The position numbers and the translations under genes are program-made. The notes beneath the pieces were generated by a model. The model did not search any database, was not told the origin of the DNA, and was given only the letters and a program-made list of their open reading frames with translations. 64,000 nucleotides of DNA from assembly GCF_044324875.1 (NCBI RefSeq), contig NZ_CP172185.1. One strand, 5' to 3'. Each line of letters opens with the position of its first letter. Position 1 is the first letter of the stretch. This document shows, piece after piece, positions 1 through 64,000 of this stretch. Source of the stretch: Escherichia coli (GTDB lineage: Bacteria; Pseudomonadota; Gammaproteobacteria; Enterobacterales; Enterobacteriaceae).

Positions 1-830
1 CGGGAAGCCCTTTTACCGGCGAACGTACTTTACCGCCGGAAGTGATGGCCAATATCGAAGCGAAATATCATCTTAATGATCCGATCATGACACAGTATTT
101 CAGCTACCTGAAACAACTGGCGCATGGCGATTTCGGTCCATCGTTTAAATATAAAGATTATTCGGTCAACGACCTGGTTGCATCCAGTTTTCCCGTTTCT
201 GCCAAACTGGGAGCCGCAGCATTTTTCCTTGCGGTAATACTGGGTGTTAGTGCTGGCGTTATTGCAGCATTAAAACAAAACACCAAATGGGACTATACCG
301 TGATGGGGCTGGCAATGACCGGGGTTGTTATCCCCAGTTTTGTGGTTGCGCCATTATTAGTCATGATATTTGCGATCATTTTGCATTGGCTGCCGGGCGG
401 TGGCTGGAATGGTGGTGCGCTTAAATTCATGATACTGCCAATGGTGGCGTTGTCACTCGCCTATATCGCCAGTATTGCGCGTATTACCCGTGGCTCTATG
501 ATTGAAGTATTACACTCCAACTTTATTCGTACTGCCCGGGCGAAAGGGTTACCTATGCGGCGGATCATTTTACGCCACGCATTAAAACCTGCTCTGTTAC
601 CCGTGCTCTCCTATATGGGCCCTGCATTTGTCGGCATTATTACCGGTTCTATGGTCATCGAAACCATTTATGGTTTGCCGGGGATTGGGCAATTGTTCGT
701 TAATGGTGCATTGAACCGTGACTATTCCTTAGTGTTAAGCCTGACCATTCTGGTTGGCGCGTTAACCATTTTGTTTAATGCCATTGTCGATGTGCTATAT
801 GCGGTTATCGACCCGAAAATCCGTTACTGA
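1..830 (+). CDS. oppB: Oligopeptide ABC transporter permease OppB; 5' end lies outside the window (frame runs from nt 3)
   Basis: The frame is open from the window edge to the stop at 828-830. The translation (GSPFTGERTLPPEVMANIEAKYHLNDP...IDPKIRY) is a multi-TM OppB/DppB-type permease. oppC, oppD and oppF follow in canonical order. Confidence 0.95.
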   Translation, partial: GSPFTGERTLPPEVMANIEAKYHLNDPIMTQYFSYLKQLAHGDFGPSFKYKDYSVNDLVASSFPVSAKLGAAAFFLAVILGVSAGVIAALKQNTKWDYTVMGLAMTGVVIPSFVVAPLLVMIFAIILHWLPGGGWNGGALKFMILPMVALSLAYIASIARITRGSMIEVLHSNFIRTARAKGLPMRRIILRHALKPALLPVLSYMGPAFVGIITGSMVIETIYGLPGIGQLFVNGALNRDYSLVLSLTILVGALTILFNAIVDVLYAVIDPKIRY

Positions 831-844
831 TACTGGAGCTCGCG

Positions 845-1753
845 ATGATGTTAAGTAAGAAAAACAGCGAGACGCTGGAAAATTTCAGTGAAAAGCTGGA
901 GGTCGAAGGGCGCAGCTTGTGGCAGGACGCACGTCGACGTTTTATGCATAACCGTGCGGCGGTTGCCAGTCTGATAGTGCTGGTGCTGATCGCGTTATTT
1001 GTCATCCTGGCACCGATGCTTTCGCAGTTTGCCTATGACGATACTGACTGGGCGATGATGTCCAGCGCCCCGGATATGGAGTCCGGTCACTACTTTGGAA
1101 CTGACTCATCCGGTCGCGATCTGCTTGTGCGCGTTGCGATTGGCGGGCGTATCTCACTCATGGTCGGTGTTGCTGCGGCACTGGTGGCAGTGGTCGTCGG
1201 GACACTTTACGGTTCGCTTTCCGGTTATCTGGGCGGTAAAGTGGATTCGGTAATGATGCGTCTGCTGGAAATCCTCAACTCCTTCCCATTCATGTTCTTC
1301 GTCATTTTGCTGGTGACCTTTTTCGGTCAAAACATCCTGCTGATTTTCGTGGCGATAGGCATGGTTTCCTGGCTGGATATGGCTCGTATTGTGCGTGGGC
1401 AAACCCTGAGTCTGAAGCGCAAAGAGTTTATTGAGGCGGCACAAGTTGGCGGTGTATCGACGTCGGGCATTGTTATTCGCCACATTGTGCCGAACGTACT
1501 CGGTGTGGTGGTGGTCTACGCATCACTTCTGGTGCCCAGCATGATCCTCTTTGAATCTTTCCTTAGCTTCCTGGGGTTGGGTACGCAAGAGCCGTTAAGC
1601 AGCTGGGGTGCATTGCTGAGTGATGGCGCGAACTCGATGGAAGTCTCTCCATGGTTATTGTTGTTCCCAGCGGGATTCCTCGTGGTGACGCTATTTTGTT
1701 TCAACTTTATCGGCGATGGCTTGCGTGATGCCCTCGACCCGAAAGATCGTTAA
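845..1753 (+). CDS. oppC: Oligopeptide ABC transporter permease OppC
   Basis: 302 aa, N-terminus MMLSKKNSETLENF. Membrane permease with the C-terminal FIGDGLRDALDPK motif typical of Opp/Dpp permeases. Length and N-terminus match my memory of E. coli OppC. Confidence 0.95.
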   Translation: MMLSKKNSETLENFSEKLEVEGRSLWQDARRRFMHNRAAVASLIVLVLIALFVILAPMLSQFAYDDTDWAMMSSAPDMESGHYFGTDSSGRDLLVRVAIGGRISLMVGVAAALVAVVVGTLYGSLSGYLGGKVDSVMMRLLEILNSFPFMFFVILLVTFFGQNILLIFVAIGMVSWLDMARIVRGQTLSLKRKEFIEAAQVGGVSTSGIVIRHIVPNVLGVVVVYASLLVPSMILFESFLSFLGLGTQEPLSSWGALLSDGANSMEVSPWLLLFPAGFLVVTLFCFNFIGDGLRDALDPKDR

Positions 1754-1764
1754 GGAGTGCAGCC

Positions 1765-2778
1765 ATGAGCGTAATTGAAACTGCAACTGTGCCGCTCGCA
1801 CAACAACAGGCTGACGCACTGCTGAACGTGAAAGATTTGCGTGTCACCTTTAGTACCCCGGACGGCGACGTCACGGCGGTCAATGATTTGAATTTTTCCC
1901 TACGTGCCGGAGAAACGCTGGGCATTGTAGGTGAGTCTGGTTCGGGTAAATCGCAAACTGCATTTGCGTTGATGGGCCTGTTGGCTGCCAACGGACGTAT
2001 TGGCGGATCGGCAACCTTCAATGGGCGTGAAATCCTCAATTTGCCAGAGCATGAACTCAATAAACTGCGCGCTGAACAAATCTCAATGATTTTTCAGGAC
2101 CCAATGACTTCGTTGAATCCCTATATGCGTGTCGGTGAGCAGTTGATGGAAGTGCTGATGCTGCATAAGAACATGAGCAAAGCTGAGGCGTTTGAAGAGT
2201 CGGTGCGGATGCTCGATGCGGTAAAAATGCCGGAAGCACGTAAACGCATGAAAATGTACCCGCATGAATTTTCTGGTGGCATGCGTCAGCGAGTCATGAT
2301 TGCGATGGCATTGCTATGTCGACCTAAGCTGCTGATTGCGGATGAACCCACTACTGCGCTGGACGTCACCGTACAGGCGCAGATCATGACGCTATTAAAT
2401 GAACTGAAGCGGGAATTTAATACCGCCATCATTATGATCACCCACGATCTTGGCGTGGTGGCGGGGATCTGCGACAAAGTGCTGGTAATGTACGCCGGGC
2501 GCACGATGGAATATGGCAATGCGCGCGATGTCTTTTATCAACCCGTTCATCCTTATTCTATCGGTTTGCTCAACGCGGTGCCGCGTCTCGATGCGGAAGG
2601 TGAAACAATGTTGACCATCCCGGGTAATCCGCCAAACTTGCTGCGATTACCGAAAGGTTGCCCGTTCCAGCCACGTTGTCCACATGCGATGGAAATTTGT
2701 AGTAGCGCACCGCCGCTGGAAGAGTTTACGCCTGGCCGTCTGCGTGCTTGCTTTAAACCGGTGGAGGAACTGTTATGA
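1765..2778 (+). CDS. oppD: Oligopeptide ABC transporter ATPase OppD
   Basis: 337 aa. Walker A GESGSGKS, signature FSGGMRQR, Walker [13 protein letters not shown]. Confidence 0.96.
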   Translation: MSVIETATVPLAQQQADALLNVKDLRVTFSTPDGDVTAVNDLNFSLRAGETLGIVGESGSGKSQTAFALMGLLAANGRIGGSATFNGREILNLPEHELNKLRAEQISMIFQDPMTSLNPYMRVGEQLMEVLMLHKNMSKAEAFEESVRMLDAVKMPEARKRMKMYPHEFSGGMRQRVMIAMALLCRPKLLIADEPTTALDVTVQAQIMTLLNELKREFNTAIIMITHDLGVVAGICDKVLVMYAGRTMEYGNARDVFYQPVHPYSIGLLNAVPRLDAEGETMLTIPGNPPNLLRLPKGCPFQPRCPHAMEICSSAPPLEEFTPGRLRACFKPVEELL

Positions 2779-3779
2779 ATGCTGTAACTGAAGGAAGAAA
2801 AGTCCTCCTTGAAATCGCCGATCTGAAAGTGCACTTTGAAATCAAAGATGGCAAACAGTGGTTCTGGCAACCGCCGAAAACGCTCAAAGCCGTCGATGGT
2901 GTCACTCTTCGCCTGTATGAAGGGGAAACATTAGGTGTGGTAGGGGAGTCGGGATGCGGTAAGTCCACCTTTGCTCGCGCCATCATCGGTTTGGTCAAGG
3001 CGACCGACGGTCATGTTGCCTGGTTAGGTAAAGAGTTGCTGGGCATGAAGCCCGATGAATGGCGTGCCGTTCGCAGTGATATTCAGATGATTTTCCAGGA
3101 TCCGTTGGCATCGCTAAACCCGCGTATGACCATCGGCGAGATTATCGCTGAACCGCTGCGTACCTATCATCCGAAAATGTCACGCCAGGAAGTTCGCGAG
3201 CGCGTGAAGGCGATGATGCTGAAAGTCGGGTTATTGCCTAACCTGATTAACCGCTATCCGCATGAGTTCTCTGGTGGGCAGTGCCAGCGTATCGGGATTG
3301 CTCGTGCTCTTATTCTTGAACCGAAGCTGATTATCTGTGATGAGCCGGTGTCGGCGCTGGACGTGTCAATTCAGGCGCAGGTGGTCAACCTGCTCCAGCA
3401 GCTGCAACGCGAGATGGGATTGTCATTAATTTTTATCGCTCACGACCTGGCCGTGGTAAAACACATTTCCGATCGTGTGCTGGTGATGTATCTCGGCCAT
3501 GCGGTAGAACTGGGGACCTATGATGAGGTCTACCACAATCCACTACATCCTTACACCAGGGCATTGATGTCGGCAGTCCCCATACCTGATCCGGATCTGG
3601 AGAAGAATAAAACCATCCAGTTACTGGAAGGGGAATTACCGTCGCCGATCAACCCGCCTTCCGGTTGTGTTTTCCGTACCCGTTGCCCGATTGCCGGTCC
3701 GGAGTGCGCCAAAACACGTCCTGTTCTGGAGGGGAGTTTCAGACACGCCGTTTCTTGCCTGAAAGTCGATCCGCTTTAA
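2775..3779 (+). CDS. oppF: Oligopeptide ABC transporter ATPase OppF
   Basis: 334 aa. Walker A GESGCGKS, FSGGQCQR, LIICDEPVSALD. Overlaps oppD by 4 nt (ATGA). Confidence 0.96.
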   Translation: MNAVTEGRKVLLEIADLKVHFEIKDGKQWFWQPPKTLKAVDGVTLRLYEGETLGVVGESGCGKSTFARAIIGLVKATDGHVAWLGKELLGMKPDEWRAVRSDIQMIFQDPLASLNPRMTIGEIIAEPLRTYHPKMSRQEVRERVKAMMLKVGLLPNLINRYPHEFSGGQCQRIGIARALILEPKLIICDEPVSALDVSIQAQVVNLLQQLQREMGLSLIFIAHDLAVVKHISDRVLVMYLGHAVELGTYDEVYHNPLHPYTRALMSAVPIPDPDLEKNKTIQLLEGELPSPINPPSGCVFRTRCPIAGPECAKTRPVLEGSFRHAVSCLKVDPL

Positions 3780-3788
3780 ACACAATAA

Positions 3789-3813
3789 GGGCTGACAGTT
3801 GTCAGCCCTTTTT
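3789..3813 (+). terminator. Rho-independent terminator after oppF
   Basis: gggctgac-agtt-gtcagccc stem-loop followed by ttttt, 10 nt after the oppF stop. Confidence 0.8.
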
Positions 3814-3831
3814 CACGCCGAAAGTGATTAT

Positions 3832-5656
<1,825 letters not shown>

Positions 5657-5798
5657 AGATTAGAAATCCTTTTGAAAGCGCATTGTTATGAGTTTACGCA
5701 TATGGATTCATCTGGCAAATAAAAACGCGGGAAAAGCACTGGTCAGCGTCGGGGGCGGGGGTATAATGACCATTCTGTTATTGCATAGAGTAGTTAAC

Positions 5799-5972
5799 AT
5801 GAAGCGGAGTAGAACGGAAGTGGGGCGCTGGCGCATGCAGCGTCAGGCTAGCCGACGTAAATCGCGTTGGCTTGAGGGGCAGTCGCGCCGAAATATGCGT
5901 ATCCACAGCATCAGGAAGTGCATTCTAAACAAACAGCGTAACTCGTTATTGTTTGCGATCTACAATATCTAA
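5799..5972 (+). CDS. yciY: Small basic protein YciY (57 aa)
   Basis: Internal ATG at 5799 of the 94-aa ORF-track frame gives MKRSRTEVGRWRMQRQASRRK...LFAIYNI, 57 aa. This matches my memory of the K-12 small-protein annotation between cls and kch. Confidence 0.6.
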   Translation: MKRSRTEVGRWRMQRQASRRKSRWLEGQSRRNMRIHSIRKCILNKQRNSLLFAIYNI

Positions 5973-5978
5973 ATGTAC

Positions 5979-5999
5979 TGGGCACCATTGCGGTGCCCA
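5979..5999. terminator. Hairpin between convergent yciY and kch (likely bidirectional terminator)
   Basis: tgggcacc-attgc-ggtgccca, a perfect 8-bp stem, located between the two stop codons. Confidence 0.65.
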
Positions 6000-6026
6000 A
6001 TAAGTTTACTCTTCCGTCTTTAAACT

Positions 6027-7280
6027 CTATTTTTGCGCCGATTCTTTACTGTCAGCTTTCGTTTCTTGTTCATCGTTATCGCTGAAAATACCATGACCTG
6101 AGTTCAACAACATTGAAACGAGCATATCATTATTAATCTCTTCACCATTTAAAACTCGCGCCAGAATTTCGCTGCCAAACAGTTGCGGTGAGAGAATGAT
6201 ATCCGGATGTACCATCTTAATCTTATTCAGGTTTTTGCTATCACTGACGGCGAGAACTGTTTTGACATCACTGCTCATATCTTTTGCCGAGAGTACAACA
6301 AACGCGTTATCTGCATCGTTATCACTCAGCGCCAGAATGGCCCGGCAACGATCGATTCCCGCTTTCTTTAATACTGAACTGTCATTACTGTCACCGGGGA
6401 TAACATCAGCGTTATCGCCTAAGCGTTGCTCAAGTTGCTTGATATCATCTTCAGGCAAGTTGCTGATAACCGTTACGTTTTGTCCGCGTTGATTCAGTTG
6501 CAGGATCGTATTGATGGCGAGAATCGAATGTCCGCAAACAATAAAATGATCTTTACGATGCATTGTATGATTGTTTCCTTTTACAAGTTTGTTGAATCCC
6601 CCGCGGATAAGCGGACCAAAAATTGAGGTCATAGAGGTGGCAAAAACGGTAATGCCGGAAATAATGACCGAAATAGTGAACAATCGTGCTGATTCAGAAA
6701 CAGGGACAATATCGCCATAGCCGACGGTTGACATGGTTTCTATCGAAAAATAGAACGCGGTCATCAAACTTTCTATTCGCGGATTAAAACCTTCGCTTAA
6801 ATAAAGCGCACCGTAGGTGGAGTAAAACAGTAACGTCGTGAAACTAATAAATGCGAAAATTGTCCCGGCTGCGGCGCTACTGTGGGAGAAGTCTTTGCGC
6901 AGTATCAGCAAAAACACCAGCGTAAAAATGCAAAATCCAATACTAAATTTCAGCCAGGGATAAAAATGCAGGGTGTAAATTAGCGCTATCAACAACAAAA
7001 TGATACTGATTGCCCATGCGAGCTTTGCCCGGAACAGTAAGCCAATGGAGTTCAGGACAAGAAAGACGCCGAGCATAAATAGTGGGGCGTTTGCCAGCAA
7101 GGAGAGATCCAACTCTGAAAATGCTTTGATATGGAAAATATCAAGCAAATTGACCGACATACCATAGATTGTTTTAAAAATAAGCAATCCATTTAAAAAG
7201 ACGGCCAGCGCGAGAATGTCGTGCCGTAGGGTCACCCATAAATTTGTTGCTGTTTGTTTGAATGTAGCCCAGTGACTCAC
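6027..7280 (-). CDS. kch: Voltage-gated K+ channel Kch
   Basis: Six-TM N-terminal half with the selectivity filter TVGYGD, followed by a C-terminal RCK/TrkA-N domain. A GTG start at 7280 gives 417 aa ((M)SHWATFKQT), the remembered length. Confidence 0.93.
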   Translation of the reverse strand: MSHWATFKQTATNLWVTLRHDILALAVFLNGLLIFKTIYGMSVNLLDIFHIKAFSELDLSLLANAPLFMLGVFLVLNSIGLLFRAKLAWAISIILLLIALIYTLHFYPWLKFSIGFCIFTLVFLLILRKDFSHSSAAAGTIFAFISFTTLLFYSTYGALYLSEGFNPRIESLMTAFYFSIETMSTVGYGDIVPVSESARLFTISVIISGITVFATSMTSIFGPLIRGGFNKLVKGNNHTMHRKDHFIVCGHSILAINTILQLNQRGQNVTVISNLPEDDIKQLEQRLGDNADVIPGDSNDSSVLKKAGIDRCRAILALSDNDADNAFVVLSAKDMSSDVKTVLAVSDSKNLNKIKMVHPDIILSPQLFGSEILARVLNGEEINNDMLVSMLLNSGHGIFSDNDEQETKADSKESAQK

Positions 7281-7530
7281 TGATACCTCTGTAACCACAA
7301 TTTTGTTTAATTATCTCAACGTGCACATTTTCTGAACATACATGCGGCACGTGAATGTGTTAAACAATAGTAGATGACTTTATCCGCAGTAATCAAAGGT
7401 TTTGAGTGAGCAACTCTGCGTCAGGAAAGGGCATTTTTCCTGAATATGCTCACATCATATAAAGAAATACAGATAAAGTTATTATCTGCTTGTGGGGGGG
7501 AATGCACTGACCGACCTATAAGGAAAGGCC

Positions 7531-7558
7531 AAACAAGAACACGGTTGCAAAAACCGTG
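7531..7558 (-). terminator. Rho-independent terminator after yciI
   Basis: On the minus strand: cacggtt-tttgc-aaccgtg followed by ttcttgttt. Confidence 0.7.
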
Positions 7559-7580
7559 CCCTTAAATATTGAATCTCTAT

Positions 7581-7877
7581 TCAGAACACTTTCTTAAATG
7601 GTTTCACTGAAACGTGTTCATAGACTCCTGCCGCTACGTACGGGTCAGCATCGGCCCAGGCCTGAGCTGCTTCCAGCGATTCAAATTCAGCAATAACGGT
7701 TGAGCCAGTAAATCCCGCAGCCCCTGGATCGTTACTGTCTACCGCTGGCATTGGACCAGCTGTCAACAAACGACCTTCATCATGCAGTAACTGTAAACGT
7801 GCTAAATGTGCCGGACGAACGGAAAGGCGTTTTTCGAGGCTATCAGCTTTGTCTTGAGCGTAAATAACATACAACAC
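7581..7877 (-). CDS. yciI: YciI-like protein
   Basis: GTG start at 7877, preceded by aaggag, gives 98 aa ((M)[17 protein letters not shown]). The ORF-track upstream extension has no support. Confidence 0.88.
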
Positions 7878-8034
7878 GGGCACAACTCCTTGTTCGGGAA
7901 AGTTGTAAAGTACGTTATTTGAAAGGGCGAAGATCTGCAACGGAAAGATGATGACTTTGTTAAGACCATGCATAAAGTAAGGTCAATTACGCTAAAAATG
8001 ACATTTTCACTGATCCTGATCGTCTTGCCTTATT

Positions 8035-8053
8035 GAATATGATTGCTATTTGC
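8035..8053 (+). promoter_or_regulatory. Candidate Fur box in the tonB promoter region
   Basis: gaatatgattgctatttgc matches 11 of 19 positions of the Fur consensus GATAATGATAATCATTATC and lies about 50 nt upstream of the tonB ATG. tonB is known to be Fur-repressed. The exact boundaries were not verified. Confidence 0.45.
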
Positions 8054-8100
8054 ATTTAAAATCGAGGCCTGGTTTTTCTACTGAAATGATTATGACTTCA

Positions 8101-8826
8101 ATGACCCTTGATTTACCTCGCCGCTTCCCCTGGCCGACGTTACTTTCGGTCTGCATTCATGGTGCTGTTGTGGCGGGTCTGCTCTATACCTCGGTACATC
8201 AGGTTATTGAACTACCTGCGCCTGCGCAGCCAATTTCTGTCACGATGGTTGCGCCTGCGGATCTCGAACCGCCACAAGCCGTTCAGCCGCCACCGGAGCC
8301 GGTGGTAGAGCCAGAACCGGAACCTGAGCCGATCCCCGAACCGCCAAAAGAAGCACCGGTGGTCATTGAAAAGCCGAAGCCGAAGCCGAAACCTAAGCCA
8401 AAACCGAAGCCGGTGAAAAAGGTACAGGAGCAGCCAAAACGCGATGTCAAACCCGTAGAGTCGCGTCCGGCATCACCGTTTGAAAATACGGCACCCGCGC
8501 GCCCGACATCAAGTACGGCAACGGCTGCAACCAGCAAGCCGGTTACCAGTGTGGCTTCAGGACCACGCGCATTAAGCCGCAATCAGCCGCAGTATCCGGC
8601 ACGAGCACAGGCATTGCGCATTGAAGGGCAGGTTAAAGTTAAATTTGATGTCACGCCGGATGGTCGCGTGGATAACGTGCAAATCCTCTCAGCCAAGCCT
8701 GCGAACATGTTTGAGCGTGAGGTGAAAAATGCGATGCGCAGATGGCGTTATGAGCCGGGTAAGCCAGGCAGTGGGATTGTGGTGAATATCCTGTTTAAAA
8801 TTAACGGCACCACCGAAATTCAGTAA
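8101..8826 (+). CDS. tonB: Energy transducer TonB
   Basis: Start at [17 protein letters not shown]. Contains the N-terminal TM anchor, a Pro-rich spacer with (EP)n then (KP)7, and the C-terminal [18 protein letters not shown] domain. 241 aa here. Confidence 0.96.
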
Positions 8827-8834
8827 GCAGAAAG

Positions 8835-8862
8835 TCAAAAGCCTCCGACCGGAGGCTTTTGA
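8835..8862. terminator. Bidirectional terminator between tonB and yciA
   Basis: tcaaaagcctcc-gacc-ggaggcttttga, a perfect 12-bp stem with an A-tract on one side and a T-tract on the other. It matches the published tonB/P14 bidirectional terminator arrangement. Confidence 0.9.
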
Positions 8863-8865
8863 TTA

Positions 8866-9264
8866 TTACTCAACAGGTAAGGCGCGAGGTTTTCCTTCAG
8901 GATCAACCGCGACATACTTAAATAATGCTTCTGTCGCTTTATAGCGTTGCCCGATGGGTTCAGACGCGACTTTTTTCACCCACACTTCAATATTAATGCT
9001 GACCGATGTCGTCCCTTTCTGGACACAGCGTGCATAGCAGCACACCACATCGCCGACCGCAACCGGCCGTAAGAAAGTCATTCCTTCAACCCGCACAGTC
9101 ACGACGCGACCGTGGGCAATTTCTTTCGCCAGAATAGCGCCGCCAATATCCATTTGTGACATTAACCAACCACCAAAGATGTCACCATTGGCATTGGTAT
9201 CGGCGGGCATGGCTAAAGTACGTAAAACAAGATCGCCCTGAGGGACGTTATGTGTTGTAGACAT
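8866..9264 (-). CDS. yciA: Acyl-CoA thioesterase YciA (hotdog fold)
   Basis: 132 aa, MSTTHNVPQGDLVLRTLAMPADTNANGDIFGGW, a hotdog thioesterase signature. Conserved position. Confidence 0.93.
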   Translation of the reverse strand: MSTTHNVPQGDLVLRTLAMPADTNANGDIFGGWLMSQMDIGGAILAKEIAHGRVVTVRVEGMTFLRPVAVGDVVCCYARCVQKGTTSVSINIEVWVKKVASEPIGQRYKATEALFKYVAVDPEGKPRALPVE

Positions 9265-9368
9265 GGTAAAACCGACTTAAAAGGAAAATCACAGGCGCGA
9301 TGCTACTATGATTTTCCTGAGGAGAACAGAGGAGATACAGCGCCAGCCCCGAAGGACTGGCAGTCTGG

Positions 9369-9908
9369 TTAGGATTTATCTTCCTGCGGCATGTGGCGGT
9401 AGATATAGATACCGCTTAACAATGTGAAGATTAAGGTAAGGGCGGTCAGGCCAAAGACTTTAAAGTTGACCCAAATATTTTGCGGCAGCCAGAATGCGAT
9501 GTAGATGTTTGCCAGACCGCAAAGGATAAAGAAAACAGCCCAGGCCAGATTCAGCTTCGACCATACCGGTTGCGGCAGCGTGAGTTCTTTACCCAGCATC
9601 CGCTGAATTAGCGGCTTTTTCATCACCCATTGGCTGACTAACAGGGCTCCCGCAAACAGAGCATAAATGACTGTAACCTTCCATTTAATAAACTCATCAT
9701 TGTGGAAGAACAGCGTCAAGCCACCGAAGACGACCACCAGAACAAAAGTGATCAGGGCCATCTTCTCAACCTTACGAAAGCGAACCCAGCTATATATAAG
9801 CACAATCGCCGTGGCGACGATCAGCGCCGCAGTAGCCGCATAGATGTCATAAATCTTGTAAAACGCGAAAAAGACAACCAGCGGTAAAAAATCAAGAAAC
9901 TGCTTCAT
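9369..9908 (-). CDS. yciB: Inner-membrane protein YciB (intracellular septation protein family)
   Basis: 179 aa, five predicted TM segments, [18 protein letters not shown]. Confidence 0.93.
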
Positions 9909-9937
9909 TTTACGATTCCGTAATCAAATGCTTAAGG

Positions 9938-10681
9938 TTATTGGCGAATCAACATATACAGGCGGAACAGATAGATGAGCAGTACGGCTGAAATCAGGTT
10001 GCTCAAGGTGTTCGCCAGTACGGCACCAATTTCCGGGGTTAATGCGGCAAAAGAAGAGGCAAAAAGCAGCAACAGTGTCTTTGCCAGCAACCAGCTCAGT
10101 ACTGCGGGTGCCACCAGACGCATATTCGCCCAGGTCAGGCGCATGCTGCTTCGCATCGAGGCAAAAATGCCCATTTTGTCCTGTACCAACATCACCGGTG
10201 CCAGGGCCAATAAAATGGCCATGATAATTCCCGGAACGACCACCAGCATGATGCCAATCTGTACTAAAAGGGTAGTCAGAAAAATCAGAATAAATAACTT
10301 GGGCAATATCGGCGCACTGGCACCAATAGCTCGCAGCGCACTGACTCTCTGACCCGCAGACACCAGCTGGATAATTAATATTACGCCTCCGGCGAGAATG
10401 GCGTTACCGATTAATCCTGAAAAAGTGGACGCCGCTGAAGCCTGCAGCAAAATTTGTTGCTGTTCCGGTGACATATTCTGAACCAGGTCGAACAACCCAC
10501 TACTGCCGCTAACGGGCACGCCGTCATTGAGCTGCGCAAGCTGTGCATCACTGGGTGAGAAAACATGCCCTAACACCACTGTGATAAACGCACATAGCAA
10601 CGATACCAGCAGAATGGTCATAAATTGATTACGGAAGAAATTTCCGGTGTCACGGTATACGGACTGCGCCGTGATAGACAT
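9938..10681 (-). CDS. yciC: Inner-membrane protein YciC (UPF0259)
   Basis: 247 aa, polytopic membrane protein. Conserved position after yciB. Confidence 0.92.
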
Positions 10682-11037
10682 GCACTCTCCTTGAGTTTTA
10701 TGCAGGTGTTAATTAGCGGGCAATTGTACCCTGGTTAAGCCTCGGGTGGCAGCATCAGGTCTTGTATGGAAAAGCATATCTTTGTAAAGCGGAGGTAATT
10801 GCTGGCCTTCAGGCGTGGGCAAACCGCGGCAAGTGGCGAACGAGTTAATATTTGCGTAGCGAAAATATTTAAAAATTGATTTAAATCACATTAACCAGGA
10901 TTCTCAATGCAACTTCTAAATTAATCCAGATCAATAAATGGTGAATTATCATATGTAATGTGATCTATGTAGGATCATTTGTTACTCCAATGTAGGTATA
11001 TTCGTCACGTTTTTATAACCATAACGACGGAGCGGAT

Positions 11038-11676
11038 ATGAAAAAGTTAACAGTGGCGGCTTTGGCAGTAACAACTCTTCTCTCTGGCAGTGCCTATGCG
11101 CATGAAGCAGGCGAATTTTTTATGCGTGCAGGGTCTGCAACCGTACGTCCAACAGAAGGTGCTGGTGGTACGTTAGGAAGTCTGGGTGGATTCAGCGTGA
11201 CCAATAACACGCAACTGGGCCTGACGTTTACTTATATGGCGACCGATAACATTGGTGTGGAATTGCTGGCAGCGACGCCGTTCCGCCATAAAATCGGCAC
11301 CCGGGCGACCGGCGATATTGCAACCGTTCATCATCTGCCGCCAACACTGATGGCGCAGTGGTATTTTGGTGATGCCAGCAGCAAATTCCGTCCTTACGTT
11401 GGTGCAGGTATTAACTACACCACCTTCTTTGATAATGGATTTAACGATCATGGCAAAGAGGCGGGGCTTTCCGATCTCAGTCTGAAAGACTCCTGGGGAG
11501 CTGCCGGGCAGGTGGGGGTTGATTATCTGATTAACCGTGACTGGTTGGTTAACATGTCAGTCTGGTACATGGATATCGATACCACTGCCAATTATAAACT
11601 GGGCGGTGCACAGCAACACGATAGCGTACGCCTCGATCCGTGGGTGTTTATGTTCTCAGCAGGATATCGTTTTTAA
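11038..11676 (+). CDS. ompW: Outer-membrane protein OmpW
   Basis: 212 aa. Signal peptide MKKLTVAALAVTTLLSGSAYA|HEAG, beta-barrel pattern, C-terminal ...SAGYRF. Confidence 0.96.
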   Translation: MKKLTVAALAVTTLLSGSAYAHEAGEFFMRAGSATVRPTEGAGGTLGSLGGFSVTNNTQLGLTFTYMATDNIGVELLAATPFRHKIGTRATGDIATVHHLPPTLMAQWYFGDASSKFRPYVGAGINYTTFFDNGFNDHGKEAGLSDLSLKDSWGAAGQVGVDYLINRDWLVNMSVWYMDIDTTANYKLGGAQQHDSVRLDPWVFMFSAGYRF

Positions 11677-11690
11677 TTCCGCACAAAAAT

Positions 11691-11710
11691 GACCCCGTAA
11701 TTACGGGGTC
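11691..11710. terminator. Bidirectional terminator between ompW and yciE
   Basis: gaccccgtaa/ttacggggtc is a 20-nt perfect palindrome flanked by an A-run upstream and AT-rich sequence downstream. Confidence 0.75.
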
Positions 11711-11734
11711 AATAAGGACATGGTATAAAGGGTA

Positions 11735-12241
11735 TTATTTCTTCGCTTCCACGCCATCAGTTTCAGAGCGAATTAAGAATTTCTCAGTTGTTTGCGGAAT
11801 ATGCTGAATTAGCCAGTCGGCCATGTGCTTTTCCTCATTTAAAATCGCTTCGATAATCGGAATTGAGGCTGTATCACCGGCATTTTTTGCTGCTGCTAAG
11901 AGTGAGGTATAACAGGCGATTTCAAATTGCTCGAAGACATATCCGCTAATAGAGCCTTTGACTATTTCATCAGAAGGGAATATACCACCGATTGACTGTC
12001 CAAGCGCAGCCATTTTACTCATGGAATCTTTAATGACTGAACGTGAAATGTCATTACGATCAAGAATAGTTTCCAGTTGAACAATCTGGTTTTTGGTTTC
12101 ACTAAGATGTTGTTCAATACGAGCGCGTAGTTCAGGATAATTATCTATACGACTGGCCATGGATTCAAGCATAGATTCGGCTTGCTTTTCCATTGCGTGG
12201 GCGTCACGTAACCAGTCATGATAATGTTCAATACGATTCAT
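11735..12241 (-). CDS. yciE: Ferritin-like stress protein YciE (DUF892)
   Basis: 168 aa, helical, paralogous to the adjacent YciF. Conserved position. Confidence 0.92.
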   Translation of the reverse strand: MNRIEHYHDWLRDAHAMEKQAESMLESMASRIDNYPELRARIEQHLSETKNQIVQLETILDRNDISRSVIKDSMSKMAALGQSIGGIFPSDEIVKGSISGYVFEQFEIACYTSLLAAAKNAGDTASIPIIEAILNEEKHMADWLIQHIPQTTEKFLIRSETDGVEAKK

Positions 12242-12286
12242 GAAAATGTCCTCTTTATAAAATGACTAAAAGTTAAAGTTCATATT

Positions 12287-12787
12287 TCAGGCTTTATTTT
12301 CGGCTTTCTTATTTACGTTATTAAGGGCCAGATCAGTCAGTTTGATGTCTGTGGCCTTTTCTTCTTCCAAAGTTTCTTTCAGAAGCTTCGCTGCTTTACG
12401 GTAACCTAATTGTTCAGCCAGCGTCGCTAAGGTCCCGTAACTGGCGATCTCATAGTGCTCGACTTTCTGTGCAGCGGCAATTAGTGCGGCATCACGTACT
12501 TCGTTTTTCTCGGTGCTTTCGATGACCTCATTAGCTTCTTCAATGAGACCTTCCATTGCCACACATTTCATGCGCTTAATTTTCAGGTTCGATTCAGATT
12601 CCACAACTTGATCAATTCGTTCAATCTGTCCATGAGTTTCCTCGAGGTGCGCATGAAAAGCCTGACTTAATTTTTCATTTGATGTTGCTCTTGCGAGTTT
12701 TGCCAGTGCCCGGGTTAATTGTTTTTCTGCGCTGTAGGTATCTGAAAGCAGGTGAATAAATACATCTTCAATGGTCTTCATATTCAT
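12287..12787 (-). CDS. yciF: Ferritin-like stress protein YciF (DUF892)
   Basis: Trimmed to MNMKTIEDVFIHLLSDTYSAEKQL, giving 166 aa, the remembered length. Confidence 0.92.
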   Translation of the reverse strand: MNMKTIEDVFIHLLSDTYSAEKQLTRALAKLARATSNEKLSQAFHAHLEETHGQIERIDQVVESESNLKIKRMKCVAMEGLIEEANEVIESTEKNEVRDAALIAAAQKVEHYEIASYGTLATLAEQLGYRKAAKLLKETLEEEKATDIKLTDLALNNVNKKAENKA

Positions 12788-12872
12788 ATTTTTCTCCAGT
12801 GAAATCACTGCGAGCCATACGGCCCGCAGATGCAATTATCTTTATCAGCTGATATTAATAATTAACGGTGAA

Positions 12873-13052
12873 TCAGGATTTTCCTGATTTATTACCACCG
12901 CTTTGTTGACCGCCTTTTTTACCCGCTTCGGATGCGCGTTGCGGATCATTTTTAAAATTACCGCCGCTATGCTGACCGCCTTTACGGCCTGCGTCGGATG
13001 CCTTCTCACGGTCTTCGGCGAAATTTCCTGAACCACCACGATGTTCGGCCAT
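12873..13052 (-). CDS. yciG: Stress-induced KGG-repeat protein YciG
   Basis: Trimmed to MAEHRGGSGNFAEDREKASDAGRKGGQHSGGNF..., 59 aa, with repeated (K)KGGQxSGGN motifs. Confidence 0.88.
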   Translation of the reverse strand: MAEHRGGSGNFAEDREKASDAGRKGGQHSGGNFKNDPQRASEAGKKGGQQSGGNKSGKS

Positions 13053-13399
13053 GTTATTTCTCCCGTTGCGTTGCATTGTTTCATTAATATGAGTGTTGTG
13101 TGTCGACACTCATTAAAATTAGTCGCTAATGAGAATTAGTCAAATTAAGCGTAACGAGAAGAAAATGGGAAAATATATTATGAGGAAAGTTCTTGATATA
13201 TTAACAATTGCCTGAGGAATAAGTGACTTAGAGAAAATTATTGATTTTACTGGTGTTATGTTGCGGGATTAATTTATTTGATTATATTACTGTTGGGCGG
13301 AAAAATGACGTAAGTTGACGTTCGACAGGGGTAAGCGAAACGGTAAAAAGATAAATATTAAATGAATTTAGGATTTTTCTGGCTTCGTTAAAGAAAGTT

Positions 13400-13426
13400 A
13401 AAATGCCGCCAGCGGAACTGGCGGCT
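13400..13426 (-). terminator. trp operon terminator (trp t)
   Basis: The minus strand reads cagccgccag-ttccg-ctggcggcatttt immediately after the trpA stop. This matches the classical trp t hairpin. Confidence 0.9.
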
Positions 13427-13432
13427 GTGGGA

Positions 13433-14239
13433 TTAACTGCGCGTCGCCGCTTTCATCGGTTGTACAAAAACTTTCAGTGCCACCAGCATTTTCTCTGGCT
13501 CATTAATATGTTGCTCGATGATTTTAACAATGGCTGAACCTGAAATCGCGCCTGCAGCTCCTGCATCAATCGCTGCTTTGACCTGATCCGGGGCGGAAAT
13601 ACCAAATCCCTGCAATGGAGGTGCAGCGTTGTACTCTTTCAGCTTCGCAACCAGATGATCGAGGGGTAACGCGGCGCGGTTTTCTGCGCCGGTCACGCCC
13701 GCACGTGACAATAAATAGGTGTATCCACGACCGTAGGAGGCTATCTGGCGCAGCAAATCATCGTCGGCATTCGGCGGGCAAATAAAGATAGGTGCGACAT
13801 TATGACGCAACGCGGCCTGGCGGAAGGGAGCGGACTCTTCCACTGGCACATCGGCAACCAGCACCGAATCGACGCCGACTTTCTCGCACTGGGCATAAAA
13901 CTCATCAATGCCTTTGTTAAACACCAGGTTGGCATACATCAAAAGGCCGATGGGAATGGTCGGGTGCTTCTGGCGAATCAGTGCCAGCATCTCAAAGCAC
14001 TGTGCCGGGGTCACACCTGCCGCAAAGGCACGCAGTGTGGCGTTTTGAATCGTCGGGCCATCCGCCAGTGGGTCGGAGAAGGGGATACCTAACTCCAGCG
14101 CGTCAGCACCGGCTTCAATTAGCGTGTCGATAATTTTCAGCGACTGCTCAATGCCCGGATCACCGAGCGTGACGAAAGGAACGAATGCGCCTTCTTTGCG
14201 CTCCTTCAACTGGGCAAACAGAGATTCGTAGCGTTCCAT
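13433..14239 (-). CDS. trpA: Tryptophan synthase alpha subunit
   Basis: 268 aa, [28 protein letters not shown]. The start overlaps the trpB stop (TGATG coupling). Confidence 0.98.
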
Positions 14240-15432
14240 CAGATTTCCCCTCGTGCTTTCAAAATATCGTGAACGGTGAAGATGTCTTTATCGCCGCGAC
14301 CGGAAAGGTTAACCACCAGTAGCTGCTCTTTTTCCGGGTTTTCGCGCATCATTTTCAGCGCATGGGCCAGGGCGTGGGAGGATTCTAGCGCCGGGATGAT
14401 CCCTTCGTGCAGGCACAGCGTTTTGAAGGCTTCCAGTGCTTCATCATCGGTAATTGACACGTAATCAGCGCGTCCAGTGCTGTTAAGATACGCGTGTTGT
14501 GGGCCGACAGACGGGAAATCCAGTCCGGCGGAGATGGAGTAAGATTCTTCAATCTGTCCGTCTTCGGTTTGCATCATCGGCGCTTTCATACCGAAATAGA
14601 TGCCCACGCGACCGTGTTTTAACGGTGCGCCGTGCTCGCCAGTTTCGATACCGTGACCGCCTGGTTCGACACCAATCAGGCCGACGTCGGTTTCGTTGAT
14701 AAAATCAGCAAACATGCCGATGGCATTCGAACCGCCGCCAACACAGGCGATAACCGCATCCGGCAGGCGACCTTCTCTTTCCAGAATCTGCGCTTTCGTT
14801 TCTTCGCCAATCATTCGCTGAAACTCACGCACAATGGTCGGGTAAGGATGCGGGCCAGCCGCGGTGCCCAGCATATAGTGCGCGGTTTCATAACTGCCGG
14901 ACCAGTCGCGTAGCGCCTCATTACAGGCATCTTTCAGCGTCGCGGAACCGCTATGCACCGGGATCACTTCCGCACCCATTAAGCGCATACGAAAAACGTT
15001 AGGCGACTGGCGCTCGACGTCTTTGGCACCCATATAAATGCGACATTTCAGGCCGAGCAGGGCGCTGGCAAGGGCCGACGCCACGCCATGCTGACCGGCT
15101 CCGGTTTCGGCGATGATTTCCGTTTTACCCATCCGCTTCGCCAGCAACGCCTGGCCGAGCACCTGGTTGGTTTTATGCGCGCCGCCGTGCAGCAAATCTT
15201 CGCGCTTCAGATACAGCGTGGTGTTCGTGCCAGCCGTAATGTTCTGGCATTTGGTCAGCGCGGTTGGACGCCCGGCATAGTTTTTCAGCAGGTCGTTGAA
15301 CTGAGCCTGAAATTCAGGATCTTTTTGCGCACTGACAAAAGCTTCTTCCAGCTGGCGCAGAGCAGGCATCAGGATTTGTGGCACGTACATGCCGCCAAAC
15401 TCACCAAAATAGGGGTTAAGTAATGTTGTCAT
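14239..15432 (-). CDS. trpB: Tryptophan synthase beta subunit
   Basis: 397 aa, with the PLP-lysine motif HGGAHKTNQ. Confidence 0.98.
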
Positions 15433-15443
15433 TGTTCCTTTCC

Positions 15444-16805
15444 TTAATATGCGCGCAGCGTCTGGAAAACCGAGGCCAAAAGACGTGCGTCTTTGATGCC
15501 CGGTTGCGACTCTACAGCAGAATTAAAATCAAGTCCGGCGCAGCCGGTTTGTGCCGCTTCCACGCAGTTATCTGCGCCTAAGCCCCCCGCCAGCAGAACG
15601 TTGCAAAGCGATTGACCGTTTAACAGTGACCAGTCGAAACGTTGCCCGCTTCCACCCTGGCCGTTGTCTAAAACATATTTATCAACGTGCTGAAGCTCGC
15701 GGGCTGGCAGGGTTTCACCGACGCTTAATGCTTTCCAGATGGCAACGTTTTCAGGCAGCGCACCACGCAGCGTATCGATATACAGCTGATCTTCATTACC
15801 ATGCAGTTGCACTGCTGCCAGCGATAACACCTTAGCTTTGTCCACCACATCGGCAATATCGTGATTGCGGAACACGCCAACATACTGCAACGGTGCCGCA
15901 GCCATCACTTCCTGCGCCTGTTCAACGTTGACGCAACGCGGTGACGTCGCAACAAAAATCAACCCACCGTAAATTGCGCCCGCGTCATAAGCTGCTTTAG
16001 CATCTTGCCCACGCGTCAGGCCACATACTTTATTCTCACCCAGCAACACCCGGCGCACGGCGGCGTGCAAATCGTCATGGGCCATCAACGCCGAACCAAT
16101 CAGAAAACCGTTAGCGAAGTGGCTTAACTCGCGCACCTGAGCGTAAGTATTGATGCCGGATTCGCTGATTACCGTCACGTTGTGCCCCAGTTTCGGCGCA
16201 AGCTCGCGGGTACGGTTGAGATCAATCGACAAATCACGCAGATCGCGGTTGTTGATGCCAACGACCTTTGCCCCCAATGCAATGGCACGCTCCAGTTCCT
16301 CTTCATTACTGACTTCGGTCAGCACACCCATCTCCAGACTGTGGGCGACGGCGGCAAGCTGGCGATATTGTTCGTCATCAAGTACTGAAAGCATTAATAA
16401 GCAGGCATCGGCCTGGTAATAGCGCGCCAGATAGATCTGGTAAGGGTCGATTATGAAGTCTTTACATAAAATCGGCTGCGGGGCGATTTGACTGACGATG
16501 GGGAGGAAATCAAAGCTCCCCTGAAAATATTTCTCATCAGTCAGCACCGAAATTGCCGAAGCGTAATGTTTATAAATGGCGGCAATGCGTGCCGGATCGA
16601 AATCATCACGGATCACGCCTTTTGACGGCGACGCTTTTTTACACTCCAGAATAAACGCCGTGCGTGCGCCCTGAAGTGCATCATAAAAATGTCGCGTGCT
16701 CGGCTGAACCACATTCTGAAAACTGGCCAGCGGTTGCTGTTCTTTGCGGGTTTCTACCCAAATCGCCTTGTCTGCGACGATTTTCGCTAAAACGGTTTGC
16801 ATCAT
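15444..16805 (-). CDS. trpC: Bifunctional indole-3-glycerol-phosphate synthase / phosphoribosylanthranilate isomerase
   Basis: 453 aa, [18 protein letters not shown]. The start abuts the trpD stop (TAAATGATG). Confidence 0.98.
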
Positions 16806-18401
16806 TTACCCTCGTGCCGCCAGTGCGGTGACTCTGTCGTAAGCGGAACCACTGCGCAGTACCTCAAGAACGGTTTGCGCATTGGCTTGCAGATCTTCAT
16901 GGCCATGCAGGCGCATTAACATGGCGACATTCGCCGCGACGGCTGCTTCATGGGCGGCGTCGCCTTTACCTTGTAACAAGCGTGTTAAAATGTCACGGTT
17001 TTCTTCCGGTGTTCCGCCTGCCAGTTGCTCCTGGTGGTAGGGGGTCAGGCCAAAATCTTCAGCGGTCAATTGATAGCTCTTAATTTCGCCGTCATGCAGT
17101 TCGGCAACGATTGTCGGCGCGTGTAATGAAACTTCATCCATCCCGCCGCTGTGCACCACTGCCGCGCGTTGATACCCCAGCACGCGCAAGGTTTCGGCAA
17201 TCGGTAGCACCAGTTCCGGACTATAAACACCAATTAACGCCAGCGGCGGATGCGCCGGGTTAATCAATGGCCCCAGCACATTGAACAGGGTGCGGGTTTT
17301 CAGTTGCTGGCGAACCGGCATCGCGTGGCGGAATCCGGTGTGATATTTCGGCGCAAAGAGGAAACATACGCCTAACTCATCCAGCGCCTGGCGCGATTTA
17401 TCGGCGTTCATATCAAGATTAATACCGAATGCCGCCAGCAGATCCGACGAGCCGGATTTACTGGAGACGCTGCGGTTACCGTGTTTCGCCACTTTCAGCC
17501 CACAGGCCGCGGCGACAAACGCACTGGCGGTAGAAATATTGATGCTGTTGCTGCCGTCACCGCCAGTACCGACGATATCAGCAAACAGATAATCCGGGCG
17601 CGGGAACGGCGCTGCGTTTTCCAGTAGCGCGGTTGCTGCCCCGGCGATCTCGTTCGGGTGCTCACCGCGAATTTTCATGCTCACCAGCGCCGCCGCCAGT
17701 TGTTCCGGCTTCAGCTCGCCACGCACCACCGCTGAAAACAGCTGGTGACTTTCTTGTTGGCTAAGCGTCTGCGCCTGATACAGTTTTTCCAGAATCGGTT
17801 GCAGCGTGTTAGTCGGTTCCAGTTTCTGCTGCGCCCAGGCCAATGTTTGTTCCAGCAGGCGAGCGCCCTGGGTAGTAAGAATGGATTCCGGATGGAACTG
17901 GAATCCACAAACGCGATCTGCATCGTGACGCACCGCCATCACCATGCCATTAAAATGGGCGTTGATGGTTAAACCGGCCGGAATGTTACTGCCAACCAGC
18001 GAGTGATAACGCGCCACTGGCAGCGGGTTTGTTAATCCGGCAAACATCGCCTGACCGTCATGTTCAATGCTGGAGGCTTTACCGTGAAGAATTTCGCCCG
18101 CCTGACCGACATACCCCCCATAAGCTTCGACAATCGCCTGATGACCGAGGCAAATGCCAATAATTGGCAGCTTGCCGCGCAGGCGGGTGAGGAGTTCCGG
18201 CATACAACCGGCTTCGCTTGGCACACCGGGGCCAGGAGAAAGCATCAGCACCGGATTGCTCATTGTCGCCAGGCGTTCAATTAAGGTCTGCGCCGGAATA
18301 TGGTTGCGGTAAATCACCACGTTATGACCATTGCTGCGCAACTGATCTGCCAGGTTGTAAGTAAAAGAGTCGATATTATCGAGCAGCAGAATGTCAGCCA
18401 T
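16806..18401 (-). CDS. trpD: Anthranilate synthase component II (glutamine amidotransferase) fused to anthranilate phosphoribosyltransferase
   Basis: 531 aa. GATase nucleophile motif GICLGHQ in the N-terminal part, PRT domain in the C-terminal part. Confidence 0.98.
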
Positions 18402-19963
18402 CAGAAAGTCTCCTGTGCATGGTGCGCGGTGGCGATAGCGCGCAGTACAGCGCGGGCTTTATTTCGGGTTTCGTCGGCTTCCGACTGCGGAACAGAATCA
18501 AGGACTACGCCAGCACCGGCTTGCACGGTGGCGATACCGTTTTCCACCAGCGCCGAGCGGATCACAATGCAGGTGTCGAGATCGCCATGCGCGGTGAAAT
18601 AACCTACCGCGCCGCCGTAGCTGCCGCGGCGACGACCTTCCGCCTCGGCAATTAACTGCATAGCGCGTACTTTCGGTGCACCGCTTAACGTCCCCATATT
18701 CATACAGGCGCGGTAAGCGTGCAGGGCGTCGAGATCGTGGCGCAGCTCACCGACCACGCGGGAGACCAGGTGCATCACGTAAGAGTAACGGTCAACTTTG
18801 GTGAGATCGGCGACGTAGCGGCTGCCGGGGGTGCAAATGCGCGCCAGGTCATTACGGGCGAGATCCACCAGCATCAGATGTTCAGAAAGCTCTTTATGAT
18901 CGGTACGCATTTCCAGTTCGATGCGGCTGTCGAGGTCTCTGTCCAGCGAGCCATCGGCGCGACGACCGCGCGGGCGTGTTCCGGCAATCGGGTAGATCTC
19001 AATCTGGCGGCTGGTGGCGTCATACTTGAGCGAACTTTCCGGCGACGCGCCAAACAGGGTGAAATCATTATCCTGCATAAAAAACATGTACGGGCTGGGA
19101 TTACTCTTTTTCAGCACGTAATAGGCCGCCAGCGGTGACGGGCAGGGCAGAGAGAAACGGCGAGATGGTACGACCTGGAAAATTTCTCCGGCGCGAATCG
19201 CTTTTTGCAACAAACGCACTACGCCACCGAACTCTTCATCGCTCTGGTTACATTCACAACGCATATGCGGCACGGAAACCACCGGCAGCGGTGGCGCGGT
19301 TTCAGTCAGTTGCTGGCGAAGATCGTTCAGGCGAGCAGTGAGACGTTGTTTTTCTTCTTCATTCGGAGCAAACAGACTGGCCTGAATGCGGGTGCTTTTT
19401 TTCTGATGGTCAATCACCATCAGCGTTTCAGCGAGATAAAAACAGAAATCAGGGCAGTTATTTTCCGCTGACAGTTGCGGTAAATCTTCAAACCCCACCA
19501 CAAGGTCATAAGAGAACAGGCCGCCGAAGAACATTGCTTCTCGTTCTTCCTTCGGTACATGCAACAGATTCTGTAATAAGCGGAAAGCGTCAAAAACCGA
19601 AAGGGAGCATAAGCGGGCGTCTTCATCCAGCAGTGGACTGACAGGGGGGAAGCGCAGCACACGGCAGTTTGGTGATTGTTCATTTTCCACACCCGCAGGC
19701 AGGGCGTTATCCAGTAGTGCCAGCAGGGCTTCACCATTGCCGGAAAGTGCCTGAATTGTGACCGTGTCACCTAATGCTGTAATGCGCAGCGCACTGTCTA
19801 CCAGCAGCAGGCTTTTTAAATCATCTTTGCTGTCGATATCTGCGGATTCCAGCAGCAGCGTTGCTGGACGATTCCCACACAACTGGTGAAAAAGCGCAGT
19901 CGGGTTGTCGCGATAAGCGCCTTCGCAGGTTAGCAGTTCAAGAGTCGGTTTTTGTGTTTGCAT
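18401..19963 (-). CDS. trpE: Anthranilate synthase component I
   Basis: 520 aa, [30 protein letters not shown]. The stop overlaps the trpD start by 1 nt. Confidence 0.98.
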
Positions 19964-19984
19964 TGTTATTCTCTAATTTTGTTC

Positions 19985-20012
19985 AAAAAAAAGCCCGCTC
20001 ATTAGGCGGGCT
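19985..20012 (-). terminator. trp attenuator 3:4 terminator hairpin
   Basis: The minus strand reads agcccgcc-taatg-agcgggcttttttttg between trpL and trpE, the classical attenuator. Confidence 0.95.
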
Positions 20013-20054
20013 GGGTATCTGATTGCTTTACGCATGGTGAATACACTGCCCGTT

Positions 20055-20099
20055 TCAGGAAGTGCGCCACCAACCTTTCAGTACGAAAATTGCTTTCAT
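20055..20099 (-). CDS. trpL: trp operon leader peptide (14 aa, tandem Trp codons)
   Basis: The minus strand reads ATGAAAGCAATTTTCGTACTGAAAGGTTGGTGGCGCACTTCCTGA, which translates to [14 protein letters not shown]. Confidence 0.97.
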
Positions 20100-20126
20100 T
20101 GTCGATACCCTTTTTACGTGAACTTG

Positions 20127-20161
20127 CGTACTAGTTAACTAGTTCGATGATTAATTGTCAA
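20127..20161 (-). promoter_or_regulatory. trp promoter (-35 TTGACA, -10 TTAACT) with overlapping TrpR operator palindrome
   Basis: The minus strand reads TTGACAattaatcatCGAACTAGTTAACTAGTACG, identical to the textbook trp promoter/operator. Confidence 0.95.
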
Positions 20162-20236
20162 CAGCTCATTTCAGAATATTTGCCAGAACCGTTATGATGT
20201 CGGCGCAAAAAACATTATCCAGAACGGGAGTGCGCC

Positions 20237-21118
20237 TTGAGCGACACGAATTACGCAGTGATTTACGACCTGCACAGCCATACCACAGCTTCCGATGGCT
20301 GCCTGACGCCAGAAGCATTGGTGCACCGTGCAGTCGAGATGCGCGTCGGCACCCTGGCGATCACCGACCATGACACCACAGCTGCAATCGCGCCAGCAAG
20401 AGAGGAAATTTCACGTTCGGGACTGGCGCTGAATCTTATTCCCGGCGTGGAAATTTCCACGGTCTGGGAAAATCATGAAATTCATATTGTCGGGCTGAAT
20501 ATTGATATTACTCATCCGCTAATGTGTGAGTTCCTCGCGCAGCAGACAGAACGGCGCAATCAGCGGGCGCAGCTGATTGCCGAAAGACTTGAAAAAGCGC
20601 AAATACCAGGTGCGCTGGAAGGCGCGCAACGACTGGCGCAGGGCGGTGCGGTGACGCGCGGTCATTTTGCGCGTTTCCTTGTGGAGTGCGGCAAAGCCAG
20701 TTCAATGGCGGATGTCTTTAAAAAATATCTGGCGCGCGGGAAAACCGGATACGTTCCGCCACAGTGGTGTACAATAGAACAAGCTATTGATGTCATTCAT
20801 CATTCTGGCGGTAAGGCGGTGCTAGCTCATCCTGGGCGGTACAATCTTAGTGCTAAATGGCTGAAAAGATTGGTTGCGCATTTTGCTGAACACCACGGCG
20901 ACGCGATGGAAGTCGCGCAGTGCCAGCAATCGCCCAATGAACGCACCCAGCTGGCGACACTTGCGCGTCAGCATCATTTATGGGCATCACAAGGATCTGA
21001 TTTTCATCAGCCATGCCCGTGGATCGAACTGGGTCGTAAACTCTGGCTGCCCGCAGGCGTTGAAGGCGTCTGGCAGCTATGGGAACAGCCGCAGAACACC
21101 ACAGAGAGGGAATTATGA
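20237..21118 (+). CDS. yciV: PHP-domain phosphoesterase YciV (TrpH / RNase AM)
   Basis: 293 aa from a TTG start, with gggag 8 nt upstream. PHP motif DLHSHTTASDG. Confidence 0.92.
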   Translation: MSDTNYAVIYDLHSHTTASDGCLTPEALVHRAVEMRVGTLAITDHDTTAAIAPAREEISRSGLALNLIPGVEISTVWENHEIHIVGLNIDITHPLMCEFLAQQTERRNQRAQLIAERLEKAQIPGALEGAQRLAQGGAVTRGHFARFLVECGKASSMADVFKKYLARGKTGYVPPQWCTIEQAIDVIHHSGGKAVLAHPGRYNLSAKWLKRLVAHFAEHHGDAMEVAQCQQSPNERTQLATLARQHHLWASQGSDFHQPCPWIELGRKLWLPAGVEGVWQLWEQPQNTTEREL

Positions 21119-21735
21119 GCCAGTTTTTTTATATTCATCCTGATAATCCGCAGCAACGTCTGATCAACCAAGCGGTGGAGATCGTGCGTAAAGGCGGGGT
21201 GATTGTTTATCCAACCGATTCCGGCTATGCGCTCGGCTGTAAAATTGAAGATAAAAACGCCATGGAGCGTATTTGTCGAATTCGCCAGCTGCCGGACGGT
21301 CACAACTTTACCCTGATGTGTCGCGATCTTTCTGAGCTCTCGACCTATTCATTCGTGGATAACGTTGCGTTTCGTTTGATGAAAAACAACACGCCGGGCA
21401 ACTACACCTTCATCCTGAAAGGGACGAAGGAGGTGCCACGCCGTCTGTTGCAGGAAAAACGCAAAACCATCGGTATGCGTGTGCCTTCTAACCCGATTGC
21501 GCAGGCGTTGCTTGAAGCACTGGGCGAACCGATGCTTTCCACTTCGCTAATGCTGCCAGGCAGCGAATTTACCGAATCCGATCCGGAAGAAATTAAAGAC
21601 CGTCTGGAAAAACAGGTGGACTTGATTATTCACGGCGGCTATCTCGGGCAGAAACCAACAACGGTTATTGATCTTACTGATGATACGCCGGTCGTGGTGC
21701 GTGAAGGCGTAGGTGATGTGAAGCCTTTCTTATAA
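21115..21735 (+). CDS. yciO: Sua5/YciO/YrdC-family RNA-binding protein YciO
   Basis: Trimmed to MSQFFYIHPDNPQQRLINQAVEIVRKGGVIVYPTDSGYALG, 206 aa. Overlaps yciV by 4 nt (ATGA). Confidence 0.93.
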   Translation: MSQFFYIHPDNPQQRLINQAVEIVRKGGVIVYPTDSGYALGCKIEDKNAMERICRIRQLPDGHNFTLMCRDLSELSTYSFVDNVAFRLMKNNTPGNYTFILKGTKEVPRRLLQEKRKTIGMRVPSNPIAQALLEALGEPMLSTSLMLPGSEFTESDPEEIKDRLEKQVDLIIHGGYLGQKPTTVIDLTDDTPVVVREGVGDVKPFL

Positions 21736-21762
21736 CAAATTGCGTTCCACGGATGGAAGACT

Positions 21763-23658
21763 ATGGCAGGGATATATCGCTGCATTTTGCTGTTGATAGT
21801 TGGGCTTTTTTTCTCTTCGTTGAGTTATCCGAAAAACACGGAGATCCCTTTTTATGAAGAAGGGATCTCGCTCTTTGATGTTGAAGCCACTCTGCAACCG
21901 GATGGGGTGCTCGACATCAAAGAAAATATTCATTTTCAGGCGCGAAATCAGCAGATTAAGCACGGATTTTATCGTGATTTACCACGACTCTGGATGCAGC
22001 CTGATGGGGACGCTGCACTGCTGAACTATCATATTGTTGGCGTCACCCGTGATGGTATTCCTGAACCCTGGCATCTTGACTGGCATATCGGGTTAATGAG
22101 TATTGTCGTGGGCGATAAACAACGTTTCTTGCCTCAAGGCGACTATCATTATCAAATTCATTATCAGGTTAAAAATGCTTTCCTGCGTGAGGGAGATTCA
22201 GATCTGTTAATCTGGAACGTGACTGGTAACCACTGGCCGTTTGAAATCTATAAGACCCGATTTTCACTCAAGTTCCCTGATATCGCGGGTAATCCATTTA
22301 GCGAAATCGATCTCTTTACTGGAGAAGAGGGCGACACATATCGAAATGGCCGCATCCTTGAGGACGGAAGAATTGAATCCCGCGATCCGTTTTATCGTGA
22401 AGATTTCACGGTACTCTACCGCTGGCCTCACGCTTTACTTAGCAATGCCCCGGCTCCACAAACGACGAATATTTTCAGCCATCTTCTTTTACCCTCCACG
22501 TCATCGTTGTTAATTTGGTTTCCGTGTCTATTCCTGGTTTGTGGATGGTTATATCTCTGGAAGCGCAGGCCGCAATTTACGCCGGTAGATGTGATTGAAA
22601 CCGATGTCATTCCGCCAGATTACACGCCCGGCATGTTACGTCTCGATGCGAAGCTGGTTTACGACGATAAAGGTTTTTGTGCCGATATCGTAAATCTGAT
22701 TGTGAAAGGCAAAATTCATCTGAAAGATCAGTATGACAAGAACCAGCAAATCCTGATTCGTGTTAATGAAGGCGCGACCAGAAATAATGCGGTATTACTG
22801 CCCGCAGAGAAGTTATTACTGGAAGCGTTATTTCGTAAAGGCGATAAGGTCGTTCTTACGGGGAGACGCAACAGAGTCTTACGCAGTGCATTTTTACGGA
22901 TGCAGAAATTTTATCTGCCGCGTAAAAAGTCTTCGTTTTACCGGCCTGATACGTTTTTGCAATGGGGCGGAATGGCGATATTGGCGGTCATTCTCTATGG
23001 TAACCTGAGTCCCGTAGGTTGGGCAGGAATGAGTCTGGTTGGCGATATGTTTATTATGATCTGCTGGCTTCTTCCTTTTTTATTTTGTTCCCTTGAGCTT
23101 TTGTTTGCCCGCGATGATGACAAGCCTTGCGTTAATCGTGTAATCATCACTTTGTTTTTACCGCTGATTTGTTCAGGCGTGGCCTTTTACTCTCTCTATA
23201 TCAATGTCGGAGATGTATTCTTTTACTGGTATATGCCAGCGGGTTATTTTAGCGCTGTTTTCCTGACCGGTTATCTCACTGGCATAGGGTATATTTTTCT
23301 GCCAAAGTTTACCCAAACTGGGCAGCAACGTTATGCCCACGGTGAAGCTATCGTTAACTATCTTGCGGGTAAAGAGGCAGCAACACACAGTGGGCGGCGG
23401 CGGAAAGGGGAAACACGGAAACTGGATTACGCGTTGTTAGGTTGGGCGGTCTCGGCAAACCTTGGCAGAGAATGGGCAGCACGTATCACCCCATCACTCA
23501 CAGCGGCTGTTCGCGCCCCGGAAATTGCCCGTAGTGGCGTTTTGTTCTCATTACAGATGCACCTGAGTCTGGGGGCCAATACCAGTTTGTTGGGGCGAAG
23601 TTATTCCGGTGGTGGTGCTGGCGGCGGGGCGGGTGGCGGAGGCGGTGGTGGCTGGTAA
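21763..23658 (+). CDS. yciQ: Large membrane protein YciQ (DUF2207)
   Basis: 631 aa. N-terminal signal/anchor, central and C-terminal TM clusters, Gly-rich tail GGGAGGGAGGGGGGGW. Confidence 0.9.
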   Translation: MAGIYRCILLLIVGLFFSSLSYPKNTEIPFYEEGISLFDVEATLQPDGVLDIKENIHFQARNQQIKHGFYRDLPRLWMQPDGDAALLNYHIVGVTRDGIPEPWHLDWHIGLMSIVVGDKQRFLPQGDYHYQIHYQVKNAFLREGDSDLLIWNVTGNHWPFEIYKTRFSLKFPDIAGNPFSEIDLFTGEEGDTYRNGRILEDGRIESRDPFYREDFTVLYRWPHALLSNAPAPQTTNIFSHLLLPSTSSLLIWFPCLFLVCGWLYLWKRRPQFTPVDVIETDVIPPDYTPGMLRLDAKLVYDDKGFCADIVNLIVKGKIHLKDQYDKNQQILIRVNEGATRNNAVLLPAEKLLLEALFRKGDKVVLTGRRNRVLRSAFLRMQKFYLPRKKSSFYRPDTFLQWGGMAILAVILYGNLSPVGWAGMSLVGDMFIMICWLLPFLFCSLELLFARDDDKPCVNRVIITLFLPLICSGVAFYSLYINVGDVFFYWYMPAGYFSAVFLTGYLTGIGYIFLPKFTQTGQQRYAHGEAIVNYLAGKEAATHSGRRRKGETRKLDYALLGWAVSANLGREWAARITPSLTAAVRAPEIARSGVLFSLQMHLSLGANTSLLGRSYSGGGAGGGAGGGGGGGW

Positions 23659-23868
23659 TTAAGCTGATGTTAATCGAAACAAGCTTTAACCATAAAGATA
23701 GTGTAGTATGTTGCGCCTCAAAGCCAGGCCGATAAACGTCGAGTCGTTTACTTAAGGCCTGAAGAGTTCAAACAGACTTTACTATCAGTGAGTCAGATGT
23801 AAGTTCTGACTCACTGTTGCACAAAAGCATATCAGACGCCTGGGAAGGCGACACCAAAAGGAAGCTCT

Positions 23869-24744
23869 ATGAGCGAAAAGCTACAGAAAGTGCTGGCGCG
23901 TGCCGGCCACGGCTCTCGCCGTGAAATCGAATCTATTATTGAAGCCGGTCGTGTGAGTGTTGATGGCAAAATTGCTAAACTCGGCGATCGCGTTGAAATT
24001 ACCCCTGGATTGAAAATCCGTATCGATGGTCACCTGATTTCGGTACGTGAGTCCGCTGAACAAATTTGTCGCGTTCTGGCCTATTACAAACCGGAAGGTG
24101 AGTTGTGTACCCGTAACGATCCGGAAGGGCGTCCAACGGTGTTTGACCGTCTGCCAAAGCTGCGTGGCGCACGCTGGATTGCCGTGGGTCGCCTGGACGT
24201 TAATACCTGTGGTCTGCTGCTGTTCACTACCGACGGTGAACTGGCAAACCGTTTAATGCATCCAAGCCGTGAAGTTGAACGTGAATATGCCGTGCGTGTA
24301 TTTGGTCAGGTTGACGACGCGAAACTGCGTGATTTGAGTCGTGGCGTGCAGCTGGAAGATGGTCCGGCAGCCTTTAAAACCATCAAGTTCAGCGGCGGCG
24401 AAGGGATCAACCAGTGGTACAACGTAACTCTGACCGAAGGCCGTAACCGTGAAGTTCGTCGTCTTTGGGAAGCGGTTGGTGTGCAGGTAAGCCGCCTGAT
24501 CCGTGTTCGTTACGGTGATATCCCACTGCCGAAAGGTCTGCCACGCGGTGGCTGGACGGAGCTGGACCTCGCCCAGACTAACTATCTACGCGAACTGGTG
24601 GAGCTACCGCCAGAAACCAGCTCTAAAGTCGCTGTAGAAAAAGACCGTCGTCGTATGAAGGCGAATCAGATTCGTCGAGCGGTTAAGCGTCACAGTCAGG
24701 TGAGCGGCGGTCGTCGTTCTGGTGGACGTAATAATAACGGTTAA
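23869..24744 (+). CDS. rluB: 23S rRNA pseudouridine(2605) synthase RluB
   Basis: 291 aa. N-terminal S4 domain ([17 protein letters not shown]), catalytic-Asp motif [14 protein letters not shown], basic C-terminal tail. Confidence 0.96.
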
Positions 24745-24765
24745 TTTAAGATAAGTATAAAATAA

Positions 24766-24786
24766 AGGCCCTGCGGGGCCTTTTCT
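24766..24786 (+). terminator. Rho-independent terminator after rluB
   Basis: aggccc-tgcg-gggcct followed by tttcttc, 22 nt after the rluB stop. Confidence 0.75.
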
Positions 24787-24913
24787 TCATTTGAAGCATG
24801 ATAAATAGTCGCAGTATTTTAATTTAATTTCATACTTGCTTATGAATAATACCCGGAAATAGCCACATTACTATTTAATTATCTGAGATAAACTCAACGT
24901 CAAGAGGTGGGTT

Positions 24914-25936
24914 ATGATTAGATATAGTGGAATATTTCTATCGCTGTTAATGCTTTCAGGTTGTGCAACTGAAGCATTGAAAAACGAACAAGCTGAAACT
25001 GTTATTACTGCGGGTAACAAAGCAGTAGCGGCGAATGCAAGTTTCTTTAAACAATACTATGCTTCTCGTGAAAACTTCCTTGTTAATTTTTATGCGACTA
25101 ATCCGGATTGTGCACCTCGACCAGATTATGAGGTAGTTATTGAAAACAGTACCAGTGATGAGTCATTATGTCAGCAACCTGGAGATAAGCACAAAAAATC
25201 TCAAGAAGATCTTTTTATTACAAAGATAGTCGCTACTGAAAAAGAAAGATTGCTGGCTTCTATGGAAATCATTAGCAGTATGAGTTCTTATGTCGAACTT
25301 TTGAATGAGGATTTAGATGTTAAAGACAGCAAACAGTTCATATTGCTTAAACAAGCTCTGGATCACGCGAATAATGCGGGGGCACTTCTGGGCATCAATG
25401 ATGGTGGAACATTAACAAAATCTGCAGCAGCGGTTAAAGATTTAGTGGTTTATTTCAATGGGTTGTATAATACAAGGGTAAGCGCAGGGAATATAGGTAG
25501 TACGGTAAATAATCATTGGCAAAGAATAAAAAATGATCTAACTGATATACGAAACGATATCGCGACAAAAGGTAAACAAACTGGAAGAAATACCTTTGCG
25601 ACGGTACATAATAATCTCGTTTATTACAATGCCTCCTTAAAAAAAGGAGGAGGTAATGAATTTAAGACATTGAAGAGCAGACAAGAATTCCTGGCTGCGA
25701 TTATCAGTATTAATGAAACACGTCTTCGTGCAGCAGATCCAGCTATTCCAGCAATACAAGCACTGAACTCATTTCTTGACGAGGGGAATCACCTTAAGGA
25801 TTTATACACTAATAAAATACGCACAGCGGCTGAACAAAAAAGGCTAAATGAAATATTACGCGCACAGGTCATTAGTGGGTTAAAGGCGTCTGAGGGGCTG
25901 GCAAAACTACTTATTGCCAGCGGAATAATGTTATAG
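24914..25936 (+). CDS. Hypothetical lipoprotein, 340 aa, predicted mostly alpha-helical; family unknown
   Basis: A 1 kb open frame in stop-rich AT-rich DNA. SD gaggtg lies 6 nt upstream of the ATG. The N-terminus MIRYSGIFLSLLMLSG|C has a lipobox L-S-G-C (Cys17 codon at 24962-24964) with Ala at +2. Two further Cys residues (66 and 86). Confidence 0.85.
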   Translation: MIRYSGIFLSLLMLSGCATEALKNEQAETVITAGNKAVAANASFFKQYYASRENFLVNFYATNPDCAPRPDYEVVIENSTSDESLCQQPGDKHKKSQEDLFITKIVATEKERLLASMEIISSMSSYVELLNEDLDVKDSKQFILLKQALDHANNAGALLGINDGGTLTKSAAAVKDLVVYFNGLYNTRVSAGNIGSTVNNHWQRIKNDLTDIRNDIATKGKQTGRNTFATVHNNLVYYNASLKKGGGNEFKTLKSRQEFLAAIISINETRLRAADPAIPAIQALNSFLDEGNHLKDLYTNKIRTAAEQKRLNEILRAQVISGLKASEGLAKLLIASGIML

Positions 25937-25948
25937 GAGGGGCTTTTT

Positions 25949-26257
25949 ATGAACGATGTACAAAACCGTAGAATATTGGCATTACTTGATATGCTGTATA
26001 ATACTCTGGGCAACAAAACCACATGCAAGGTTTGTCATAAATATTTTATCCTTATCCTCACGGTGATGAACAATCTGACGATTAACTACGGTACTGAAAC
26101 TTCGCCAGAGTTAAGCGGAATCAGTTATGAAGATGCCAATGCGTTAATTACTGAACTGATATTATTTATTGAAGATGTTGACGCTGAGAATCATGAAGCA
26201 TATCCGGGACATTTGAATGAGATTAAACGGATTCTGAGTTTTGCTATTGCCGCTTGA
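25949..26257 (+). CDS. Hypothetical small acidic protein, 102 aa, no signal peptide, CxxCH motif; family unknown
   Basis: ATG lies 8 nt after a perfect AGGAGG (25935-25940) that overlaps the ORF1 stop, with a 12-nt intergenic gap, so it is co-transcribed. A hairpin follows at 26272-26306. Confidence 0.72.
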   Translation: MNDVQNRRILALLDMLYNTLGNKTTCKVCHKYFILILTVMNNLTINYGTETSPELSGISYEDANALITELILFIEDVDAENHEAYPGHLNEIKRILSFAIAA

Positions 26258-26271
26258 ATATAATTATGATT

Positions 26272-26306
26272 AAAGCACCTCAAGAGGCGATCTTTTGAGG
26301 TGCTTT
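26272..26306. terminator. Long hairpin between cassette ORF2 and btuR (likely bidirectional terminator)
   Basis: aaagcacctcaaga...tcttttgaggtgcttt gives a stem of about 13 bp with a 2-nt bulge. It ends 3 nt before the btuR stop codon. Confidence 0.7.
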
Positions 26307-26309
26307 CAC

Positions 26310-26900
26310 TTAATAATCAATCCCTATTTGCGCCTTAACACCGGCATCAAACGCATGTTTGATGGGGCGCAGCTCACTTACCGTATCCGCCAATTCAAGA
26401 ATATCCCGATGACAACCACGACCCGTGATAATCACCGTCTGTTGATGTGGACGTTCATTTAACGCCTGCACCACTTCTTCCAGTGGCAAATAGTCATACG
26501 CCACCATATACGTCAGTTCATCGAGCAAAACCATATCCAGTGAAGGATTGGCAAGCATCCGCTTTGCATGTTGCCAGACTTCGCGACAGGCGGCGGTATC
26601 AGACTCGCGGTTTTGTGTATCCCAGGTAAAGCCCGTTGCCATCACCTGAAATTCAACGCCGTGTGGTTCCAGCAGATTTCGTTCGCCATTAGGCCAGGTG
26701 CCTTTAATAAACTGCACGACGCCCACTTTTTTTCCGTGACCAACTGCGCGTGTTGCCGTACCAAATGCCGCGGTGGTTTTGCCTTTTCCATTGCCGGTAA
26801 AGACGATGATAATACCGCGTTCATCCTGGGCCTGGGCCACACGAGCATCGACTTTTTCTTTCACTCGCTGCTGACGCTGTTGGTAGCGTTCATCACTCAT
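26310..26900 (-). CDS. btuR: Cob(I)yrinic acid a,c-diamide / cobinamide adenosyltransferase
   Basis: 196 aa, P-loop GNGKGKTTAA, C-terminus ...AQIGIDY. Also called cobO. Confidence 0.95.
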   Translation of the reverse strand: MSDERYQQRQQRVKEKVDARVAQAQDERGIIIVFTGNGKGKTTAAFGTATRAVGHGKKVGVVQFIKGTWPNGERNLLEPHGVEFQVMATGFTWDTQNRESDTAACREVWQHAKRMLANPSLDMVLLDELTYMVAYDYLPLEEVVQALNERPHQQTVIITGRGCHRDILELADTVSELRPIKHAFDAGVKAQIGIDY

Positions 26901-27655
26901 TGGGAAATTCCTGGTTTACGGCCCGGTTGGGCGTCAAAGGTCATGCCGGTTTTACGGCGGCTGTCATCACCCATCAGCCAGAGGTAGAGCGGCATGATAT
27001 CAGCGGGTGTTTTAAGTTTCTGTGGATCTTCGGTCGGGAAGGCGCTGGCACGCATTGCGGTGCGCGTACCGCCTGGGTTAATGCAGTTGACGCGCAGGCG
27101 CTGCTGATATTCATCGGCCAGTACCTGCATCATCCCTTCGGTGGCAAATTTCGACGCTGCATATGCGCCCCAGTTTGCACGCCCCTGACGTCCAACGCTT
27201 GATGAAGTAAAGACCAGTGAACCCGCGTCCGATTTGAGTAATAAAGGAAGCAGTGCCTGGGTGAGCATAAAGGTAGCATTAACGTTGACCTGCATGACGT
27301 CCTGCCAGACCTGCGGATTTTGTTCGCTCATTGGGCAAACATCGCCGAGCAATCCGGCATTATGCAAAACACCATCCAGACGCGGATAATTAACGGCAAT
27401 GCGCTGCGCCAGTTGTTGGCAATCTTCGGACGTGCAGGTCAGCAAATCGAGAATAAACCACTGTGGCTGACGCCCAGTTTCTTCGTTTATGTGGCTGGCT
27501 ACCTGACGTAATTTTTCTTCATTACGGCCTAACAGAATCACTGTCGCACCATAGCGTGCATACGTCATCGCGGCTTCACGGCCAATACCATCGCTGGCTC
27601 CCGTCACCAGGATAATGCGATCATTGAGTAAATCTTGTTTTGGCTGGTAATGCAT
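26897..27655 (-). CDS. yciK: Short-chain dehydrogenase/reductase YciK
   Basis: 252 aa, cofactor motif TGASDGIG, SDR Y-x3-K (YAASKFA). Overlaps btuR by 4 nt. Confidence 0.94.
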   Translation of the reverse strand: MHYQPKQDLLNDRIILVTGASDGIGREAAMTYARYGATVILLGRNEEKLRQVASHINEETGRQPQWFILDLLTCTSEDCQQLAQRIAVNYPRLDGVLHNAGLLGDVCPMSEQNPQVWQDVMQVNVNATFMLTQALLPLLLKSDAGSLVFTSSSVGRQGRANWGAYAASKFATEGMMQVLADEYQQRLRVNCINPGGTRTAMRASAFPTEDPQKLKTPADIMPLYLWLMGDDSRRKTGMTFDAQPGRKPGISQ

Positions 27656-27874
27656 GGCTACTCCTCAACGACGTTGTCTGTCGCGCTGCCAGTGTACTTT
27701 ATGACTTTGGGGCTTTATGCCTGAAACAGAAGGGCATTTCAATCAGCCTGGGGCGATAACACCGCAAAATGGATACTTTGTCATACTTTCGCTGCAATAA
27801 CATCTCTGCGAGACGGCTTAACATGCCTGTTGTAAACTGTCAGCCAAAGCGTTGTTTAACCAAGGTGGGGACTC

Positions 27875-28924
27875 GTGGAATTGTTGTCTGAATATGGTTT
27901 GTTTTTGGCGAAAATCGTTACCGTTGTGCTAGCGATTGCGGCGATTGCCGCCATTATTGTCAATGTTGCTCAACGTAATAAACGCCAGCGTGGCGAGTTA
28001 CGGGTCAACAATCTCAGCGAACAGTATAAGGAGATGAAAGAAGAACTGGCCGCGGCGCTGATGGACTCACATCAGCAAAAACAGTGGCACAAAGCGCAGA
28101 AGAAAAAGCACAAGCAAGAAGCGAAAGCAGCAAAAGCGAAAGCCAAACTGGGCGAGGTGGCAACTGACAGTAAACCTCGCGTCTGGGTGCTGGATTTTAA
28201 AGGCAGCATGGACGCCCATGAAGTGAACTCGCTACGTGAAGAGATAACGGCGGTACTCGCAGCATTCAAACCGCAGGATCAGGTTGTGCTACGTCTGGAA
28301 AGCCCTGGTGGCATGGTGCATGGTTACGGGCTGGCGGCTTCGCAGCTGCAGCGTCTGCGTGATAAAAACATTCCTTTAACTGTTACGGTAGACAAAGTCG
28401 CTGCCAGTGGCGGTTACATGATGGCCTGTGTGGCAGACAAAATTGTTTCCGCACCGTTTGCTATTGTGGGTTCCATTGGGGTGGTGGCGCAAATGCCCAA
28501 CTTTAACCGCTTCCTGAAAAGCAAAGATATTGATATCGAACTGCACACCGCCGGGCAGTATAAGCGCACGCTGACCTTGCTGGGTGAAAATACCGAAGAA
28601 GGGCGGGAGAAATTCCGCGAAGAGCTGAACGAAACGCATCAGTTATTTAAAGATTTTGTGAAGCGTATGCGTCCGTCTCTGGATATTGATCAGGTGGCAA
28701 CGGGTGAACACTGGTACGGACAACAGGCGGTAGAGAAAGGCCTGGTTGATGAAATCAACACCAGTGATGAAGTTATTCTTAGCCTGATGGAAGGCCGTGA
28801 AGTGGTCAATGTACGCTATATGCAGCGTAAACGACTCATTGACCGATTCACCGGCAGCGCGGCAGAGAGCGCCGATCGATTGTTGCTACGCTGGTGGCAG
28901 CGGGGTCAAAAGCCATTGATGTAA
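27875..28924 (+). CDS. sohB: Inner-membrane S49-family peptidase SohB
   Basis: 349 aa from a GTG start. N-terminal TM helix, Lys/Ala-rich linker, ClpP/SppA-like domain. Confidence 0.94.
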   Translation: MELLSEYGLFLAKIVTVVLAIAAIAAIIVNVAQRNKRQRGELRVNNLSEQYKEMKEELAAALMDSHQQKQWHKAQKKKHKQEAKAAKAKAKLGEVATDSKPRVWVLDFKGSMDAHEVNSLREEITAVLAAFKPQDQVVLRLESPGGMVHGYGLAASQLQRLRDKNIPLTVTVDKVAASGGYMMACVADKIVSAPFAIVGSIGVVAQMPNFNRFLKSKDIDIELHTAGQYKRTLTLLGENTEEGREKFREELNETHQLFKDFVKRMRPSLDIDQVATGEHWYGQQAVEKGLVDEINTSDEVILSLMEGREVVNVRYMQRKRLIDRFTGSAAESADRLLLRWWQRGQKPLM

Positions 28925-28930
28925 AAGACA

Positions 28931-28957
28931 AACGCGAGGCTAAGACCTCGCGTTTTG
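28931..28957. terminator. Bidirectional terminator between sohB and yciN
   Basis: aacgcgagg-ctaaga-cctcgcgtt followed by ttg; it occupies almost the whole 35-nt gap between the convergent genes. Confidence 0.8.
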
Positions 28958-28959
28958 CT

Positions 28960-29211
28960 TTAATCAACCAGGTGATATTTTTCTGAAAGCACATGGGCCA
29001 GGTGTTTGAACATATTAAACACCGCGGTGCTTTTGGCTGTTGGCAATCCTTGTTCATCTAAAAAGTAGTCGCCGGTAAATACCAGCACGCCATTACGCTG
29101 CGTGACGCCGGTGGCTTCAATCCCTGCGAGCGTATCCTCATGCTCACGAATGATTTTGTTGGCCTCTTTCAACAGCGTTTCGCGGTCGATGGGTTGTGTC
29201 TCTTTGTTCAT
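28960..29211 (-). CDS. yciN: Small protein YciN (DUF2498)
   Basis: 83 aa, [35 protein letters not shown]. Conserved position upstream of topA. Confidence 0.9.
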
Positions 29212-29590
29212 TATTTACTCCTTAAACAAGGACATTAGTCTACGCCAGGCATGGCTTGCAGACAAATATACCACGCTGGTGGCAAGAGCGCCTTACTGGC
29301 AACTTTGGATTTTGCATGCTAATAAAGTTGCGTATCGGATTTTATCAGGTACAGTGTGACGCTTTCGTCAATCTGGCAATAGATTTGCTTGACATTCGAC
29401 CAAAATTCCGTCGTGCTATAGCGCCTGTAGGCCAAGACCTGTTAACTCAGTCACCTGAATTTTCGTGAACAGAGTCACGACAAGGGGTTGATATCCGCAG
29501 AGAGCGAGTCCATATCGGTAACTCGTTGCCAGTGGAAGGTTTATCAACGTGCGACGCATTCCTGGAAGAATCAAATTAGGTAAGGTGAAT

Positions 29591-32188
29591 ATGGGTAAAG
29601 CTCTTGTCATCGTTGAGTCCCCGGCAAAAGCCAAAACGATCAACAAGTATCTGGGTAGTGACTACGTGGTGAAATCCAGCGTCGGTCACATCCGCGATTT
29701 GCCGACCAGTGGCTCAGCTGCCAAAAAGAGTGCCGACTCTACCTCCACCAAGACGGCTAAAAAGCCTAAAAAGGATGAACGTGGCGCTCTCGTCAACCGT
29801 ATGGGGGTTGACCCGTGGCACAATTGGGAGGCGCACTATGAAGTGTTGCCTGGTAAAGAGAAGGTCGTCTCTGAACTGAAACAACTGGCTGAAAAAGCCG
29901 ACCACATCTATCTCGCAACCGACCTTGACCGCGAAGGGGAAGCCATTGCATGGCACCTGCGGGAAGTGATTGGTGGTGATGATGCGCGCTATAGCCGAGT
30001 GGTGTTTAACGAAATTACTAAAAACGCGATCCGCCAGGCATTTAACAAACCAGGTGAGCTGAATATTGATCGTGTTAATGCCCAGCAGGCGCGTCGCTTT
30101 ATGGACCGCGTGGTGGGGTATATGGTTTCGCCGCTGCTGTGGAAAAAGATCGCTCGTGGTCTGTCTGCCGGTCGTGTGCAGTCGGTGGCGGTCCGCCTGG
30201 TGGTCGAGCGTGAGCGTGAAATTAAAGCGTTCGTACCGGAAGAGTTCTGGGAAGTCGATGCCAGCACGACCACGCCATCTGGTGATGCGTTGGCGTTGCA
30301 GGTGACTCATCAGAACGACAAACCGTTCCGCCCGGTCAACAAAGAACAAACTCAGGCTGCGGTAAGTCTGCTGGAAAAAGCGCGCTACAGCGTGCTGGAA
30401 CGTGAAGACAAACCGACAACCAGTAAACCTGGCGCTCCTTTTATTACCTCTACGCTGCAACAAGCTGCCAGCACCCGTCTTGGTTTTGGCGTGAAAAAAA
30501 CCATGATGATGGCGCAGCGTTTGTATGAAGCTGGCTATATAACATACATGCGTACCGACTCCACCAACCTGAGTCAGGACGCGGTAAATATGGTTCGCGG
30601 TTATATCAGCGATAATTTTGGTAAGAAATATCTGCCGGAAAGTCCGAATCAGTACGCCAGCAAAGAAAACTCACAGGAAGCGCACGAAGCGATTCGTCCT
30701 TCTGACGTCAATGTGATGGCGGAATCGCTGAAGGATATGGAAGCAGATGCGCAGAAACTGTACCAGTTAATCTGGCGTCAGTTCGTTGCCTGCCAGATGA
30801 CCCCAGCGAAATATGACTCTACGACGCTGACCGTTGGTGCGGGCGATTTCCGCCTGAAAGCACGCGGTCGTATTTTGCGCTTTGATGGCTGGACGAAAGT
30901 GATGCCTGCGCTGCGTAAAGGCGATGAAGATCGTATCTTACCGGCAGTCGATAAAGGCGATGCTTTAACACTCGTTGAACTGACACCAGCCCAGCACTTT
31001 ACCAAGCCGCCAGCGCGTTTCAGTGAAGCATCGTTGGTTAAAGAGCTGGAAAAACGCGGCATCGGTCGTCCGTCTACCTATGCGTCGATCATTTCGACCA
31101 TTCAGGATCGTGGCTATGTGCGAGTAGAAAATCGTCGTTTCTACGCGGAAAAAATGGGTGAAATTGTCACCGATCGCCTGGAAGAAAATTTCCGTGAGTT
31201 AATGAACTACGACTTTACCGCGCAGATGGAAAACAGCCTCGACCAGGTGGCAAATCACGAAGCAGAGTGGAAAGCTGTACTGGATCACTTCTTCTCGGAT
31301 TTCACCCAGCAGTTAGATAAAGCGGAAAAAGATCCGGAAGAGGGGGGGATGCGCCCGAACCAGATGGTTCTGACCAGCATCGACTGCCCGACCTGTGGTC
31401 GCAAAATGGGTATTCGCACAGCGAGCACCGGGGTATTCCTTGGCTGTTCCGGCTACGCTCTGCCACCGAAAGAGCGTTGCAAAACCACCATCAACCTGGT
31501 GCCGGAAAACGAAGTGCTGAACGTGCTGGAAGGTGAAGACGCTGAAACCAACGCGCTGCGCGCAAAACGTCGTTGCCCGAAATGCGGCACGGCGATGGAC
31601 AGCTATCTCATCGATCCGAAACGTAAGTTGCATGTCTGTGGTAATAACCCAACCTGCGACGGTTACGAGATCGAAGAGGGCGAATTCCGCATTAAAGGTT
31701 ATGACGGCCCGATCGTTGAGTGTGAAAAATGTGGCTCTGAAATGCACCTGAAAATGGGGCGTTTCGGTAAATACATGGCCTGCACCAACGAAGAGTGTAA
31801 AAACACACGTAAGATTTTACGTAACGGCGAAGTGGCACCACCGAAAGAAGATCCGGTGCCATTACCTGAGTTGCCGTGCGAAAAATCAGATGCTTATTTC
31901 GTGCTGCGTGACGGTGCTGCCGGTGTGTTCCTGGCGGCCAATACCTTCCCGAAATCGCGTGAAACACGTGCGCCACTGGTGGAAGAGCTTTATCGCTTCC
32001 GCGACCGTCTGCCGGAAAAACTGCGTTATCTGGCCGATGCGCCACAGCAGGATCCGGAAGGTAATAAGACCATGGTTCGCTTTAGCCGTAAAACCAAACA
32101 GCAATATGTCTCTTCGGAAAAAGACGGAAAGGCGACTGGCTGGTCAGCATTTTATGTTGATGGCAAATGGGTTGAAGGAAAAAAATAA
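29591..32188 (+). CDS. topA: DNA topoisomerase I
   Basis: Trimmed to [22 protein letters not shown], 865 aa. Toprim domain and three C-terminal Cys4 zinc ribbons ([41 protein letters not shown]). Confidence 0.98.
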
Positions 32189-32219
32189 CCTTTAATTCTG
32201 TCAGGTTTTTATAAACAAA

Positions 32220-32243
32220 GGGTCGCGAAAGCGGCCCTTTTTT
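32220..32243 (+). terminator. Rho-independent terminator after topA
   Basis: gggtcgc-gaaa-gcggccc (one mismatch) followed by tttttt. Confidence 0.8.
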
Positions 32244-32374
32244 ATTGCATATTATTTTTTCTTCACACCTATACACTAAGGCTATAAATGATATAGTGGT
32301 TATAGTTAGCACCTTTTTTATTATTAAATCGTATTAGTCACGCCGCCTGGTGTGACGAAAAAACGATGTTCTGA

Positions 32375-33373
<999 letters not shown>

Positions 33374-33389
33374 TTTCTTGCGTTATTTT

Positions 33390-33417
33390 CGGCACCTTTT
33401 ATGTAGCGAAGGTGCCG
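33390..33417 (+). terminator. Probable terminator after cysB
   Basis: cggcacctt-(10-nt loop)-aaggtgccg, 16 nt after the stop. The downstream T-tract is only moderate. Confidence 0.55.
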
Positions 33418-33691
33418 GAATATATTCTCTTTTGTTGCTTATTTGTATACCGTGCACAATATTTTTATCCCTCATATTTATAGGGTAAATTACCTGTAAA
33501 GTAGTGTCTAATTACCCGCCTCGCAAACTCCAGTTTTCAAATATCTATTTCAGGTCAAAAGATTGAATTATTCACTGGAGACGATTCGTAAATTCGCTGG
33601 ATTTTTGACTAAAGTTTCTTTAGGATTTGTCTCATCGTATGATTAATTACACCAATCGTTCAACGTCTTGCTGATAAGTGATGCCGATTAT

Positions 33692-33832
33692 ATGAGGTTA
33701 GCAATGCCTTCTGGAAATCAGGAACCCCGCCGGGACCCTGAATTAAAACGCAAAGCCTGGCTGGCGGTATTTCTTGGTTCTGCTCTTTTCTGGGTGGTTG
33801 TCGCACTGCTGATTTGGAAAGTGTGGGGATAA
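33692..33832 (+). CDS. ymiA: Small membrane protein YmiA (46 aa; alternative start at 33704)
   Basis: Hand translation gives MRLAMPSGNQEPRRDPELKRKAWLAVFLGSALFWVVVALLIWKVWG*, with one TM helix. It is below the ORF-track size cutoff and matches my memory of the K-12 small-protein annotation. Confidence 0.65.
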   Translation: MRLAMPSGNQEPRRDPELKRKAWLAVFLGSALFWVVVALLIWKVWG

Positions 33833-33834
33833 CT

Positions 33835-34002
33835 ATGGTCGGTCAGGAGCAACTGGAGTCGTCACCATTATGTCAGCAAAGTGATGATGAACCAGAAACG
33901 AAACGGGAATGTTCCGTCGTTATTCCAGACGACTGGCAACTAACATCGCAGCAGCAAGCCTTTATAGAACTGTTTGCTGAAGATGATCAGCCGAAACAAT
34001 AA
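33835..34002 (+). CDS. yciX: Small acidic protein YciX (55 aa)
   Basis: ATG lies 2 nt after the ymiA stop. MVGQEQLESSPLCQQSDDEPETKRECSVVIPDDWQLTSQQQAFIELFAEDDQPKQ. Confidence 0.6.
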   Translation: MVGQEQLESSPLCQQSDDEPETKRECSVVIPDDWQLTSQQQAFIELFAEDDQPKQ

Positions 34003-34115
34003 TTATCATCATTCTTATTACCCATTTTTAATGAATTAAAGGGCTTTTAATACACCGCAGCAATAACAGGTTGAGTTATCTCAACACAAAGTAATAACCG
34101 TTAAAGGTGTAGCCT

Positions 34116-34211
34116 ATGATCAACACAAATATGAAATATTGGTCCTGGATGGGCGCATTTTCTCTGTCGATGCTCTTCTGGGCCGAACTCCTCTGGATCA
34201 TTACTCACTGA
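34116..34211 (+). CDS. Candidate 31-aa hydrophobic small protein (MINTNMKYWSWMGAFSLSMLFWAELLWIITH)
   Basis: Found by hand. aaaggtg lies 8 nt upstream of the ATG. One TM-like segment. The stop is followed after 7 nt by the terminator ccccgc-tgcg-gcgggg-tttt (34219-34238). It may correspond to one of the K-12 ymi small ORFs, but I cannot name it. Confidence 0.45.
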   Translation: MINTNMKYWSWMGAFSLSMLFWAELLWIITH

Positions 34212-34374
34212 TCCCTGACCCCGCTGCGGCGGGGTTTTCATTTGCTTTGCCACAAGGTTTCTCCTCTTTTATCAATTTGGGTTGTTATCAAATCGTTACG
34301 CGATGTTTGTGTTATCTTTAATATTCACCCTGAAGAGAATCAGGGCTTCGCAACCCTGTCATTAAGGAGGAGCT

Positions 34375-37050
34375 ATGTCGTCAACCCTACGAGAAGCCAG
34401 TAAGGACACGTTGCAGGCCAAAGATAAAACTTACCACTACTACAGCCTGCCGCTTGCTGCCAAATCACTGGGCGATATCACCCGTTTGCCTAAGTCACTC
34501 AAAGTTTTGCTCGAAAACCTGCTGCGCTGGCAGGATGGTAACTCGGTTACCGAAGAGGATATCTACGCGCTGGCGGGATGGCTGAAAAATGCCCATGCTG
34601 ACCGTGAAATTGCCTACCGCCCGGCAAGGGTGCTGATGCAGGACTTTACCGGCGTACCTGCCGTTGTTGATCTCGCTGCAATGCGCGAAGCGGTTAAACG
34701 CCTCGGCGGCGATACTGCAAAGGTTAACCCGCTCTCACCGGTCGACCTGGTCATTGACCACTCGGTGACCGTCGATCGTTTTGGTGATGATGAGGCATTT
34801 GAAGAAAACGTACGCCTGGAAATGGAGCGCAACCACGAACGTTATGTGTTCCTGAAATGGGGAAAGCAAGCGTTCAGTCGGTTTAGCGTCGTGCCGCCAG
34901 GCACAGGCATTTGCCATCAGGTTAACCTCGAATATCTCGGCAAAGCAGTGTGGAGCGAATTGCAGGACGGTGAATGGATTGCTTATCCGGATACACTCGT
35001 TGGTACTGACTCGCACACCACCATGATCAACGGCCTTGGCGTGCTGGGGTGGGGCGTTGGTGGGATCGAAGCCGAAGCCGCAATGTTAGGACAGCCGGTT
35101 TCCATGCTTATCCCGGACGTAGTGGGCTTTAAACTCACCGGAAAATTACGTGAAGGTATTACCGCCACAGACCTGGTTCTCACCGTTACCCAAATGCTGC
35201 GCAAACATGGCGTGGTGGGGAAATTCGTCGAATTTTATGGTGATGGGCTGGATTCACTACCGTTGGCGGATCGCGCCACCATTGCCAATATGTCGCCAGA
35301 ATATGGTGCCACCTGTGGCTTCTTCCCAATCGATGCTGTCACCCTCGATTACATGCGTTTAAGCGGGCGCAGCGAAGATCAGGTCGAGTTGGTCGAAAAA
35401 TATGCCAAAGCGCAGGGCATGTGGCGTAACCCGGGCGATGAACCGATTTTTACCAGTACGTTAGAACTGGATATGAATGACGTTGAAGCGAGCCTGGCAG
35501 GGCCAAAACGCCCACAGGATCGCGTTGCACTGCCCGATGTACCAAAAGCATTTGCCGCCAGTAACGAACTGGAAGTAAATGCCACGCATAAAGATCGCCA
35601 GCCGGTCGATTATGTTATGAACGGACATCAGTATCGGTTACCTGATGGCGCGGTGGTCATTGCTGCGATAACGTCGTGCACCAACACCTCTAACCCAAGT
35701 GTGCTGATGGCCGCAGGTTTGCTGGCGAAAAAAGCTGTAACTCTGGGCCTCAAGCGGCAACCGTGGGTCAAAGCGTCGCTGGCACCGGGTTCGAAAGTCG
35801 TTTCTGATTATCTGGCAAAAGCGAAATTGACACCGTATCTCGACGAACTGGGGTTTAACCTTGTGGGATATGGTTGTACCACCTGTATTGGTAACTCTGG
35901 GCCGCTGCCCGATCCTATCGAAACGGCAATCAAAAAAGGCGATTTAACCGTCGGTGCAGTGCTGTCCGGCAACCGTAACTTTGAAGGCCGTATCCATCCG
36001 CTGGTTAAAACCAACTGGCTGGCCTCGCCGCCGCTGGTGGTTGCCTATGCGCTGGCGGGAAATATGAATATCAACCTCGCATCTGAGCCTATCGGCCATG
36101 ATCGCAAAGGCGATCCGGTATATATGAAAGATATCTGGCCATCGGCACAAGAAATTGCCCGTGCGGTAGAACAAGTCTCCACAGAAATGTTCCGTAAAGA
36201 GTACGCAGAAGTTTTTGAAGGCACAGCAGAGTGGAAGGAAATTAACGTCGCACGATCCGATACCTACGGTTGGCAGGAGGATTCAACCTATATTCGCTTA
36301 TCGCCTTTCTTTGATGAAATGCAGGCAACACCAGCACCTGTGGAAGATATTCACTGTGCGCGGATCCTCGCAATGCTTGGGGATTCAGTCACCACTGACC
36401 ATATCTCTCCGGCGGGCAGTATTAAGCCCGACAGCCCAGCGGGTCGATATCTACAAGGCCGGGGTGTTGAGCGAAAAGACTTTAACTCCTACGGTTCGCG
36501 GCGTGGTAACCATGAAGTGATGATGCGCGGCACCTTCGCCAATATTCGCATCCGTAATGAAATGGTGCCTGGCGTTGAAGGGGGGATGACGCGGCATTTA
36601 CCTGACAGCGACGTAGTCTCTATTTATGATGCCGCGATGCGCTATAAGCAGGAGCAAACGCCGCTGGCGGTGATTGCCGGGAAAGAGTATGGATCAGGCT
36701 CCAGCCGTGACTGGGCGGCAAAAGGTCCGCGTCTACTTGGTATTCGTGTTGTGATTGCCGAATCGTTTGAACGAATTCACCGCTCGAATTTAATTGGCAT
36801 GGGCATCCTGCCGCTAGAATTTCCGCAAGGCGTGACGCGTAAAACGTTAGGGCTAATCGGGGAAGAGAAGATTGATATTGTCGATCTGCAAAGTCTACAA
36901 CCCGGCGCGACGGTTCCGGTGACGTTTACGCGCGCGGATGGTAGCCAGGAAGTCGTACCCTGCCGTTGTCGTATCGACACCGCGACGGAGTTGACCTACT
37001 ACCAGAACGACGGCATTTTGCATTATGTCATTCGTAATATGTTGAAGTAA
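34375..37050 (+). CDS. acnA: Aconitate hydratase A
   Basis: 891 aa, with Fe-S ligand motifs [10 protein letters not shown] and [10 protein letters not shown]. Confidence 0.98.
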
Positions 37051-37056
37051 CGAGTA

Positions 37057-37091
37057 TTTGCTTGCCGGTTATTTTGCTTCCGGCAAGCAAA
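37057..37091. terminator. Bidirectional terminator between acnA and ribA
   Basis: tttgcttgccgg-(11-nt loop)-ccggcaagcaaa, a perfect 12-bp stem. Confidence 0.8.
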
Positions 37092-37113
37092 TGAATTACA
37101 CAATGCAAGAGGG

Positions 37114-37704
37114 TTATTTGTTCAGCAAATGACCCATTTTCTCGGCTTTGGTATCGAGATAATGTTCGTTATTGGGGTTACGACCTACAATCAACGGTAC
37201 GCGTTCAACAATATTAATCCCTGCTTCGGTCAGAATTTCGACTTTTTTTGGGTTGTTGGTTAACAAGCGGACTTCATTGACGCCAAGGAGTTTGAACATA
37301 TCAGCGCAAAGAGTGAAGTCGCGCTCATCAGCGGCGAAGCCTAACTGGTGGTTAGCCTCTACAGTATCGTAACCTTGATCCTGCAGTGCATAAGCGCGGA
37401 TTTTATTCAGCAGACCAATGTTACGACCTTCCTGACGGTGATACAGCAAAATACCACGGCCTTCTTCGGCAATTTGCGTCAGTGCCGCTTCGAGCTGGAA
37501 GCCACAATCGCAGCGCAAGCTGAACAGGGCGTCACCGGTCAGACATTCGGAATGGACGCGCGCAAGTACCGGGGTATGCCCGGAAATATCGCCATAGACT
37601 AGCGCGACATGATCGTGTCCGGTTGCCAGTTCTTCAAATCCCACCATCAGGAAATCGCCCCATGGGGTTGGCAGTTTGGCTTCTGCCACACGTTTAAGCT
37701 GCAT
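37114..37704 (-). CDS. ribA: GTP cyclohydrolase II
   Basis: Trimmed to [25 protein letters not shown], 196 aa. Zinc motif [18 protein letters not shown]. Confidence 0.97.
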
Positions 37705-37873
37705 GAAATTCTCCAGATAATGCTGGTTCTGTATTGGCTTATTTTGCCATAACGAGAAGGGGTTCACCTAATCACGACGCGTCGATCGTTCACGGAATGG
37801 CACAAATCTGTCAATTTTTCCTGGAACTGGCATTTTCAGTTATGATTGTGGGACTTATCAAAAAGGAGAGGCC

Positions 37874-38638
37874 ATGCGTTCGATTGCCAGACGTACCGCA
37901 GTGGGAGCTGCACTATTGCTTGTTATGCCAGTAGCCGTATGGATTTCTGGCTGGCGTTGGCAACCTGGAGAACAAAGTTGGCTACTAAAAGCGGCTTTTT
38001 GGGTTACTGAAACTGTCACCCAGCCCTGGGGCGTCATTACACATTTGATTTTATTCGGTTGGTTTCTCTGGTGTCTGCGTTTTCGCATTAAGGCTGCCAT
38101 TATGTTATTTGCCATTCTGGCGGCGGCAATTCTTGTGGGACAAGGCGTTAAATCCTGGATCAAAGGCAAAGTCCAGGAACCACGACCTTTTGTTATCTGG
38201 CTGGAAAAAACACATCATATTCCGGTTGATGAGTTCTACACTTTAAAGCGAGCAGAACGCGGAAATCTAGTGAAAGAACAGTTGGCTGAAGAGAAAAATA
38301 TCCCACAATATTTGCGTTCACACTGGCAGAAAGAGACGGGGTTTGCCTTTCCTTCCGGTCACACGATGTTTGCTGCCAGTTGGGCGCTGCTGGCCGTTGG
38401 TTTGCTGTGGCCGCGTCGGCGAACGTTAACCATTGCTATCTTGTTGGTCTGGGCAACGGGAGTCATGGGAAGCCGCCTGCTGCTCGGGATGCATTGGCCA
38501 CGCGATCTGGTGGTAGCTACGTTGATTTCGTGGGCGCTGGTGGCGGTGGCAACGTGGCTTGCGCAACAAATTTGTGGGCCATTAACACCACCTGCGGAAG
38601 AAAATCGCGACATTGCACAACGAGAACAAGAAAGTTAA
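37874..38638 (+). CDS. pgpB: Phosphatidylglycerophosphatase B (PAP2 family)
   Basis: 254 aa, with PAP2 motifs KxxxxxxRP (KGKVQEPRP), PSGH and SRLLLGMHWPRD. Confidence 0.96.
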   Translation: MRSIARRTAVGAALLLVMPVAVWISGWRWQPGEQSWLLKAAFWVTETVTQPWGVITHLILFGWFLWCLRFRIKAAIMLFAILAAAILVGQGVKSWIKGKVQEPRPFVIWLEKTHHIPVDEFYTLKRAERGNLVKEQLAEEKNIPQYLRSHWQKETGFAFPSGHTMFAASWALLAVGLLWPRRRTLTIAILLVWATGVMGSRLLLGMHWPRDLVVATLISWALVAVATWLAQQICGPLTPPAEENRDIAQREQES

Positions 38639-38786
38639 CGCTGGTTGATTTTCCGAATTTAGCCCTTAAATCATCAACAATGCGCGTGGATGCCATTTCG
38701 CAGACGGCGCGAAAATGGTACTTTAAAGGGCTATTGCGGTAAGTTGACCATAATTTATTCGCTCTAACCACATAACGGGAAGTAAT

Positions 38787-39095
38787 GTGAAATATTTACT
38801 CATTTTCTTACTGGTGTTAGCGATCTTCGTGATTTCGGTCACGTTAGGTGCGCAGAACGATCAACAGGTGACGTTTAATTATCTGTTAGCGCAAGGGGAG
38901 TACCGTATTTCCACATTGCTGGCGGTATTGTTTGCTGCGGGGTTTGCTATCGGTTGGCTGATTTGCGGTCTGTTCTGGCTGCGAGTTCGTGTTTCCCTGG
39001 CGCGCGCTGAACGTAAAATAAAGCGACTGGAAAACCAGCTTTCACCCGCGACTGACGTGGCTGTAGCGCCGCATTCGTCAGCGGCGAAGGAATAA
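38787..39095 (+). CDS. lapA: LPS assembly protein LapA (YciS)
   Basis: 102 aa from a GTG start, two TM helices, immediately upstream of lapB. Confidence 0.92.
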   Translation: MKYLLIFLLVLAIFVISVTLGAQNDQQVTFNYLLAQGEYRISTLLAVLFAAGFAIGWLICGLFWLRVRVSLARAERKIKRLENQLSPATDVAVAPHSSAAKE

Positions 39096-39101
39096 CTTTC
39101 T

Positions 39102-40271
39102 ATGCTGGAGTTGTTGTTTCTGCTTTTGCCTGTAGCCGCTGCCTATGGCTGGTATATGGGCCGCAGAAGTGCGCAACAAAACAAGCAAGATGAAGCCAAC
39201 CGCTTGTCGCGTGATTACGTAGCGGGGGTTAACTTCCTGCTTAGTAATCAACAGGATAAAGCGGTAGACCTGTTTCTCGATATGCTTAAAGAGGATACGG
39301 GTACCGTTGAAGCCCACCTTACGCTCGGAAACCTGTTCCGTTCGCGTGGCGAAGTTGATCGCGCTATTCGCATCCATCAGACCCTAATGGAAAGCGCCTC
39401 GCTGACCTATGAACAGCGTCTGTTGGCGATTCAACAATTGGGGCGTGATTACATGGCCGCCGGGTTATACGACCGCGCGGAAGACATGTTCAATCAGCTG
39501 ACCGATGAAACTGACTTCCGCATTGGCGCGCTGCAACAGTTGCTACAAATCTACCAGGCTACCAGCGAGTGGCAGAAAGCAATTGATGTTGCCGAACGCC
39601 TGGTGAAGCTGGGTAAAGATAAACAGCGCGTCGAAATTGCCCATTTCTACTGTGAGTTAGCCCTGCAGCATATGGCCAGCGACGATCTCGATCGTGCCAT
39701 GACCTTGCTAAAAAAAGGGGCTGCGGCAGATAAAAACAGCGCCCGCGTATCCATCATGATGGGACGCGTGTTTATGGCGAAAGGAGAATACGCCAAAGCC
39801 GTCGAAAGTCTGCAACGCGTGATATCCCAGGACAGAGAACTGGTCAGCGAAACGCTGGAAATGTTGCAAACCTGCTATCAGCAGTTGGGTAAAACTGCCG
39901 AATGGGCAGAATTCCTGCAGCGCGCGGTGGAAGAGAACACCGGTGCCGATGCTGAACTAATGCTTGCGGACATCATCGAAGCACGCGACGGTAGTGAGGC
40001 CGCACAGGTCTATATTACGCGTCAGCTTCAGCGTCATCCGACCATGCGTGTGTTCCATAAGCTAATGGATTACCACTTAAATGAAGCGGAAGAAGGGCGT
40101 GCCAAAGAGAGTCTGATGGTGCTGCGTGACATGGTTGGCGAGAAGGTGCGTAGTAAGCCTCGTTATCGCTGCCAGAAATGTGGTTTTACCGCATACACCC
40201 TCTACTGGCATTGTCCGTCTTGTCGGGCCTGGTCAACCATTAAACCGATTCGCGGTCTTGATGGCCTGTAA
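39102..40271 (+). CDS. lapB: LPS assembly regulator LapB (YciM)
   Basis: 389 aa. N-terminal TM helix, TPR repeats, C-terminal rubredoxin-like CQKCGF...HCPSC. Confidence 0.96.
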   Translation: MLELLFLLLPVAAAYGWYMGRRSAQQNKQDEANRLSRDYVAGVNFLLSNQQDKAVDLFLDMLKEDTGTVEAHLTLGNLFRSRGEVDRAIRIHQTLMESASLTYEQRLLAIQQLGRDYMAAGLYDRAEDMFNQLTDETDFRIGALQQLLQIYQATSEWQKAIDVAERLVKLGKDKQRVEIAHFYCELALQHMASDDLDRAMTLLKKGAAADKNSARVSIMMGRVFMAKGEYAKAVESLQRVISQDRELVSETLEMLQTCYQQLGKTAEWAEFLQRAVEENTGADAELMLADIIEARDGSEAAQVYITRQLQRHPTMRVFHKLMDYHLNEAEEGRAKESLMVLRDMVGEKVRSKPRYRCQKCGFTAYTLYWHCPSCRAWSTIKPIRGLDGL

Positions 40272-40462
40272 TTTTTAAAAAAATCCGACTTTAGTTACAA
40301 CATACTAATTGTTGATGTTCCATTATGCTCCGGTAACTCAGGCGCAGAAAAGCCTGCCAGGGGAGAAATCGCAACTGTTAATTTTTTATTTCCACGGGTA
40401 GAATGCTCGCCGTTTACCTGTTTCGCGCCACTTCCGGTGCCCATCATCAAGAAGGTCTGGTC

Positions 40463-41200
40463 ATGACGTTAACTGCTTCATCTTCTTCCCGCGCTGTTAC
40501 GAATTCTCCTGTGGTTGTTGCCCTTGATTATCATAATCGTGATGCCGCGCTGGCCTTTGTCGACAAGATCGACCCACGCGATTGTCGTCTGAAAGTCGGC
40601 AAAGAGATGTTTACGCTGTTTGGACCTCAATTTGTACGCGAACTTCAACAGCGTGGTTTTGATATCTTCCTCGACCTGAAATTTCACGATATTCCCAACA
40701 CTGCAGCGCACGCTGTCGCTGCTGCAGCTGACTTAGGCGTGTGGATGGTGAATGTTCACGCCTCCGGTGGGGCGCGTATGATGACCGCAGCGCGTGAGGC
40801 ACTGGTTCCGTTTGGCAAAGATGCACCGCTTTTGATTGCTGTGACAGTGTTGACCAGCATGGAAGCCAGCGACCTGGCCGATCTTGGCGTGACACTGTCA
40901 CCTGCAGATTATGCAGAACGTCTGGCGGCACTGACGCAAAAATGTGGCCTTGATGGTGTGGTGTGTTCTGCTCAGGAAGCTGTGCGCTTTAAACAGGTAT
41001 TCGGTCAGGAGTTCAAACTGGTTACACCGGGCATTCGTCCGCAGGGGAGTGAAGCAGGTGACCAGCGCCGCATTATGACGCCAGAACAGGCGTTGGCGGC
41101 TGGTGTTGATTATATGGTGATTGGTCGCCCGGTAACGCAATCGGTAGATCCAGCGCAGACGCTGAAAGCGATCAACGCCTCTTTACAGCGGAGTGCATGA
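40463..41200 (+). CDS. pyrF: Orotidine-5'-phosphate decarboxylase
   Basis: Trimmed to [23 protein letters not shown], 245 aa. Active-site motif [10 protein letters not shown]. Confidence 0.97.
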
Positions 41201-41526
41201 TGAGTGATTCCAACAGCCGTCTGGTCTACTCAACAGAAACCGGGCGTATTGATGAGCCCAAAGCGGCCCCAGTACGCCCTAAAGGCGATGGTGTGGTGCG
41301 TATTCAGCGTCAGACCAGTGGACGTAAAGGTAAGGGCGTTTGCTTGATTACCGGTGTCGATCTCGATGATGCCGAACTGACAAAACTGGCAGCGGAACTG
41401 AAGAAAAAATGCGGCTGCGGCGGGGCAGTTAAAGATGGAATTATTGAAATCCAGGGCGATAAGCGTGATTTATTAAAATCACTGCTTGAAGCGAAAGGGA
41501 TGAAGGTAAAACTCGCAGGCGGTTAA
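41200..41526 (+). CDS. yciH: SUI1/eIF1-like translation factor homologue YciH
   Basis: 108 aa ([21 protein letters not shown]). The ATG overlaps the pyrF stop in ATGATGA; an alternative ATG lies at 41197. Confidence 0.92.
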   Translation: MSDSNSRLVYSTETGRIDEPKAAPVRPKGDGVVRIQRQTSGRKGKGVCLITGVDLDDAELTKLAAELKKKCGCGGAVKDGIIEIQGDKRDLLKSLLEAKGMKVKLAGG

Positions 41527-41531
41527 CATAA

Positions 41532-41557
41532 AAAGCCACGGATATATCCGTGGCTTT
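41532..41557. terminator. Bidirectional terminator between yciH and osmB
   Basis: aaagccacggata/tatccgtggcttt is a perfect 13-bp palindrome flanked by A and T runs. Confidence 0.85.
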
Positions 41558-41651
41558 CGAATATTTTACTGTGTGTATTATTCAGTTATTTCGTACTGAA
41601 CAAAATCAAGCGTATTATAATTGCGAGTCGATAATCGACATTTATTTACGA

Positions 41652-41870
41652 TTATTTACCGACCTGGTGACCAATAACACCACCGACGGCTGCACCACCT
41701 AATGTACCCAGCGTACTGCCATCGGTCAGTACTGCACCGCCTAATGCCCCTGCACCCGCGCCGATTGCGGTGTTGCGATCCCGTTTAGACCAGTTAGAAC
41801 AGGCACTCAGAGACATTGCCAGGGTAATTGCCAGAACAGCCGCGGTCATTTTTTTGCTCGTTACAAACAT
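41652..41870 (-). CDS. osmB: Osmotically inducible lipoprotein OsmB
   Basis: 72 aa. Lipobox LSAC (MFVTSKKMTAAVLAITLAMSLSA|C) and a Gly-zipper-rich mature part. Confidence 0.95.
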   Translation of the reverse strand: MFVTSKKMTAAVLAITLAMSLSACSNWSKRDRNTAIGAGAGALGGAVLTDGSTLGTLGGAAVGGVIGHQVGK

Positions 41871-42138
41871 AATACTCTCTCCTGAATTTATGATTCACGG
41901 AAGTAAGCTCTCTATAACTATAATAGCTAAGAATAAGCCTGGTGAAATTATTCCGTGAAATCCGCTCGCGCGCAGGGTTATATCACGCAGGTGATAATGA
42001 CTTCCTGTTATATCGCTGATAATAATTTTATATCTTGAGAGTGTTAATAACAGGTAAATAGTCTTAATTATCAACCAGGAATCATCTTAGAGCGGATGAT
42101 TTGCCAAAGTGCAAATCATCCATAGAGGAGGGAAATGG

Positions 42139-42888
42139 TTAAATGTCAACGACGTGAACGGTGAGTTTACTGTGCTCAAGATGCATCAGATCGCTGGCGC
42201 GTATTTTCGAATCGGTAATCACGCGATTGAATCGCTCAACGGGACCGATGGAGTATGAATGTACAGCACCAAATTTCGAGCTGTCAGTCAGGACTATCGC
42301 TTCGCACTCTTTTTCCAGCACGGCATTGACCACATCGGTACGCATCATATCGCGACCGGTGAATCCAGTTTCAGGTTGCCAACCATCAATACCAATAAAT
42401 GCTTTGCTGAAATGCACCTGTTGGATGCACTGGCGTGTCAAAGGGCCAACCATACTTTCGCTTTTTTTCTGGTACACGCCACCGAGCAAAATAACTTCAC
42501 AAGGCGCGTCTTTCAGCAAATGCGCGATGTAGCTGCTGACCGTGATGATCGTGACATTTTTCTTCTGCTCGCCCAGAGTCCGGGCGAGCAGGGCATTGCT
42601 GCTGCCATTTTCGATAAAGATGGTTTCGCCCGGTTGAACCAGTGACGCGGCAAACTCGGCGAGTTCACGCTTCAGCGTATAGTTGCTCATCATACGAGTT
42701 TCGACGTCATCACTATCAAGCGATACTGCAAAGCCATGTGCACGGCGGAGGTAACTCAGTTTTTCGAGGGTGTTGAGATCCTGGCGAATGGTAACTTCAG
42801 AAACTCCAGTGGCTTTTGCCAGATCGGTTACGCTAACCTGACCCTGGTCAATGACCATCTGTAGAATAGTTTGTTGTCGGGAATTCAT
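42139..42888 (-). CDS. yciT: DeoR-family transcriptional regulator YciT
   Basis: 249 aa. N-terminal DeoR wHTH ([25 protein letters not shown]) and a C-terminal sugar-phosphate-binding domain. Confidence 0.93.
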
Positions 42889-42977
42889 CGCTGTAATTCT
42901 TATAACGTTATAATACTAAATAAAAAAATACTGACGCGCCGGGCATCCTCAAATAGGAAAACCTGAAGGCACGATTG

Positions 42978-43151
42978 TTAAATCTCCCACGGTGCCTTCG
43001 GGATGTCTGGCGTAGATTCAGCAACCTGGCGCAAGAGTTCTGCTTTAAGTATCTCGAGATTATGGATCGCAGAGTGGTAATCGCCTGCCACAAGGATATC
43101 TAACACAATATCAATACGTTCGGCAACGCGCTGGGCATCAAATTCAGACAT
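42978..43151 (-). CDS. yciZ: Small protein YciZ (UPF0509)
   Basis: Trimmed to [40 protein letters not shown]..., 57 aa. Confidence 0.8.
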
Positions 43152-43297
43152 CAAGGACATCCTTATAGCAAAAGGGGAAAATGAATAATGCAAAAATTGC
43201 CGCTAAAAGAGAAGTGTTTAACAGCAACGGCTAATTATCATCCGGGAATACGATATATAATTACGGAATATAGCGCTAAGTATATATATTCATCTAC

Positions 43298-45283
43298 TTA
43301 TGCGCGCTTCAGATAGCGTTTATACCAACGTTCGAAGGCGACGGCGGGCATCGGTTTGGCAAACAAAAATCCTTGCCGCTCATTGATCCCGTTCTTGGTT
43401 AAAAAAGCATCTTCCTTTTTACTCTCCACTCCTTCAGCGATCACCTGAAGATTCAATGCCTGGGCCACAGCGACGATCGCCCGGACCAGCGACTGTGAGA
43501 CAGGTTGTTTGTGAATATCTCGAACAAAAACCTGGTCAAGTTTAATCGCATCGATCGGAAAGCGCGCCAGTTGCGAAAGTGAAGAGTAGCCGGTACCAAA
43601 ATCGTCCAGATGCACTTGCGCACCTAGTTGGCTAAATTGTTGAATAACAGAAAGTGCCAGTTCATCATTCTCAATCAGGCAGCTCTCCGTCAGTTCAACA
43701 TCAATAGGGCAGTATTCAAAATTGAGTTCCTGGAGAACCTGTTTCAGGGCGGTGAAAATGGTTTGATCGGCGAGCTGACGTGCAGAAATGTTTACCGCCA
43801 CTCGCAGGTTAATACCTTTATCCCGCCACTTTGCCACCTGGCGTACGACATCGAGAATCACCCAACGGCCTAAAGGCACAATTAGCCCTGACTCTTCGGC
43901 GTAGGAAATGAAGTCCAACGGTGGAATCAACCCACGTTCAGGTGACTGCCAACGTACTAGTGCTTCCAGACTGCGCACTTCGCCACGCCAGGTGATTTTC
44001 GGTTGATAGTGAATAACCAACTGATCGTTTTCCAGTGCTTTACGCAAGTTGGTATCCAGCCAGAGATATTCAAATACCCGCTGATTCATTTCTGGAGTAA
44101 AAACGCAAAATTGTCCTCGTCCGCCTTCCTTCGCTGTGTACATTGCTGTGTCGGCGTGACGAATAATAGCCGCGCTGTCCGAACCATGTTCGGGAGAGAG
44201 TGAAATACCCACTGAACAGCTGGTATAAACTTCAATTAAACCAATGCGGAAGGGGAGTCGTAAGCGAGTCAAAATTCGTGATGCCATTGCTTCCAGCGCG
44301 CTTTGTGAGGTATTGGATGCCAGTACCAGAAACTCATCGCCACCTGGACGCGCCAACACCTGATCATGTTCGAGACAGCTTAAAATGGCCAATGACACGT
44401 CGCGTAATAGCTGGTCACCAAACAAATGCCCATAAGCGTCGTTGACCTTTTTAAAATTATCCAAATCAAGATACACAACCCCAACTTTATTGTTATCTGC
44501 CTGATTAATGGCGTGATCGATTAACTCCTGCATTGCGTTACGATTCGGCAGTCCGGTGATACTGTCGGTATTTGCCAGAATACGCAGTCGCTCCTGAGCG
44601 CGGCGCTCTTCGGTAATGTCGGTGCCGGAACAGATTAAAAAAATCTCGTTCTTGCCACTGCCGCTGTGGACAAATTTATTGCGAAACAGAAACAGCCGCT
44701 GGCCTTTACGTGTTGGTATCCACAGTTCGACTTCATATGAATTGCCGCTTCGAAAAAATACACGGTTATTGCGCCTGGATGCCGCAGCTTCACGACGGCT
44801 CATAAACAGTTTAAACACGCTTTGCCCAATGACGTCATGTTCTTTCAACCCTGTGTAATCTTCACATAACCGATTGAAGCGTTGGATATTCCCCCGGCTG
44901 TCGAGAATCACTATTGCGGAATGTGCTTCAGAAACTACCTGCTCAGCAAAGGAAAGCCCGTGTGATAAATCACGAGCAACTGCTGGTGTGTCATGCCATG
45001 CAGACGCGTTGCCAGCCCATTCCCGTTTATTGATTTTTCGTCCTACCAGATGCACAGAAAGATCACTTTCATCGACGGTCAGACTCATCATCAGGCTGGA
45101 GGTGATGACCGTCATTTCCCTGATGCGAGCAGCCTGTTCGGCAGATAACTGCAACGTACGTTCAGGTTCTGTGGTTTCGGTGGTAGAAAAGCGCAAAACA
45201 TCGCTGCTTTCCGTTAACCGCCAGTATGGATTGTGCGATCCGAGAAAGTTGTACAACGTTGTGGACTCCCTAACGGTTTTCAT
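43298..45283 (-). CDS. pdeR: c-di-GMP phosphodiesterase PdeR (YciR/Gmr): PAS-GGDEF-EAL
   Basis: 661 aa, with the GGDEF motif (RPGGDEFLVL) and the EAL motif (LEALVRW). Confidence 0.96.
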   Translation of the reverse strand: MKTVRESTTLYNFLGSHNPYWRLTESSDVLRFSTTETTEPERTLQLSAEQAARIREMTVITSSLMMSLTVDESDLSVHLVGRKINKREWAGNASAWHDTPAVARDLSHGLSFAEQVVSEAHSAIVILDSRGNIQRFNRLCEDYTGLKEHDVIGQSVFKLFMSRREAAASRRNNRVFFRSGNSYEVELWIPTRKGQRLFLFRNKFVHSGSGKNEIFLICSGTDITEERRAQERLRILANTDSITGLPNRNAMQELIDHAINQADNNKVGVVYLDLDNFKKVNDAYGHLFGDQLLRDVSLAILSCLEHDQVLARPGGDEFLVLASNTSQSALEAMASRILTRLRLPFRIGLIEVYTSCSVGISLSPEHGSDSAAIIRHADTAMYTAKEGGRGQFCVFTPEMNQRVFEYLWLDTNLRKALENDQLVIHYQPKITWRGEVRSLEALVRWQSPERGLIPPLDFISYAEESGLIVPLGRWVILDVVRQVAKWRDKGINLRVAVNISARQLADQTIFTALKQVLQELNFEYCPIDVELTESCLIENDELALSVIQQFSQLGAQVHLDDFGTGYSSLSQLARFPIDAIKLDQVFVRDIHKQPVSQSLVRAIVAVAQALNLQVIAEGVESKKEDAFLTKNGINERQGFLFAKPMPAVAFERWYKRYLKRA

Positions 45284-45481
45284 GATGCATATCCTCCGGT
45301 TAACAGCGGAGTCCGCGGTTAAATAAAAGGAACAACATGACTTACATGAAATTAACGGCGGCTAAACGCATTGTTTTTTTTATATATTTATTTGTAATCC
45401 AGTTTTGGAAAAACGCCAGTTTTCAAACGAAAGTCAGTTAAAAATCTGCCGGGATATGACGAAGGTGGAGCGGGGAAATAA

Positions 45482-45508
45482 ACGGCCCATTCATGAGGAA
45501 TGGGCCGT
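45482..45508 (-). terminator. Rho-independent terminator after rnb
   Basis: The minus strand reads acggcccatt-cctcatg-aatgggccgt followed by ttatttcc, 10 nt after the rnb stop. Confidence 0.75.
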
Positions 45509-45517
45509 GAAAGGAGA

Positions 45518-47452
45518 TTACGCGACCGGGCGCGCAATAATGCTGCGGGTTTCCATGCGGACTTCGGCAATGGTGACGTCAATAACGTCAGTCACTTTGT
45601 AAGCCGTTTCACCTTTAATTTGTACAGTGCCGTTTTCCTGGCTGCAAACCAGTTCATCGCGCACAGCGTGTAAGAAAGGTGCCGGAATAAAGGCAATAGC
45701 GCCGTTATCAACCAAACGCACACGCATGCCGCCACGGCTGATATCGACAATTTCCGCCGCGAAACGGGTGTCAGTCCCGGCTTTGTCTTTCAGGAAGCGT
45801 GCGTATAACCAGTCGCCAACATCACGTTCTGCCATTCGGTTGAGACGGCGACGCTCGGCCATTTGGACAGTGATTTCATCCTGCGGACGCGTCGCAGTTT
45901 CGCCTTTGATAACCGCTTTCAGCAGACGGTGGTTGATCATGTCGCCATATTTACGGATCGGCGAAGTCCAGGTGGCGTATGCCTCCAGACCGAGGCCAAA
46001 GTGAGGACCGGGTTCAGTGCTAATTTCAGCAAATGACTGGAAGCGACGAATGCGGCTGTCGAGGAAACCAGTTGGTTGCGCATCCAGTTCACGACGCAGT
46101 TTGCAGAAACCGTCCAGCGTGAGCACTTCTTCGGCATCGACATGCAGACCGTGGGTTTTCAGCAACGCTGCCAGCGCGTCGGCATTCGCCGGATCAAAGC
46201 CCATATGCACGTTATAGATGCCAAAACCGAGCTTATCGCGCAGTACGCGGGCCGCACAAATGTTAGCGGCAATCATCGCTTCTTCGACGATACGATTGGC
46301 AATGCGACGAGGCTCGGCGACGATATCCAGCACTTCACCTTTTTCACCGAGAATAAAGCGGTAATCCGGGCGATCTTTAAATACCAGTGCGTGGTTATGA
46401 CGCCACTCGCCGCGGCGTTGGCAAATTTGCGCTAACAAACGGACTTGTTCGGCAATTGCTTCACTTTCAGGCTGCCAGTCACCGGTATTTTCCAGCCAGT
46501 CAGAGACCTGGTCATACACCAGCTTCGCTTTGGATTCGATGGTGGCGGCAAAGAATTCGATATTATCTTCAATGGTGCCATCAGCGGAGAGCGTCATGCG
46601 GCATGCCAGTACCGGGCGGACTTCATTGGCGCGCAGTGAGCAGAGATCGTCAGAAAGCTCGCGAGGCAGCATAGGGATGTTGAAGCCAGGCAGATAGTTG
46701 GTGAATGCGCGAATTTTCGCGGCTTTGTCCAGCTTGCTGCCTTCAGCAATCCACGCGGTTGGATCGGCAATCGCCACAATCAGCTGAAGTTTGTCATCCG
46801 GCAACGCCTTAGCGAAAAGGGCGTCATCCATATCTTCTGTGCTGGCACTGTCGATGGTGACAAAATCCAGCGCGGTCAGATCTTCACGAACCAGACCTTC
46901 ATCGAGCATTTCGGTAGCGACGCCGTCTGGTGCTTCTTTTTCCAGATTATGGCGCGCAAGGGTAACCCACCACGGTACAAAGTGATCGTCACCAAAAGTG
47001 ATGTATTGTGTCAGTTCAGCATAGAAAGAACGATCGCCTTTCAGCGGATGACGGCGCATTTCGGCAACCGCCCAGTCGCCTTCTTTAAACTCGTGGTTCA
47101 GGCCACGGGCTGCGCGGCAAGGAATGGCGTCTTTTAAGAGTGGATGATCAGGAACGATGGCCAGACGGTCATTTTTGCCCTGAACTTTACCCACGAAACG
47201 AGTCAGAAACGGTTCAACCAGTTCTTCTGGCTCTGCGGATTCACGTTCTTTTTCACTGTGGATAACCGCGATAATTCGGTCGCCATGCATGACTTTTTTC
47301 ATCTGCGGCGGCGGAATGAAATAACTTTTTTGCGCGTCGACTTCCAGGAAGCCAAAGCCTTTTTCTGTGGCTTTTACCACCCCTTCAGCGCGTGGCGTCT
47401 GGGAATGCAGTTGCTGTTTAAGCTGCGCTAGCAGCGGGTTGTCCTGAAACAT
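45518..47452 (-). CDS. rnb: Exoribonuclease II
   Basis: 644 aa. CSD domains, RNB catalytic domain ([15 protein letters not shown]) and a C-terminal S1 domain. Confidence 0.97.
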
Positions 47453-47519
47453 AATTGTCTATTTTGGTGGCCATTAGAGCGGCTGACAGTTTTACGCGAA
47501 TCTGTCTGACGCGGCAAGG

Positions 47520-48647
47520 TTAATATGTCTCACCCAACGCGATTTTTAAGCGATTTATCCAGCCACACAGCCCGCTCCATACCAGCAGATTAATAATCTG
47601 CGTTGATGATTTTTCGTGTTCGAGTAATGGGCTGAACTGGGCGGCGCTAAAGCGATCGGGTGCTCGGGTCAGCCATTGTATCGCCTGAACGGTAGCGCGC
47701 TCAACAGAATGACGGTCAGCCCATTGGTTAATTTCATTTTCGCCCTTGCGCAGAAGGGCGCTGATTTTTTTATATTCATTTGATGAATCCATACAGATGG
47801 CAAAACAAGCAGGACTGCCATTTATCCGCGCGCATAACAACGCCGCAAGCTGATTATCCGGCTGTGTATTGACCCGTGTGCTGTTTAGCAACTTTTCGAG
47901 AAGGGAAAGTGAAATAGGGTGGAGAGAGAGTGTTTCGGCCAGTTGGCAAAGTTCTGCAGTTGAACTTTTTGTGTGCTCTTCAGGTAGTTTTTCCACCTCA
48001 TAGCTGCTTCGCCAGCGTATTGACTCATCAGCAAACAGTGACGCGTCGGCATAGTTTTGTATCTCCAGACCGGGTAACCAGCGTACCGGATGCCCGAGAT
48101 AAGCCTGAAATGTCGCAATGGTCCGCGCCTGAAAGCCAATAAAACCAATGATTTGATTAATGATCACACAGTCCCAGACAGTAAGACCGACGTCATTCAG
48201 ATGCTGGCGCGATCGGTTGTCGATAATAGAAGGCGAGCTAGCCAGTTGGCGGGCATATTGCGTGATTTGTGCTAACCGATGATTACTTTCCCTGGAGGAA
48301 TCAGGCCCGGGGAGCGGCGTAAGTCGCGCCGAATAGTAGTTACATAACCGCTGGACGCCGCAAACCTGAGCAACCGTCAGGGCCGTCGACAAGCGTTCAT
48401 AAGCGGTGAAGGTCTGTGAACGGGTCACGGTAAGCTGGTCAGGGAACAACTCCACTGCAAGAACGCGCGCAGGGACCAGCCATGAAAGGAAGGGTGACAG
48501 CGTTTCTTCATCAAGGATCACGTCGAGCAGAAAGGGATCGCTGACCTTTGCGGCTTCCGGGACCAGAGGCAGAACGTCATATTCCGCAGTACTGGATTGC
48601 GTTTCATGATACCAGTGGCTTTTGCCGGTGATGTGGCGTTGTTCCAT
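47520..48647 (-). CDS. yciW: CMD-domain (AhpD-like) protein YciW
   Basis: Trimmed to [28 protein letters not shown], 375 aa, the remembered length. Confidence 0.88.
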
Positions 48648-48750
48648 GGGCGCTCCTTGGTCGTAAAGGAAATCGTTATCCTGACGCAAGGCGGGAAGGG
48701 GAGAAAGACGGATCGGCGATAACAAATATCAGAAAGGTATAACAGAGATA

Positions 48751-48773
48751 ACGGGCGGCAGAACGCCGCCCGT
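48751..48773 (-). terminator. Rho-independent terminator after fabI
   Basis: acgggcggc-(5-nt loop)-gccgcccgt, a perfect 9-bp stem. On the minus strand it is followed by tatctctgtt. Confidence 0.75.
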
Positions 48774-48790
48774 CTTGACCAACAGAACGA

Positions 48791-49579
48791 TTATTTCAGT
48801 TCGAGTTCGTTCATTGCAGCGATGCTGAAACCGCCGTCAACGTGGACCACTTCACCGGAGATACCGGCAGAGAGATCGGAGCACAGGAATGCCGCAGAGT
48901 TACCCACATCTTCAATGGTAACGGTACGGCGAATCGGGGTAACGGCTTCGCAATGAGCCAGCATTTTGCGGAAGTCTTTGATACCGGAAGCCGCCAGAGT
49001 ACGGATCGGACCCGCAGAGATGGCGTTAACACGCACACCTTCCGGACCCATCGCGTTCGCCATATAGCGCACGTTTGCTTCCAGAGACGCTTTTGCCAGA
49101 CCCATAACGTTGTAGTTCGGGATAGCGCGCTCAGCGCCAAGGTAGGAAAGGGTCAGCAGGGCAGAACCCGGATTCAGCATGGAGCGGCAAGCTTTTGCCA
49201 TTGCAACGAAGCTGTAGGAGCTGATGTCGTGAGCAATTTTGAAGCCTTCACGGGTAACGGCGTTAACATAGTCACCATCCAGCTGATCGCCAGGTGCAAA
49301 ACCAATAGAGTGTACGAAACCGTCAAATTTCGGCCAAACTTTCGCCAGTTCAGCGAACATGGTGTCGATGCTGGCATCTTCGGCAACATCGCACTGCAGA
49401 ACGATGTCAGAACCCAATTGAGCGGCAAATTCTTCTACGCGGCCTTTCAGTTTGTCGTTCTGGTAGGTGAATGCCAGTTCAGCTCCTTCGCGGTGCATCG
49501 CCTGAGCGATACCGTAGGCGATGGACAGTTTGCTGGCAACACCGGTTACCAGAATGCGCTTACCGGAAAGAAAACCCAT
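48791..49579 (-). CDS. fabI: Enoyl-ACP reductase (NADH) FabI
   Basis: 262 aa, [26 protein letters not shown], with the catalytic Tyr/Lys region [12 protein letters not shown]. Confidence 0.98.
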
Positions 49580-49744
49580 AGCTTTAATCCTTATTGTTGA
49601 TGCTTGTTGTGCCTGAAAATCAGGCGATTCGTCGTTTTAGTAAACAGTACGAACAGATAAACGGTTATTATAATCAACCTGGCTGTGGGTGGCTATAGTT
49701 GCCAGGTCCGACCGGAGCAGGGTGCGGGCAGGGTGGGCGCTTTT

Positions 49745-49783
49745 CCCCTCACCCTAACCCTCTCCCCAGAGGGGCGAGGGGAC
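49745..49783 (-). repeat. GC-rich imperfect-palindrome intergenic repeat, copy A (inverted relative to copies B and C)
   Basis: cccctcaccctaaccctctccccagaggggcgaggggac. Its reverse complement matches copy C at 32 of 39 positions by hand alignment. Confidence 0.8.
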
Positions 49784-49829
49784 CGTATTGTGCAAATATT
49801 GTCACCCCAGCAACAAACAGGCTTATACA

Positions 49830-49870
49830 GCCCCCTAACCCTTTCAGGGCGATGGCTGGGGTGAGAGTGA
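49830..49870 (+). repeat. GC-rich imperfect-palindrome intergenic repeat, copy B (degenerate)
   Basis: gccccctaaccctttcagggcgatggctggggtgagagtga matches copy C at 35 of 41 positions. Confidence 0.75.
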
Positions 49871-49948
49871 ATGGTGGTTCAGACCTTGCCGAATATTCTT
49901 CATCATCCGCCTCCATGTTTTCACCACAACAGCTATTCGGCTCGGTCG

Positions 49949-49989
49949 GCCCCCTCGCCCTTTCAGGGAGAGGGTTGGGGTGAGGGTGA
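49949..49989 (+). repeat. GC-rich imperfect-palindrome repeat, copy C; overlaps the 3' end of ycjD
   Basis: gccccctcgccctttcagggagagggttggggtgagggtga, with an internal hairpin ccctcgccct-ttc-agggagaggg. The ycjD stop codon (49963-49965) lies inside it. Confidence 0.8.
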
Positions 49990-50325
49990 CAGGCGGTTCA
50001 GTTCCTGCAGAATAATCTCCAGCACCGCCTCCTCATTACAATCAATCTCGTTATTCCAGAAACGCAGCACGGTCCAGCCCTGCGACTCAAGCCAGCTAGT
50101 GCGCCTGGAATCATAGGCAACTGCCAAATCATGCTGCCCACCATCCAGCTCAACTACTACACGCGCCGAGCAGCAAGCAAAATCGAGAATGTAGCTCCCC
50201 ACCGGATGTTGACGGCGAAATTTGAAATCACCAAAACGTCGGCTGCGAAGATATCGCCAGAGCTTTCGTTCCTGCGAAGTGAGATTGCGTCTTAAATCAC
50301 GCGCATTTGATTTTATTTTATCCAT
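49963..50325 (-). CDS. ycjD: DUF559 (Vsr-like endonuclease fold) protein YcjD
   Basis: MDKIKSNARDLRRNLTSQERKLWRYLRSRRFGDFKFRRQHPVGSYILDFAC... An in-frame GTG one codon upstream (50326-50328) is an alternative start. The last residues, LSPSPQPSP, are encoded by repeat copy C. Confidence 0.85.
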   Translation of the reverse strand: MDKIKSNARDLRRNLTSQERKLWRYLRSRRFGDFKFRRQHPVGSYILDFACCSARVVVELDGGQHDLAVAYDSRRTSWLESQGWTVLRFWNNEIDCNEEAVLEIILQELNRLSPSPQPSP

Positions 50326-50368
50326 CACCTCATTCTGACAAGATTTAATCTCTTGTCAGAATGAGGTG
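50326..50368. repeat. Perfect 18-bp inverted repeat (7-nt loop) between sapF and ycjD
   Basis: cacctcattctgacaaga-tttaatc-tcttgtcagaatgaggtg. The arm ends directly at the ycjD start codon. Confidence 0.9.
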
Positions 50369-50395
50369 AATAATCTGGAAGGAGGATTCAGAAAA

Positions 50396-51202
50396 TTAAC
50401 GATCTTTACGCCACGCATCCGCCGTCAATGCCTCGCCAAAATGACCGGCAATAAGCCGTTTGGTGAGTTCATGCAGCGGCGATGCCAGCACATCGGCGGT
50501 GCTGCCTCGCTCGACAACCTCGCCCTGATGCATCACCAGCACCTGGTCGCTAATATGCTTCATCATTCCGATATGCTGGGTGACATAAATATACGAAATG
50601 CCCTGTTTTTCCTGTAACTCCAGCATCAGATTAATCAACTGCGAACGCATCGACATATCCAGTGAGGCGAGGGCTTCATCGGCAATAATGACTTTTGGGC
50701 GCAATATCAGCGCGCGCGCCAGCCCCAGACGCTGTTTTTGCCCGGGTGCCAACATATGCGGATAGTAACTGACGTGATCCGGTAGCAGCCCAACCATACG
50801 CATCGTTTCAATAATCTGTTTGCGACGCTGTTCCGGTTCCAGATCGGTGTTCAGACGCAGTGGAAAATCCAGTATTTGCGAGATACGTTGACGGGGATTC
50901 AACGATGTCGAAGGATCCTGAAAAATCATGCGAATACGCTGACTACGGAAGGAATAATCGCCAAAATGCAGCGGATGATCGTCAATCAATAACTCGCCGC
51001 TGGTAGGTTCTATCATTCCCGCCAGCATTTTTGCCAGCGTGGATTTACCCGAACCATTCTCGCCAATAATCGCCAGTGTCTGGCCTTCACGTAGCGTAAA
51101 GCTCAAGGGTTTTACCGCTTCTACGGTCTGACGACGAAACCAACCGGTCCGGTAGCGGAACGTTTTACTTAAATTACGCACTTCAAGCAGCGTTTCGATC
51201 AT
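50396..51202 (-). CDS. sapF: Putrescine export / peptide ABC transporter ATPase SapF
   Basis: 268 aa. Walker A GENGSGKS, Walker B VIIADEALASLD. Confidence 0.95.
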   Translation of the reverse strand: MIETLLEVRNLSKTFRYRTGWFRRQTVEAVKPLSFTLREGQTLAIIGENGSGKSTLAKMLAGMIEPTSGELLIDDHPLHFGDYSFRSQRIRMIFQDPSTSLNPRQRISQILDFPLRLNTDLEPEQRRKQIIETMRMVGLLPDHVSYYPHMLAPGQKQRLGLARALILRPKVIIADEALASLDMSMRSQLINLMLELQEKQGISYIYVTQHIGMMKHISDQVLVMHQGEVVERGSTADVLASPLHELTKRLIAGHFGEALTADAWRKDR

Positions 51203-51203
51203 C

Positions 51204-52196
51204 TCACTCTTTCTCCATGTTCAGCGGGAAATGACAGGCATAGAGATGATTTTTCGCCCCCGTCAAACGTGGCGTCACAATGCATTCTCGTTGTGCATAC
51301 GGGCAACGCGGCCCCAGACGACACCCAATCGGTAACTGTTCCAGCAGTGGGATAGCGCCGGGCAGCGTATTGAGGCGACTTTTATGCGGCATCGCGCTGC
51401 CGAAGTCTGGTATCGCGCGGATCAGCGCCTGGGTATAAGGATGATGTGGCATCGTCACCAACTCCTTACTCGGCGCGGTTTCCACCGTTTGACCGCAGTA
51501 AAGCACGTTAATTTTATCCGCCCATTGGCTAAGCATTTGTAAGTCATGGCTGATAAGCAAAATAGTGGTATTGCTGTTTTGGTTGAGACGCGTCAGGAGG
51601 CGAAAGATTTGCGCCTGGGTTGTTGGCTCCATTGAGTTTGTCGGTTCGTCAGCAATCAGCAGACGCGGTTGATTCGCCAGTGCAATGGCTATCATCACTT
51701 TCTGACATTCACCTTCGGTCAACTCATAGGGAAAACTGCGCATCGCATCTTTGTGATCTTTAATCCCCACGCGGTGCAGCAGTTCAATGGCACGGCGTTT
51801 GCGCCAGCCAAAACGCTGCCACCAACGGCCTTTATAGGTCCAGGCTGGGATGTTTTGCATCAACTGGCGACCCACTCGTTCTGAAGGATCAAGACACGAC
51901 TGCGGTTCCTGGAAAATCATCGACACGTTGTGACCAACCAGCTTGCGCCGTTCGCGTGCGGAGAGACGCAGCAAATCGATATCATCAAAACGCATACGAT
52001 CAGCTGTAACACGCCAGTTATCTTTATTCACCCCACAAATTGCTTTCGCAATCAAACTTTTGCCGGAACCGGATTCGCCAACAAGACCGCGGATTTCACC
52101 TTCGGTTAAGGTCATACTTACGCGGTCGACGGCTTTAACCCACTCATCACCGGTTTTAAATTCAATGGTCAGGTTACGAATATCGAGTAATGGCAT
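51204..52196 (-). CDS. sapD: ABC transporter ATPase SapD
   Basis: 330 aa. Walker A GESGSGKS, Walker [13 protein letters not shown]. Confidence 0.95.
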
Positions 52197-53086
52197 TATT
52201 CCACCCCCGCAATAATTGCACGACGGACACCGTCGCCAAGGAGGTTAACCAACAGCACGCTAATCATAATTGCCGCACCTGGCAGCATGACAGTCCACGG
52301 AGCGACATAAATCAGTTCCAGCGCATCACCGAGCATCGCTCCCCATTCAGGTGAGGGGAGTTGTGCGCCGAGATCGAGAAAGCCCAGCGCGGCGATATCG
52401 AGAATTGCCATCGACAGTGCGCGGGTGATCTCGGTGACCAGCCCGGCGGTGATGTTTGGCATCACAGCAAACCAGAGAATATTCAGCGTTGATGCGCCAT
52501 CCAGACGGGCGGCGATAACGTACTCTTTTTCCAGTTCGTCATGCACCATGCTGTAAATCGAACGTACCATACGAGGCAGCAGCGCCAGCCAGACGGCAAA
52601 CATGGCGTGAGACAAACTCGGCCCGGCAAACGCTACAACGATAATTGCCAGCAGTAGGGAAGGGATCGCCAGTAAGGTATCCAGAATATGGTTAAGCACC
52701 GCTGAGCGTAGGCCGTGCGTCGCCCCGGCGAAGGTGCCCAGTATCAGGCCGCAGATCGTCGCGGCAAGCGTCACCACAAATGCGCCGCCTACGGTTGGCG
52801 CAGCTCCGCTCAGTAAACGGCTTAAAACATCGCGTCCGAGGTCGTCAGTCCCAAGGAAGAAAGAAACTTCGCCATAGCGCGACCATGACGGCGGCAATAA
52901 TTGATAACCGAGAAATTGCTGATCGATGCCGTAAGGCGCAAACCAGCCGCCAAAAATACACAGTACAGCCAGCCCCGCGCAGCCGTACAGGCCGACCATC
53001 GCAGAGGCGTCACTATAAAATTTGCGCCAGGCGGTACGCAGCGTGCCCGGCGGGCGCTTTTCGCTGTATACGCTATCGTAAGGCAT
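52196..53086 (-). CDS. sapC: ABC transporter permease SapC
   Basis: 296 aa, an OppC/DppC-like permease ending [10 protein letters not shown]. Confidence 0.94.
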
Positions 53087-54038
53087 ACCATTCCTTATGT
53101 TTCAGAGGGTTAGCCATGGCACCCAAAATATCAGAAATCACGTTAACAATAATGACCAGTGAGCCACACACCATCACTCCGGCGGAAATGGCTGCGTAAT
53201 CCTGCTGGCGGATAGCGTTAATTAACCAGCGCCCTAAACCCGGCCAGCTAAAAACCATTTCGGTGATCATCGCCAGCGTCAGCATGGTAGAAAACTGTAA
53301 GCCCAGGCGAGGAATAACCGGAGGTAACGCGTTATGCAGAACGTGGCGACGCAAAATAGTAAAGCGCGACAAACCGCGGGTCGCCGCTGCTTTAACATAG
53401 TTCTGGTCATACACTTCGATAGTGCTAATACGCATCAGTCGGATCACTTCAGTTGTTGGCGCAACCGACAGGGTGATCACGGGCAATATCATATGGCGGA
53501 TTGCGCTCATGACCATTTCATCCCGCCATGGTGAGTCCGAAAGCCAGGCATCAATCAACGCAAAACCGGTAATCGGTTTCACTTCGTAGAGCAGATCGAA
53601 ACGTCCTGAAACGGGCAACCAACCTAGCGTGAGTGAACAAAACAGCGTCAACAGAAGCGCCAGCCAGAACACCGGGATTGAAAAGCCCAGTAAGGCGATG
53701 GCGTTGATCAAGTTATCCTGCCACTTATGGCGCGTAATCCCGGCAATCATCCCCACGGGGATGCCAACAATCAGCGCAAAACCGAAGGCGAGGATGCACA
53801 GTTCCATCGTCGCCGGGAAGACCTCTTTTAACTGTTCGGCAATCGGTTGACCGTTAATGCTGGAAACACCAAAATCCCAGTGGATCAGGCCATTAAACCA
53901 GAACACCCAGGCATTCCACAGTGACGCGCCTTGTAACGGCGCATGTGGGGTGAAATAGCTCAAGCTGAAGCCAACAAAGGTCAGCAGGAACAAGGTGACA
54001 ATCAATAACAAAATGCGGCGTAAGGTGAAGATAATCAT
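53073..54038 (-). CDS. sapB: ABC transporter permease SapB
   Basis: 321 aa, an OppB/DppB-like permease. Overlaps sapC by 14 nt. Confidence 0.94.
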
Positions 54039-55678
54039 GGTTTTTTCACCTCATCCTGTTTCTCGCGATACACCCCAGCAAAGGAGGCGTTACCAAACGG
54101 ACTAAGTACCAGACCTTTGATATCGTACCGATAGGCCTGCAAGCGCAATGACGACGCCAGCGGCAGAATGGGTAATTCCTGCGCCAGAATACTCTGCGCT
54201 TCGTCATAGGCTTCAATACGCGCCGCCAGCTGCTGCGAGGAGAGCGCCTTACGCAACACGCTGTCGAATTTCGGATCGCACCAGTGGGCGAGGTTGGTCT
54301 GCGAATGAATTGCCGCGCAGCTCAGTAACGGACGGAAGAAACTGTCCGGGTCGTTACTGTCAGTCGCCCAACCGGATAACGTCAGATCATGGCTCATATC
54401 CATCAACCGCGCCTCCTGAAAGCGACCTTCTACCGGCACAATCACCACTTTTACGCCAACCTGCGCCATATCCGCCTGAATCAGTTCGGCGGTTTTCAGT
54501 GGACTGGGGTTCCACGCCTGCGAACGTGTTGGCACCCACAGTTTCAGCGTTAAGTTTTCCAGCCCCAACGCCTTCAACTGTTCGCGCGATTTCGCCGGAT
54601 TGTATTCAGTAATTTTAGCCTCGTTGTCATAGGCCCACGAGGCGCGCGGTAAAATAGAGGCCGCCGTTTCAGCCGTACCATAATAGATGGATTGCATCAG
54701 GCGCTGGTTATTAATCGCCAGTGCCAGCGCATGGCGGACAGCGGGATTATTTAGTGGCGGTTTGGCGGTGTTAAATGCCAGATAGGCGACGTTCATCCCA
54801 GGACGCAGCGTTAAACGCAAGCGTGGGTCGTCACGCAAAATGGATAGCTGACTGGCAGCAGGCCAGGCCAGAACGTCGCACTCTCCGGTCAGGAGTTTCG
54901 ACAGACGTCCGGTACCGCCGGAGCCTAAATCCACCACCACCTGCGGCATTAACGGTTTGCCGCGCCAGAAGTCATCATGACGTTGTAGGCGAATAAATTG
55001 CCCGGCGCGGTATTCCGACAACTGATACGGTCCAGTGCCGACCGGCTGACGGTCGAGTTGTTCCTGACGATCTTCTTTCTCTAACTTCCCGGCATATTCT
55101 GCCGACATGACCGATGCATAATGGGTCGCCAGGTGCCACAAAAAAGAAGCATCCGGCTGGGCGAGTCGGAACTCAACCGTATGATTATCCAGTTTGCGGA
55201 CGCTTTTCACGTTATCGGCAAATTGCAGGCTGTCGAAGTAGGGGAAGTTGCTGCCGTTGACGTTATGCCACGGGTTGTTGCGGTCAAAAATTCGCTGGAA
55301 GGTAAACACCACATCGTCGGCATTCATTTTACGAGTGGGAGTAAACCAGTCGGTTTTTTGAAACGGAACATCGCGACGCAGGTGGAAGCGATAGGTCGCG
55401 CCGTTATCGAGAACTTCCCAGCTTTCGGCAAGTTCCGGCATCAGGCGATAGGTATAGGGATCGACATCCAGCAGTCGATCATAAAACTGGGCGGCAAGGG
55501 TATCGACAATTAACCCACTGCTCGCTTTGGATGGGTTAAAGGTGTTGACTTGCCCGCTGACGCAATAGACAAAACCGCTGTCGCGGATATCAGCATGCGG
55601 GGGGGATTCAGGCGCGGCGATTGCCTGACCACTCACAAGTCCAGCAATCACCAAAAGAGACGATAATACCTGGCGCAT
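54035..55678 (-). CDS. sapA: Periplasmic substrate-binding protein SapA
   Basis: 547 aa. Signal peptide [21 protein letters not shown]|APE, family-5 SBP. Overlaps sapB by 4 nt. Confidence 0.95.
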
Positions 55679-55926
55679 AATATTAATGGATTTTATGTAA
55701 AGAGGCTATCTTACTAATATTTAATGACATTTGCCATTACCGTTTGTGTTCAGGGGTCGTAATGAGGGCCGTGTGGTTGGTCGTTGAACAGGTGACGTCG
55801 CCATCTGTTCAACATTCGTACCCGTGATTTCTCTATAACTATAACTCACAGAACAACTTAGCGAGGAGCAGAGCGGTACGATCGTGAGAAACCCATTAAA
55901 GCACGCTGCAGTGCGTGTCATTTTTA

Positions 55927-55960
55927 GCCGGATGCGGCGTGAACGCTTTATCCGGGCAAC
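55927..55960. repeat. REP (repetitive extragenic palindrome) element
   Basis: gccggatgcggcgtgaacgctttatccgggcaac closely matches the REP consensus GCCGGATGCGGCGTGAACGCCTTATCCGGCCTAC. Confidence 0.85.
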
Positions 55961-55990
55961 GATACTGACCGAGCGTCTGCAATGAAATAA

Positions 55991-56236
55991 TTACTCATTA
56001 CCCCATTGATTCAAAAACTCTGCGATCTCATCAATGCGTACGGGATTAATCCCCGCTTCAGCAGCCATTTCATGTTGGGCTTCTTCGCTGATCTCTTCAT
56101 TGTTCATCAAACGGGTGAGCAGTAACTGGAAGTAGTGGGCCAGCGGTGTGCGTTCAGCGTCTGCGACAGGCTCTGCGCATTCGGTCGCGTACTCATCGGC
56201 AATATCAAAATATTTTAGCGGGATATCGTGGTTCAT
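55991..56236 (-). CDS. ymjA: Small acidic protein YmjA (DUF2543)
   Basis: 81 aa, [24 protein letters not shown]. Conserved position between sapA and puuP. Confidence 0.88.
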
Positions 56237-56321
56237 TATTTGCCCTTGGGGTTAATGCGCTAAGCATAAGGGCGGATGATAGCACTCGTGATCCGGGTCA
56301 TACATCTTTTTATAGTTAATG

Positions 56322-56360
56322 GCGCGGTGCATTACCCTCAGGCAGGATAATGCGCCGCGC
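56322..56360 (-). terminator. Possible terminator or stabilising hairpin after puuP
   Basis: gcgcggtgcatta-(13-nt loop)-taatgcgccgcgc, a 13-bp stem with one mismatch. There is no clean U-tract. Confidence 0.4.
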
Positions 56361-56369
56361 ATCCGACTA

Positions 56370-57755
56370 TTACGTTTCGCTCACCGGCGCTCTGTCACCA
56401 TCATACAACGGCACTTTGCGATAGCGGCGGATCAGATACCACAAATATGCGCCGCCTAACGAAGCCCATACCAGACCGAGTGTCAGTGACGTTGACTCGA
56501 GGTTAACCCACAGCACACCCACCGTCAGCGCGCCAACCAGCGGCATCAGCAAATAGTGGAAGTGATCCTTCCAGCTTTTATTCATTCCTTTACGCCGCCA
56601 GAAATGATTAAACACCGACAGATTTACGAAGGTAAATGCCACCAGAGCACCGAAGTTAATCAATGCTGTCGCGGTGACTAAATCAAAGAACAGCGCTGAC
56701 AACGCGACAATCCCGACCATAATGACGTTCAGTGCCGGAGTCCGCCATTTCGGGTGCACATAGCCAAACACGCGCTCCGGAAACACATTGTCACGCCCCA
56801 TCACATACAGCAGACGCGACACGCTGGCGTGCGACGCCAGGCCAGACGCTAACGTGTTCACAAACGTGGTACAGAGGAAAATCGACTGGAAGAGCTTGCC
56901 GCCGACGTATAGCGCAATTTCAGGCAGTGCGGCGTCCGGGTCTTTAAAGCGGCTGATATCGGGAAAGAACAGCTGCATAAAGAACGACGCAGCGATAAAG
57001 ATAACGCCGCCGTATACCGCCGTCAGGAAGATGGCTTTCGGGATCACGCGTGCGGCGTACGGCGTCTCTTCCGAAAGCGTGGTCACCGCATCGAAACCGA
57101 GGAAGGAGAAACAGACAATCGTCGCCCCGGTAATAATCGGGATCAGGTGCGCGTTCTCGCTGATAAACGGCTGAAGTGACCAGACGGTGCCAACGCCTTC
57201 TCCTTTATGCAGTCCCTGAACCACCAGGAAGATAAACACCACCATGATGGAGATTTGCACCAGTACAAACAGGGTATTGAAGTTAGCAACCAGGTTGACG
57301 CTCTTCAGATTCGCGGCGGTTAAAATGGCGACGAAGGTTACCACCCACACCCACGGCGGCACTTCCGGGAAGAGGGCGGAGAGATAGATTTTCGCCAATA
57401 AAACGTTGATCATTGGCAAAAAGAGATAATCCAGCAGCGATGACCAGCCGACCATAAATCCGACGTGCGGGTTAATCGACTTTTGCGCGTAGGTATAGGC
57501 CGAACCGGCTTCCGGAAACTGGCGAACCAGTTTGCCGTAGCTGATAGCGGTAAACAGCACGCCCGCCAGCGCCAGCAAATAGGACGCCGGAACGTGACCG
57601 TCGCTAATGCCGGAGACAATACCAAAAGTATCAAATACGGTCATCGGCGTGAGATAGGCCAGACCCATCATCACCACCTGCCACAATTTCAGTGATTTTC
57701 GCAGACGGGTTTTGCCAGATTGCGCAGCAATAGTTAGTGGTGAATTAATAGCCAT
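56370..57755 (-). CDS. puuP: Putrescine importer PuuP (APC family)
   Basis: Trimmed to [26 protein letters not shown], 461 aa, a 12-TM amino-acid/polyamine permease. Confidence 0.95.
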
Positions 57756-58057
57756 AATTGCTGCCTCCCCTGCGTAATAAGGTTTGCGGTCGTGTCGACC
57801 TGAAATCAAACCTGTTTAGCAAGGGAAGCAAAGGGGGCGGAGTCCAGTCAGTAGCAGGAGGGGCGCATACGCAGCCTCCCTCGCCATGCGGGGATTTAAT
57901 CATCGGCATCATCTCATTTCCTCGTCACAGTCTTAATCGTTAACGGAAGCCCGTTGCCGCCTGCGCTCCATAACGCGACATCCGGAAAATGTCTGGATTA
58001 CCAGCAAATGTCAGGCCTGGCTCCGCTCAGGCCGATGAAACAACCCCGCAAGGGGTA

Positions 58058-59476
58058 TTACGCGTTTTTCAACATCCACTCAATTTCTGTTTCTGTGATG
58101 AGGCGCTCAAACTGCAACAGCTCATCATTTTTACAGGCGTGATAGACATGGCAGAAGCGTTCGCCTAAATAGCGGCGCAGGTGATCATTCTCGATAAACT
58201 CACCCAGGGCATCGCTCTGGCGAATCGGGAAGGGTAAGCCTTCCTGTTCCAGCCCGTTACCTTCGACTTCTTCCTGTAATGGCAGTTCGTTATCAAGGCC
58301 ATGCAAAATACCGGCAAAAATCGCCGCCATCACCAGATACGGGTTGGCATCGGCACCCGCCACGCGATATTCCACGCGGTGATTATGGCGATCGCCGCAG
58401 GGAATACGCAGGGCGACGGTGCGGTTGTTATGGCCCCACGACGCCTGCGTCGGTACATACATCCCCGGCTGGAAGCGGCGATACGAGTTCACGTTTGGTG
58501 CCAGCAACGCCATTGATGACGGCATCAGATCGATCATTCCGGCGAGCATTTTTTTCAGCAGCGGCGAATCTTCGCCTTCCGCGTCAGAAAGCACGTTCTC
58601 GCCACGATTATTTTGCATACTGATATGGATATGCATCCCGCTGCCCGCGTGCTCTTCATACGGCTTCGCCATAAAAGTGGCGTGCATCTTATGCTTTTCT
58701 GCCATCAGACGCACCAGGCGTTTTAGTGCCAGCGCATCATCGCAAGCTTCCAGCACGTTATCGGTATGGTAAAGATTGATTTCAAACTGACCTGGCGAGG
58801 CCTCGGCGACCGCGCCATCTGCCGGAATCAGCTGTAACTGCGCCAGCTCATCAATATCATTGAGCACGTCGGCGAAGTGGTTGAGGTTATCAACGGAGTA
58901 AACCTGGCTTTGTGTATTGCGGTCATCGGTGCCGGGCGCGCAGGGCGGTTGCAGATATCCTTCAGCGTCGCGCTGGCGATCCAGTAAATAGAACTCCAGC
59001 TCTACCGCTACGACCGGGAACAATCCGCGCTGGCGCAGCTGCTGCCACAGGCGGTTAAGAACGTTCCGCGGCTCAACGTCAAAGGGAGCGCCATCTTCAT
59101 CGACCATGGTCAGGAGCATCTGACCGATAAACTCTGGATCGGCGGCAGAAGGGGTTAAGGAACCGAGAACAGGAACACAGGTACGATCCGGCTCGCCCAT
59201 TTCCTGACCCAGGCCCGCTTCTTCTACTACGTTGCCCAGAATATCCATTGCAAACACCGAGGCCGGGAAATAACACCCTTTCTCGAGCTTCTTCAGGCTT
59301 GAAACAGGAATACGTTTTCCACGGAAGCAACCATTCAAATCGGTAAGTAAAACATCAACATATTGCGTATTCGGGTAGCGCTCCAGGTAGCGTTTCACTT
59401 CCTGCGTAAAGGCGCTACCCCGCCTCTCTTCTGACTGCTGAACAAAGTTCTCTACTTCAACGATATTGGTTTCCAT
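58058..59476 (-). CDS. puuA: Gamma-glutamylputrescine synthetase PuuA (glutamine synthetase family)
   Basis: Trimmed to METNIVEVENFVQQSEERRGSAF, 472 aa, with a GS catalytic-domain pattern. Confidence 0.96.
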   Translation of the reverse strand: METNIVEVENFVQQSEERRGSAFTQEVKRYLERYPNTQYVDVLLTDLNGCFRGKRIPVSSLKKLEKGCYFPASVFAMDILGNVVEEAGLGQEMGEPDRTCVPVLGSLTPSAADPEFIGQMLLTMVDEDGAPFDVEPRNVLNRLWQQLRQRGLFPVVAVELEFYLLDRQRDAEGYLQPPCAPGTDDRNTQSQVYSVDNLNHFADVLNDIDELAQLQLIPADGAVAEASPGQFEINLYHTDNVLEACDDALALKRLVRLMAEKHKMHATFMAKPYEEHAGSGMHIHISMQNNRGENVLSDAEGEDSPLLKKMLAGMIDLMPSSMALLAPNVNSYRRFQPGMYVPTQASWGHNNRTVALRIPCGDRHNHRVEYRVAGADANPYLVMAAIFAGILHGLDNELPLQEEVEGNGLEQEGLPFPIRQSDALGEFIENDHLRRYLGERFCHVYHACKNDELLQFERLITETEIEWMLKNA

Positions 59477-59519
59477 GATTCTTCGCCTTTGGTTTGTTTT
59501 CCGCTCGTTATCAAAGCGT

Positions 59520-59705
59520 AAAATATAATGACCACCATTCGAATCTGTATGCAAACTAAATGTTTGTCAAATGTTAAATTGAGTTTGCAAAAATGAAAAC
59601 CCACTGCTAGATTGAAAAAATATTGAACATAAAGGTCATTTAAAGCGCAGTAATGGCGATAATTTAGTCCACTTTGTGAGATTGAGCATGGAAAATATAA
59701 TGAAC
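59520..59705. promoter_or_regulatory. puuA-puuD divergent control region with three copies of an AAAATAT(A/T)(A)TGA(A/C)C motif (candidate PuuR operators)
   Basis: The copies are aaaatataatgacc (59520-59533), aaaatattgaac (59617-59628) and aaaatataatgaac (59692-59705, just inside puuD). PuuR is known to bind several sites in this region. My assignment of these copies to those sites is not verified. Confidence 0.4.
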
Positions 59706-60452
59706 AATCCGGTTATCGGTGTCGTAATGTGCAGGAACAGGCTTAAGGGTCATGCGACCCAGACTCTGCAAGAAAAGTACCTGAATGCCATCATCCACGC
59801 AGGCGGCTTGCCAATTGCGCTACCACATGCGCTGGCGGAACCGTCGTTACTTGAACAACTTTTGCCGAAACTCGATGGTATTTATCTTCCTGGTAGTCCC
59901 AGCAATGTGCAGCCGCACCTATATGGTGAAAACGGCGATGAGCCTGACGCCGATCCCGGGCGTGATCTTCTGAGCATGGCGTTAATTAATGCCGCACTCG
60001 AAAGGCGCATCCCCATTTTCGCCATCTGCCGGGGTTTACAGGAACTGGTGGTGGCAACCGGTGGTTCGTTGCATCGCAAGCTGTGCGAACAGCCTGAATT
60101 GCTGGAACATCGGGAAGATCCCGAACTGCCGGTGGAGCAGCAATATGCGCCGTCGCATGAAGTTCAGGTTGAAGAGGGGGGATTACTGTCTGCGTTGTTA
60201 CCTGAATGTAGCAACTTTTGGGTAAACTCTCTGCATGGACAAGGGGCGAAGGTCGTTAGCCCACGGTTGCGTGTTGAAGCTCGCTCGCCGGATGGCTTAG
60301 TTGAGGCGGTTAGCGTCATCAATCATCCTTTTGCGCTGGGCGTACAGTGGCACCCGGAATGGAACAGTAGCGAGTACGCGCTTTCGCGTATATTGTTCGA
60401 GGGCTTTATCACCGCTTGTCAGCACCATATCGCTGAAAAACAGCGACTCTGA
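59688..60452 (+). CDS. puuD: Gamma-glutamyl-GABA hydrolase PuuD (class-I glutamine amidotransferase-like, peptidase C26)
   Basis: Trimmed to MENIMNNPVIGVVMCRNRLKGH, 254 aa. Nucleophile motif AICRGLQ. Confidence 0.95.
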   Translation: MENIMNNPVIGVVMCRNRLKGHATQTLQEKYLNAIIHAGGLPIALPHALAEPSLLEQLLPKLDGIYLPGSPSNVQPHLYGENGDEPDADPGRDLLSMALINAALERRIPIFAICRGLQELVVATGGSLHRKLCEQPELLEHREDPELPVEQQYAPSHEVQVEEGGLLSALLPECSNFWVNSLHGQGAKVVSPRLRVEARSPDGLVEAVSVINHPFALGVQWHPEWNSSEYALSRILFEGFITACQHHIAEKQRL

Positions 60453-60478
60453 CCACTACAGTTTAAGGAAATGCAAAT

Positions 60479-61036
60479 ATGAGTGATGAGGGACTGGCGC
60501 CAGGAAAACGCTTGTCGGAAATCCGCCAGCAGCAGGGGCTTTCACAACGTCGTGCCGCCGAACTCTCCGGGCTGACTCACAGTGCTATCAGTACGATAGA
60601 ACAAGATAAAGTCAGCCCTGCCATCAGTACGCTGCAAAAGCTGCTGAAGGTGTATGGTCTGTCACTCTCGGAATTCTTTTCCGAGCCGGAAAAACCTGAT
60701 GAGCCGCAGGTCGTCATTAATCAGGACGACTTAATTGAGATGGGCAGTCAGGGTGTGTCAATGAAGCTGGTTCATAACGGTAACCCGAATCGCACGCTGG
60801 CGATGATCTTTGAAACGTACCAGCCGGGCACAACCACTGGGGAAAGAATTAAGCATCAGGGTGAGGAAATAGGCACTGTACTGGAAGGTGAAATTGTTCT
60901 GACGATTAATGGTCAGGATTACCACCTCGTCGCGGGGCAAAGTTATGCCATTAATACCGGCATCCCGCACAGTTTCAGTAATACGTCGGCAGGTATTTGC
61001 CGAATTATCAGCGCCCATACGCCCACCACGTTTTAA
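60479..61036 (+). CDS. puuR: Repressor PuuR (XRE HTH plus cupin)
   Basis: 185 aa. HTH region LSEIRQQQGLSQRRAAELSGLTHSAISTIEQ and a C-terminal cupin domain. Confidence 0.95.
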   Translation: MSDEGLAPGKRLSEIRQQQGLSQRRAAELSGLTHSAISTIEQDKVSPAISTLQKLLKVYGLSLSEFFSEPEKPDEPQVVINQDDLIEMGSQGVSMKLVHNGNPNRTLAMIFETYQPGTTTGERIKHQGEEIGTVLEGEIVLTINGQDYHLVAGQSYAINTGIPHSFSNTSAGICRIISAHTPTTF

Positions 61037-61185
61037 TCTTTTTGTTCTGTAAGCCGGGTAAGCGCAATGCGCCCGGCAATCTATAAAGAATGTCGCCAGA
61101 AATAAACGGGCATACGGCCCGGGGATCTCTGCGCCCTGACGTTCACAAACTGCATATATCTGATAGACGTGAAACAGGAGTCATA

Positions 61186-62673
61186 ATGAATTTTCATCAT
61201 CTGGCTTACTGGCAGGATAAAGCGTTAAGTCTCGCCATTGAAACCCGCTTATTTATTAACGGTGAATATACTGCTGCGGCGGAAAATGAAACTTTTGAAA
61301 CCGTTGATCCGGTCACCCAGGCACCGCTGGCGAAAATTGCCCGCGGCAAGAGCGTCGATATCGACCGTGCAGTGAGCGCAGCACGCGGCGTATTTGAACG
61401 CGGCGACTGGTCACTCTCTTCTCCGGCTAAACGTAAAGCGGTACTGAATAAACTCGCCGATTTAATGGAAGCCAACGCCGAAGAGCTGGCACTGCTGGAA
61501 ACGCTCGACACCGGCAAACCGATTCGTCACAGTCTGCGTGATGATATTCCCGGCGCGGCGCGCGCCATTCGCTGGTACGCCGAAGCGATCGACAAAGTGT
61601 ATGGCGAAGTGGCGACCACCAGTAGCCATGAGCTGGCGATGATCGTGCGTGAACCGGTCGGCGTGATTGCCGCCATCGTGCCGTGGAACTTCCCGCTGCT
61701 GCTGACTTGCTGGAAACTCGGCCCGGCGCTGGCGGCGGGAAACAGCGTGATTCTAAAACCGTCTGAAAAATCACCGCTCAGTGCGATTCGTCTCGCCGGG
61801 CTGGCTAAAGAGGCAGGCTTGCCGGATGGTGTGTTGAACGTGGTGACGGGTTTTGGTCATGAAGCGGGGCAGGCGCTGTCGCGTCATAACGATATCGATG
61901 CCATCGCCTTTACTGGCTCAACCCGCACCGGGAAACAGCTGCTGAAAGATGCAGGCGACAGCAACATGAAACGCGTCTGGCTGGAAGCGGGCGGCAAAAG
62001 CGCCAACATCGTTTTCGCCGACTGCCCGGATTTGCAACAGGCGGCAAGCGCCACCGCCGCAGGCATTTTCTACAACCAGGGCCAGGTGTGTATCGCCGGA
62101 ACGCGTTTGTTGCTAGAAGAGAGCATCGCCGATGAATTCTTAGCCCTGTTAAAACAGCAGGCGCAAAACTGGCAGCCGGGCCATCCACTTGATCCCGCAA
62201 CCACCATGGGCACCTTAATCGACTGCGCCCACGCCGACTCGGTGCATAGCTTTATTCAGGAAGGCGAAAGCAAAGGGCAACTGCTGCTGGATGGCCGTAA
62301 CGCCGAGCTGGCTGCCGCCATCGGCCCGACGATCTTTGTGGATGTAGACCCGAATGCGTCCTTAAGCCGCGAAGAGATTTTCGGTCCGGTGCTGGTGGTC
62401 ACGCGTTTCACATCAGAAGAACAGGCGCTACAGCTTGCCAACGACAGCCAGTACGGACTTGGCGCGGCGGTATGGACGCGCGACCTCTCCCGCGCGCACC
62501 GCATGAGTCGCCGCCTGAAAGCCGGCTCCGTCTTCGTCAATAACTACAACGACGGCGATATGACCGTGCCGTTTGGCGGCTATAAGCAGAGCGGCAACGG
62601 GCGCGACAAATCCCTGCATGCCCTTGAAAAATTCACCGAACTGAAAACCATCTGGATAAGCCTGGAGGCCTGA
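61186..62673 (+). CDS. puuC: Gamma-glutamyl-gamma-aminobutyraldehyde dehydrogenase PuuC
   Basis: Trimmed to MNFHHLAYWQDKALSLAIETRLFING, 495 aa. ALDH motifs LEAGGKS and catalytic Cys QGQVCIAGTR. Confidence 0.96.
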   Translation: MNFHHLAYWQDKALSLAIETRLFINGEYTAAAENETFETVDPVTQAPLAKIARGKSVDIDRAVSAARGVFERGDWSLSSPAKRKAVLNKLADLMEANAEELALLETLDTGKPIRHSLRDDIPGAARAIRWYAEAIDKVYGEVATTSSHELAMIVREPVGVIAAIVPWNFPLLLTCWKLGPALAAGNSVILKPSEKSPLSAIRLAGLAKEAGLPDGVLNVVTGFGHEAGQALSRHNDIDAIAFTGSTRTGKQLLKDAGDSNMKRVWLEAGGKSANIVFADCPDLQQAASATAAGIFYNQGQVCIAGTRLLLEESIADEFLALLKQQAQNWQPGHPLDPATTMGTLIDCAHADSVHSFIQEGESKGQLLLDGRNAELAAAIGPTIFVDVDPNASLSREEIFGPVLVVTRFTSEEQALQLANDSQYGLGAAVWTRDLSRAHRMSRRLKAGSVFVNNYNDGDMTVPFGGYKQSGNGRDKSLHALEKFTELKTIWISLEA

Positions 62674-62674
62674 A

Positions 62675-63955
62675 ATGACCGAACATACCAGCAGTTACTA
62701 CGCCGCCAGTGCGAATAAATACGCGCCATTCGACACGCTGAATGAGTCGATTTCCTGCGACGTTTGCGTGGTCGGTGGCGGCTATACCGGGCTGTCTTCC
62801 GCGCTGCATCTGGCGGAAGCGGGCTTTGACGTGGTGGTTCTTGAAGCCTCACGCATCGGCTTCGGCGCAAGCGGACGCAACGGCGGGCAGCTTGTGAACT
62901 CCTACAGCCGCGACATCGACGTCATTGAAAAAAGCTACGGCATGGACACCGCCCGTATGCTCGGCAGCATGATGTTCGAAGGCGGCGAGATCATCCGCGA
63001 ACGTATCAAACGTTATCAGATTGACTGCGACTACCGCCCCGGCGGCCTGTTTGTGGCGATGAATGATAAACAGCTCGCGACTCTGGAAGAGCAGAAAGAG
63101 AACTGGGAACGCTACGGCAATAAACAGCTGGAGCTGCTGGACGCCAACGCTATTCGCCGCGAGGTCGCCAGCGATCGCTACACTGGTGCGCTTCTGGATC
63201 ACAGCGGTGGGCATATTCACCCGCTAAACCTCGCCATTGGTGAAGCCGATGCCATCCGCCTGAACGGCGGGCGCGTGTATGAGCTTTCCGCCGTGACGCA
63301 GATCCAGCACACCACGCCAGCCGTGGTGCGGACTGCCAATGGTCAGGTGACGGCGAAGTATGTGATTGTCGCCGGGAATGCGTATCTGGGCGATAAAGTA
63401 GAGCCGGAACTAGCGAAACGCAGCATGCCGTGCGGCACGCAGGTGATCACCACCGAGCGGCTGTCGGAAGATTTAGCCCGTTCGCTGATCCCGAAAAACT
63501 ACTGCGTGGAAGACTGTAACTATCTGCTTGATTACTACCGTCTTACCGCCGATAACCGCCTGTTGTACGGCGGCGGCGTGGTCTACGGCGCGCGCGACCC
63601 GGATGACGTTGAGCGCCTTGTGGTGCCGAAACTGCTGAAAACCTTCCCGCAGCTGAAGGGCGTGAAAATTGATTACCGCTGGACGGGCAACTTCCTGCTG
63701 ACCTTGTCGCGCATGCCGCAGTTCGGTCGCCTTGATACCAACATCTATTACATGCAGGGTTACAGCGGCCACGGCGTCACCTGTACCCATCTTGCCGGGC
63801 GTTTGATTGCCGAACTGCTGCGCGGCGACGCCGAACGTTTCGATGCCTTCGCCAATCTGCCGCATTACCCGTTCCCCGGCGGGCGCACGCTGCGCGTGCC
63901 ATTTACCGCGATGGGCGCGGCTTATTACAGCCTGCGCGATCGTCTGGGCGTTTAA
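62675..63955 (+). CDS. puuB: Gamma-glutamylputrescine oxidase PuuB (FAD-dependent)
   Basis: 426 aa, with FAD-binding motif VCVVGGGYTGLSSA. Confidence 0.95.
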   Translation: MTEHTSSYYAASANKYAPFDTLNESISCDVCVVGGGYTGLSSALHLAEAGFDVVVLEASRIGFGASGRNGGQLVNSYSRDIDVIEKSYGMDTARMLGSMMFEGGEIIRERIKRYQIDCDYRPGGLFVAMNDKQLATLEEQKENWERYGNKQLELLDANAIRREVASDRYTGALLDHSGGHIHPLNLAIGEADAIRLNGGRVYELSAVTQIQHTTPAVVRTANGQVTAKYVIVAGNAYLGDKVEPELAKRSMPCGTQVITTERLSEDLARSLIPKNYCVEDCNYLLDYYRLTADNRLLYGGGVVYGARDPDDVERLVVPKLLKTFPQLKGVKIDYRWTGNFLLTLSRMPQFGRLDTNIYYMQGYSGHGVTCTHLAGRLIAELLRGDAERFDAFANLPHYPFPGGRTLRVPFTAMGAAYYSLRDRLGV

Positions 63956-63992
63956 TTTCCGATTAACAGTGAAGAGTCAAAAGGTGTGAAAC

Positions 63993-64000
63993 ATGAGCAA
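63993..64000 (+). CDS. puuE: Start of 4-aminobutyrate aminotransferase PuuE (only 8 nt lie in the window)
   Basis: ATGAGCAA follows aaaaggtg at the position expected from the K-12 gene order. Too short to verify independently. Confidence 0.5.

Follow-up and report, generated by a model that had tools for sequence, protein, structure and literature searches.

The window, by which we mean the whole 64,000-nucleotide stretch of Escherichia coli DNA that was analyzed, carries a mobile two-gene accessory cassette between rluB and cobO. The first gene, ORF1, encodes a predicted lipoprotein, and the second, ORF2, a small acidic protein. The features of the locus are as follows.

24745..26309, plus strand: accessory island of 1,565 bp (1.57 kb), replacing the entire rluB-cobO spacer (GC profile and empty-site comparison).
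24764..24783, no strand assigned: GC-rich hairpin upstream of the cassette, probably a bidirectional terminator for the end of rluB (the terminator scan gave a stem of 8 bp, 5 of them G-C pairs, and T-runs on both strands).
24784..24913, plus strand: AT-rich leader, the presumed promoter region, with the Shine-Dalgarno sequence GAGGTG at 24904-24909 (from the sequence).
24914..25936, plus strand: ORF1, a predicted lipoprotein precursor of 340 aa, founder of an unnamed family (RefSeq WP_000622028.1, "hypothetical protein").
24914..24964, plus strand: predicted type II signal peptide (residues 1-16) and lipobox L-S-G-C17 (pattern matches and family-invariant Cys).
25109..25171, plus strand: loop from Cys66 to Cys86 of ORF1, a probable disulfide clasp (both Cys invariant in 40 sequences).
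25121..25243, plus strand: hypervariable segment of ORF1, about residues 70-110, which includes the β-hairpin 73-77/100-104 (entropy, allele identity, dN/dS, and AlphaFold2 model).
25935..25940, plus strand: Shine-Dalgarno sequence AGGAGG of ORF2, overlapping the ORF1 stop codon, 8 nt ahead of the ORF2 ATG.
25949..26257, plus strand: ORF2, an acidic protein of 102 aa (pI 4.8) with neither a signal peptide nor a membrane segment (RefSeq WP_001000709.1).
26272..26306, no strand assigned: hairpin in the interval that separates the stop codon of ORF2 from that of cobO, a probable bidirectional terminator (inverted repeat I3, 15-nt arms, 93% complementary, 5-nt loop).

The island has a GC content of 36 to 40% (37% overall), compared with ∼52% in its flanks. 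At the empty site, represented by strain SCU-101, the stop codons of rluB and cobO are separated by 39 bp with a hairpin of its own; K-12 is another strain whose site is empty. The cassette was found in 1,234 of 5,426 complete E. coli genomes, always at the rluB/cobO site, and is absent from the other 77%; it occupies the same site in Citrobacter, so that the window and Citrobacter copies both lie between housekeeping genes and not in a defense island. The low GC content and the patchy distribution bear out the initial annotation, which had taken this to be foreign DNA, and horizontal acquisition of the island with both genes is supported. Neither att-like direct repeats flanking the island nor, in an Rfam search of it, any RNA family was found. 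The 169 nt upstream of ORF1 are 97 to 99% identical among allele classes; since no strong sigma-70 consensus was found in the leader at 24784..24913, we can only infer a promoter ahead of ORF1. The island is AT-rich, and its silencing by H-NS is probable. The hairpin that follows ORF2 escaped the terminator scan because its T-run is short.

ORF1 is a real gene, conserved and under selection: its conservation, together with purifying selection (dN/dS of 0.1 to 0.5 between alleles), led us to reject a chance open reading frame, and the absence of the cassette from most complete E. coli genomes led us to reject a housekeeping lipoprotein. The N terminus, MIRYSGIFLSLLMLSG-C, fits both the PROSITE PS51257-type lipobox and the G+LPP pattern; it has the positive n-region, the hydrophobic core, and the lipobox ([LVI][ASTVI][GAS]-C within the first ∼35 residues) that we used to define a lipoprotein. 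Cys17, encoded by TGT at 24962-24964, is followed by Ala18. The lipobox is present in all 40 aligned family members, with Lys or Arg ahead of its Cys in 37. At position +2 the family has Ala (31 members), Gly (7), Thr (1), or Ser (1), and never Asp. The type II signal peptide therefore predicts lipidation at Cys17 and, because residue +2 of ORF1 is Ala rather than Asp, the Lol rule for Enterobacteriaceae predicts sorting to the outer membrane; that ORF1 is a lipidated outer membrane lipoprotein is thus strongly supported as a prediction. Among 19-residue windows, strong hydrophobicity is confined to the signal peptide (Kyte-Doolittle score, 1.35) and, to a moderate degree, the C-terminal helix (1.12). 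The protein is basic (pI 8.25) and contains 11.2% Leu, 10.9% Ala, 8.2% Asn, and 7.4% Lys. In each of these respects the initial annotation stands: it had described an open reading frame of 340 codons with the lipobox LSG-C17 and a non-Asp +2 residue, rich in Asn, Lys, Ala, and Leu and devoid of a transmembrane segment.

An AlphaFold2 model of ORF1 calculated from the 40-sequence alignment (pLDDT 81, pTM 0.74) was used in place of one calculated from 15 close homologues, which reached a pLDDT of only 50 and was set aside. The model strongly supports an elongated bundle of about nine helices for the mature protein, together with a single β-hairpin formed by residues 73-77 and 100-104; the earlier description of ORF1 as helical throughout thus holds for the nine helices but not for the hairpin. 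Cys17, Cys66 (codon 25109-25111), Cys86 (codon 25169-25171), and Tyr126 are invariant among the 40 aligned sequences, whose identity to ORF1 falls as low as 14%. The mature proteins contain exactly two Cys residues in 37 of the 40 members, separated by 16 to 27 residues. A periplasmic Cys66-Cys86 disulfide, which had been suggested from this one sequence, gains firmer footing from the family-wide invariance of the pair and is likely. The segment at about residues 70-110 shows the peak column entropy in the close family, only 25 to 40% identity between E. coli alleles, and the highest dN/dS in ORF1 (0.36 to 0.51). The loop and hairpin bounded by the invariant Cys residues are, on strong evidence, the fastest-evolving part of the protein.

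ORF2 begins 12 nt after the end of ORF1. Cotranscription of the two genes is strongly supported, with ORF2 as a small, acidic, predicted cytoplasmic partner. Homologues of ORF2 form 15 clusters, in Escherichia and Citrobacter, within which C26-x-x-C29-H30 and H88 are invariant, and its dN/dS is 0.16. The CxxCH motif is that of a c-type cytochrome, an assignment we rejected because ORF2 has no signal peptide and the His is lost in the Buttiauxella homologue. The Buttiauxella protein, encoded in a prophage, is homologous to ORF2 (hhalign probability 85%, E value 5.8e-6), and is the only small partner in the more distant clades for which homology could be demonstrated; those of the Rahnella, Pantoea, Methylomonas, metagenome, and alphaproteobacteria-like clades could not be linked to ORF2 (hhalign probability of about 1% or less). 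A small gene downstream of the lipoprotein gene is nonetheless retained in most clades, and one clade has no small partner.

The E. coli copies fall into three allele classes, found in 776, 425, and 33 genomes, and the window belongs to the rare class. Between classes the flanks are 97 to 99% identical, whereas dS exceeds 1 in the center of ORF1, where synonymous sites are saturated; the N terminus of ORF1 is conserved and the remainder variable. Mosaic recombination is evident, with breakpoints inside the gene. The window allele and the L003 allele are 95% identical in ORF2 and only about 50% identical in the centers of ORF1. The three classes are very old, and the pattern is typical of conflict genes; since dN/dS is below 1 everywhere, positive selection is not demonstrated. 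A "33% identical" hit on an E. coli plasmid, which might have passed for a distant paralogue, turned out to be a piece of this very locus, chromosomal and riddled with frameshifts, and the remaining PLSDB matches are chromosomal sequence as well.

Database searches gave full-length homologues of ORF1, of which 27 are close and about 35 distant. The distant relatives come from Proteobacteria and one Chlorobiaceae metagenome-assembled genome, and the family includes free-living environmental bacteria (Methylomonas, Chlorobiaceae, and soil and water metagenomes); the alignment of 40 sequences shows homology from end to end. Searches of Pfam, NCBIfam, PADLOC, and PHROGs with ORF1, ORF2, and 40 divergent relatives returned nothing meaningful. 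In Pfam, ORF1 matched no family at an E value of ≤1, and none of the sporadic weak hits of its relatives (E ≤ 0.1) was to TraT or to a Tli, Tai, or Tsi family. PADLOC-DB 2.0.0, whose libraries extend to 2023, gave no match for ORF1 or ORF2 and only sporadic single-member noise for the 40 relatives; PHROGs gave a hit at the level of the signal peptide for ORF1 (E value 0.16, residues 8-31) and none for the relatives. Profile searches of the PDB with both families returned coiled-coil or zinc-finger noise. A Foldseek search with the ORF1 model found nothing significant, including no significant fold match to α-pore-forming toxins of the ClyA/Hbl/MakA type (an elongated bundle with a hydrophobic β-tongue), and a search of the viral structures in BFVD gave no match at E < 0.01. 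The library searches turned up neither a catalytic motif nor an enzyme family for ORF1 or its relatives. No housekeeping lipoprotein family matched with confidence either; such a match, sought here, was the outcome that the initial annotation had said would speak against its reading. Isolated phage genomes and IMG/VR contigs contained no relative of ORF1, two distant family members searched for plasmid relatives had none, and a literature search on the site, the RefSeq accessions, and lipoprotein defense systems produced nothing on this cassette. ORF1 is thus the founder of an unnamed family, in agreement with the earlier view of a protein with no catalytic motif and of no known family.

In Buttiauxella, a homologous lipoprotein gene and the ORF2 homologue (35% GC) occupy the S/V slot of a P2-like prophage with a GC content of 60%. 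The S/V position is one of three recognized moron regions, which hold nonessential cargo, in P2-like phages, and the function of S/V cargo is generally unassigned (PMC6823313); other cargo genes of P2 are antiphage factors (PMC9122126). With relatives absent from isolated phage genomes and IMG/VR contigs, the link to prophages comes from this one species. A member in Klebsiella variicola directly adjoins Hachiman (HamA, E value 1e-135; HamB, 8.5e-279) and an integrase, and another adjoins Septu (PtuA, 2e-166; PtuB, 3e-105). The neighbors of further relatives are VapBC, Fic, and a transposase; a colicin-DNase/immunity pair, the TacAT toxin-antitoxin, and IS3; flanking IS elements with a pore-forming colicin nearby; and an H-NS paralogue. 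In two related contigs, both from the alphaproteobacteria-like clade, a gene for a Tle1-like DUF2235 hydrolase lies divergently upstream. Three clades have an upstream, sometimes overlapping, gene for a membrane protein (357 to 413 aa), which is absent in Enterobacteriaceae; these membrane proteins have no detectable relationship to one another and no match in PADLOC.

Because relatives are found in a prophage cargo slot and beside antiphage systems, the cassette is a good candidate for a new envelope defense factor. We tentatively propose that it acts at the cell envelope in exclusion or defense, in a manner analogous to Llp, Cor, and TraT, to which it is unrelated; we regard this as a reasonable working idea rather than a probable one. 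ORF1, lipidated at Cys17, would reach the outer membrane through the Lol pathway; there a disulfide made by DsbA may present the variable loop as a specificity determinant. The target could be an outer membrane receptor, bound at its periplasmic face, or else a foreign macromolecule on its way in, for instance a component of a phage tail or ejection apparatus or a bacteriocin in translocation. Binding would block entry as Llp, Cor, and TraT do. The three old E. coli alleles might reflect an arms race with those agents. ORF2 may be a regulator, a helper in export or assembly, or a cytoplasmic second component. Two points count against the exclusion model: the E. coli and Citrobacter copies have housekeeping genes for neighbors, and it is hard to see what a cytoplasmic partner would do in blocking at the envelope. 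The cargo pair in the P2-like prophage and the members abutting Hachiman and Septu lend exclusion circumstantial support, and the neighborhoods as a whole, which amount to only about 10 independent contexts, point to it weakly.

The initial annotation had compared ORF1 with Cor, Llp, TraT, and T6SS immunity proteins, analogies that find no backing in sequence or fold; it had overlooked the cotranscribed ORF2, the three old allele classes, and the β-hairpin with its hypervariable loop. Llp of T5 and Cor of phi80, N15, and HK022 are, as ORF1 is predicted to be, outer membrane lipoproteins carried as nonessential mobile cargo, one ORF1 relative lying in a prophage moron slot; they share with it the lack of an enzymatic motif and a proposed binding from the periplasmic side that blocks entry, which for ORF1 is a proposal only. 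However, PHROGs and the BFVD Foldseek search revealed no similarity of sequence or fold, and ORF1, at 340 aa, is about 4 to 5 times larger than Cor and Llp (about 60 to 80 aa). ORF1 is modeled as a helical bundle with a variable loop clasped by Cys residues, it has a cytoplasmic partner gene, and its E. coli copies lie at a fixed place in the chromosome and not on a phage. TraT and TraS of F-like plasmids likewise combine an outer membrane lipoprotein with a second small protein on mobile DNA, and exclusion is a known function for them and a proposed one for ORF1. The differences are that neither ORF1 nor its 40 relatives match TraT in Pfam, that TraS is an inner membrane protein whereas ORF2 has no membrane segment, and that ORF1 has no true plasmid-borne relatives. 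The resemblance to the P2 morons (old, tin, fun(Z), and the orf30 slot S/V) lies in the Buttiauxella pair, a low-GC insert exactly in the S/V slot; the experimentally validated defense hotspot of P2 is, however, the cos-adjacent one, and the window copy of the two genes is not in a prophage.

Much of this evidence could be read in other ways. The predicted outer membrane anchor, the exposed-looking hypervariable loop clasped by Cys residues atop the modeled bundle, and the ancient, balanced alleles would also suit an antigenically variable envelope lipoprotein engaged with the host in serum resistance, adhesion, or immune evasion, whose alleles are driven by host immunity and not by phages. 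Lysogenic-conversion lipoproteins (Bor/Iss and TraT) and disulfide-clasped helical adhesins are models for such a protein, virulence morons are also found in prophage moron slots, and the HopQ adhesin domain and a Borrelia lipoprotein were among the weak, nonsignificant matches in the Foldseek search. We consider this reading unlikely: host immunity is irrelevant to the members in free-living environmental bacteria, surface exposure was predicted by none of the tests, and the neighbors are defense and conflict genes, not virulence genes. Just as unlikely, in our judgment, is that ORF1 is an orphan periplasmic immunity protein against T6SS lipases or amidases or against colicins, with alleles that track effector variants. 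Many T6SS immunity proteins are periplasmic lipoproteins, ORF1 has diversified alleles and no catalytic motif, colicin genes lie near relatives in two contexts, and the Tle1-like hydrolase gene lies upstream of relatives in two contigs. The two Tle1 contigs are close relatives, however, and so count as one observation; ORF1 has neither the family match nor the adjacent cognate effector in Enterobacteriaceae that marks a T6SS immunity lipoprotein, there being no effector gene beside it in E. coli, Citrobacter, Buttiauxella, Klebsiella, or Pantoea, and the cytoplasmic partner is left unexplained.

The order of the genes, a lipoprotein followed by a small acidic cytoplasmic protein, invites comparison with SitA/SitI of myxobacteria, which are polymorphic lipoprotein toxins with their immunity proteins and which show the same order and strong allelic polymorphism. 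ORF1 would then be a toxin passed to neighboring cells by vesicles or membrane exchange, and ORF2 its immunity protein; the contrast of a basic ORF1 with an acidic ORF2, the conserved N terminus of ORF1 ahead of a variable remainder, and the retention of the small downstream gene in most clades would all be in keeping. Yet ORF1 is homologous over its whole length across the family, so it contains no swapped-in toxin domain, and none was detected in Pfam; the delivery domain joined to a nonhomologous toxin domain and the covarying immunity gene that characterize polymorphic toxin systems are not seen in ORF1 and ORF2. ORF2 does not covary with the variable region, since it is 95% identical between alleles whose ORF1 centers have diverged to about 50%; the small partner is missing from one clade, and we know of no lipoprotein-transfer route or outer membrane exchange system in E. 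coli. A toxin-immunity pair accordingly seems to us less probable again than either a host-interaction or an orphan immunity protein. Lowest in our estimation is a periplasmic ligand-binding or signaling lipoprotein, in which the bundle would bind a small molecule in an accessory stress or transport role, partnered in some clades by the upstream membrane protein. The upstream genes in three clades favor it, but those proteins are unrelated between clades and absent in Enterobacteriaceae. The matches of ORF1 to four-helix-bundle domains (Tar/Tsr, TorS, and NarQ) and to cytochrome b561-type bundles are partial (106 to 175 residues, 4 to 13% identity); such matches span only about 110 residues out of 340 and are of a generic kind that up-down bundles give, de novo designed bundles scoring equally. 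The resemblance to these bundles is one of shape only and not of membership. Ligand binding would also fail to account for the extreme divergence of the alleles and for the contexts in a prophage and in defense islands.

Envelope exclusion remains the reading we favor, and it can be extended, more speculatively, to a new and widespread class of envelope immunity, which we think somewhat doubtful as a whole. A disulfide-clasped hypervariable loop would recognize and block phages or bacteriocins with the aid of a cytoplasmic partner; the class would have spread by prophage cargo slots and defense islands, and in E. coli three old specificity alleles and a null allele would be held at one site by frequency-dependent selection. 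Most recently discovered defense systems are cytoplasmic and act on nucleic acids or metabolism; to our knowledge, receptor-proximal blocks at the envelope are known from just a handful of small phage lipoproteins. Should ORF1 be an exclusion or defense factor, this sparse category would gain a large family of wide distribution, and ORF1 would be a strain-variable determinant of susceptibility to phages, and possibly to colicins, with a bearing on phage therapy and strain typing. Close to one in four complete E. coli genomes has the cassette, with every copy annotated "hypothetical." With its fixed site, three allele classes of saturated dS, intragenic breakpoints, and common null allele, the locus is an unusually clean natural example, for E. 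coli, of a polymorphism balanced over the long term.

The window consists of E. coli core chromosome (oppB ... tonB ... trp operon ... rnm-yciO-yciQ-rluB, then cobO-yciK-sohB-yciN-topA ... fabI), and the lipoprotein gene ORF1 and its small partner gene ORF2 form a cassette in an island of low GC content between rluB and cobO. The 340-aa reading frame claimed in the initial annotation was recovered intact. RefSeq lists it as a "hypothetical protein" (WP_000622028.1); this entry, together with many homologues and purifying selection, establishes ORF1 as a real gene. The features of the island are as follows.

24745-26309: island, 1,565 bp, 36-40% GC against ~52% around it
24764-24783: hairpin at one island end
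24904-24909: Shine-Dalgarno sequence of ORF1, GAGGTG, a good match 5' of the start codon
24914-25936, + strand: ORF1, 340 aa
24962-24964: Cys17 codon of ORF1
25949-26257: ORF2, 102 aa, starting 12 nt after ORF1, with its own AGGAGG ribosome-binding site
26024-26038: codons of the ORF2 C-x-x-C-H motif
26272-26306: hairpin at the other island end

In cassette-free strains the convergent rluB and cobO genes are separated by just 39 bp, with a different hairpin, so the island replaces the whole spacer. It contains no integrase or IS, and no direct repeats flank it; exchange probably occurs by homologous recombination via the flanking core genes. The 1.65-kb cassette region is 100% identical to that of isolate AF40.

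Sensitive blastn detected the cassette in 1,234 of 5,426 complete E. coli genomes, as a single copy in nearly all carriers and between rluB and cobO in every match examined. Probes from the variable center of each allele class accounted for all 1,234: 776 carry the type of locus L002, 425 that of locus L003, and 33 that of the window, which is thus the rare allele. Across classes, ORF1 residues 1 to ~60 are identical, identity falls to 25-60% in the center (~70-300), and the cassette flanks are 97-99% identical. dS between alleles is 0.05-0.24 over the first 60 codons and above 1 or incalculable in the center; dN/dS is 0.1-0.5, with a maximum of 0.36-0.51 at residues 61-110, and ORF1 is under purifying selection. 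The window and L003 alleles have the last 40 ORF1 residues and ORF2 (95%) in common, which points to mosaic recombination. One class is also found in E. albertii, and at this site Citrobacter has versions with 52-56% identity, accompanied by the partner gene. The allele classes are ancient and set in a conserved frame.

Word-indexed searches gave matches confined to Escherichia and Citrobacter proteins. When 1.84 billion representative proteins were searched exhaustively with a HMMER profile, 60 matched. About 35 of these are full-length (324-357 aa) and highly divergent; their sources are Buttiauxella, Raoultella, Klebsiella, Rahnella, Pantoea, Methylomonas, a metagenome-assembled Chlorobiaceae genome, and high-GC metagenomic bacteria. 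All the distant relatives are annotated as hypothetical. No family member matched Pfam, NCBIfam, PADLOC, or PHROGs, the family profile matched no solved structure, and nothing on the family was found in the searchable literature; it is unannotated in every library searched.

The lipobox with Cys17 noted initially fits two standard lipoprotein patterns (MIRYSGIFLSLLMLSG-C17-A18), and the lack of a membrane-spanning segment and the amino acid composition agree with computed values; the initial structural reading was largely right. In an alignment of 40 sequences, with identity to ORF1 down to 14%, the lipobox Cys17, Cys66, Cys86, and Tyr126 are invariant. All 40 members have a lipobox and none has Asp at +2, while 37 have exactly two further cysteines, 16-27 residues apart. 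This pattern strongly supports lipidation of ORF1, its sorting to the outer membrane, as predicted by the enterobacterial Lol rule, and a putative conserved disulfide.

AlphaFold2 gave a pLDDT of 81 and a pTM of 0.74 with the 40-sequence alignment, against a pLDDT of only 50 with a shallow one. The model predicts helices at 5-62 (of which 5-17 is signal peptide), 110-131, 139-159, 169-187, 191-243, 253-272, 278-298, and 305-339, and a β-hairpin (73-77/100-104) in the Cys66-Cys86 region, overlapping the hypervariable segment. Foldseek found nothing significant in the PDB (best E 0.036, TM ≤ 0.3) or among viral models; the modeled fold has no informative known relative.

ORF2 is acidic (pI 4.8), with no signal peptide or membrane segment, and the Escherichia and Citrobacter genomes with ORF1 homologues are also those in which ORF2 homologues are found; its dN/dS is 0.16. 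C26-x-x-C29-H30 and H88 are invariant there; they resemble a heme-c or zinc site, yet there is no signal peptide. Downstream of the ORF1 homologue in Buttiauxella lies a 96-aa gene that is an ORF2 relative by hhalign (probability 85%, E 5.8e-6); only the two cysteines, here spaced C-x4-C, and several hydrophobic positions are conserved in it. Nearly all other clades have a small gene (88-113 aa) directly 3' of the lipoprotein gene; a sequence link from these to ORF2 was sought and not found. In the metagenomic L027 clade the lipoprotein gene instead overlaps a 773-aa gene of unknown family, with a Trypco2-domain gene and an AAA_5 ATPase downstream (L027 7001-10356), a different operon architecture around the same lipoprotein family. 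Three clades have an extra upstream 357-413-aa membrane protein, in some with overlapping stop and start codons; no mutual relatedness of these proteins could be demonstrated.

In Buttiauxella agrestis the lipoprotein and small-protein pair (35% GC) sits between genes S and V of a 60%-GC P2-like prophage, one of three recognized cargo ("moron") regions in such phages (PMC6823313); anti-phage systems are abundant in P2 cargo at another hotspot (PMC9122126). In Klebsiella variicola it adjoins Hachiman (HamA E 1e-135, HamB E 8.5e-279) and an integrase, and on an alphaproteobacteria-like contig Septu (PtuA E 2e-166, PtuB E 3e-105) and a Tle1-like hydrolase. Other relatives neighbor VapBC, Fic, and a transposase; an H-NS paralogue; an orphan colicin-DNase/immunity pair, TacAT, and IS3 (L025); or two IS elements and a pore-forming colicin (L015). 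Searches of true plasmids, 50,697 phage genomes, and IMG/VR yielded no relatives. Three PLSDB "plasmid" records that match ORF1 (CP054249.1, NZ_CP134663.1, CP054253.1) were rejected as chromosomal sequence: one is 4.9 Mb, CP054249.1 is a frameshift-rich fragment including trpL-rluB-cobO, and CP054253.1 is presumably chromosomal too. Such records can give spurious "plasmid-borne" or "distant paralogue" calls.

The cassette is a genuine, conserved, horizontally mobile lipoprotein and small-protein pair of an unnamed family, with ancient alleles that E. coli has maintained. A housekeeping role was rejected, as 77% of strains lack it. We tentatively favor an envelope exclusion or defense determinant, in which the Cys-clasped variable loop of ORF1 would set specificity. 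ORF1 would then be a functional analogue of Llp, Cor, or TraT, though unrelated to them; the initial functional analogies, still hypothetical, gain circumstantial support. ORF1 might instead be a host-interaction or antigenically variable lipoprotein, which we consider unlikely, and an orphan immunity protein against periplasm-acting toxins seems similarly doubtful. That ORF1 is a lipoprotein toxin with ORF2 as its immunity protein is quite improbable, since ORF2 does not covary with the ORF1 variable region, and a ligand-binding or signaling role is very unlikely. As mobile envelope lipoprotein cargo, the cassette is attractive for its prevalence, clean balanced polymorphism, and easy testability.

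Several neighboring genes merit separate mention. In K. variicola, a 753-aa protein without a Pfam or PADLOC match (L023 2656-4917), encoded across the cassette from Hachiman in the same integrase-bearing island, could be another uncharacterized defense candidate. The Tle1-like (DUF2235) gene occurs on two related contigs (L007 1590-2744, L016 89-1516), divergent from a three-gene membrane-protein/lipoprotein/small-protein operon; L016 has a 522-aa non-specific endonuclease downstream. The L025 module (192-839), 2.5 kb upstream of the cassette homologue, comprises a stand-alone 129-aa colicin/pyocin DNase domain and an 85-aa immunity gene. In Rahnella sp. PCH160, a 444-aa protein (L015 9419-11107) ~2 kb from the cassette, past an IS element, ends in the kind of hydrophobic hairpin that characterizes pore-forming colicins, and a 109-aa membrane protein on the opposite strand looks like its immunity protein. 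Elsewhere in the window, YciQ, a DUF2207 protein, has a long terminal tail rich in glycine (...GGGAGGGAGGGGGGGW; 3' end of the gene, 23590-23655), where the GC content peaks locally at 0.59. Between yciC and ompW, at 10708-10797, RefSeq annotates 90 bp left over from a cysteine-cluster gene of the YkgJ family, a pseudogene that lacks its N terminus.
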